DNA of 64,000 nucleotides from NCBI GenBank assembly GCA_964016885.1, contig OZ024743.1:275280001-275344000 (forward strand). The letters are read 5' to 3'. Each line of letters starts with the position of its first letter. The stretch's first letter is position 1. Positions 1-64,000 of this stretch are shown one piece after another. The translations under genes were made by a program, and so were the position numbers. The DNA is from Eledone cirrhosa. Taxonomy: Eukaryota. Under the pieces are notes generated by a model that made no database searches, was not told where the DNA came from, and was given only the letters and a program-made list of their open reading frames with translations.

Positions 1-74
1 TTACATATATATATATACGTATATATATATATATATATACGTATATATACGTATATATACATATATATATATAC

Positions 75-115
<41 letters not shown>

Positions 116-369
116 TACATACAAATGTATATACGCATATATATATATATATACGCAAACATATATACATACAAATGTATATATATATATATATTCAGGG
201 TATCCCCAAAAAATGTATACACACTTTGATTACCTGTACAGGCAATATTTATTAGAATGCTGTTGAAGTGTGTATACATTTTGGGGGGAAACCCTGTATA
301 TATATATATATATATATATACATACATATATACATACATACAATCATCATATATACACACCAACACACT

Positions 370-433
<64 letters not shown>

Positions 434-445
434 CACACACACACT
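1..445. repeat. (TA)n/(TACA)n/(CA)n microsatellite block
   Basis: Dinucleotide runs seen directly; they explain the YI/HT ORFs here. Confidence 0.95.
196..296. mobile_element. Tc1/mariner-type MITE
   Basis: TIRs CAGGGTATCCCCAAAAAATGTATACACACTT ... AAGTGTGTATACATTTTGGGGGGAAACCCTG in a TA tract; related copy at 21493-21567. Confidence 0.75.
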
Positions 446-504
446 CGAGCGCACGCAATGATGTTTTGTATTAGAAGAGTGTTCAACAAAGTGGTGAGTC
501 ATTT

Positions 505-1461
505 CTCCTCCTCCTCCTCCTCTTCATCATCATCATCAACATCATCAACATCACCACTACCACCGTCACCAAATAGAACACCTGTAACACCTTTACCACC
601 ACCACCACCACAAGGTGCATTCCTATAGTTACCATCGCCACCACTATCATTGCTGTCAACACCACCTCTGCCATCACCAGCACCATTATCATCATCATCA
701 CTACTACCACTACCAACATCATCACCACCACCGCCACCCCCATCATTACTGCCATCACCATCATCACTACCATCATTACTATCACTTTCCCACCGCCACC
801 ACCACCATCATTACTACCACCACCGCCACCCCCATCATTACTACCATCACCATCATCATTACTATCACTTTCCCACCGCCACCCCCATCATTACTGCCAT
901 CACCATCATCACTACCATCATTACTATCACTTTCCCACCACCACCACCACCACCACCACCATCCTCATTACTACCACCACCGCCACCCCCATCATTACTG
1001 CCATCACCATCATCACTACCATCATTACTATCACTTTCCCACCACCACCACCATCCTCATTACTACCACCACCGCCACCCCCATCATTACTACCATCACC
1101 ATCATCACTACCATCATTAGTATCACTTTCCCACCACCACCACCACCATCCTCATTACTACCACCACCGCCACCCCCATCATTACTGCCATCACCATCAT
1201 CACTACCATCATTACTATCACTTTCCCACCACCACCACCACCATCATTACTACCACCACCGCCACCCCCATCATTACTGCCATCACCATCATCACTACCA
1301 TCATTACTATCACTTTCCCACCACCACCGCCACCATCATTACTACCACCACCGCCACCCCCATCATTACTGCCATCACCATCATCACTACCATCATTACT
1401 ATCACTTTCCCACCACCACCACCACCACCGCCACCATCATTACTACCACCACCGCCACCAC
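505..1461. repeat. CAC/CAT/TAC-rich minisatellite (~70-80 bp unit)
   Basis: Recurring unit CCATCATTACTGCCATCACCATCATCACTACCATCATTACTATCACTTTCCCACC. Confidence 0.9.
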
Positions 1462-1566
1462 TAGATGCTACATTGCTGTTTCATGCACACGCGCTGTAGT
1501 CACAGGTGCGCGGTTTTAGACAATAACTGCACACTTCATTGATTTGCATACATACTCAAACACGGT

Positions 1567-1639
<73 letters not shown>

Positions 1640-2291
1640 GCGTGTGTATGTAGTGTACGAAGTAACCAAAAAATACAATAAAAACTAACTCGGAATATGA
1701 ATAAAATTGAGAATATTAGTTTAATGTGTGTCTGTCTGTCTGTGTGTGTGTGTGTGTGTCTGTATGTATGTCTGTCTGTGTGTGTGTGTCTGTGTATGTA
1801 TGTGTGTGTGTGTGCGTGTGTTTGTGTGTGTGTCTGTTTGTGTCCATCTGTTTGTGTATGTGTGTATTTTTTTGGTTACTTCGAACACTACATACACATG
1901 CGTGTGAGTGTGTGTGTGTGTGTGTGTATGTATGTGCGTGAGTGAGTGTGTGTATGTATATATGTGTGTGTGTCTGTCTGTCTGTGTCTGTGTATATGTG
2001 TCAGTGTCACTGTGTTTGAGTATGTATGCAAACCAAGGAGATCAAAAGAAAAATGCCGCTAACTACGGAGACGTGGTTAGTGTATAGTGATAGTGGTGGT
2101 GGTGTTAGATTCATATGATGCTGGTCGGAAGTGGAGAAGATACGAGTGTAATAAGTTGTTCGGTGCAAGTGGAGGCTTTGTTTTTGCATGTCTATATATT
2201 TGTGTGTGTAACTATATTTTGTGGAAACCGCTTATTTTAATCACGTTAGGACGAGCGTTTTCAATAACAAAAACTGGATGACTCAGTAGAC

Positions 2292-2428
2292 CAGGCATGG
2301 GCAGCCTTTTTCGAGCAGTGGGACGCATAGGGTGTGGTTCATCATAAGATGGGCCGCACTACTAAAAAATTCAAGGTAATTTTGAAATTAGGCATGCCAT
2401 TCAGAAAGCCGCAGTTTGACCATGACTG
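2292..2428. mobile_element. hAT-type MITE
   Basis: TIR CAGGCATGGGCA ... TGACCATGACTG; 8-bp TSD CAGTAGAC / CAGTTGAC (7 of 8 match). Confidence 0.7.
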
Positions 2429-2643
2429 CAGTTGACGGCGTAACAATATCTGAGCTTTAGTTTTCTATTAATTCTAAAAATAAAAAAAAGTGTGGTGGCC
2501 CACAAATTTTGATACCAATAACTTTGATAACATTACCCATGATTGTGTATGTAGCGGCAGTTAAGATGATTGTTTGTAGTTACCAAATGTAGTTACCAAA
2601 TGTAGAAGAAAGCGAGTGTAAAAGGTGATGCTTGTCGGTCAGT

Positions 2644-3715
2644 TCATTGTAGTGTGGTAGAATTTGTAGAAGTAATTGTTGGCTTGTTGGGTGATTCCGT
2701 GAGTTGTTCTCTCCCATATAAGTGCTGTGACAAATGTTTGTGACTTATGGCAAGTCCAATGCCAGCCAGATAGAACATGATGGCTCTAGCCATAAATTCG
2801 TGACATTCCGCCTTAACTGAAAGCAATGTATACTGTAATCCGTGATCTTTACTCTCCTTTAGTTCTACATATTCTATGTAATTTCTTTCATAAGCCTTCT
2901 CCATATTGCCTTCCCAAGTCACTTTCAGCAACTCAATAATCAAGTCATATTGCTCAACATAAGGTCAGGATGTAGTGTTGTTATAGAAATATAGCTTGGG
3001 GTGGAGGGATCATGTCAATCTATACTTTCTGATCGTTGGCACCCCGCAGATGTTTGGGTAACAACGTTTCTTTCTTCCCCTGCTGCATTTTTCTTTCTCA
3101 CCCTCCTTGTGGAAAACAACAGAATAAGCTTTGCCTTGGTTCTTCATGCATTAACGTTGCTGAGAGGACGCTCAGGACTTGATTATCCCACCAAGCCAGG
3201 GGTGGCTTACATGTTGTCAGAACATGTTCTAGTGATGCATAACCTCCGCACCAATGACACTCAACAATGTCACTCAATCCCCATCGTCTAATATTGACTA
3301 GGGGTGGGAGCACATCATATACTACACTAGTCTCGGGAGGAATAGCAACCTGATCGGTCCCATTTTCCAAAATCTATTCCATGACATTTTCATTTGTTCT
3401 GCTGTATCACATGGAGTTCAAGCACATTGGTCGCACACTGCCCCTTCTCGATATGGCGAGTTAATTCTGTTACGATTTCTCTTCTTTCCTTTATGTTGGC
3501 AAAATATCCACTTGTTCTGTATTGATTGATGTTGTATGTACTGCCCCCATCACCTTTATTTTTTAGGATGGTCTCTGCTTCTTTCACCGTTTTTCATTCT
3601 CCATTTTTTTCCCTGTTACCACCCCTGATTGGACTGCGCGAACAATGTAATCCTCCGAAACTTGTAACATTATATGACTGCGAACTTTTGCTACTTTAAA
3701 CTCCTTCACCGGAGA
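2644..3715 (-). mobile_element. decayed R2-group (HERO-like) non-LTR retrotransposon, 3' part
   Basis: Broken frames give YDVLPPLVNIRRWGL, a zinc knuckle (CHWC..SLEHVLTTC) and IIELLKVTWE, matching the restriction-like endonuclease motif IELTVPWE. Confidence 0.7.
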
Positions 3716-6364
3716 TGTTAAAGTCGGTTGGAGTTCGGCAGTAGTGCTATAAAGCCTAGTTTCTGTAGTTTGACGGGAGATTTACAGAATACTTCCTTTG
3801 CCCCCAAAAAAACAATTTTGTTCTGTGAAGAAACACAACTACCAATACTGCTGCTACTATTATGACTACATACTTCTCTCTCTATAGAAAAGAATTCATT
3901 CCCCAGTCCATCTCTGAGCAAGGAAGACGGGAAAAAAACTTATTCCAACACTTAATTTTAAATCTTTAATTTTTAGTTTTTAATTCCTATTAATTCTTTT
4001 TAATTGTAATACTCATCATTTGATACGATGAATTTTAATAATACATCGAAACCGGTAATACTTTATATACTTTATATACATTATAAAACTATTTTTTAAA
4101 AGAATTTTCCCTCTCATTTTTTTAATAATGTCATCTTTTCAATAATGTCACTTTGACGAAAAAAAAGAAAAACAGACCCTAAAATATATTTTCCGTCTAT
4201 TTCCAACTTCACCTTTTCTCTATATCCACTGTTTTGTATAGAACCTTACTTCCCTTTTCTAATATATATATATGTGTGTATAAACAGTCACTACACGAGT
4301 CTTTGCCTAAACATTTCTTTTTTCCTTTTTTTTTGTTTTTGTTTTTCAAAAGCTGGGCCATTGAATTACAAGTACAAAGTATTTGACGAGCTTCCAAGCT
4401 ATTTCTGTCTACTCAAATTCAATCGCAAGGCTTGAGTCTACTGGCGGTTATGGTAAAAGACACTTGCTCAAGATGCCCCGTAATGGGATCGAACACGAAA
4501 CCTCATGATTGTGAAACTAACATCTTAGCTATTCGGCCAAGCTGTGTTCACTATATACTTTCTTCTATAGCCCTTTCATTACCATGCTATAATTTTCAAA
4601 TAATTTGAAAAGTAAACAAAAATTTGAAAATATTCAGTCATATAACTAATTTTCCGATTATTAAGCTGTTTGGAACATAAGTTACGAAAAGGTTTTTACA
4701 TAGAATCAGAAAAATACCAACATTTGTAAATAGAAATTGTCCAAACGATCAGTTAGGTATTCGACGAAGCCAAGTATTTATTTATCTAATTTAAACGTCA
4801 ATATAGAGCTAATAGGCTATGATAGCAGAACTATCAACTCTCCCCGTCTGACGGGAAGACTTGCAATAGCCTTTGGGGTGGATGAGAGATGTCTTCTCTC
4901 ATGAAAATGGGTATAGCTTTCCCGTTTTGCCTCATTTCTCCCCGTTTTGGGGCAGTTTTTTCATGGTATTCCCCGTTTGGGTTTTTAGGGGTTGGCAGTT
5001 TGATAGAATTGTGATGGGTGGTTTTTCTATAAATTTAAATATTTTAAAGGAAACAGTTTTGTTTTGTAGAACCAGGGGCGGTTTCAGGCAGAGTGATATC
5101 AAAAAGTTTAAAGGAAATCTTCTTTTCTTTATCTCATTCAGCAATAAAATTATGTTTTCTTTCATTTTTTTTTTCCCCTTTCCTTTCATCTTCACAGACC
5201 TGATCGAGCAGTCACATCAAAGAGGCTTTGCCGGTGTTTTTTTAAGCCATAATGTTCACCATCAATGTATATTTTATTTTATTTTTTAAGCGCATAGTGT
5301 GTGATTTGAAGGAAATTTGGTTGCTATTTTTATTAGGAAGTGTCACAATATTCCCTATCAGTCAGCTAAATTAAATAATGCAAAACAATTATAAATATCA
5401 ATTGTTAATGGTAATAGTAATGGTGGCATCCTGGGTTTAATACATATTTTGAAACGTTGCCATGATTGCACTCTAAATTACAAGTCTAAATTACATCTCT
5501 AAATGTACAAGATAACCACCCATTCCTATATCTGTTGTCCTGAATATGGGACGCCTACTAGTTCCGTTCCCCGAGGCTTTTCGTTGTTGCTGTACAGTTG
5601 ACAGTCGTCAAAGTATGTCTTGCTGAGCGATAGTGCTGAGCGTAATTTGGTAAAGCTTAGACAGTGGCCGGTTCAGAATCATCCGGATGTGTTTGTATGA
5701 ATGAAGTTTGCTTTTGTACTACTGCCTGCGGACAATAGCTGCCTTCAGCTTGCTTGCTTGCTTACTTGGAATGTATCTCTCATTGGTATTTTGCCTGGAA
5801 GGCAATGGTGTTTTAGTTATGATGTGAGATGATCGTTGACAGACAAATAGAACTGCTTTATTACGTTGCAATATAAATTTTTTGAATATGGCACAATGCC
5901 AATGTTTGAGGCAGACAAGGACAGATAATGGTTAGAATCGATTGACTGCGAAAAGGACGAAGGAGCGTGGCCTTGAAGCAAGAGTGTTGTTGTTAAGATC
6001 GTAAGACCGTGAGATCGAGTCCGGGACTGTGTGACGTGTTGCGGCCTCGTGCGGGACGCTTCATTTCACGTTGCTCAGTTAAAAAATGAGTTCTAGTAAT
6101 ACTTAGGAGGATAACCTTGCGACAGGCCAACGTCTCATCCAAGGGAAGTCTTGTATTCTCAGTTGCTTAAAGCCACATGAAACTGAATTTAAGCTCAGGC
6201 TTGCTGAGACTCTAAGCTCAAAGAGTTTAACTTTCCTAAACTTACGAAAAGATAAAAATAAAATTCTACCTTGACTCGATTAGAATCTCAGAGCACAAGG
6301 AGATTGAATTGCCTGTTCGATACCTAGGGCAACAACAACAGCAGCAATAAAAACAACGAGTAAT

Positions 6365-6590
6365 TATTGGTTTCTGATTTAGACACAAAGCCAACCATTC
6401 TTTTTTTTTGGGGGGGGGGGTAAATTGGCCCCAGTGCATTACTGGTTCTTTATTTTATCATACTTGTAAAGTAAAGATGAAAGGCAAAGCTAACCACGGC
6501 AGGATTTAAACTCAGATCGTAAAAGGACGTAACTCTATGCCATAAAGCATGTTGTCTGACGCTCTACCGATACTGTCAACCCACCGTCTT
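6365..6590 (-). mobile_element. tRNA-derived SINE (Nin-domain type), diverged
   Basis: Reverse complement of the SINE family at 21173-21353 (GATGAAAGGCAAAG, CTCTACCGATACTG). Confidence 0.65.
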
Positions 6591-7272
6591 ATACACAAAG
6601 AGTAATTATTGCAATTAATTTAGTCTAGTACTCAACCGTCTCAAATATTTCCCTCGTCATGTTATTTACACGGGCAGTGTTTTATTAATTTTAACAATTC
6701 ACAAAATAGTGAGTTGGCAGAACCAATAGAGTAAAATGACTAATGGTATGTAGTTACGTCTCTTTACGTTCCGAGTTCAAATCCCGTCGACGTCGATTTT
6801 GTTTGTCATTCTTCGAGAAGTCAATAAAACGAAGTACCAATCAAGTACTAGTGTCGATTTAATCGATCTTATCACTCCTCTAAAAAATCCTTAGTATAAA
6901 CCCTTATTATTATCTTCATATAATCTGCGTCGTCTAGAGACTAAGGTGTAGGACTTTCGATCACAAAGTTGTGAGTTCGAATCCTGACCGGGCGGTGTGT
7001 TGTGTTCTTCAGCAAAACACTTCATTTTACGTCGCTTCTTCTACCAGTAATTGCAACTGGCAGATAGTATCAGCAATGGAAAGACTAATGGAAACGTTGC
7101 AAAAAAACACTCATTACAAATTAGTCAATCATCAAACACACACAAAAACAAACACTCTATACATACTATAACTAAAATTTACATTCTACCTACACGTATT
7201 AATTGTTCATTCAGTTAATATTTGAATGTTTTAAGTACTATTGCGTTTTAAACACTCTTTTTAATATATCTA

Positions 7273-8541
7273 CGGGGTATCTACAAATGAAACTGGCCCC
7301 ACACGTTTTGTGTCATTGTATATTCCTTTTCGAACCGATCAACCTTAAATTTCAGGACATGGCAGATACAACGTCTGAGAAGACAACAAAACCCCAATGG
7401 GAATTCCAGCACTGGATTTTCTGAGTAGAGTACTACTATAAATGTGGTTCGCATAAGTAGTGCAAGAGGAAATTTTAATAGATTTTTGGAACGGACAAAT
7501 CCCCCTTCTTAATCAATATACAAAACTGGGTGAAGAAGTTTGAGACCTATGGGACAGTAAAGAACCTCAATACAATATTTGAGACCCGTTCTGCCCACTC
7601 TGAACGACACAAGAAAGAGTATACAATAAATTAATGACGTGGTCCGAGAGGCTGTTGAACGGAACCCAAAACAATAGCTGCACAAGAGAAACCAATCCAC
7701 AGGAACTTGCAGAAGGGTTGTCAAAGAGGATCTTAAGAAGTACCCATACAAAATAAAAACTAAACAAAAGCTTACTGTAGCTGATAAGACCAAGAGAAAG
7801 ACTATTGCTGAGAAAAGTTGGAAAAAAAATGGAAAAAAATAATTTTTTTAATCTGCTGTGGATCTGATGAAGCCTATTTTCACTTAGAGGGGAAGAACAA
7901 TGTGTTCTGGTGATCAGAGAAACCCACTGAAGTGACTGTGAGACTTATCCACTCGGTTAAATATACCGTCGGGGATTTCATTTCTGAGAGAGGCTTGATT
8001 GGCCCATTCTTCCTCGAAGAAAATGGTGACACTGCTACAGTCACTATGAAACGCTATGTGGAGATCCTGAAATACTTTAAAAAGGAGCTACAGACCATGT
8101 ATCCATCTCTAATGCTTCATCTAAAACGAAGTAAGCCCTTATACTTCCAGTGAGTCATGAGGATGGGTGAACAATAACTTTGGAAATCGTGTGATCAGTT
8201 TGAAGACTGATTTTGAGTGGGGTCCCACACCACCCTGATTTCTTTCTTTGGAGTTATCTGAAGGGTAGGGTATATACCAACAACCCCAGGACCATCACTG
8301 AACTAAAAAAAAACATCAGGGAGGAGATCAGAGCCATCGCTAATCTGATGCGGATTTAAATGAGTATCATTTGGAACATGTGTGGTAACTCTAGACAGAA
8401 ATATCAGAAGATTGTGAATGTTTGATATGTTGTGACTAATGGTTTGAACTAAATACATTCAGAGTTTCATCAGTTTTTTTCAAAAATTGAATGATGTAGA
8501 TAAAAATAAAAATAAGGCCAGTGTATTTTTTAGTGACCCTA
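7273..8541 (+). mobile_element. decayed mariner/Tc1-superfamily DNA transposon
   Basis: Imperfect TIRs flanked by TA; fragmented transposase: WVKKFETYGTV, DEAYFHLEG, GLIGPFF, PPDFFLWSYLKGRVY. Confidence 0.85.
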
Positions 8542-8562
8542 TATACACGTATATATATATAT

Positions 8563-8768
8563 ATAATTACAACAGTGACATAAACAGGTACTCAAGTTTC
8601 ATTGGGTACTGAGTCCCAATTTCTTGAGCCTGTCATGGAGAAATTGGGGCCCAGAACCCAACGAAACTTGAGCACCTGTTTATGTCACAGTTGTAATTAT
8701 TTATACTAAACTCGTCCTATGGACTGAGTGCACTTACTCTTGGATATTTCCACTTAAATTTTACTTCA

Positions 8769-8769
<1 letters not shown>
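8563..8769 (+). mobile_element. family A fold-back cassette (PLE pLTR-like; putative HHR 3' half)
   Basis: Imperfect ~60-bp inverted arms (8563-8623 / 8638-8700); right arm reads GAAAC-TTGAGCACCTGTTTAT-GTC; ends in (TA)n; duplicated at 10060-10259. Confidence 0.6.
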
Positions 8770-9648
<879 letters not shown>

Positions 9649-9665
9649 ATATATATATATATATA

Positions 9666-9893
9666 TTTAAAAGAATAGAGGTGTAACACACAAGTTATTA
9701 TATATTGGTAAACGGAATAGAATATGCTGACAAATTGTTCACAGTGAAAAATAGTTTAATTAGGAATAAGTGAGAATTAGTAATTGTATTGGTTAGTATT
9801 CAGTTTTGGTTTTAAGTTTTACCGGTTGCGCATTTCTAATGCTTTTCAAAAATAATTTTGAGATAGAACGTCCATGATGTTTGCCCTGATCTG
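9666..9893 (-). mobile_element. family D cassette with variant HHR-like core
   Basis: Minus strand reads TTGAAAA-GCAT-TAGAA-ATGC-GCAA-CCGGT-A; copies at 10621-10848(-) and 21040-21470(+). Confidence 0.6.
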
Positions 9894-10267
9894 ATATATA
9901 TATATACACACACACGCAAACGCATGCGCATAGAAGACAAAATAAAATAAACAAACAAGCAGATAAATAAATAAATATATAGACAGACTGAAAAAAATGG
10001 CGTAGACATACAATGCAACTGGAGGAAACAATAGCGCCACTGACGATGTTGCAGATGTGCAACAGTGACATAAACAGGTACTCAAGTTTCATTGGGTACT
10101 GAGTCCCAATTTCTTGAGCCTGTCATGGAGAAATTGGGCCCAGAACCCAACAAAACTTGAGCACCTGTTTATGTCACTGTTGTAATTATTTATACTAAAC
10201 TCGTCCTGTGGACTGAGTGCACTTACTCTTGGATATTTCTACTTAAATTTTACTTCAGTATATATAA

Positions 10268-10407
10268 GCCAAAAGAGGGAGCAGATCCACTATCCGGTCT
10301 TTGCGATACCAGGATGGACGGGTGATCCTTGAACCTCAGCAGATGGGTGAGGCTTTTCAAAAGCACTTTGCCGGTTTGTTCGGAAGGGGCGGGGAGCCGG
10401 TTGGGGA
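10268..10407 (+). mobile_element. internal fragment of an L1/Tx1-type LINE ORF2
   Basis: Reads TIRSLRYQDGRVILEPQQMGEAFQKHFAGLF, resembling the EN-RT linker; GC-rich island inside a TA tract. Confidence 0.55.
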
Positions 10408-10861
10408 TATATATATGAAAATGTTTAACCTCGACGGCAGAGCTCAAGCCGTTTCGACAGCTATTTCTGGACTAAGAAATAGCAGTCGAAACGGCTTGAG
10501 CTCTGCGTTAAACATTTTCCTATTACCCACTCTACTACCCTAAGTATTGAGTACTCTGGTGCGTTATGGTCCATCTGGTTCCTTACCACACCTCCTTCGT
10601 TATATACATATATATATATATTTAAAAGAATAGAGGTGTAACACACAAGTTATTATATATTGGTAAACGGAATAGAATATGCTGACAAATTGTTCACAGT
10701 GAAAAATAGTTTAATTAGGAATAAGTGAGAATTAGTAATTGTATTGGTTAGTATTCAGTTTGGGTTTTAAGTTTTACCGGTTGCGCATTTTTAATGCTTT
10801 TCAAAAATAATTTTGAGATAGAGCGTCCATGATGTTTGCCCTGATCTGATATATATATATA

Positions 10862-11232
10862 CACACACACGCGCAAACGCATGCGCATAGAAGACAAAAT
10901 AAAATAAACAAACAAGCAGATAAATAAATAAATATATAGACAGACTGAAAAAAATGGCGTAGACATACAATGCAACTGGAGGAAACAATAGCACCACTGA
11001 CGATGTTGCAGATGTGCAACGAAAGATTTATGATAAACTATATATATGTGTCTGTGTCTATATTGTATCTGTGTTATTTTTGACCGTCGGTCAGTCAATA
11101 TCAACATTGAGGACCGAGTAAATTAGGTTACCGATATAAAGGACACAGAAGCGAAAAGCGAAAACCAACCAAACAGTGAGTGTGTTCTGTTATTAATTCT
11201 GGCAATATTACAATATGACCCTCCCCAAGTAT

Positions 11233-11236
<4 letters not shown>
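10862..11236 (+). mobile_element. solo 3' end (pLTR) of the PLE at 45170-48232 (family E)
   Basis: Clearly similar to 47930-48232, including CTGACGA-T-GTTGCA-GATG-TGCAAC-GAAA; truncated copy at 9908-10063. Confidence 0.85.
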
Positions 11237-11304
<68 letters not shown>

Positions 11305-11319
11305 GTATATATATATGTA

Positions 11320-11456
<137 letters not shown>

Positions 11457-11468
11457 GTATATATATAC

Positions 11469-11546
<78 letters not shown>

Positions 11547-12048
11547 GTATATATATATATGTCTATACATATAGATATATGATGTATTCTCAAGTAGATT
11601 TCGACATATGAAGATTCAAACAAACTATTCAATTCACTTAGTTTGGATGTTTATATCGGGTACGGCATTTTAGACCTGCAAGTATTTGCAATCAAATCCA
11701 CACATCGTACAAGAGTGGGGATTACTGGACAATGCTGCTTGTATGTATGATAAAACTTTTCTCCCCTCCTGCACTCGACGTTCTTGATCCCATTATGATA
11801 CACGTATCTCCAGTTCTTTCTCTCCGAAGCTAATTTCTCAAATATCTCTTGTTGCTGAAAGGTTGCTCTTCAGCTTTGTTAGTATCTGAGCCATGGCCGT
11901 TCAACATTTCTGTATCTACAATGAAGCTGCTTGTCCATGAGTACTTTTGATACTCTTTATACGTATATATATACGTATATATATATATATATATATACGT
12001 ATATATATATATATATATATACGTATATATATATATATATATATATAC

Positions 12049-12080
<32 letters not shown>

Positions 12081-12136
12081 GTATATATATATATATATAT
12101 ATATATACGTATATATATATATATATATATATATAC

Positions 12137-12180
<44 letters not shown>

Positions 12181-12216
12181 GTATATAAAGAATCTTGCTA
12201 AACAAATTCAGAAACG

Positions 12217-12258
<42 letters not shown>

Positions 12259-12284
12259 GTATATATATATATACGGATATATAC

Positions 12285-12324
<40 letters not shown>

Positions 12325-12356
12325 GTATATATATATATGACAAGTAAGTATGTATA

Positions 12357-12397
<41 letters not shown>

Positions 12398-12446
12398 GTA
12401 TATATATATATGACAAGTAAGTATGTTTTGAAACAGTGAGATTGGT

Positions 12447-12517
12447 GGTGCGTTGGTGTAATGGTAGCACAGTGGTCTGGATAACCAAAGATGTGGGTTC
12501 GACTCCCATGTACATCA
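12447..12517 (+). pseudogene. tRNA-like cloverleaf (SINE head), anticodon GGA
   Basis: A box TGGTGTAATGG, B box GGTTCGACTCC, short variable arm; second copy at 12671-12741 shares ~60 bp of downstream sequence. Confidence 0.6.
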
Positions 12518-12845
12518 ATACTCATCTTTTTCCATTCATCTGAGGGTTTTAAACCCCATTATCAGACTAAAATTTCTAATTTCAAACCTGCTCACTGTTT
12601 CAAAACATACTTATTTGTCATTTATACTCGCTAAGAATGTAGCTTCTAATTTGAATGGAAAGAGATGGGTGATGTGTTGGTGTAATGGTAGCACAGTGGT
12701 CTGGATAACCAAAGATGTTGGTTCGACTCACATGTACATCAATACTCATCTTTTTCCATTTATCTGAGGGTTCTAAACCCTATTATTAGACTAAAATTTC
12801 TTTAGTAAAAAAAATATGGTGAAAGCTATTATGTATATATATATA

Positions 12846-15311
12846 CTCTTTTACTCTTTTACCTGTTTCAGCCATCCGGCTGAGGCCTTGCTGGGGCACC
12901 GCCCTTGTTGCTACACATTTTATCTCCAGCCTGTATAGGTTGGCCACTGGTGTAAGAGGGAGTTTGTTGCTGCTGCCCTTAGGTTTCCCTCGTGCCTTGC
13001 TGTGGGCTCATCCGGGATCCTGGATAACAAGGTGCCGAGATGTTTCTTGAAGACATCCACCTCCACGTCATGCAAATCTCTCAGATCCCTCGGCAGCTTG
13101 TTGAAAAGTTGAGGCCCCTTGAATCCCAGGCTATTGCAATACCTGCTCCTTATTCTAGATGTGGAAGACGGGACCTTTGGCACCACACAGTGACCTCCTG
13201 TTCGACGGTTGGTCCAGCTCCCAATGCCAAAGTTTGGTGCTAGTCCCTCCAGGATTTTCCACATGTAGATCACTGCGTATCTCTCCCGTCTTCGCTCCAA
13301 GGAGTAGAGGTTCAGTTCCTTTAGCCTTTCCCAGTAGATTGTCTCCCTCATCTTGGCAATCCTCTTGGTGTAGCTTCGATGGATTGCCTCGAGCTCTGTA
13401 GTTAGTTTGACACTATGGGGTGACCACAACTGGGAGCAGTAGTCCAGGCGGCTTAGGACAAATGTCCTCCATAGTTTCAACATGGTGTCTCGATCTCTTG
13501 TCCGGAAAGTCCTCAAGATCCAGCCAGCGAGTCGTCTGCACATTGTCGCCACTTTCATGATGTGTGAAGAAAAAGATGCATCATCGCTCATGTCTATGCC
13601 CAGGTCTCGTATCGATTTTGACACGGGGGTATCGGTCCCTCCTGGTCCTGTGTAGTTGTGTTGTACTATATTTGTGTTTGGAGGTTTGTATTGTAGGGCT
13701 TGGAATTTGCCAGTATTAAACTGCATGTTGTTTTCTTCCACCCATTTGTATATGGCATCCAGATCCTGCTGTAAAAGGGCAGCGTCAGCCGGGTTTTTGA
13801 TTGCTTGTGCTACCTTAGTGTCATCAGCATAGCTAGTGAGGGATGTTGTTGTATGTACTACAGAGGGCATGTCTGAGAGAGCCACCAAAAACAGTAGTGG
13901 TCCCAGGACTGTCCCCTGGGGCACCCCACTTGTTATTGATGTTTCATTTGAGAGGGCCCCATTTGCTGCTACTGCCTGGCTTCTGTCCCTTAGGAAGCGA
14001 TGCAGCCACTCACCTACTTTTCCAGTTATGCCGAGTCCGTGTAGTTTGTGACATATCATTCCGTGGTCGACCTTGTCAAAGGCCTTCGCAAAGTCAAGAT
14101 ATATCACGTCCACATGTGAGCTGTCTAGTAGTTGTTTCAGTACCCAGTCGTAGTGATGTAGCAGCTGTGTAAGGCAGCTTCTTCCTGTGCGGAAGCCATA
14201 TTGCGTGCTAGTCAGGCGGTCATTTTCCTTGAGGAAGGTGATTAGTTTCTTTCTGACGACTCGCTCCATGACCTTACTGATATGCGACGTCAAGGAGACT
14301 GGCCTATAGTTCTTGGCCTCCGCTCTACTACCTCCTTTATGGATAGGGCATATTGTGCCTTCTTTCAGCTCCCTGGATAGTACACCGCTAGCCAAGGAGC
14401 TTCTGAAGAGCATCTTCAATGGAGTTGCTAAGGCCCGCTTACATATTTTTAAGAGAACTGCTGGGAATCCATCAGGTCCAACAGCCGAGTCTGTTCTAAT
14501 TTCATCAATGGCGTACACCACACCCTCCTCCGTTATGTCTATGTGGCTGATGGTTGCCATTTCTTCATGTAGTGTTGTGGCATCAAAGAACTCCTCTGGC
14601 TTCGTTATTTGCATGTGCCTCAGTGGACATGTGAAGACACTTTTGTACTGTTCGTTCAGTATTTCACATATCTCTTGGGGGTTTTCGGTTAATGAACCGT
14701 CCGTATGGAAGAGTGGCCCAATCTTGCAGTGTACTGAGGCAGTTTCTTTTGCAAATTTAAAGGCCTTAGGGTTTGTTTTAATGTTTTCTATGGCCCTGTT
14801 CTCTTTCTTTGCCCTCTCATTCTCATGGGAAAGCTTGAGTGCAATCTCGGTGCCAAGTAGTGCACATTTCAAATAGGATTCCTTCTTGTTTTTGTTTTGT
14901 TGACTATTCAACTGGTTTGAGAGTTTGGTTCTACGTCTCATAAGGATTTTCCTATCTCTGGGAATAAGATTTTTGTGTCTGTTTGCCGTTTTCTCCGGGA
15001 CAAACTTTTTGCATATAGTGTGTATCGTTGTCATGAAATGTTGAAATTGTGTGTTAGTGTCTTGTGTGGCGGTGTTTTCACTCCATGTTTGCTTCCGGAT
15101 TTCTCTCTTAATCTTTTTCCAGTTAGCCTTGTAGAAGTTAAGGCTGGATAACGTTCCGGAGCTTCTTGGTGATTTGTCTCTGTTGGTTCTCTTGGACCAC
15201 ATATCATTAGCTCTACTAAGTTATGATCAGAGAGAATTGTTGGTGTCACCTTTACATTGTGGATGAGCACTTCCTTGTTTGTAAAACAGAGGTCCAGGAC
15301 ATTTTCGCCTC
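12846..15311 (-). mobile_element. 5'-truncated CR1/L2-group LINE inserted in (TA)n
   Basis: End of the APE domain (ILSDHNLV, 15031-15270) frameshifted onto the RT ORF; 3' UTR stem-loop and GTAAAAGA tail repeats; TA tracts on both sides. Confidence 0.9.
12920..15202 (-). CDS. LINE ORF2 reverse transcriptase (760 aa open)
   Basis: [56 protein letters not shown]. Confidence 0.92.
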
Positions 15312-15335
15312 TTATATACGTATATATATATATAC

Positions 15336-15395
<60 letters not shown>

Positions 15396-15421
15396 GTTTA
15401 TATATATATATATATATATAC

Positions 15422-15493
<72 letters not shown>

Positions 15494-15496
15494 GTG

Positions 15497-15536
<40 letters not shown>

Positions 15537-15541
15537 TATAC

Positions 15542-16179
<638 letters not shown>

Positions 16180-16188
16180 GTCTGCTTC

Positions 16189-16332
<144 letters not shown>

Positions 16333-16855
16333 GTGTGTGCGTGTGTGTGTGTATCTGTACGTATGTTGGTGTATGTGCGCTCACACACACACATATACAC
16401 AGAGATACACGCACACATGCATAACAACCTGAAACAAGGTGTGTAGAAGGATAATTAATTGGGAAGGAAATTGAAGAGGAAATGAAAAAAAGTACACATC
16501 ACTCTGAGGGACGAGATGGAGGTTAAGGAAGAAGAAGAGGGAGGGAAGGGAAATGAGAAGGAGGTGAATAGTGGGCGATATAGGGGAGGGAAAGAGGAGT
16601 AGTCAGAGTGTGTGAAGGATCGAGGAGAGAGAGAAAGTGGTAGAGGGAGAGAAGTGTTGTTAAGAAGTTTTCTCATCAAAGATTCGGCCGTCTCATCACC
16701 AATGTCTTTGCAGTTGCTGCTGTTGTTGTTGTTGTTGCTACAGCAGCAATTGTTGTTGTTGCTGTAGTTGTTGTTTTTGATGTTGTTGTTGCTGCAGTTG
16801 TAGCAGTTGTTTTTGATGCAGCTGTTGTTTGTTGTTATTAATGATGATGAAGGGT

Positions 16856-17070
16856 TGTGGATTGGCAGTATCGGTAGAGGGTCGGATGCCATGCTTTGTA
16901 GCATAGAGTTACGGCCCTTTATGATCTGATTTCAAATCCCACCAAAGTTAACTTTGTCTTTCATCCTTACGGAGTCGATAAATTAAAGTACCGGTCACGC
17001 ACTGGGGTCGATTTAATCGACTTTCCCCTCCTCCAAAATTGCTGGCCTTGTGCCTATATAAGAAACCGTT
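16856..17070 (+). mobile_element. tRNA-derived SINE (Nin-domain type)
   Basis: Head TGGCAGTATCGGTAGAG..TTCAAATCCC; central CTTTCATCCTTACGGAGTCGATAAATTAAAGTACC; (GAT)n tail. Confidence 0.85.
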
Positions 17071-17072
17071 GT

Positions 17073-17111
<39 letters not shown>

Positions 17112-17489
17112 GAGGAGGAGGTTGTTGCTGTTTTTGTTGTTCTTGTTCTTGATACTGCTGTTGTTGTAGTTGTATCGGTTGTTGTTGTTGCTGTTGTTGT
17201 TGTTGTAGTTGCTTCTGTTGTTGTTGTTGCTGCTGTTGTTGTAATTGTTGTCGTGTTGTTGTTGCTGTTCTGCAGTTGTACTTGTTGCTGTAGTACTTGC
17301 TACTACTGCTGCTGTTGTTTTTGTTGCACCTGTTGTTTTTTATGTAGTTGTTGCTGCTGCTGTTTAGCCTCAGAACAACTCTGATCGAGGAAACCTATGA
17401 TCAAAGGTCTTCCAGTCGTGACCATCCTGTTATTATAGGGGCGTACGTTATACAATGGAAGCGGTTTGTGGGTCCCAAACTTTTTATTT

Positions 17490-17830
17490 TGTTTAATGTT
17501 ATCAGTTGGTTATTGTCATCATACAATGGAAGCTGTTTATCATAATCACGAATAACGTTATCAGTCGGTTATTGTTATCAAAATTAGCGGGGCTCAAACC
17601 CTTCACTTAATCTTATCAGATGGTTATAGTTATCAAAATTAGTGGGGTTCAAAACTCTTCGCTTAATCTTATCAAATGGCTATTGTTATCGAAAAGATTT
17701 GTCTCAAAAGGATTATCAAAATTAGTGGGACCCAATCTTTTTTTTTTTTTTTGGCTTAATGTTATCGGTTAGTATATGTTATCGGTTAGTATATGTTATC
17801 AGTCGGTTAAATTTATCGAAAAGACTTCAT
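17490..17830. repeat. degenerate tandem repeat (TTATCAG.YGGTTATTGTTATC)
   Basis: About 6 diverged units seen directly. Confidence 0.6.
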
Positions 17831-19913
17831 CCCAAGATAGTCAGAATAAGCGATTTCTAATGTGATTTTTAGGAGGATCTTAGCTACTATTTCAAACTCC
17901 TCTGTTAGTTGTTTTTAAGATATGCACAAAGACAGAAATTTGGAGGTAGGGAAGGGGTTAGCCGATAAAACCAACCCCAATACTTGAGAAGGCACCTAGC
18001 CAAGAGGTTATGGGGTTGGACTCACGATTATAAGGTTATGTGTTCGATTCCTGAACCGAGCGGCTCATTGTGCTCTTGAGCAAATCACTTCATTTCACGT
18101 TGTTGTTCCTGTTCGGGATGGGGGGGTCACTGAAATGCACGTGGAACCTACATAAAAATGAACTGTAAATTTCATGTTTTTCTATCATTTGAGTTCATGA
18201 TTGATTTGTACTTTATTTTATTGAACCCAAAAGGAATCATAGGGGGCACTGTCCCGGCATGTGCCGTGCCTTGGGCATTTTAAAACCTAACGGAGCCCAT
18301 CCCTCTCCTGGTCGGTATACAGCCGATTTCTTCCAGAAAAAAAATTAATAAATAAAAATAAAATACGAATCGTCCTCAGTTACTGAACTGTTATTTTATT
18401 TATCGACCTCGAAATGATGAAAGGCAATGTTGACCTCAACATGATTTGAACTCAGAGAGAGAGGAGCCGGAACAAATACTTTGGCGCTTTTAATCCGACA
18501 CCTTAACGACTCCTCTAATTCGCCGCCTTAACCCTTTAGTATTTAAACTGGCCATATCCGGCCAGAATTCTCTCACCTTTTTCTGTTCAAACCAGCTGTA
18601 TAGGCCACTCATACTGATGTTAAGGTATTGTTCTCAAAATAAATAACATCAAAATCTCATAGATTCGATATTCTGTGAGATAATTAAGAAAGGCAAAGTT
18701 GACCTCGGCAAGATTTGAACACAGGACGTAAAGGAAGCACAACGACTGCCACAAAGAAAAGCAGAGGGGCAATCATTAACCCCTTCTCCTAAATACAGTT
18801 CTCCTCTACTTGATGACCTTCATTTGATGAGGTGTAAGAATGTGCTTGTCAATACATAAGGTAGACATAGAGACGGACAGAAAAAAAGAAGAGAGGGAGG
18901 GGGGTGAGAAAAATGGAAAGAGTGAGAAAGATAGTTTGAGAGAAGGACAAAGAGAGTAAGAGACAGAGAGGCACAAAGAAACAAACACAGAGGGAGGAGA
19001 GTGTGAGACAGAGAGCGACAGGGGTAAAAGAGGAAGAAAGACAGAAAGAAAGGTAAACGGATAGACAGACCGAAATAGAGAAGAAGAAATCCACACACAA
19101 AGAGAGGCAGGCGGGGGTGAGGGGGAAAAGAGGAAGACTGAGAGAGAGAGGGGGGGAGACAGAAAGAGGGCGAGGGAGAGAGGTAGAAAGAGAGAAAGAA
19201 ACACACACACAAAGAAAGGCAAACAGGTAGACAGACCAAAATATATAGAGAGAGAGACCTACATACAAAGAGAGGGAGAGAGAGAGAGACCTACATACAA
19301 AGAGAGGGAGAGAGTGTGAGAGAGACCCACATACAAAGCAAGGGGGAGAGAGAGGGGGAAGAGGAAGAGAAAGAGAGAGAGAAGCGGGCACACACAAAAA
19401 GAGGCAGAGAGAGAGAGAGAGAGGCCCTCACACAAAGAAAGGCAGAGAGAAAGAGGAAAGAGGAAGGAAGACAGAAAGAGAAAGATAAGGAGAGAGAGAA
19501 ACGCACACAAACATACACATAAAGAGAGACAAACAAATAGACAAAGAGAGGCAGAGAGAGAAAGAGAGAGACAGACATAAGTCCATTGAGACACATGTAT
19601 CATGCATGCCAGAACCTCATCAATTTTCACTTGATGCTGGGATTTCACGTGGAAAATATTTCGTAGTAAATTAATGGCCTCGCTATTAAAAAGAAAAGAT
19701 AGAAAAAATTCAATAAACTGCTTCAAAAAGTCCAAAAATACTCATTTTGACTTGAATAAGTGAAAAAATAAACACTTTTTTTTTTTTGTTTTCTTTCTGT
19801 TTTCTGGGGTTTTTTAAACTGTTCTTCATAATTAAGAAAACTATACAAAACATTTGAGAGAGATGGGGGGATTATTTAAATATTTAATAAAGTCTCATAT
19901 ATTCATATATATG

Positions 19914-19969
<56 letters not shown>

Positions 19970-19971
<2 letters not shown>

Positions 19972-20142
19972 GGGTTTAATCGGGGGTAACCACAGTAAGT
20001 AAAGTACTCAATACATAGCAGAGTATAAATATTTAATATAGAAATGGCTTCAACAAGACTAGTACTGTTTCATTCCAAGGAAATCATCAGGGCTTTCCTG
20101 GTGATTTCCTTGGAATGAAACAGTTCTAGTCCTGTAGAAGCC

Positions 20143-20146
<4 letters not shown>
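19970..20146. mobile_element. family H hairpin cassette with degenerate HHR
   Basis: Arms ~20042-20090 / 20096-20146; minus strand reads CTGATGA-TTTCCTTGGAAT-GAAAC-AGTACTA-GTC. Confidence 0.55.
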
Positions 20147-20193
<47 letters not shown>

Positions 20194-20324
20194 GAAGTTA
20201 TATTTAATTTGTCGGAATTCCAACAAACTTAAATGCTTATAACTGATATAGAGCACTCAACAAATTACTGGATTAAATATTCCAAGATATTAATAAATGA
20301 AAACTATATTTATAAAACCATATT

Positions 20325-20389
20325 TATTTTATTATATATATTTCAAGGGCGACCAAGCCTATCTTGGTGCCCTTTCATCAGATGAAATA
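20325..20389 (-). ncRNA. minimal type I hammerhead ribozyme (family I, 20191-20486)
   Basis: TATTTCAT-CTGATGA-AAGGGCACCAAG-ATAGG-CTTGGTCGCCCTT-GAA-ATATATAT-A^ATAAAATA; the element 5' end is a ~30-bp-arm hairpin at 20420-20485. Confidence 0.85.
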
Positions 20390-20479
20390 CAAAATTTGTT
20401 TTATAAGTAACGACATAACCATGGAAAACAACCTTAACGGTTGAAAATTCCAGCAAATTTTCAACCGTTAAGGTTGTTT

Positions 20480-21008
20480 TCCATGAAATCCGGCTTTGTG
20501 CAGCTCCCGGCTAACAGTTTTTGTGGAAACTGGGTTCTCGAGGTGGTCATTAAGCTCTGCAGTAATTTGGGGAGCTGTAATTTTGTGATCCTTTCTAACA
20601 ATTCACGTAAGAGTCTGACGGTCCCTATCTGAAAGTTTTGGTTTTCTTCCGGAGATTTGTTTCGACGAGGAGGTTTTTCCCTCTTTCTCAAAGGCTGTCA
20701 TTACTTTCGAGACAGTACTTCTTGATACACCAAACATTTCGACTGTTTTCGTCACGCTAGCGCCTGCCATACGAGCACCAACAATTTGACCTCTTTGAAA
20801 GTCCGATAGATCTGTCATTTTAATGAATTTTAATTACCTTTTTCTGATGATATCTGAAAAGAAACAGCAATTTTAACAAAACCTATTAAGCAACACTAAT
20901 AATAAATAAAAAAAACATAAAAATAAACAAGTTTTTGACGGTTTTATAGATATTTCAAAATTATGATGCTATCATGCTAGGTGTTTCCATTATTTTGTCC
21001 AACCCCTG
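20480..21008 (-). mobile_element. Tc1 transposon 5' half
   Basis: TIR CAGGGGTTGGACAAAATAATGGAAACACC next to TA; HTH sequence MTDLSDFQRGQIVGARMAGASVTKTVEMFGVSRSTVSKV. Confidence 0.88.
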
Positions 21009-21172
21009 TATATATATAGAGAGAGAGAGAGATTATATACAGATTAGAGCAAACATCACGAGCGCTCTATCTCAAAATTATTTTTGAAAAGCATTAGAAA
21101 TGCGCAACCGGTAAAAACTTAAAACTAAAACTGAATACTAACCAATACTTATTACTAATTTATACTTATTCC

Positions 21173-21353
21173 GGTGGATTGGCAGTATCGGTAGAGGGTC
21201 GGACGCCATGCTTTCCAGCATAGTTACGTCCCTTTACGATCTGAGTTCAAATCCCGCCGAGGTTGACTTTGCCTTTCATCCTTACGGGGTCGATAAAATA
21301 AAGTACCAGTAATGCACTGGGTGATTGCTGGCCTTGTGCCTAAAGTAGAAACA
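21173..21353 (+). mobile_element. full-length tRNA-derived Nin-domain SINE with 22-bp TSD
   Basis: TSD ATTACTAATTTATACTTATTCC at 21151-21172 and 21354-21375; A and B boxes; GCCTTTCATCCTTACGGGGTCGATAAAATAAAGTACCAG. Confidence 0.92.
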
Positions 21354-21492
21354 ATTACTAATTTATACTTATTCCTAATTAAACTATTTTTCACTGGGAA
21401 AAATTTGTCAGCATTTTCTTTTCCTTTTACTAATATATCACAACTCGTGTGTTACACCTCTATTTTTTTAAATATATATATATATATATATA

Positions 21493-21567
21493 CAGGGTGT
21501 CCTAAAGAAATGTATACACACTTCAACAGGATGCTAATCAAAGTGTGTATTTGGGGGGGGGGGCCTG
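21493..21567. mobile_element. Tc1/mariner-type MITE
   Basis: Same family as 196-296; flanked by TA. Confidence 0.65.
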
Positions 21568-21864
21568 TACATATATATATATATAAACTATAATAAAGTA
21601 AGGGGTGCGGGACTGCGTCAAGAATATATTTATTTATCCCGTTTGTAAAATAAGTTGGATTACTTTGAATAAATAATGAATGAATATTACATAATTTATC
21701 TACTAAATTTCGTTATTCTTGATTAAATATAAATAATTTTGTCGCTTATTTTAAGATTCACTTCTTTAAAATTTTCAAATGTCAACACTTCCGGTTAGCG
21801 ATCGCTTAAATAAACATTCATATATTCCCGTCAGTAATTTTCTCCTAATGCACTTTATATATAA

Positions 21865-22490
<626 letters not shown>

Positions 22491-22903
22491 ACCTCTGTCA
22501 TTTTCGTTTTCAATTTTATTTACATCATTCTTAAACTCCGGGGCTGGAAATCATTCTGTTATGTTAAATAGAATATTAGTCTAACGACTCCATTTATACC
22601 ATAAACTTGGTCTTGTCTTTGCATGAAATTGTTCTTCTTGATCCACATAACGACGTATTATCCTCGCTATTTTTCCCATTCATTGCCAGGGAACGTCTTC
22701 ACGAACCAAAATATCGTCTTCCTGTTTTCGTTCGGTTGGAACGTTTCTCGAAATATTGACTTCTGCGTTCACAGATTACTCTCAGTTCAATTTGAATGGG
22801 AAATTCCTGTTTCATCGATTTTCTCCGTAACCATGGAAGCTTGTACCCTAAAAGTCGACCCAACGCCTCTTCGGGTCATTCTGCATAACTGTGTAAATTT
22901 TCG

Positions 22904-23008
22904 CTGCATTCCACCAAGCCGTTTCGACGTTTATCCGACTGCATTCCACCAAGCCGTTTCGACGTTTATCCGACTGCATTCCACCAAGCCATTTCGACGT
23001 TTATCCGA
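22904..23008. repeat. 35-bp tandem repeat x3
   Basis: CTGCATTCCACCAAGCCGTTTCGACGTTTATCCGA head-to-tail, no spacers. Confidence 0.9.
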
Positions 23009-23898
23009 CTACACCTACTTACTTAAATATACAACGTCCGACCACTTCCAATTTATATAATAGATATCGTCTTTTTTCAATGTATCATGGATTACGTTAC
23101 TGATTACATAAGACAGTGTAACGCAGTTGCAGTCTTCGATCAATTTCTGTGTATATTGTCTATTACGATTTTATTTGATGTATCATATCTACATGTATAT
23201 ATAGTTGCGTATAATATCAATATGCACACTACACATGCTTGCAGAAAACTACCCGAAGGGTGGTTTTTCTGCTAGCATGTGTAGTATAAATAATAAAATT
23301 AGGGAGGATAAGAATGAACACGTTCGTCACAGATTAATAATAATAAAATTAGGATAATTGACAGAGAGAAGACAACGAACGAAAACAAGGCAGAACAAAA
23401 AGGTGACGCCTTAAAGCATTTTGTTTTTCTTTTTAAATAAAAAAGATAAACGAAAGACAGAGAACTCCAAGGTATTCAACCGTTAAGATGGACTTCTGAC
23501 AGTTTCGACCCCTACCGACGGTACTGCTAGTCCACTCGGGGTCACAGCGTCTGACAAACAAACCAAAGCGTTTTCCGTGGAGTTACAGACAAGACAAAAC
23601 AATAACTTACAGCAATTAAGCTATAACAGGTACACATAGAATTTTATGTGACGACTAGAAGGTATTGTGCGTTTTATAGCAACGGTAGTCACATGAGACT
23701 AAAGTAAAGGAGGAAAACAAAAAGAAAGGAAAATAAGGCAAGAAGAAGAAAGTAAGATATCGTGTTAAAAATGTAATCCATTGGAATTATTGGGAGTAGA
23801 AGAATGAACACGTTCGTTGATTCAGTAGATTTGTGGTTTACTAAGGAAGGTACCAATATTAGCACTAAAGGCTTTACAGGGAGTATATAATAAGAACA

Positions 23899-24068
23899 AA
23901 ACGAGGTTTTACATTTAGGTTTTTATTGATTAGACTCAATTACGAACGTTTCGTAGATGGGTGGCTCAGGATCAATATTAGTGTTATAATATGGATACTG
24001 AGCCATCTATCTGTGAAACGTTCGTAACTGAGCCTAATCAATAAAAACTAAAATGTGAAATCTCGTTT
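23899..24068. mobile_element. fold-back cassette with HHR 3' half
   Basis: ~80-bp imperfect arms; right arm has GAA-ACG-TT-CGT-A at 24015-24026; followed by (TA)n. Confidence 0.65.
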
Positions 24069-24383
24069 ATATATATATATATATACATATGTATATGTAT
24101 ATATGTGTGTGACTTTAAATTACCGTAGTATTTAAAACTTTCAAATGACCCTCAATGACCTAAAACATTCAAATGACAACTAAATGACCCTCAATGCTGG
24201 TGGGTAGAATGTAGAAATTTATTTTCTAAATAGAGAAGTTGAAGTGACTTCGAAAGTTCAGCTTGGTCGCTTACGTGGCTATACACACACACACACACAC
24301 ACACACGTGCGTGTGTGTACAGCCAGAATTAACACACAGTACAATGAAGAAATATATTATTAGTCTTACGCTTGATATAGTAG

Positions 24384-24436
<53 letters not shown>

Positions 24437-24664
24437 AGCTTGTTGTGTGTCACCCAGGGGTCAAGGTGTGGACAGATTTCGCTACATATATATATATATA
24501 TATATATATAAGTTATATGTAAGTTATATGTAATCCAGTTAGAGGTTGTGAATACTTCGTATTGTGGATAGTTTTAGCGTACAGCGTTGTTTGACTCAAC
24601 AAGAGGTTTCCGTAGGTGGCGAGTTTATTAGTTCTCTTGCATTCCTATGTAAGTTGTATTTTTC

Positions 24665-24856
24665 TAACCTGTGGCGTTCGAGACGATCGGTGGATTTGGG
24701 CCGCTGACAGCGAAGTTCTTGTCATCACTGGCGGCTCACCTTACTGAGATGTCAGGTGATGCCCGTGATGATGCCTGGTTATTTCAGCGCCTTAGTCTCA
24801 CCATCACCCGTGGTAATGATGCAAGCGTGTTGGCTTGCCTGAAGGTGTTGAGGTGA
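24665..24856 (+). mobile_element. CRE-clade non-LTR retrotransposon 3' fragment
   Basis: AFETIGGFGPLTAKFL...WLFQRLSLTITRGNDASVL is the typical CRE C-terminus. Confidence 0.75.
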
Positions 24857-25291
24857 GGCCGATTATCACACTTGCTGGTGATTTCCCCCCCCCCCCCTTC
24901 TTTTTCCTTCTTTTTTCTTTCCTTTATTATTTTTGTTCAATGAATTTATATTCTTGTGTTGTTATACACGATTTGGACATATTTGTCCTGAACGAATTGC
25001 GAGCAATTTATAAAGTTATTTACGCATTTGTTATGTTATTCATGTATACATTTAAAACATATTTGCAACGTTATTCTACTGTAAATTTATACAATTGTAA
25101 TAAAATATTTTACTATATAAGAAAAAGGGAAAAGAATGACTTCACTTGGAGTTGGTATTCTAAGTAATTTAATTTCATAATTTTACAATTTTGCTATATT
25201 ATTATTATTAAAAGATCGGAGGCCATAAACAGTTGATTCAGGTTTATTTAAACCTCCGTTATACATATTTCACTTAGGACTATCAGTTATG

Positions 25292-25617
25292 ATAGCCTGG
25301 GCTCTTCATACGGCAAAACCTATAAACAACTTGAAAACATTGAAAGTTCATAAAAAAAACTTTAAATTTGAAAAAAAAAACATTTATTTCCTCGAAAAAA
25401 AATGGACTTTTCTTGAAACAGGGGGCCGGCCAAACACGTGGTGTTGTTTCTTCGACGGCCGGCCCCTGTATTCGAAGAAACAACACCACGCGTTCTGCCG
25501 GCCCCTGTATCAAGAAAAGTAAATCTTTTTCGAGGAAATTATTGGGTTTTTTTTTCCAAATTTTAAGTTTTTTTAGGCACTATTTTAGGCTTTGCCGTCT
25601 GAAGAGCTGAGGTTACC
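25292..25617. mobile_element. palindromic fold-back MITE
   Basis: Ends GCTCTTCATACGGCAAAACCTA / TAGGCTTTGCCGTCTGAAGAGC; self-complementary throughout; the motif CCGGCCCCTGT occurs three times. Confidence 0.65.
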
Positions 25618-27649
25618 AGAACTATTATTTATTCAACTACGCCTCCAGAATGTGCACGAACGCACACAGAGGTATACTCCGATTACTGCGAGTAAAGAGT
25701 GCCGCAAGATCCTCGCAATATTCAAATATGGAATGGACCTTCGTCGGTTTCGCAGATGAGTGTTCCAGTTGTTTGATCAACAGAACAGTCTGTTCATGAA
25801 ATTAACGTGTATGTGGTTGAACATTCCACAGACATGTGTACATTTAATTTAATTCTCAGGAAGATTCGGCGTGACACAATGTGTGACAAGGCTGGCCCGT
25901 TAATTTACAAGTATAGTCCATGCGACGGGCTCCGAAACAGTCTCCGCCTATACAATGTTATTCATAAGACATGGATCTACCCGTGGTTATAATAAATGAT
26001 ACTTGCCTTGGATGCTACGTAGTGGAATCGAACCCAGGACCAAATGATTGCGAAACGAACTTCTTAACCATTCGGCCGTGCTACGTCCACGTTCGAACAT
26101 ATAGATACATGTAAAATCGTCGATGGGCGGGAAGACTTTGAAAATTACTTTTTTTGTTGTTGTAGTTGTAATTGTCTGGCTTAATCTCAGATGGTGTATT
26201 CAAATTGAAGCAATTACTGTGAAAGAGAGTCATTTTAGTGAACAGAAAAATGTTGACACCAAGATATAAATTAACGTTTAAAATCGGATCGATGGCAGCC
26301 TGTCTGAGGAAGGAGTCCTGCAAGGTGGCGTAGCTGTTGCAGCAGGTGTCACTGGCCACTGTCCACGGAAATGCCTTTGCCATTTTGTTCGCGGGTGCAA
26401 CCAAAATACCGCTCTGACCGAGGTGTAGAGTTTGTCACTCTCTCCCCTTCCCCCTTCATGTCTTCCTTTGACTAAAAGTCCTTGCGCTCCCCCTCCTTTT
26501 CCTCCCATTTATGGCATTAATAGTCCTTTCCAATGCTGCTTTCTTTTTCTGTATGTTTGACCAATTTAAAGTTAAGATAAATAAATAAATTTATTATGTA
26601 AAAATAAAATGTTAGTGACTGAGCATTCCACAGACGTGTGTATTTAACTTAATTCTCAGGGACTTTTTTATGCTGTAAATACTATTTTTCTTCCTTGAAA
26701 TCCCTTGTGAAATAAAACACACGAAAATCGATAGCAATAAAGAAAATATATGGATTGGACACAGGTTTATGTTTTACGAGTTGTATCAGAATATACCAAA
26801 AAATTAATGCTTTTATATCATGTTTGTTGTTTTTTATTTTTGTAAAAGAGATGTTTCCTCTTTCCTTTCTTCTTTTTCTTTTCTTTGTGCAAGGCTCCAT
26901 AGCAGCTGAGTATATTTCTAACGTCTTCTGGCATGTAGATTTGCATTCCTTACCATCTGCTGTCTTTAGGTTCTTTAATTTACAAATATTTCGTTTGCGT
27001 ATCAACTTCATCATTTCTGTCTTGGTTACCATCCTCATTATAAGCACGTTGCTGCTCTCAAGTTAAAATTTCATTATTGACTTCCACATCATTTGCATGG
27101 TTTCGTAGTTAAGGTGTTGGAATCACGATCATAAGGTTGTGAGTTCGATTCCTGAACTAAGCGGTGCATTGTGTTCTTAAGCAAGACGCTCTACTTCACG
27201 TTGGTTTTCGTTATGGGACTAGGACCTTTATCATTAAAACATCCAAGAAAACTTCCTATGATATACAACCTCGGAATAGGCCAGCTGAACTTCTATAAGT
27301 GTGAGCTGAAATTTTCATATTTCATTCTTTCCTTTTCTTTTTTTTTTCACATCAAGCAAGTCAACCACTTCTGTTCTCTATTGTAGATATTCCCAGGAGT
27401 AAACCAAACTGAGTTATTTCTTCTATTCTCACCCCTGGAATATTTTTGAGTTCCCATATAGTCTCGGTAAGCATTAGAACGTTAGATAGAATGCTTTTCA
27501 GTATTTGTTCCGGTTCTCTACGTTCTGAGTTCAAATCCCGCCGAGATCTGCATTGTTTCTTTCCAAAGACCATTTTCAAAAATAAACATCATTTGGTCAT
27601 TCCATGAGAGTATCTTGGTCAGCCTATGAAGTTTTCTGCCGACCCTTGT

Positions 27650-29340
27650 ATACAGCAATTTTTGTCTCTTTTCTAATTCCCTTCCTGCTCCAAAGACGTA
27701 CTCTTAACATGAGAAAGAATCGGTCGCTTTTTTTAAACGAGGGGCGGAGGCTATTTCATAATCTAATATGAAATACCCGTTAATTACACTTCCCAGACAT
27801 AGAAGCTTATGGACTACTTTGAGTTTTAATCCATCTATGTAAATGGATGTTTCTACATAAGGAGATCCCGGGGCAGATTAAGACATTACTACGGTTTTAT
27901 CGAGACAAAGACTTTACATGAACTAAATAGTCTATTTGTGAAGTTGTGCATACCTATGAATGAATGGGCAACTATGTCGCAGTCATCGGCGTAAAGAAGA
28001 TTGCGATTGATAGTTTGGAGGACTTTCGTCTTTGCAGCAAAGCGCTTGAGGTTGAAAAGCTTTCTCGAGGAGCGATATATGATGAAGCCGTCTTCATTAC
28101 AGTCCCTAAAGGCATCAATGAGAACCACAGAGAAATAGCTAGAGAAAAAAGTAAAAGCCATGAGATCAGCCAGCTTACACCATTTTAACTTTGATTGGCT
28201 CTGAAATGATACCACCAATGTTTTTCAAAGCCACCATGTCATCATGAAAAGATCTAGCTATATTAACAAAGTGTTCCGGGCACCCTAACCTGACAAGGAT
28301 CTGCCGCATAACATCACGGTATCAAAGGCTTTTCTTAAATCCAAGGATACCTGATACGGGCTCTGTTGTTGTTCGTATCACTTTTCTTGAATTGAACGTG
28401 CTGTAAAGATCATATCAATCGAAAGCCACATTGTGATTCTAGTAATATCAGGTACATACATACATACATACATACATACATACATACATACATACATGGA
28501 TACATACATACATGGATACATACATGGATACATACATACATACATACATACATACATACATACATACATACATACATACATACATACATACATACATACA
28601 TACATGGATACATACATGGATACATACATACATACATACATACATGCATGCATGCATGCATGCATGCATGCATACATACATACATACATACATACATACA
28701 TACATACATACATACATACATACATACATACATGGTGGCTGCCAACTCGTTTTCGAGTACGGCCACTACTTTATATCCATGTAGGAGAACCCCCTACTGA
28801 TGCGCTGAACGAGTGTGACTTTTTAGTCCAGCCAGCGACTTGAAAACTCTGGTACAAACACTACACTTGTGACAATTATTGACACATAGTGCTGGGCCCA
28901 TGGTACCATGTGACGAGAAGTGCAGAGAGATCTCCTGATATAAAGCAATGCCTGTGCCGTGAAGCTTTTATAGTGAGAAAAGGCACTGCACAAAGCCAGT
29001 CCCACTCTCTTAACCAAGATGATATTTACCAAAAAGAAGAACAAGTCAACATCATTGGATACCATCAGGGTTGCAGGTGTTATATCAGAGTTTTCCTTCT
29101 CCTAGAATTCTGCCTTGACAAAGGCTAAGGGGTCATCTCTCCTGGTGATTTTGGATGGCCTTTGACTCTTAAGAGCTCCTTTGCCCTTTGACAGGTTTTG
29201 TTTTTAGTCCTGCAGGATGTCCAAAGTCACCCTCCTCACCAAGAAACCTTGGTGGGGTTGCCAGTTTAGTCGCCAATGACCCGACCATGAGACAGGTTGT
29301 ACTGGGATACATGTTACCAGTAGCACCAACTGGTGACCTG
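27650..29340 (-). mobile_element. decayed RTE (BovB-like) LINE split by (TACA)n
   Basis: ESQCGFR..DMIFTARSIQEK and KLFNLKRFAAKTKV..LLYADDC. Confidence 0.8.
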
Positions 29341-29713
29341 ACAACATACATACATACATACATACATACATACATACATACATACATACATACATACATA
29401 CATACATACATACAAATATACATACATAGCTGGCACCTTCAAAATTTTCAAAACATTCTTGCGATTCAAGGGATGACAATTTCTTTTCTTTTACAACCTT
29501 GCCACCAGGAAGGTGGCCTGTCAAAAAAATATACTCGAAATTCAGAGAAAGAGATAACATACATACATACATACATACATACATACATACATACATACAT
29601 ACATACATACGTGCATGCATGCATATACATGCAGACAGACAGACATACACATTTCCTTATATGTTATGCTCTCTAGCTATCTCACATTCACATTGAACCA
29701 CTTTGTGTCTGCT

Positions 29714-29834
<121 letters not shown>

Positions 29835-32371
29835 CACGCATTATTGCATTAAAACGAGAGTTCGACAATCCATCCATTAATATTATTATTACTATCACCA
29901 CTTTGACATCCAGCCCAGCCGAACCTACCTACCTACGTAACAATAATTCACATTTACATCGATCGTATAACACATTTAACTCCCTTTGTCTTTATTAACA
30001 TACTGTCACTATTTGTCAACTGTCTGATAAACTGCCTCCTGGTTGCTATCCGCTCATACTCTACACGTAGCAAAGATTTATGTACGTGTGTATGTGTCCG
30101 TGATTGTGAATAAGTGTGTGTGTGTGTGTATATATATGTGTGTGCGTGCGTGCGTGTGTGTGTGTGCGTGTGTGTATCCCACTCTCACACTCGTTTTCTT
30201 AGTTTATTTTCATCCATTACACTTTTTCCTCCCTATTACCCTTTCTCTCTTTCAAACTCCTCAGCTTAGGATAATGTATGTACATCTGTGTTTATGTGTG
30301 TATGAGTGTTTATGTGAAGGCACGTAGCTTAGTGGTTAGCGTGTTCCTTTCATGATCGTAAGGTCGTAAGTTGGATTCCCGGTAACACGCTGAAAGATAC
30401 TTTATTTCAAGTTACACCAGTCCCCTCAGTTGGAAAACCTGAGTTACACCCGTAATTCAAAGGGTTATCCTTGTCACAAACTGGATCACGCAAAATCTCT
30501 CCCTGAGAATTATATTGAGAGTACACGTGTCTATTGAATGCTCAGCCACTTGCACGTTAATTTCACGAGCAGGCTTTTCCGTTGATCAAGCAGCTGGAAC
30601 ACTCTTCGTAGAAACAGCTTAATGCACAGCCTCTTTCGCTGGCTGTTCCTCGCAGCAATGTCTTCGCCATTTTGTCCGCGAGGCGCTACTGAGATATACC
30701 GTCTAGACTGAGGTGTAGAATCTCCCACTCCTTCCTCCTTTTCCTTACTTTCGCCATTTCATTTTTCTCTTTCTTTTTTTATGCAAACGTTGATATAATG
30801 CAAATTTCTTCATTTTGTTTTTAAATCTAATAAATTATTCAGAATTTTTAAAAAATTGTACATAATCTTCTTTTGGCTTACTTTCAATGATACAGACAAA
30901 CAACTGGTTTACTCAGATTCTGAATCTGGACTTCATAAGACAAGGCCTTGAAACTTGTTTTAGTATTAAGAGCTCAAATAAATATATGTATACGTAACTA
31001 AGACCGCCAATCGCCGAAACTTCAACATAAACAAATCTACACGAATCAAAATTTATTCCCAAAGACAAATGTAATAACAACAGATCCCACAAAGGGACCT
31101 TATGCCAGGAGCCTGTCAATGGGGAACTCAGTCCACGTGGTATCAAGGAATGACATACATATACACGATTAAAACCGTCAGTTGCATAAAATTGAACGTA
31201 AATACACCTAGAATAAACTCAAATAAACGTATCGATAAACCTACATACAACCTCACTCACCTGACCTACACTACATGAGGAAAAGTAGATATTACACACG
31301 TCCTTCTAAGCCACGTCCCAAGCCTCCCGGAAAAACATCCACCGACCTGCAATAATTAATGGTATAGGGATGACGGGCGTCATCAAGCTGCAGCCGTTGT
31401 ATTACATAGTAAATAATCTGCAGTGACTACGACCCAAGCGTAATTGACGATGCACCTATACATAATCAGTGCAACCGCCAGAAATATTCCCCAAAACATA
31501 TGCCCTCAACGAACCCGATCCAACATATAGACATCCACTGAAATAAACTACAAGCTCTATATACATACAAGAGGGACTACCACACACTTTCTGTCAACTA
31601 AGTTTCATGCACAAAGCATTGGTCAACCCGAGGCTATAGTAGAAGACACTTGCCCCCCATCAGTGACACAATAACAAGAACAACTACATAAACACTACCT
31701 GGGAAAATGTCGGGCACAGTTTGAACATCTTTAATAATAAATTTGTTGAATCAGAGTTGATCTGGAGCTAAACAGACAACAATAACAACAACAAAGCAGT
31801 TATCATTTTAGGTGACTCACACCACTCAACTAAAAGAGGATGTTTGATTATCTAGAAATAACGGACAAATTACTTCAAAGTACCGTTCTGTCTTACAAAA
31901 GGAAGGGTACATTGAATAATAGAGTCCTAGATATTTCTAAAGAACAGGATGGCCAAAGATCATCATAGGTCTGTCTATTCAATTATGGCTGATCTAAGGC
32001 TAAATAACCACACCGACCACAACGACGACAACCAAAACGATGACAATAACGACAATAAGAACAAAAACAAAAACAACTAGCAACAACTACTACTGCTACT
32101 ACTACCACACCACTGCTACAACAATAACTACTACTACTACTACTACTACTACTACCACTACTACTACTACAATAGCAACTGCAACTACTGCTACTTTTGT
32201 TGTTGTTGTTGCTACTACTACTACTACCACCACCACTACTGCTACTACAATAATTACTGCTACTACTACTACGACTACTACTACTGCTGCTGCTGCTGCT
32301 GCTACCACCAACACCACTACTACTACTACTACTACTACCACCACTACCACCACTACTGCTACTATAATAAT

Positions 32372-32437
<66 letters not shown>

Positions 32438-32539
32438 CACTACTGCTACTATAATAATTACTACTACTACTACTACTACTGCTGCTACTACAGCGACTGC
32501 AACTACTGCTATTGTTGTTGTTGCTACTAATAATAATAA

Positions 32540-32840
32540 TTCTTTCTACTTTTGGCACAAGGCCAGCAATTACCCAATGCATTACTGGTACTTTATTCTA
32601 TCGACCCCAGAAGGATGAAAGGCAAAGTTAACCTAAACTACTAATAATAATAATGATAATAATTGTTTCTACTTTAGACACAAGGCCAACCATTTTGGGG
32701 AAGGGGACAGTCGATTAATAATAATAATTGTTTCTACTTTAGACACAAGGCCAACCATTTTGGGGAAGGGGACAGTCGATTAATAATAATAATTGTTTCT
32801 ACTTTAGACACAAGGCCAGCAATTACCCAGTGCATTAATA
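32540..32840 (-). repeat. SINE 3' tails, including a ~65-bp tandem triplication
   Basis: AATTGTTTCTACTTTAGACACAAGGCC at 32661, 32726 and 32791. Confidence 0.75.
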
Positions 32841-33699
32841 ATAATGATGTCTGTATTAACCACAAGGATTTACATAAAGGAAAACATTAAGGACGGTACA
32901 GGACGGTACAAATATGGGTTTCTGTCTGTATAAAAAGAAACACAATAACAATAACAAAAAAATATAACAAAAAAAAATAGAAACAAAAACAAATTCTCCA
33001 ATAGGAGGGGAGGTAATAATAATAACACATTGATCCCTATTTTTTTTTTAAGTGATCGTCTGCAATAACGTACAAGGAGAGGACTGAAGTTTAGCGTGGT
33101 TTTTCATAGATTTAACAACATATATAGAGATAAATAAGGGGAAAATAGTAATAAAAGACATTACAACTGTATATGTTGACATAAACATTATCACGCTTGA
33201 CATGTCTTGGTGACGCATTTAGCTCTAAATTTGACCAAGGCCGAATTCTTGTCCATTCTCCTACAAACCGAAGAGAAATAATCCACTAATCAAATGACAC
33301 ATATATATATACACATATATACATACATATATACACATACATACATACATACATACATACATACATACATACATACATACATACATACATACATACATAC
33401 GTACGTACATACGTTCGTACATACATACATACATACATACATACATACATACATACATACATACATACATACATACATACATACATACACGCACACATAC
33501 ATACAGAAGCACATATATATATAGTCATACAAACTTGCGTAGAATGTCCACATAGACTAATGACATGCGTTTGTGTGTATATAGATAGATAGATAGATAG
33601 ATAGCTATAGATATATGTATATATGTGTATGGCAGCGATAATGAGGGACAGAGACCGCTGGAGAGAACTCGTCCATGGATCTCGGGAATTTTACCCGCC

Positions 33700-34179
33700 T
33701 TAGATAGATAGATAGATGTGTATATATATATGTGAGTATATATGTATATATATATGTGTGTATATATACATATATGTATATACATATGTGTGTGTGTATG
33801 TATACATATATACATATATAAGTATATATATATATATATATATACATATACACATATATACATATACATATATATATATATTTACATATACACATATATA
33901 CATATACATATATATATAGATACATATATACATATATATATACATATGCATATATATATAAACATATATACATATACATATATATATAAACATATATACA
34001 TATACATATATATATAAACATATATACATATACATATATATATAAACATATATACATATACATACATATATATATATATACATATATATATAAACATATA
34101 TATATATACATATATATATATACACATATATATATACATACATATATACATACATATATACATATATATACATATATAC

Positions 34180-34254
<75 letters not shown>

Positions 34255-34257
34255 CAC

Positions 34258-34353
<96 letters not shown>

Positions 34354-34424
34354 GTGTATATATATATATATATACAATTGATGTATATATATATATACAG
34401 TATTCTCCGATTTCTTACTTTCCC

Positions 34425-34505
<81 letters not shown>

Positions 34506-34506
34506 C

Positions 34507-34571
<65 letters not shown>

Positions 34572-34580
34572 GAGAGAGAG
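33700..34580. repeat. compound (TA/CA)n-(TG)n-(AG)n microsatellite
   Basis: Seen directly. Confidence 0.95.
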
Positions 34581-35141
34581 ACGTACAAATGAAATGTAAA
34601 TGTATTAAGAGCGTGCATCTAAGCATCAAATTTACGACGGCTATATTGCAAATACTCCTCTAATCTATTGCCAAATTCCCCCTTGGCATCTCCTGTCTAT
34701 GACTAATTCTTTACGTTTCGTTGTGCTTCGCTATATCTTACATTCTGTCACTCTGGTTGGTGTCCTTCTGCTATTATTTGTTGCTATGTGTACGGAAAAG
34801 AAAAGAGAGCGGTTGGAAAGGGGAGCTTATTTGCAACTGGTGAAAGCTCTCGCTGGTAATATGTTTTAATTATTTTCCTTATAACTTAGTGATGGATTTC
34901 TATGTTAGGTCTCTATCCATGTTTGCACGCAATACTACAATAAAATTACAGTTATCGCTTGTTTCCAGTGAACTGTTCATTACGGATCGGCTTTCATGGG
35001 CTTTTTTCTTCGACCAATGTAATTACATATGTATTGATGTATATGTGTATGTGTGTAAGTAAGTATGTATGTATTATATATATGTATATAGGTAGATAGG
35101 TAGGTATATGTATATACGCATGTAGGTATATGTATATACAC

Positions 35142-35259
<118 letters not shown>

Positions 35260-35525
35260 ATCGACCTGTAACTCCTGATAGAGTCGTAATGGCGCCGTCG
35301 TAGCATACGGCCTGTCTTGGGCACAATAAACCTGGCGGAGCCGATCCCTCTCCAGGTATGAACACAGCTAATTTCTTCCAGAAGAAGTGGGAAAGAGATA
35401 TTGTGTTAGAATTGGCCCCACTACTGGACTGGTACTTGTTAATCGACTTTGAGAAGAATGAAAGGTAAAGTCGATCTCGGTGGGTTTTTAACTCCCAGGA
35501 CGTTTATTGCGAAGTCCCAGAGTCT

Positions 35526-35761
35526 AACACATATATATCCTAGAAACGATCGTTAAATAATGAACTTTTTTTGTTTAATATAAGGAACTGTTTCATTGTT
35601 TTATTCATTATTATTTTTTTAATATTTTATCTTGACTCTGTATTCCGTTTATCTTTCACCGAAAGTGATTTTTCATTGCATCTCTTCTTTCCATGATATC
35701 CGGAATACATTGAGTTCTTCATACGGATTGGACACTACCGTAAACTCTTGGTAGATTTATC

Positions 35762-35764
<3 letters not shown>
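35526..35764 (+). mobile_element. family F cassette, 5'-truncated within HHR stem II
   Basis: Similar to 43589-43820 on the opposite strand; contains GAA-ACGATCGT-T-AAATA; ends in (TA)n. Confidence 0.75.
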
Positions 35765-36569
<805 letters not shown>

Positions 36570-36825
36570 GGAAGGAGTGAATAATAACAGGGATCGGCTA
36601 TACAGTAGGGTTTATTCCAAGTATTAACAAATGTTTCATTCGTCCGGTGTGTCTAAAAACCGCTACCCACAGTGTGCTGCGACACTCGATTTTAATTACA
36701 GTTTACACCAACGAAATTCTCAAAATACTAATTCGGTTTAGATTCTACAGTGCATTTGTATTTATAATTACATGTTAAATAACATGGGTACTTTGAGATA
36801 AAAAGGACAAATCCTGAACACTGTA

Positions 36826-37733
36826 GATCTTGCTTGCAGTCTGACCTGGACACAATGCAACAATGGATCTCAGACTGGCAACTCAAGCTAGCTGTGGACA
36901 AGTGCACCACCATGCATTTTGGGAGTAAAAACCCAGCGTCCATATACTCCCTCCACAGCACTAATATCAAGAAGTCTTCTTGTGAACGTGACCTGGGCAT
37001 TACGGTCAGCAGCGATTTGCGTTGGACGAAGCACGTCTCTAAAATTGTCTAGAGGGCCGAGGGTATCTTAGCATCACTCAGCAAGACCTTTGTCAGCCGC
37101 TCTCCAGATATCTATTTAAGGTTGTACATGGCTATGGTGCGGCCACACTTAGAATTTGCATCACCAGTCTGGAACCCCTATCTTGCTCAGAACATTGACC
37201 GCCTTGAAACTGTTCAGAGACGTGCAACCAAGCGAATGCCCTCCATCAGGCATCTACCATACTCTGAACGCCTTGCTTCTCTGGGGATGGATACATTGAA
37301 GCTCCGACACCTGGCAACTGACTTGGTAAAGACCCACAAAATTGTTAACCATCTTGCCACCAACAACCCTGAGCACCTTTTTGATTTCCATGTGTCTAAC
37401 ACACGTGGACATGCCCACAAAGTCAGAAAACAGCACAGTTCCCATGACTTTCGGAAACCTTTTTTCATGCTCAGAGTTGCTGAAGCATGGAACAAACTAC
37501 CTGCATCAGTTGTTAGCTGTCGAGACACTGCATCCTTTAAAACCTCCATGCTTCCCGAGATTCGCCAACACTACACCTAATGTTCCCCCTCCATACACAT
37601 ACACACATGTATATCATGACTCATACACTATTCACTTCCCTGACATTTGTGTATTATTCTATGTACTATACATGCACCTTTGACGAGTTGTAGTGCACCT
37701 GAGCACTTTACACAATAATTTCATTATTATTAT
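36826..37733 (+). mobile_element. CR1-type LINE 3' fragment
   Basis: LQSDLD..WQLKLAVDKC, VRPHLEFASPVWNPY, QRRATK, TRGH, RVAEAWNKLP; in-frame TAG near 37050; (ATT)n tail. Confidence 0.9.
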
Positions 37734-37914
37734 GACAAGAGGGGAAACATAGTGAGGATAATGAGGAAACATATTAGGATAATGGCATAAAAATAATAAT
37801 AATAATAATAATATGAAAAAAAAGTGGTATGAAAAGACAATAAGATAAAGATAAAAATAGAAAGAGATCCTCCAAATATCAGACTGTTCAAATACAAGAG
37901 TCTTGCTCGTATAT

Positions 37915-38107
37915 AATAATTGTTTCTACTTGTTTCTACTTTTGGCACAAGGCCAACAATTATCACAGTGTATTACTGGTACTTTATTTTATCGACCCCG
38001 TAAGGATGAAAGGCAAAGTTAACCTGGGCGGGATTTGAACTGGGACCGTAAAGGGTTGTAACTCCATGCTGCAAAACATGGCGTCCGACCTTCTACCGAT
38101 ACTGCCT
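37915..38107 (-). mobile_element. Nin-domain SINE
   Basis: Reverse complement of the 21173-21353 family. Confidence 0.85.
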
Positions 38108-38364
38108 ATAATATCTACCAATTTGTGTGTTAAAAATTTCTTTAATGCCGAAGTTTGGAACATGACCTTCCCAGGTCTTCCATACATAAATAACATATAT
38201 GCATGTATATGTGTGTGGGTGTGTGTGTGGAAAGAGAGAGAGTGTGTGCGTGTAGGTGTGTGTGGAAGATAGAAAGGGGAAATTGAACTCACGACCTTAC
38301 GATTGTGAGCCAAATAACCAAACCACAAAGCCAGGCGCCTTCACACACACACATTATATGCACG

Positions 38365-38419
<55 letters not shown>

Positions 38420-38433
38420 GTGTGTGTGTGTGC

Positions 38434-38478
<45 letters not shown>

Positions 38479-38479
38479 A

Positions 38480-38857
38480 ATGAAAGTTAGAGTTAATAAC
38501 TCATACTGAAACCCTGTAATTAACAAGCTCAAAGTATAAATACTGAACATTATAATATATGTAATAAGAAACACAGTAAATCGTGTGTCTAATATTACGA
38601 GGGTTGAAGAACCACATTTGTTTGAAATATTTAACCATGAAGTAGACAGATGATGATGCCCGTGGATTATCTGTTACAAACACACTCAGGGCGAAACAGA
38701 TTAATCCCTAATCTGTCCGAGAGATATAATTGTTATTGAGGCGGTTTGTATAATTTAATTTAATTTTATCATTCTGTCTGTTTCATGGTTAAATATTTCA
38801 AACAAATGTTGTTCTTCAACCCTCGTAATATTAGACACACGATTTACTGTGTTTATT

Positions 38858-38860
<3 letters not shown>
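38480..38860 (+). mobile_element. family K copy with inverted arm and 5'-clipped HHR
   Basis: Arms ~38562-38650 / 38770-38860; the HHR begins at TGATGA (38651) and lacks C3 and the 5' strand of stem I. Confidence 0.8.
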
Positions 38861-38911
<51 letters not shown>

Positions 38912-39457
38912 TATATATATACACACGCATACATACATATGTATAAATACACACTCATACACTGGGCGCACACTCAAATATAAAGTCATCCGAATGAAGT
39001 AGAATATAAAAAAAATCAACTAGAAAACCAAACCCAAATTACCGTTAAGAGATTTACAAATATATTTTCTAAATGAAGCTTATAGTGTCACGGTTTCGAA
39101 TTTCACTTGCGCGCCCCCTATTCTATGTCTTCTACGGCGGCAGGAACAAGTACTCACAAACACGCGTGTATGTATGTATGGACGCACCACGAATGTAATG
39201 CGAATATATCCTTGCGAGCAGGGGAAACAGACACACATACACACATTATATTTAGACACACACACACACATCTACATATATCATCATTAATGTCATTTTA
39301 ACGTCCACTTTCCTTGCTAGCAAAAGTTATGCCTATATATATATATATATATACTTAAACATACTTCTACACATACATATATACACACAACACACACGCA
39401 TATACATAAACATACATATACACATATATATATATATACACACACATATATATACAT

Positions 39458-39525
<68 letters not shown>

Positions 39526-40311
39526 GCGCGCGCGCGAGCATATGTATGTATTTATATATACATATAATAAGGGTTGACGGACCCAGCATATTTATCAATG
39601 CCAGTACCGGTTGTATCTCAGCGCACTCAATGGGCAATGTAAGATACATTACCAGAGTATACACATAGTTATTGCCTCAACACAACACACGTAAAACGGG
39701 TGCCTATAAGGTTCCCGGACTCGAGTTTCTGCAGCACTAATGCAGCAGTAAGGTGCACTGCACCATCTGTCTGCATATATTATGCAACAATGCACAATCG
39801 GCTTATGCGGCTTCATACATAGACACACACACTTAGTGTCAGGTTTCCGTCCGATTTTAGTAGCGCACACAAATCTCCAACATATGATATAGTGTCAGTA
39901 CACGATAGGGAAGTTAAGGGAGACTTGATGAAGAGAGACTGAAGTTAACTTTAAATCGCATCATTTCACCAACCAGTTCTTTCTTTCAGCCCCTTTATGC
40001 TAACATGGATCAGTACACTTGCAATATATAGTATATAGGGTTTAGCTCTCTGGCTTCTAACCGAAGTTCCTGATTAATAGAGAATAATAAAAATAAATAA
40101 ATAAAATGAACCTCCGTCGGTTTCGATGATGAGTGCCCCAGTTGTTTTATCAACGGTACAGCCTGCTCCTCGTGAAATTAACGTGTTAGTGTCTGAACAT
40201 TCCATAAACACATCTTCCCTTAACAATATTCTGAGGAAGATTCAGCATAAACACAGTGTAAGTCGAGGTTGGAGCTTCGAATTATAGGAACATTCCACCA
40301 TGTATTATAAT

Positions 40312-40490
40312 GATTTCTAGTATAGGCACAAGGGCAGTAATTTGATCCCAGTACATTACTGGTACTTTATTTTATCGACCCCGTAAGGATGAAAGGCAAA
40401 CCTCGGCAGGGTTTGAACTCAGATCATAAAGGGCGGTAACTCTATGCTGCAAAGCATGGCGTACGACCCTCTACCGATACTGCCTCCACC
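40312..40490 (-). mobile_element. Nin-domain SINE nested in another SINE-like repeat
   Basis: CCACCATGTATTATAATGA is duplicated on both sides (TSD). Confidence 0.85.
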
Positions 40491-40779
40491 ATGTATTATA
40501 ATGAAAATGACCGAGCATTCCACAGACACATGAAAACTCAACATAATTATCAGGGAGATGCAAAGAAAATAATGTATAGTAAAATTGGACCTTTGAATTA
40601 CATGTAATCCAACGAGTTTGCAAACAGTTTCCATGTACCCAGTATCATTCACTTGGCTTAGATCAATCCAAGGCAATGGTAAATGACATTTGATTATGAT
40701 GCAACTTAGACCCGGCCCGAGATCGAACTCACAACCTCTCAATTGCAATCCCAACGCTCTAACCACTAAGCCATGCGCC

Positions 40780-40858
<79 letters not shown>

Positions 40859-41050
40859 CGAAGGAAATGTGGTAAGGAACCAGGTGGACCATAACGCACC
40901 AAAGTACTCAATACTTAGGGTAGTAAAGTGGGTAATAGGAACCAGTAAGACCCCATTCTGTGACCTCTTCAGTGACTGGGGATTCTTTTCTTTGTTTTTG
41001 TGCCTCTCCTTTGTTCTGTCCTACGCCAAAAACAAAGAAAAGAATCCCCA

Positions 41051-41093
41051 GTCACTGAAGAGGTCACAGAATGTGTGACGAAAGAACTTTGAC
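41051..41093 (+). ncRNA. minimal type I hammerhead ribozyme (family J, 40955-41245)
   Basis: GTCA-CTGAAGA-G-GTCACA-GAATG-TGTGAC-GAA-AG-AA-CT-T^TGAC; preceded by a ~46-bp inverted arm. Confidence 0.75.
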
Positions 41094-41239
41094 AATATAT
41101 AAACAACCATCTGGTTGTGGAACCAACCAACCAACCGGAAATTTATAAATTCCTAAATTTATAAATTTATTATAATAAATTGAAGTGAAAGCAACTGGTG
41201 CGTGTGTTTCTTATTGGCTACATGACCCTCCCAAAGTAT

Positions 41240-43588
<2,349 letters not shown>

Positions 43589-44134
43589 TGTAGATAAATC
43601 TACCAAGAGTTTACGGTAGTGTCCAATCCGTATGAAGAACTCAATGTATTCCGGATATCATGGAAAGAAGAGATGTAATGAAAATCCAATTTCGGTGAAA
43701 GATAAACGGTATACAGAGTCAAGATAAAATATTAAACAAATAATGAACAAACAATTCCTTATATTAAACAAAAAAAGTTCACTATTTAACGATCGTTTCT
43801 AGGGCACATATGTGTTATAATTGGTATGCATATTTAACAGATCTATGTACAAAATTATACAAAATTATACAAATTATCAAGATTAAATATACATACCTAA
43901 CTCATATATACGCCGTCTTCAGAAATAATTATTTCTGAAGACGGCGTATATATGAGTTAGGTATGTATATTTAATCTTGATAATTTGTATAATTTTGTAT
44001 AATTTTGTACATAGATCTGTTAAATATGCATACCAATTATAACACATATGTGCCCTAGAAACGATCGTTAAATAGTGAACTTTTTTTTGTTTAATATAAG
44101 GAATTGTTTGTTCATTATTTGTTTAATATTTTAT
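43589..44134. mobile_element. family F spacer-less palindrome (~205-bp arms) with HHR-like motif in each arm
   Basis: Centre AGAAATAA|TTATTTCT at 43928/43929; TATTT-CTGAAGA..long stem II..GAA-ACGATCGT-T-AAATA at 43930-44074. Confidence 0.8.
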
Positions 44135-44142
44135 ATATATAC

Positions 44143-44233
<91 letters not shown>

Positions 44234-44242
44234 CATATATAC

Positions 44243-44331
<89 letters not shown>

Positions 44332-44332
44332 C

Positions 44333-44782
<450 letters not shown>

Positions 44783-44806
44783 ATATATATATATACATAT
44801 ATATAC

Positions 44807-44843
<37 letters not shown>

Positions 44844-44888
44844 CATATATACATATACATATATATATATATATATACATATATATAC

Positions 44889-44969
<81 letters not shown>

Positions 44970-44972
<3 letters not shown>

Positions 44973-45154
44973 CGAAGGAAATGTGGTAAGGAACCAGGTG
45001 GACCATAACGCACCAAAGTACTCAATACTTAGGGTAGTAGAGTGGGAACAAGTAAGACCCCGACGGCTGAGCTCAAGCCGTTTCGACGGCTAATTCTGGA
45101 CTGAATTAGCCGTCGAAACGGCTTGAGCTCAGCCGTCGGGGTCTTACTTGTTCC
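44970..45154. mobile_element. family B copy with perfect 52-bp-arm hairpin
   Basis: Arms 45045-45096 / 45103-45154, loop TGGACT. Confidence 0.85.
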
Positions 45155-45169
45155 TATATATATATATAT

Positions 45170-48100
45170 GGTTTAGCTCTCTGGCTTCAAACCGAAGTTC
45201 CTGATTAATAGAGAATACCAACAACAAAAACAAGAAACATAATAAAAGTAACAACCATAATGGTAGAAATAACAGTAACAACAACAATAACGGTGGAGAA
45301 AACAACAAGAATACATCTAACAATCACAGCAACAATACATCTAGCAATCATAACAATAATAATAATGCTCATGATAGGAACAACAACAACCACCATAATA
45401 ACAATAATAGCAACACACACAACTATTACGATAGATATAATGACAACCCCTTAGAGAAACTATTCTTCAACCCAGCTGACAAAACATATAAGATGGGTAA
45501 TATCTATCCTACGATACCACAACAAATAGATGACGAGACAGAGGCACAGTTCACCATAGCTAGTAATAAGATTAGACAAATATTAGACCGGTATACTAAG
45601 AGACAGAGCAGACCAGAGGTCCAACAACTTGAGAGGAAACCTGTAAAAGGCTTGGTTAGCCTCAAGCAGCGCACAAGGGATGGTGAGGTAGTATGTCTAC
45701 CCACGGATAAGTCTGGTAGGATGTCAATAGACAGCATGCCGAACTACATCAAGGCTATGCAACCCCACATCACCAACACGAGCGAAATTGCACAGCAAAT
45801 ACATGATGGGAGAGAGAAAATCCTCAACGCTCACATGATGATGTGGACCGACATCCTAAAGCCAAGCAGACGCACTGCCAACAATTTCCAGGCGTCTAGC
45901 AATGGCATACCACCCTTGTATGGGCTCCGCAAAGACCACAAGACAGTCGACGACCCGACAACAGGACCACCAACAAGACCTGTATGCGGAGCAAATATAG
46001 CTAGCAACTACAGGATCTCCTACTTCCTCTCAATGGTTATACGCCCCATAATCAAGATGTCCCCAGATGCATGTGACAGTACAGAGGACCTCCTCAGCAG
46101 AATCAGTGAGTGAAACAAAAACAGGAACCTATCCAACTGCATAATAGGCAGTATGGATGTGGCATCACTGTACCCATCCATTAACATTGATTTTGCTGTG
46201 GGAAAATGTGTGGAGATGATCATTGATAGTGAGGTGGAGTTCTGCGACGTCGACACAGGCGAACTGGGCCTCCTACTTAGACTTACCTACGACACTGACT
46301 ACCTAGACAGCCATGACCTTAGACGTTTCTGCCCCAGTAGACCCATAAGAGGTAGAACCCCCACCATAACCTCAATGGCAAAAAAGACTCCCATGGGGAG
46401 ATGGATTGGGTGGACCAAAGCTATACGGACCCCCCAAAACAATGATCAGGTAAGAAAAATGGTCGCACATGCAATAGGGGCTAGTATCAAAACTACCCTA
46501 AAGGGCCACATATTCAAGTTCAACGAGAAGATCTACACCCAAAATGAGGGAGCAGCCATTGGCGTCAGCATAGCTGGTGACGTTGCCAACCTTTTTATGG
46601 TATGGTGGGAAAGGAGACTCAAAGATCTCCTTGATGAGAGCTCCATAGACCTCATCATGTACTCTCGTTACGTAGACGACATCAATATAGTAATAAGGAC
46701 ATCCCCACAAGAGAGCACTAACAAGTTTGATTTAGAACGTAGCACAATGGAAAGCATCCAGCAGATAGCTAATTCCATACACCAGAGTATAACTGTAACT
46801 ATCGACTACCATTCCAAACACCCTAACAATAGACTACCTGTATTACACACGGAACTCTGGATTAACATTATAGACGAGAGAGACCAAATTCTCCACTCAC
46901 ACTATGCTAAACCCATGGCCTCCAAATACCTGATATTCAAAAACTCAGCAATGTCCAGTAGTGCTAAGTTTAATATTCTGATCGCAGACTTGGTACGAGT
47001 GATGAAGAACGTGTCCCGCATGTGCGACCCAACAGAAATGGAAAGACACATCCAACACTTCATCAACCGCATGCAGTTCTCTGGCAACAACCAATGAGAC
47101 AGAATCAGAGTATACGAAGTAGCCACGGAGAAGTATAAGACCCTCATAGAACTGGACATGAAAGGAATTTGCCCATTATACAGGAGCAAATCATGGAATA
47201 GCTTAGATAGGATTAGACATAAGATAGGGAAAGCCACCTCATGGTACGACAACCAGAGATACCAGAGTGTCATGTTTGTGGACGCTACCCCTGGAGGGAC
47301 ATTAGCTAACCAGTGTAGAAAGGCCCTGAGAAAGACCTACTTAAAGATTAAGGTGGTAGAAAAGCCAGAACCCATCATAAATCACTGATCAGCAAAACCT
47401 ACCCTTTTAAGAAAACCCACTGTACTAATAGGAAATGTTAAAGTAAACCCCCGGATAAACTGTAAAACTAGAAACGTAGTCTATAGCATAAGATGTACAG
47501 GTGGTACTTGCAGAAACATGACAACAACATACATAGGCGAGACAGCTCGTAGCATAGGTGAAAGGATAGACAACACTGGGGGGAACTAAAAGAACGAAAA
47601 AGGTTCAGTACTATACGAACATGCCAGACAACAACACGACGGTAACATAGACAACATAGAAATTAGAATAATATCTAAACATAGAAATGACCCAGCAGAT
47701 AGGCAAATTAGAGAGGCCAGCGAAATAGAACTTAGAAGGCCAAGGCTAAACAGAAAAAATGAATGGAATAACAACAGCACCCAAACAAACTAAGAGCAGT
47801 ATAAATAAATAAATACATACACAAGCATAATAACAACAAACACATATAAACACACACTAGTAAACTAAGATAGAATACAATAACCAATACACAGTCACCC
47901 AAACACGAACACACATCAAACAAAACACTATACACACACGCAAACGCATGCGCAGAGAAGACAAAAAATAAATAAATAAATAAACAGACTAAATAAAGAT
48001 GGCGTAGGCATACAATACAACGGTAGGAAACATAATAGCACCACTGACGATGTTGCAGATGTGCAACGAAAGAACTTTGTTAGACTATATATATTTGTTT

Positions 48101-48232
48101 GTGTCTATATTTTTTACCCTTGGTCAATCAATGGTAACATTGAGGACCGAATAAATTAAATTAACCGATATAAAGGACGCAGAAGCGAAAACCAACCAAA
48201 CAGTGAGTGTGTTCTGTTATTAATTCTGGCAA
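45170..48232 (+). mobile_element. Penelope-like retroelement (RT + C-terminal GIY-YIG; possibly Nematis clade), decayed
   Basis: PTDKSG, PPLYGLRKDHK, PPTRPVCG, SMDVASLYPSI, YSRYVDD; then CKTRNVVYSIRC..YIGETARS..YEHARQQH..RQIREA..LNRKNEW; two in-frame TGA plus frameshifts; HHR-like motif in the 3' pLTR at 48040-48081. Confidence 0.92.
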
Positions 48233-48250
48233 TACATAGATACAACTCAA

Positions 48251-48341
<91 letters not shown>

Positions 48342-48452
48342 TAGAAGCTACGGTTTTATTTCGCTGTCATTTCTAGCAAAACAGGTTACCACAACATAGC
48401 TCTTTGCGCCATGTACGACAGACAAATCGATAAAGGACCAGCCGCAGGCCCT

Positions 48453-51400
48453 CTAAAAGACGCACTCGGCGTTGCTCTGGAATGAAAGTGTTCCTTATAT
48501 ATTAGAAGAAGGAAGCAAAGCATGTTGTATAGAAATTTGTTATTCTAAATTCCATTTATTCTTCAGTTGAGCCACATGACGAAATCAATTCTGATTTCAT
48601 AATACAGAAATTAATAAAAAATGAAAATACAAAATGTATCTCTGTTATGAGAGGAGATAAATTCTATCACGTGTGTTGAAGGAAATTATTTAAGAGCTTC
48701 TGGTTCAACAACATTCTTTGTTTTCTGGTTCAGAGCATAGACAAATAAGTCTTGTAAACTACCCACCCTGAAGCAACAAGCGTAAAGTTTACTATGAGAA
48801 AAGAAAAACTGATTTAAGTGCAAGCCAGTAGATTTCAAAGTCTGACCCCAGCTTTACTGATAGACATTGCGAAGCAAATTCTCACTGGGAATTGTATTTC
48901 AAATGGCATGTCCGTTGGTTTGATTGGAATTCTTGTAAGGGAAATATCTTCCCCAGAGGCACACCCAGTGATGATGGTAGCTTCAATCACATTAGGTGAT
49001 AATATCTTCACAATCAACCTTGTCCTATTGCATAATTTAGGAGGATCTAAATTTCTTAGAAGCATTATTGGGACTCCTACCTTCAGAAAAGGTTTATGTG
49101 GAGGAGTTCCAGGTGGCTCAAGAGAATTGAGGAACTCTGTTGAGTAGTGGACAGTTTGGTTTTTATCAAGGACTGAATCAACTGATTTGTACTCCTTAAT
49201 TACTGTTGGAATCTTATTCATTAGCTCATGGTTAATCCTTGCTACTATCTCATCTTTTTAGCAAGAATTGCCCTTTCACACAATCATTTTTATGAATTAT
49301 AATTATTACTTAAGTCTGGAAATACCCTGCTCTTCAATTCAGCTGACGAATCTGCCATGATAGCAATATGAGCCAAGTTGATATAACCATACCCATCAAT
49401 TGGTACTGCCCCATTTTCTAATTGATGGTGTCGGGTTGAGAACTGTTAGTATTGAAGGAGAAATTCCGTACTTTATTCCATAGCTGCAAAGACTTAATGC
49501 ATGCTTTTATTTATCAGCTCTTGTTCTTCTTGGAATGACTGATAATTTCTGCCTGAAGTCTCCTGATAAACCTAATGTAACTCCTCCCATAGATGTATTG
49601 TTGTCTCTTATGTCCTGTAACGTCTTATCAAGAGCTTCCATTGTTCCTCTATGTGACATGTTGCATACATCTCAAATGATCAGGTGGCATTGGCGCAACA
49701 CTTCTGCTAAACCTGAGCTTTTGCTTATGTTAGAAATTGGACTGTCATTTGTGACCAGGTTTAGCGGTAATTTAAAAGCAGAATGAGCTCTTCGTCCTCC
49801 TGGGAGAAGGTTGGCAGCAATGCCAGACGACGCTACAGCAAATGCAATTCTTTTTTGCCGCCTTACCTTCGAGGGAAGGAATGTTGTTACAAATACTTTA
49901 CCTCTGCCACCTGGAGCATAAAAAAAAAGTCCTCTTGAATGACGAAATGATTCCATAATATGCCCAGCGTTGTTCTGGAAAACATTTAGGCTCATATTCA
50001 TTCACAAATGCAGACAACTTTATCTCTCTTGCAAACTCTCTTTAAGTTAAATCACTTTGATTTTGGCCGTCCGAAACCTGACATTTGCCAATTCTTGCCT
50101 CCCATGACCAAAATTGATCCTCAATTTCAATCAATGCTCCATTGAAAATTTCTTCACAGAACTGAATATTGATTCCTGGGTTTGCATGTTGAACTGCATA
50201 CTTTAAGTCCCCAGCCATATCGTCTTGATGTTTCATCCAAAGTTATCGGGGACTGCCAAGTTGACACATGTTCAGCATAATGGCAAAAAGGTTATGGAGT
50301 TTCCTTGGAGAATATGACACTGATGCTTCAGTCAATGCAAGGTCCCAATGCTCATCAGTTTCTAAAAGAACCTTGTTGATAGCATGCTACTCTATAAGTT
50401 TCACACACATGACCATTTACCCTCCTCAAATCTTGGAATGATTTGGAACCACGTACTTCATGCAATATGATCAGTTGAATGATGGCCGGGTGCCTCTCAT
50501 GAATGGGAAAATTGAAGATGCGCCAAAACGCCTCATTGCCACTGATGTATCTTCCTCTCTCATACTGTACAACTTCGTCATTTTTGTTTATCTGCTGACT
50601 GACATTCTGCAAAAGAGTTTATGTTGCAGCATCTAAACTTTTGTATTCGTATTTGCAAACATACTTAATAGATTTAACAGAGTTGCAGAAATCAACATTG
50701 ATATGGGCTTTGAAAGTTTTTGTAAGATGACAGTAGGGTACAATCCACCGATTGTCAATGATGAATTACTGCCCATTTCTCTCTCTTTTTTTCCGAATTG
50801 AATCCACCCTGCCCAGGTTTTCTTCTCCTATAAATGGAGTAACCAACTTCTTCGGTTTTGGTTTATTGTATAGGGGGGCGGGCGTAATTCTTGATGCACT
50901 TTTTAGCCCTCATGCATGGAGAGGGTGGATTAATTGAACCACAGTGCCCATGAATCATCTATGACTTAACAAGTTCATGCAGCAAAGGATATTATGTAGC
51001 CAAATCAAAATGTGGGCATGCGGCCACCCTCGTTTTTGTCATTCAATTGTGTCACATTAGACTGATCCAAAGACTTCGCATTTTTTAGGAAATCCATCAG
51101 CTTTATGGCTATAAGTCTGAACACCCTAGCAATAATATCATGGCGATTTGGGGGTTCTTGATGATAATAAAGTTTACTGTTTATTTCATGTCATGTTGGA
51201 TTATATGTGAATGTAACGAAAAGGTCTGGACGACCATGGTGTTTGACATATGTAAGTGAATCTTGGGTACACTCATGCATATACCATGGACTTCCTGTAA
51301 AGCTTGATGGAAGAATAACACAAAGCTGTCCAATGTTATCAGCAGCCAATCCTCCTTCATTACTGATTGAATCTCTCAGGTGAATGTAGTCTGATGCACG

Positions 51401-52521
51401 GAGATCTTTCTGGTGTGTTCTAATGTAAAGAAACCTTTCTCCTTCAATTTTTGCATACATATCAACTGCTGGAAGAACTCACGTAAACGATGAAGAATAT
51501 TGAAGTCTTGCTCTTCGTCAAACATTTAGAAGTATAAATTCGCATTCGTTTGTTTGGGAATTACGAATTAATTTTTCATGAGAGAGAGAAAGAGTGAGTG
51601 AGTGAGAGAAGTAGCTCACTTTCTCTTTTTCTGCCATTACTTAATCTCCTCCCTCTCACTTCCATGATCATTGCTACAATAGCAAAGCGTTGTCTCTCTT
51701 ACACACACACATTCTCTCTCACGCTCTGTAACTCTTCCTCTCTTTTAGTCTCTACGTCTGTTTCTTTCGCTCTCTCCCTTTCTAATTCAATCACGCACTC
51801 TTTCCTACTATTTACATTTCTCTCTCTATCGAAAAGCTTCAAAGAGACGGCGAAGTTGTAATGAAAAAGGAGGGGGTGGAGGATGAGTAAACAGCCACTT
51901 TCTCACTTTGCCTTTCTCTCTTTTTCTCCCCTCTTATTGGCATTGTACAACAGACATATAAATACACAGATATCCGCAAATCTTTCTACGCACATAAAAT
52001 GTGTGTATGTGTCCGTGCGTACACATGTTTGCTTATGTATATAAACAAACTCATCGCTGGGAGAATGAGTATATATATATATAATTAAATATTCTTACAT
52101 ATGCAAACATATTGAATATATTAGTTACATTTCAATCGTTAAATACACCAGAATTAATATCGGTTATTATATATGTGTGTATAAATATAAACCCACAAAC
52201 ACCCATAAACTCACACAAATACACACATATAGACATTCACTCACACAAATACACACATACATTCACACAAACACACATATACTCACGCAGAGCGTGGAAA
52301 AGTTTGGAAGTCTGTTTGGCTGTTCTTGCCGTAGTTTTTTCCCCATCCCCCTTCTACACACACATACACACATACACACATACACACATATACTCACACA
52401 GAGCTTTGAGCAAAAGTTGAAACGCTGTTTGATTATTTTTTTAGACCGTAGAATTTTCACACACCACCACCCCACCACCCTTCCGTGTGGACTGACATGA
52501 TTCAACTTTTATTTATATAGA
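48453..52521 (-). mobile_element. decayed autonomous Helitron (Rep + PIF1-type helicase)
   Basis: 5' A|TCTATATAAATAAA at 52521; LPSSFTGSP, GRPDLFVTFT, QKRGWPHAHIL (HUH), APGGRGK, VASSGIAANLLPGGRRAHSAFKLP, IMLLRNL, QFPVRICFAMSI; 3' hairpin near 48463-48480. Confidence 0.92.
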
Positions 52522-53039
52522 TATGCTCTGTGATGTTGTAAAACTACTATGACAGGAAATTTACAAATTGGATTAAACTCTGAACTGTCTTTTGCCAATC
52601 TTTCTGTAGACAATAAATTCACATTCGAGCTTTGAATATCTCTCTGCTTTATATAGTTGTATTATAAACTCATATTATATCATCATCATCACCGTTTTAC
52701 GTCCATTCTTCCACGCTAACATGGGTTAGACGAGTTGTCCTGTTGTGGGCAATGCCAGGTCAGCTGACCATCTCTTGCTCATACAGAATTGAATCTGGCT
52801 TAATTTCTGCAGCTGGTTACTCTTCCTAACACCAACCTCATTTACAGTGAGTACTGGGTGCTTTTTACCATGGCGCCTACACAACCACTTTACAGTGTGG
52901 GCTGAGTGCTTTTTTGTTGTGACACCTACTCGAACATGAAACTAATACACTTCATGTTATTGCATTCTCTTGTTTGTTCATTTCTTGTTTCCTTGATATA
53001 TATATATATGTGTGATTAAATTAGCAAGGGAGGAGGATG

Positions 53040-53590
53040 CTCTGAGGCCATAATATCTAGAACACGGACAGGATGGAAGATGTTTAGGGAGCTGCTTCCC
53101 CTGTTGACAACGAAGAGTTTCTCCCTACGAACGAAAGGTCAGTTGTATGATGCCTGTGTGAGATGCGCAATGCTGCATGATAGTGAGACATGGGCAGCAA
53201 CTGAGGCAGATATGCAAAGGCTGGAGAAAAATGAAGCAAGTATGCTCTGATGGATGTGCAATATCTATGTGCGTGAACAACCAAGTATGGACAAGTTAAG
53301 AGTGAAACTGTGTATAAGAGAAATAAACTGTAGTGTGCAGGAGAGAAGACTACGTTGGTATGGCTATGTGATGTGCATGGAAGACAACCGCTGGTTGAAG
53401 AAGTGCCAAGTAATCCCAGTGGAAGGAAGATGCAGTAGAAGACTATGACAAACATGGGCGGAGGTGGTAAGAGCTGACTTCAGATCGCTGAAGCTCAGAG
53501 GAGATAACAAAGGACTGTGACAAATGGAGAGATGCTGTGCTGAAGAGGACCCGTCCCACCATTGAAAGCAAGGAAAAGTGAACGTAAAAT
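53040..53590 (+). mobile_element. RTE-clade LINE 3' fragment
   Basis: SETWAATEADMQRLEKNE and VQERRLRWYGYVM; shorter piece at 60090-60290 (GRGRPKKTW). Confidence 0.8.
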
Positions 53591-53611
53591 GATAATGATA
53601 ATGATATATAT

Positions 53612-53995
53612 GGAGGCACATGGTTTAGTGGTTAGAGCATTGGGCTTGCAATCGAAAGGTTGTGAGTTCAATTCTCAGACCGGGTGATGTGTTGTTTCCT
53701 TGAGCAAGACACTTTATTTCACATTGCTCCAGTTTATTCAGCTGTAGAAATGAGATGATAGGACTGGGGTCCCTATCATTCCACTACAAAGTGGTCGTGG
53801 AGGTGCCAAGGCAAAAATGCACCCAGCCTACACTGTAAAGTGGACGTGTCGGCGCCACGGAAAAAAGCACCCAGCACTCACTGTAAATGAGGTTGGTGTT
53901 AGGAAGGGCATCCAGCTGTAGAAATCAAGCCAGAATCAGTTCCCGTCCCACCCTTGCAAGCAGGAAAAAACAGACGTAAAAGGATGATGATGATG
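53612..53995 (+). mobile_element. tRNA-headed SINE plus RTE-tail-like repeat
   Basis: TGGTTTAGTGGTTAGAGC, GAGTTCAATTCTC, CCTTGAGCAAGACACTT, GGTTGGTGTTAGGAAGGGCATCCAGC; (GAT)n tail; relatives near 5960, 17990, 27095, 30315, 52680 and 58900. Confidence 0.7.
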
Positions 53996-54404
53996 ATATA
54001 TATATATGTATGAATGAAGTAATTCCGTCGGAAAGGTCCAGGAAAAAAGAGTGCTCTATGTAGGTCACAGAGCTTAATAGTTACGTAATAAACAACATAA
54101 GATAATTATTTCATTTACCAGTGGTTTCTTGAAAGCAAACAAAATTTGCTTTCAGTCATCAGAATGAAAAAACCCTGGTGTATTTATTGACAGTGGATTT
54201 TAAAAACAAAAATATAATCTATATGAAAGTGAGGCTGGAAAAGGAAGAAGGAAAGGAAAAAGAATAAATATAAAAGTAGATAATCACACATGCACACACA
54301 CACGCGCGCGCGGGGGCACACTTATACATACACACATATATACATTTCTCTCTCTCTATATATATATATATATATACGTACACACATATATACACATACA
54401 CACA

Positions 54405-54444
<40 letters not shown>

Positions 54445-54920
54445 CATATATACATATCCATACATACACATACACACAAACACACACACATGTATATATA
54501 TATATATATATACACACACACATAATCATACATATATACACACGTACATACAAACACATACATACACACATATATACACGCATACATACGCACACACATA
54601 TATAGGTATATGTACATACGCACACACACAATTAATTATAAGAAAAAATAATAATAAAAAATAAAAATAAAAAAACAATGGACAACCATATAATGCAATT
54701 GACCGTCACATAAAAATTAAAATAACTATTACATAACTATTAAACTCTGTAACCTACATAGAGCACTCTTTTTTCCTGGACCTTTCCGACGGAATTACTT
54801 CTTTATACAGCTCCAACCGGGATTGATTGAAGCATATTCTATATTACATATATGATTGGCACTTTCCAGCCCGATTAGTTGAGCACTCTACAGTTTTCAG
54901 GAATTTAACCAACATACACC

Positions 54921-56275
54921 ATGGACCTTTATGAATTGGATTATTCAATCAAAAATATACCTACTCCTTCCAACACAACTTATACCAAACTGCTTATAGA
55001 TAAAATCGAACATGTCGTTAAAAGAATGAGATGGAAGGCAATGGTTTGCGATGGACTATTCAGTGCTGATACAAATGATTGTTTTGACATAAAATCCCGT
55101 AAATACCCACCTAGAATTAAAGACATGGCCAACTTCGAATTAGACCTTGTTAATTTAATTAGTGATATCAAATTTCGTAAGTACAATAATAATTTTCAAA
55201 TTAAACTTTCTAACAATATTTCTAATTTTAAAAATTCTACAAACACCTTTGTTCTTTCTGATAAAACTAAAAATCTCTTTGAAGTTAATAGTATTTTGTA
55301 TAACCAACTTTTAACTAATAGTATCACCAACAAATATCAATTAATTAATAATAACACCTACAATACTATTAATAAAGAAGCTAAAGAACTAGCTAGTTCT
55401 TTAAAAATAGACAACCAGATTGAAAGCCTAGCTAAACGTAAAGCATATATTACCCTTAAAGACCATAAATTAGACTTTACTAATCGACCTAGCTGTAGAC
55501 TGATTAACCCGGCTAAATCCGAAGTTGGCCTTGCGAGTAAAAAAATCTTAAGAAAAATAATTTTCCAAATTAGAACTAAGACTGACTTATCACAATGGTT
55601 AAATACATCCTCTGTTATTTCTTGGTTTAATAATATACAAGGTAAAAATAAGTGTAGATTTACCCAATTTGATATTGTTGATTTTTACCCCTCTATTACT
55701 GTTTCCTTATTAACTAAAGCCTTAGATTTTGCAAGATCCTTCATTAATATTTCAAAATTAGAAGAAGACATTATCTTTCATGCTAGGAAAACTCTACTCT
55801 TTACTAATGAAAGTATTTGGGTTAAAAAGTCAAACCCTGAAAACTCTTTTGATGTTGCAATGGGTTCATATGACAGTGTGGATGTGTGACTTAGTAGGAT
55901 TATTCCTTCTCCACACCCTTAAAGAGAAATTTCCTTCCCATAATATCGGTTTATACCGTGACGGCGGATTGGCAGTTTCTCATACCACCAACGGCCATAA
56001 CCTTGATAAATTCCGTAAAGATTTAATCAATACTTTTTTTCTAATCTAAACCTTAAAATTACTATAGATACGAACCTTACCAATGCTAACTTTCTTGACA
56101 TTAATCTTGATCTACTTACTGCCTCTTTTAAACCTTATCATAAACCTAACGAAAATCTTAGGTATATACACAAAGAGTTTTGCCATCCCCCTATAGTTTA
56201 AAAAAATCTTATTCCCAATATTAGCCGTAGGATTTCTACCTTATCTTCGTCTCTAGACATTTTTAACAAAGCTAA
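54921..56275 (+). pseudogene. PLE reverse transcriptase, frameshifted and truncated
   Basis: YSIKNIP, RMRWKA, ITLKDHK, CRLINPAKS, QFDIVDFYPSI, FDVAMGSYD; the catalytic YRDDGL reads YRDGGL. Confidence 0.88.
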
Positions 56276-56597
56276 TACGGGACGTTTGTTTACAAACACA
56301 CCGAGCATTATAATAAATGTTCGGTGAATCCATACGTACATATATATATGTGTGCATGTATGTATATAAATATACATACTACTGTACGTCTGTATACATA
56401 TATGTAGGTACGTTTACATACTTATATTTAAGTAACAGCCGTACTAAGAGTGGGAAATGAAATTTCGTTTCATTTTTTCTGTTTATCGTTTTCGGTGCAC
56501 CCGGCCGATTAACCCACTCGATATGCAAATTGGGCTACTCAGCCGTTAATATGCATAAGGTAAGTATATACGTTCAACAATCTGGCAGGAAGGTATA

Positions 56598-56638
56598 CGT
56601 TGCTGACGATAGCTAATAAGCTTGAAACTAGTACAGCG
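56598..56638 (+). ncRNA. minimal type I hammerhead ribozyme within a 420-bp-period element (56274-56830)
   Basis: CGTTG-CTGACGA-TAGCT-AATA-AGCTT-GAA-ACTAGT-A^CAGCG; flanked by ~135-bp direct repeats at 56274 and 56694. Confidence 0.75.
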
Positions 56639-56820
56639 TTCCTTTGTCAGTGTTGAACAAACGAGCAACGATGGTTGCTAGACACTACGGCTTAATACGG
56701 GATGTTTGTTTACAAACACACCGAGCATTATAATAAATGTTCAGTGAATCCATACGTACATATATATATGTGTGCATGTATGTATATATATATATACATA
56801 CTACTGTACGTCTGTATACA

Positions 56821-56929
<109 letters not shown>

Positions 56930-57406
56930 ATATATATATGTATGTATATATATATGTATATGTGTGTGTATGTATATATTTATATGTATGTATGTGTAAG
57001 TGTGTGTATTGCTTACCACATGTTTGTTTATTTATTTGTGTCCTTTCCTGTATCGCTGTCAACTTTATAATAATTTTTATTTTTATTTTCTGAAGTCGTA
57101 TATATTTTGTTTTTTATGTGACGGCCTATTGCATTATATGGTTGTCCATTGTTTTTTATTTTTATTTTTTCTTATAATTAATTGTGTGTGTGCATATGTA
57201 GGTGTGTGTACATATATCTATATAAGTGTGTGCGCATGTATGCGTGTATATATTTGTGTATGTATGTGTGTGTATGTATGTGTATATATGTATGATTATG
57301 TGTGTATATATATATGTATACATGTGTGTGTATGTGTATGTATGGATATGTATATATATATATGTATGTATATATATATATGTGTGTATGTGTATATATG
57401 TGTGTA

Positions 57407-57437
<31 letters not shown>

Positions 57438-57583
57438 GTGTATGTATATGTGTGTGTGTGCATGTGTGTTTATCTACTTTTATATTTATTCTTTTTCCTT
57501 TCCTTCTTCCTTTTCCAGCCTCACTTTCACATAGATTATATTTTTGTTTTTAAAATCCACTGTCAATAAATACACCAGGATTT

Positions 57584-57644
57584 TTTCATTCTGATGACTG
57601 AAAACAAATTTTGTTTGCTTTCAAGAAACCACTGGTAAATGAAA
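57584..57644 (+). ncRNA. type I hammerhead ribozyme in PLE pLTR (mirror copy 54109-54169 minus)
   Basis: TTTCATT-CTGATGA-CTGAAA..TTTCAA-GAA-ACCA-C-TGGT-A^AATGAAA. Confidence 0.85.
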
Positions 57645-57669
57645 TAATTATCTTATGTTGTTTATTACA

Positions 57670-57706
<37 letters not shown>

Positions 57707-58339
57707 TGAGCAAGATTCGTATTTCGGCGGGTCAAAAATAAGCGAAACGCAATATCCGAGTTATGGTGGCAAACGCTCCATGGACCAAAAGAGACCAGAG
57801 CAATAAACATAGGTTATAAAGGCCATACAAACTGAGATGGCGGTTAAAAAGCTATCAACCACCTAAACCAAAAAGACGAGGTAAGCTAAACGGGTCAAAC
57901 AATATAAATGAAATATTCACCCAGACCCTTGGAAATGATGGTATAATCCAGTACAGGGTTTCTGCGACACCAAAATCAATTATACTGTCTGCTTAAAATA
58001 ATAAGCTTTTGGTATAATGATAGAACAAGGCTGTCACTTTGTCAACAGGTATTTTGTTCTGTGCCAGCGTTCAGAATCACACAGTGTTATGTAGTAGTAA
58101 AAGCACATGTGTAGCTCTATAAGGGAGAAAACCCTAGATTTTGGCAAATGAATTCAGTATGTGTAAATCAATGCAATAATTGCAAAAACAGCACAAATCG
58201 AATTAAGCTCTCGACCGGGTAGTTTTTAAAAGTAAACTTAAGCAATTAATCAGTCAATATAAAAAAAAAAAAAGGCAAAAATATTTTTCTTTTTTTTTAT
58301 TCCAGTCATTAGCTTGTGGCAATGCTGGGCCACCACTCT

Positions 58340-58684
58340 CTCTCTATCTCTGTATATATGTGTGTGTGTGTAAAAAGTAAACAAAAATAACAAAGCAAAC
58401 GACACAATACAATGAAGAAATTTAGTTTAATGCTTGAATAGAAAAAGAGTCTTAACTTTTTGGACACTAGTCCTTCATCAGAAGATAGAATGGGAAATAA
58501 AAGATGCAATAGGAAGATAGAGTGAAAAGAAGTAGGAAAGGAAAAAATTGAGAAAAAAGACACACGTGCATATTCAGTCAGCCATTTTGTAAATATATAT
58601 ATATGCGTGTGTGTAATAACGAAAATAAAACAAAAGTTGAAGATAGGTTCTTGAACTATCTTCAACTTTTGTTTTATTTTCGTT
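58340..58684 (-). mobile_element. old PLE-type cassette with degenerate HHR and terminal hairpin
   Basis: Minus strand reads TCTT-CTGATGA-A-GGAC-TAGT-GTCC-AAAAAGTT-AAGA (~58448-58484); 29-bp-arm hairpin at 58618-58684. Confidence 0.55.
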
Positions 58685-58692
58685 GTTCAATA

Positions 58693-58741
<49 letters not shown>

Positions 58742-60503
58742 CTCTGTAGCTTGATTAGAATCTTTGATGAAACCTTATGCGATAAAAGCCTACTACAAAA
58801 ACTATAGCTCTCACCACATGATCTTGTTGAAATCATCTCTTCACGACTGCCTGAAGTTCTAACGACATTATTAACCCTACCATAAACAGGTAGATACCAG
58901 TATACTGTAAAGTGGTCATGATGGCGACATACCAAAAAGCGGCCAGCCCACACTGTAAAGTAGTAGTGTAGGTGTCATGACATAAAGCACCCAACTCACA
59001 CTATAAAGTGATCGTGTAGGTGTCACGGCAAAAAGCACCCAACCCACACTGTAAAGTGGTCATGTAGGTATCCTGACAAAAAGCACCCAGTACTCACTGT
59101 AAATAAGGTTGGCTCTACGAAGGGCATCCAGCCATAGAAACCAATCCAAAATCAGTTGTATGAGAAAGACATGGTCACCTGACCTGGCATTGTTCACAAC
59201 AGGACAACTCGTTTAACCCATGCTAGTGTGGAAAAATGGAGGTTAAACGGTGATGATGATGATGATATATACATATATATAGAGATAAATAGATATAGCA
59301 GTGACATTATTTATGTCCTCAATAAACAGAACAGCCTGCAGCATAGCAATTCAACAAATTAAATTGCTAGTAGGATACACCATAATTAGAATAAAGAATG
59401 GGTTGGTGTCAGGAAGGGCAACCAGCTGTAGATAACCTGTCTCAAAAAGGCAGGCATAACAATAATAGCAACATAGATATAGACCATATAACATTGAGAG
59501 AACCCTTTTAGTCCTGTTGAAATAAAAGAATCAAATTCTGCAGGTTTAACTGGCCTCTTATATAGTTACATCTCATAAGAGGTTTTAATGATAGGGACCA
59601 TAGAACTATCATGAAGAGCACTATGAAGCACCCTGAAGATCTTGCTCAAGAATATAATACACCACCCAGTATAGGAATCGAAACTACAAAGGGGTGATGT
59701 TTGTGTAAATGTATGTGTGTTTGTGTGAATGTAAGTCTGTGAGTGTGTATTTTTGTAAGTGTGTTTGTGTTTGAGCGTTTATAATAATATACTTATGCGC
59801 CAGCGTGTTGAAAACATTCTAGTGTCAAAAATGGAGCATATTAGCAAGATAAAGTTCCCTGATCTTCCAGGCTTAAACCATGCCAATCCATCAAAGCCAT
59901 GCCAGTATGGGAAGCAGATATGATAATGATGATGATGATGATGATGATGATATGTGTTTGGGTATGTGAACTGTACAAAAAAGAGTAAAATGACTCAATC
60001 CATGTAGTAAAGTTTATTTATTCGTTTGAAGCTAATGATTCATGTCATTCGCTATTGAATCTCGCCACATACAGTCTATCAGGTAGAAAAAATCATATGG
60101 AAGGTGACAGTTGTATAAAGAAATACAGAGAAATCTCAGTGGATGGGACTTGTGGAAGAGGTAGACCTAAGAAGACATGGGATGAAGCGGTGAAGTCTGA
60201 TCTTAGGAAGATGGATTTCATGAAAGACAAACGACTGCAACAGTTGGAGATAGGTAGTACTGGAGAAGATTCACCTGCCAGCATAAAAATGTGACCTGGC
60301 TATTGCTATTGTTGCTATTCTTATGATTGCTGCTCCTGTTGTTGTTGGTGCTGCTGCTACTGTTGTTGGTGTTAAAAACATCTGTTTTGTTGTTGCTGCT
60401 ACCACTGTTGTTGTTGCTATTGCTGGTGGTGTTAAAATGTTGCTGCTGTTGTTGCTTTCATGGCTGTTATAATTTATCACTGTTGTTGTTGTTGATATCA
60501 GTG

Positions 60504-60728
60504 TCAGTCATTTTCACGTTTTCTCTTCTTATAGGCTCGCACCATGTCTGAAGAGGTCAGTTTCTCGGCCCGCCGAGTCTCCCAGCTTTGGAAATCATTT
60601 AAAGACTTCAGACCTGTGTAAAAGAGAAACCTTTCTGTATTGTCCAAAGTTGCAGTCAAACTGGACGTATCTTCATTTAAGGAACTCTGGGAAGCATCCA
60701 GAATTTTCCGGAACCTTGTTTGAAATGT
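60504..60728 (-). CDS. GINS3: last coding exon of DNA replication complex GINS subunit 3 (PSF3)
   Basis: Polypyrimidine tract and CAG acceptor at 60729-60731, then 74 codons TFQTRFRKILDASQSSLNEDTSSLTATLDNTERFLFYTGLKSLNDFQSWETRRAEKLTSSDMVRAYKKRKREND*, recognised as the PSF3 C-terminus. Confidence 0.93.
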   Translation of the reverse strand, partial: TFQTRFRKILDASQSSLNEDTSSLTATLDNTERFLFYTGLKSLNDFQSWETRRAEKLTSSDMVRAYKKRKREND

Positions 60729-62151
60729 CTGTTAAAACAAAAAAAAAAAAAATAAATAAAAATTAAAACTAAAAAAACAGAATAGAAGTATAATTTCTTT
60801 CTCTCTCTCTCTCATATTCTTTAACACCTTTGTAAAAGGGCATTTTACCCAAAATATTAAAACTAATTCAATATTTCTATGGTAACATTTCAATATCTTT
60901 GCTGTTTGATCAGGAATAAACTTTTAAATTAAACTATCACCATCATCATCATCATTTCATGCCTGTCTTCCATGCTATCAAGAGTTGGATGGATCTTCAC
61001 AGACCAAGTCAGTACTTAAGTGAAGTTATTGACTTCTCAGACAGGCCGGGGTCTACATCTCCCTCACATACATTCCTGAGCTCAGAGAGCATTTTATCAT
61101 GGCACCAACACTTGGATGATTATCATGTCTTTGACACAACTGAAGAGTCCTTCCAACCCTTTGTTTGATAGGTTTTCTATGGCTGGATGCCCTTCCTATC
61201 ACCAACCATTTAACTGAGTGCACAGGGTGCATTTATCATGTAGATTACCATGGAGGTTGTCATGTCTTTGACACAACTGAAGAGTCCTTCCAACCCTTTG
61301 TTTAATTGGTTTTCTATAACTGAATGCCCTTTCTATTACCAACTACTTTACAAAGTGTACAGGGAGCAGTTATCATGGTACCATTACTATAGAGGTTGTT
61401 ATCATTGACTCAACTGAAGAGCTCTCTCTACCATACTGACATGGATGGGGTGTCAACAAGTATGGAGGGATTTGACAGGGTGGGGGGTGGATGGTGGGGG
61501 GAAAACTTCAGGCAATGTGAGAAGTACGGTGTATATTTTAATATTTTTTGTTAATTACCTTCGTTTACCAAGAATCACTGAGCAGCTTTGAAACTAAGAG
61601 AGCAAGTTGTTGGTATTGTTATTTAGTCCCAAGTCAACCCTGATCAAGTTGGTGCATGATAAAAAAATATTCCAGCTGTCACCAATGCGTTCTTCTATTT
61701 TGTAAGGAAGTAAGAAAATAGTGTGATATGATGGAGATTTTGGTGCTATTTCTAGCAGATCAAGCAACCATATAGATGCTCTTTCATTCAGCAAAGCTGT
61801 TGAACCTAACAGTTCTACATTAACATGACATGTGACTTCTAATGAAAATAGAAGAAGACCGTTGTATGAGAAAACACATTATGTACCAAGAGTCCAACCA
61901 ATCTACTTCAACAAACTTCCAACTGTCTTTGGATTTAGACACCTAGTACACTCTGTAGAGTGTAAGAATGTATGTAAGTGAGATTCAGGTCCCCAGCCCA
62001 TCTGAAAGGTCAGTAGCTCCTATTAAGTATTGACTTAATCCCTGAAAATGGATGGTGATGATGATGAGTACAAAGTAGAAAGATGGAATAACGACAGCTA
62101 GAATTTAAAAAGAAAATGGTAATGTTTTAGTTTGATTATTGCACAGAGGTC

Positions 62152-62325
62152 TGATGGATTGGCAGTATCGATAGAGCGTCGGACAACATGCTTAGCGGCA
62201 GAGTTAGAGCCCTTTACATTTTAAGTTCAAATCCCGCCGAAGTTAGCTTTGCCTTTCATCGTTACGGGGTCGATAAAATAAAGTACCTGTAATGCAGTGG
62301 GTCAAGTTAATCGACTTGCCCCTCG
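62152..62325 (+). mobile_element. Nin-domain SINE
   Basis: Same family as 21173; another copy lies at ~63460-63655 on the minus strand. Confidence 0.85.
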
Positions 62326-64000
62326 GTTTTCTGAATGTTGTGTTTAAGTGATGGGGAATCAGATCTGGGATATTTGTCATGTGGGCTAAACAACAACTAT
62401 TTTACGAAATGATGTTTGTTATTCATGAAAGCTTGAAAGGATTTGCTTCTCCAAAAGTAAGGGAAGTAACTCTTTCATATTTGTCACTAACACAAAAATA
62501 AAATAATGGGACGCAACTCTTTATTTCGAAGTTGAACTATGAATTTATATCTGATTATATAACGTTTGCAGATAACAAAAAAAAAAAAATAGTAAATGGC
62601 GACAGTAAAGGAAAGGATGGAACGACAGTCTCTACACCCCAGTCTAGACGGTATGTCTCAGCTACACACTGCATACAAAATGTCGAAGGCATTGCTACGG
62701 AGTAGCATCAACTATACCACCCCAAGAGGCTTCTTCCTCAGCCGGATGCACTCGCCCCAATTTTGAGTAGGAAAACGGTAGTTTGGGGACCGAAGACACC
62801 AGAGGGTTCGACGGCGACAGGAATGAAAAGGAAGCGGTCAGTCAAGTCTCACTATTTGGCTATCTTGTTTTCAGTCCCGTTACGGACAGCAGTGACTAGG
62901 TTTATGGCCGAAACAACATGGTTAAAGGCGGAGAACGTGGCATCCTAGATCAGAGATTTACCTCTCCTGAACGAGAAGGTTACCCCGTTGGAGCGCTTTT
63001 ACTATAACCATAGTCGAGGTCGGCAAGCTCCAGCCGCGACGGGAAATCGGCCACGTCAAGGTGTACTTGTCTGGCAAGTGACGTAATCTGCGACTGTATA
63101 TTGAAACTAAAGAAATTACGTCGGGAAAAAAACATTTTACTCATTCAAAATCACGCAAAACCCGAGTAAGGGTAGAGCTATATCAATTACCAACGCAACG
63201 AAAATGTTGACTCTAAGAAATAAATGATAAACAAAGCGAAGTTAACAGTTTCTGTCTTTTTTTTTTTAATGACTCTTCCACAAAGTAATTCCCGTTCTTC
63301 ATCATTTATTGAAATTTCAACTGTATTGTAAATTAACGTATTAAACTACAATTAACGCCAGTAATTATATTTTTTAACAAAATATATAGTACTTCCTGCT
63401 AAAACGAAGGTTGATAAAATAATTATTCACCCTGGAATTATATGATTACTTAATGGTTTCTTATTTAGGCACAATGCTAACAATGCGAAAAATCGATTAA
63501 ATCGATCTCAGTTTATTACTGGTACTTTATTTTATCAACCCCTTACAGATGAAAGGCAAAGCTAACCTCGGCGGGATTTGAAATCAGAACATAAAAGCCC
63601 ATAACTCTATGCTGCAAAGCATGTCCGACGCTCTACCGATACTGCCAATGCACCGCCCTTTTGTGGTTAATTAATAAAATTAAATCAAATCTTCTTCGCC
63701 CACTTATTCCTGAGAGGGTCGTGGGAGCAGAGTCTTGTCAAAAGCAACCGTCTCCAACTGATCCGGCTGGATCCCCAAGCGTGACCAGCCAAGTTCATAG
63801 ATGTTATCCAGCCATCTTGCTCAGCATCTACCCCTGGGTCTCCTACCGGTTGGTTTTGCCCATAAAATCTGTCAAGCACTTCTTTCGTGAGACATTCTAA
63901 CCACATGCCCATAGTACTGGAGCTGTGATCTCTCAAATTAATCATTTATATCTTCATTCATTGATCATTGAACTGTACTTAACCAGTGTTTATATGCAGT

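What the first reader, a model, noticed from the sequence alone, without database searches (positions are those of the whole stretch)
45045..45154. Fold-back hairpins are centred on hammerhead stem II: a ribozyme-guided snap-back signature
Seen: the perfect 52-bp-arm hairpin reads GACGGCTAATTC-TGGACT-GAATTAGCCGTC (stem II), GAA, ACGGCT-TGAGCTC-AGCCGT (stem III), C^GGGG. This is an HHR whose CUGANGA half is replaced by an inverted copy of its 3' half. The same apex recurs in the diverged copy at 8806-8915, and the same geometry appears in unrelated families at 23899-24068 and 8563-8700. Other breakpoints fall at or in the ribozyme: 43928 just 5' of stem I, 38651 in the core, 10063 at the end of stem II, and 40955 in loop II. 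Inference: nascent cDNA folds back on stem II and self-primes the second strand, which would explain PLE inverted ends mechanistically.
Basis: partly seen in the sequence, partly recalled or inferred. Interest (0 to 1): 0.75.

Follow-up and report, generated by a model that had tools for sequence, protein, structure and literature searches.

The report
Twin-primed Penelope stubs mark transcript starts
This DNA hairpin is one of many thousands of stub-sized, head-to-head insertions of a Penelope-type jumping gene, likely made when two separately primed DNA copies run off the element's predicted RNA start (which in this family lies inside a predicted hammerhead ribozyme) and are joined, rather than by one copy folding back on the ribozyme.

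Summary
The hairpin is real: exact 52-bp arms and a 6-nt loop. It is a stub of a Hydra-clade Penelope-like element with at least 14,302 copies. Read-through parents give the true hammerhead: a U3-A8 core and a long loop II. Arm 5' ends pile up at one A inside loop II (159 of 196 within -4..+6). In three other families the pile-up lies 7, 68 and about 55-80 nt upstream of the ribozyme core, so it does not follow stem II. It follows Initiator-like or YY1-like motifs and is often preceded by an extra G (26 of 40 vs 22 of 89). Either arm can be the longer (17 vs 16 of 70 hairpins), and head-to-head inserts of two different families exist, which a single fold-back cannot make. Best reading: priming on both target strands, run-off at the transcript 5' end, then end-joining. 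A minority (8 of 100) stop at the predicted ribozyme cut. No RNA data were available. This scan reached the same reading before on other DNA of this genome.

The parts
44974..45102 (-). Tailed arm of a family-B Hydra-type PLE stub (element sense is the minus strand); its 5' end at 45102 is the A where most family arms stop, 41 nt before the predicted cleavage site
44974..45044 (-). 71-nt 'tail' present on one arm only, abutting (TA)n; in tandem parents it continues in frame into the RT-endonuclease ORF
45103..45154 (+). Tailless inverted arm: starts 35 nt before the predicted cleavage site and ends at the fixed inner end next to (TA)n
45057..45092 (-). 3' half of the predicted hammerhead (stem II 3' strand, GAAA, stem III, GUC, stem I 3' strand); predicted cut between 45062 and 45061; core and 5' strands absent here, present in parents
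44132..44973 (.). (TA)n-rich target microsatellite on the left; a short (TA)n run lies on the right at 45155-45172
8807..8995 (+). Family-B stub of another subfamily; duplicated locally at 10417-10598
40860..40954 (-). Family-B tailed arm that ends exactly at the predicted cleavage site, then joins family-D sequence (40955-41244)
43593..44131 (.). Family-E head-to-head stub; junction at 43928, the A of an Initiator-like pentamer 7 nt before the core
35830..36467 (.). Family-H head-to-head stub that reads through the family's usual stop 68 nt before the core
8565..8766 (+). Family-C stub; the tailless arm passes core and stem I, the tailed arm starts in the core
23900..24067 (.). Family-G stub; both arms end in loop II of a long-stem-II hammerhead

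Best explanation
The hairpin is a stub insertion of a Hydra-clade Penelope-like retrotransposon, likely built from two separately primed cDNAs, one on each strand of a cut (TA)n target, that likely ran off the predicted transcript start and were joined head to head. Shown: the two arms have two fixed 3' ends (with and without the tail), variable 5' ends that stop at one position, either arm may be longer, and some inserts pair two families. Inferred: (1) the mRNA starts at an Initiator-like A that in family B lies inside hammerhead loop II, so the 5' copy carries only half a ribozyme; (2) RT primes internally at two sites just downstream, as shown in vitro for an anole PLE; (3) priming in the 5' repeat gives 50-140-nt cDNAs, and priming in the 3' repeat gives the long copies; (4) cDNA ends gain untemplated C or A runs, or are trimmed, and are joined bluntly or through 1-6 nt of microhomology; (5) a minority of templates had been cut by the ribozyme.
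For: Wall: 159 of 196 truncated B arms end within -4..+6 of one A, and only 1 ends 5-40 nt upstream; 21 read through. E: 21 of 21 (and 22 of 22 truncated among 100 listed, by eye). H: 51 of 71, mode 68 nt before the core; the unselected first 30 loci show the same. D: 43 of 76 within a 23-nt zone next to a YY1-like motif. The modes of B, E and H are A's in TTAGT/TCAGT, TCATT and TCACT; background is 21 of 700 positions for the loose motif. Extra G before the wall A: 31 of 45 vs 22 of 89 elsewhere (p 2e-6); conservative recount 26 of 40 (p 2e-5); B alone 12 of 16 vs 10 of 46. An untemplated G is read as a cap signature for L1 (PMC6425141, passages). Symmetry: tailed arm longer in 17, tailless longer in 16, about equal in 37 of 70. 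Mirror-image junctions 41/35 and 35/41 both occur, as do loopless palindromes and A-run|T-run fillers. Two-family inserts in (TA)n: L275, L038, L040. The same wall appears in arms joined directly to (TA)n. The anole PLE cuts and extends both strands, starts RT at two sites that bound the tail, and has its hammerhead at the ORF start (PMC11167929, parts 1-2 read). Penelope has an internal promoter in the pLTR (PMC2377424, passages).
Against: No RNA 5' end was observed, so 'transcript start' and 'cap' are inferred. In (TA)n-adjacent arms read by eye the base before the A was G 5, C 6, A 2, so the G excess is weaker there. Untemplated G and T also occur at R2 junctions, where no cap is invoked in the passage seen (PMC13000458). 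At the B wall a T cannot be scored as untemplated. The Initiator motif was chosen after seeing the data; its consensus and the YY1 motif are recalled. D has a broad zone and no Initiator; C showed no sharp wall (27 arms, one reference). The arms share a subfamily in about 44 of 48 hairpins, which fits one RNA, cis preference or snap-back equally. The window copy alone (41/35, 6-nt loop) is geometrically compatible with fold-back. Later deletion in one arm could mimic some asymmetry. In vitro, RT start sites did not differ between strands. Hammerhead covariation is weak: 1 compensatory pair, not above shuffles.
Confidence: 0.7

Rival explanations
1. One reading: one cDNA folds back on hammerhead stem II and self-primes the second arm.
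For: The B and G apices lie in the stem II/loop II region; both arms usually share a subfamily and 29 of 70 junctions overlap; self-priming was proposed in PMC3846280.
Against: The paired 'stem II' is not the parent's stem. Walls in E, H and D lie outside stem II. The tailless arm is longer in 16 of 70, loopless palindromes occur, and two-family inserts exist. The model gives no reason for the fixed inner end.
Confidence: 0.04
2. Run-off at the RNA 5' end is right, but many inverted arms come from fold-back of the run-off cDNA through short microhomology, with later deletions making the other asymmetries.
For: Recurrent junctions with 4-nt inverted microhomology, including the window copy; subfamily-concordant arms.
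Against: The mirror-image junction is equally common; A-run|T-run fillers and two-family inserts need two cDNAs; only 1 private variant mirrored in both arms was seen in 48 hairpins.
Confidence: 0.12
3. Two primings are right, but the wall is an RT block (bound protein or RNA structure) or a nuclease cut at an AT-rich site, not a transcript start.
For: The B and E walls border U-rich runs; the anole endonuclease prefers ATT; the G excess is modest.
Against: The H wall is not at a ribozyme or a U run; the mode is an Initiator-like A in three families; almost no ends lie just upstream although 11 of 99 tailed arms read through far beyond; extra G.
Confidence: 0.11
4. A ready-made hairpin mini-element (MITE- or SINE-like master) is amplified, and apices differ by deletion.
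For: Very high copy number and identical outer ends.
Against: Long autonomous copies have the same two outer ends; the wall recurs in several subfamilies with their own bases; junctions carry different untemplated inserts (27 of 70).
Confidence: 0.03

Closest known systems
Hydra clade of C-terminal EN+ Penelope-like elements (PMC8557442; section 11 and passages read)
   Same: Single ORF with DKT, CxCX5C linker, GIY-YIG, no CCHH, CxxC and CxH around the conserved E and N; (TA)n targets; hammerhead in the pLTR; inverted 5'-truncated copy plus a tail on one end.
   Different: The tail is about 70-80 nt rather than 30-40; the motif reads RWR for RWK; the core is U3-A8; most copies are 100-200-bp stubs with a sharp 5' stop.
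PAc Poseidon in vitro system (PMC11167929; parts 1-2 of 4 read)
   Same: Hammerhead at the ORF start, two internal RT start sites bounding the tail, both target strands cut and extended.
   Different: The text read does not explain inverted ends or link 5' ends to a transcript start.
Self-priming hypothesis for Penelope inverted junctions (PMC3846280; passages)
   Same: Head-to-head palindromic junctions; an Initiator-like TCACT noted in a pLTR.
   Different: It invokes self-priming on an antisense template; the data here favour two primings on sense RNA.
PLE hammerheads, including the U3-A8 variant (PMC4209133; passages)
   Same: Type I motif in the pLTR, U3-A8 covariation, extra base after position 9, opposite-strand pairs.
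   Different: Family B has a full 6-bp stem III and a loop II of about 39 nt that holds the predicted transcript start.
L1 twin priming (search listing only; mechanism recalled)
   Same: Both target strands prime reverse transcription.
   Different: L1 primings copy adjacent, non-overlapping parts of one RNA; here both copy the same region toward the 5' end, sometimes from two RNAs.

Membership tests
Hydra-clade PLE | Single ORF with RT and C-terminal GIY-YIG, short element | tested here: met
   786-aa open frame in L057 (6279-8636) directly after the hammerhead, with RT and GIY-YIG-type motifs read from the sequence; Pfam gave no hit
Hydra-clade PLE | DKT in place of DKG; CxCX5C linker; no CCHH; CxxC and CxH around E and N | tested here: met
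   Read from the translation against section 11 of PMC8557442
Hydra-clade PLE | RWK motif | tested here: inconclusive
   RWR at the matching place
Hydra-clade PLE | Insertion into (TA)n | tested here: met
Hydra-clade PLE | Placement in the RT tree with reference Hydra proteins | not tested
   No reference set was fetched
Type I hammerhead ribozyme | Core C3/U3-UGAN-G8/A8-A9, GAAA, UH | tested here: met
   U3-A8 core in most parents, with G10.1-C11.1, GAAA and GUC; two parents can be read as C3 with A8; the variant is published
Type I hammerhead ribozyme | Three stems, with covariation | tested here: inconclusive
   94.4% of cells paired vs 12-55% when slid; only 1 compensatory pair, not above shuffles; constrained fold -22.6 vs free -25.0 kcal/mol
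Type I hammerhead ribozyme | Self-cleavage | not testable with these tools
   Indirect only: 8 of 100 tailed arms end within -3..+1 of the predicted cut (counted by eye)
Snap-back (cis self-primed) product | Second arm never extends beyond the first; loop of at least 3 nt; one template | tested here: not met
   Tailless arm longer in 16 of 70; loopless junctions; two-family inserts
Non-LTR retrozyme | Tandem protein-free units, each with a complete hammerhead | tested here: not met
   Stubs are head-to-head with half ribozymes; parents encode RT

The most novel reading that the evidence does not exclude
PLE inverted ends are made by a two-ended reaction that primes both target strands from two fixed RNA sites, so thousands of genomic stubs map each family's transcription start and, in a minority, in vivo ribozyme cleavage. 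Family B puts its promoter inside hammerhead loop II, so that the mRNA 5' end carries a disarmed half-ribozyme while the 3' repeat carries a whole one.
Probability: 0.55. Interest if true: 0.68.

Novelty: new variant of a known kind. Interest (0 to 1): 0.5.

Why it matters
How PLEs form their inverted ends is called open in PMC8557442 and PMC11167929, and the one published idea I found is self-priming. These stubs give a countable in vivo record that argues for two primings and predicts exact RNA 5' ends that one CAGE or RACE experiment can test. The element class and its architecture are known, and the scan has already noted this reading elsewhere in this genome.

Tried and rejected
The Rfam scan listed only microsatellite and miRNA-like hits among the 150 of 287 matches shown, none a hammerhead. 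A CTGANGA search near the arm gave 23 hits, none an intact family-B ribozyme by inspection. A twister reading of the arm did not fit by inspection. RNA look-up: no RNA holder listed. Contig laying cannot show starts. A second wall at -45 was rejected: those calls come from microhomology or T runs. Family C (27 arms) and family G (25 hits, mostly read-through) gave no clear wall. The family at 38651 was not surveyed, so that breakpoint stays a single observation. Pfam had no hit for the family-B ORF. Searches for a printed two-priming or transcript-start explanation found none; subscription papers and supplements were not seen.

Full report
Observation. The hairpin at 45045-45154 has exact 52-bp arms and a 6-nt loop. 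The left arm continues for 71 nt (44974-45044) that the right arm lacks, and both outer ends abut (TA)n. A search of the own genome with this stretch gave 75 matches, most of them similar hairpins with differing apices. A tail pattern has 14,302 exact hits and a second has 23,122. Independent short-read contigs hold the family and joints at 45098-45102.

The parent. I fetched 80 regions covering 95 of the first 100 listed hits, all on contig C1; with 4 incidental copies they gave 99 tailed arms, of which 11 read far upstream. These parents show the whole hammerhead: 5-bp stem I, core TTGAGAA or TTGATAA, G-C, a 6-bp stem II, about 39 nt of loop II, GAAA, 6-bp stem III and GUC. Pairing is 94% across 9 parents, but covariation is weak. 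In a tandem parent the tail runs in frame into a 786-aa RT-endonuclease ORF with Hydra-clade motifs, so the ribozyme and tail sit at the 5' end of the transcription unit, as in the anole PLE (PMC11167929, parts 1-2).

Where arms stop. Of 217 family-B arms scored, 21 read through and 196 were truncated; 159 of these end within -4..+6 of one A, 41 nt before the predicted cut, and one ends 5-40 nt upstream. This count leaves out arms too short to hold the anchor. The stop is the same in arms joined directly to (TA)n with no inverted partner. Family E (43928): 22 of 100 listed arms are truncated, all within about 7 nt before the core or in it (by eye; 21 of 21 by script). Family H: 51 of 71 truncated arms, mode 68 nt before the core. 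Family D: 43 of 76 in a zone about 55-80 nt before the core. The extra E, H and D regions were chosen as truncated copies; the unselected first 30 loci of each show the same pattern. Family C gave no sharp wall, family G mostly reads through, and the family at 38651 was not surveyed. So breakpoints are not uniform, but they do not track stem II.

What the walls are. The modes in B, E and H are A's in TTAGT/TCAGT, TCATT and TCACT, which resemble the Initiator (consensus recalled; TCACT is called Inr-like in a PLE pLTR in PMC3846280). The loose motif covers 21 of 700 parent positions. D's zone lies just before a YY1-like motif (recalled). Among junctions not explained by the partner arm or by TA repeats, the base before the wall A is G in 31 of 45 vs 22 of 89 at internal ends, and 26 of 40 after dropping five D cases where G may be a parent base. 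An untemplated G is read as a cap copy for L1 (PMC6425141), but R2 junctions also gain G and T (PMC13000458), and the (TA)n-adjacent set gave G 5, C 6, A 2 (by eye). I infer run-off at the RNA 5' end, likely capped. No RNA run was listed.

One cDNA or two. Fold-back of a tailed first strand requires the tailless arm to be no longer than the tailed arm. In 70 hairpins the tailed arm was longer in 17, the tailless arm in 16 and 37 were about equal; one is counted twice and two are mis-scored by indels. The window's junction (41/35) has its mirror image (35/41) in other copies. Loopless palindromes and A-run|T-run fillers occur, and 27 of 70 junctions have inserted bases. L275 is a family-B tailed arm joined head to head to a family-D tailless arm within (TA)n; L038 and L040 join a B tailed arm to another family. 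Against this, the arms share a subfamily in about 44 of 48 hairpins, which does not separate the models, and only one private variant was mirrored in both arms. Two primings fit the in vitro finding that both strands are cut and extended and that two RT start sites bound the tail.

What remains of the ribozyme link. With an anchor inside the tail, 8 of 100 tailed arms end within -3..+1 of the predicted cut, against 13 in the 37 flanking positions (by eye; Poisson p about 5e-4); some of these may reflect a short palindrome there. The window's 40954 junction is such a case.

Comparison and verdict. The architecture is the known PLE one (PMC8557442, passages and section 11), and self-priming has been proposed. 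Four searches found no printed account of two primings with run-off at the transcript start; the library lacks most subscription papers and I read no supplements. I stated this reading before opening the scan's notes; three of them reach it on other DNA of this genome, which is not independent support. Interest 0.5.

Noticed in passing
window 45173-48252: A separate, decayed PLE (family A) directly after the hairpin: two ORF pieces (45205-47097, weak RVT_1 hit, asparagine-rich start) and a minimal hammerhead near 48043. The family-B protein does not match it by tblastn.
   Followed up: partly
window 54762-56270: Another Hydra-like PLE ORF in pieces, 40-49% identical to the family-B protein.
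   Followed up: partly
window 8570-11020: Local tandem duplication of three PLE stubs with a 4-nt microhomology junction at 10063.
   Followed up: yes
window 40860-41244: Three-part insert: B arm ending at its predicted cut, an inverted D piece starting in D's loop II, then a D tailless arm; likely a template jump. L033 and L045 show B-D joins in the same region of D.
   Followed up: partly
window 9195-9645: Family-X hairpin with a hammerhead core variant beginning with T that overlaps a YY1-like motif; L015 has both arms stopping at its stem I.
   Followed up: no
L164-L193, L303: Family E is very young: most listed copies are identical over the shown stretch, and tandem units are spaced about 6 kb apart, longer than typical Hydra elements; a good candidate for functional tests.
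   Followed up: no
L134-L163: Family C hammerhead appears to have an extra base in the core and, in one subfamily, a palindromic stem III loop.
   Followed up: no
L057:6279-6480: The frame stays open through the tail region for about 68 codons before the first in-frame ATG; an out-of-frame ATG lies upstream, so an intron or unusual initiation is possible.
   Followed up: no
L100 and L069: Other families or relatives also carry a T-starting (U3-A8 type) core.
   Followed up: no
window 12920-15220 (-): 766-aa LINE-type RT frame (RVT_1, E 4e-30).
   Followed up: no
window 12447-12517 and 12671-12741: Two tRNA-like matches in a direct repeat.
   Followed up: no
window 20043-20145, 20420-20485, 23212-23301, 25353-25574, 58615-58687: Further short palindromes, not assigned to families.
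   Followed up: no
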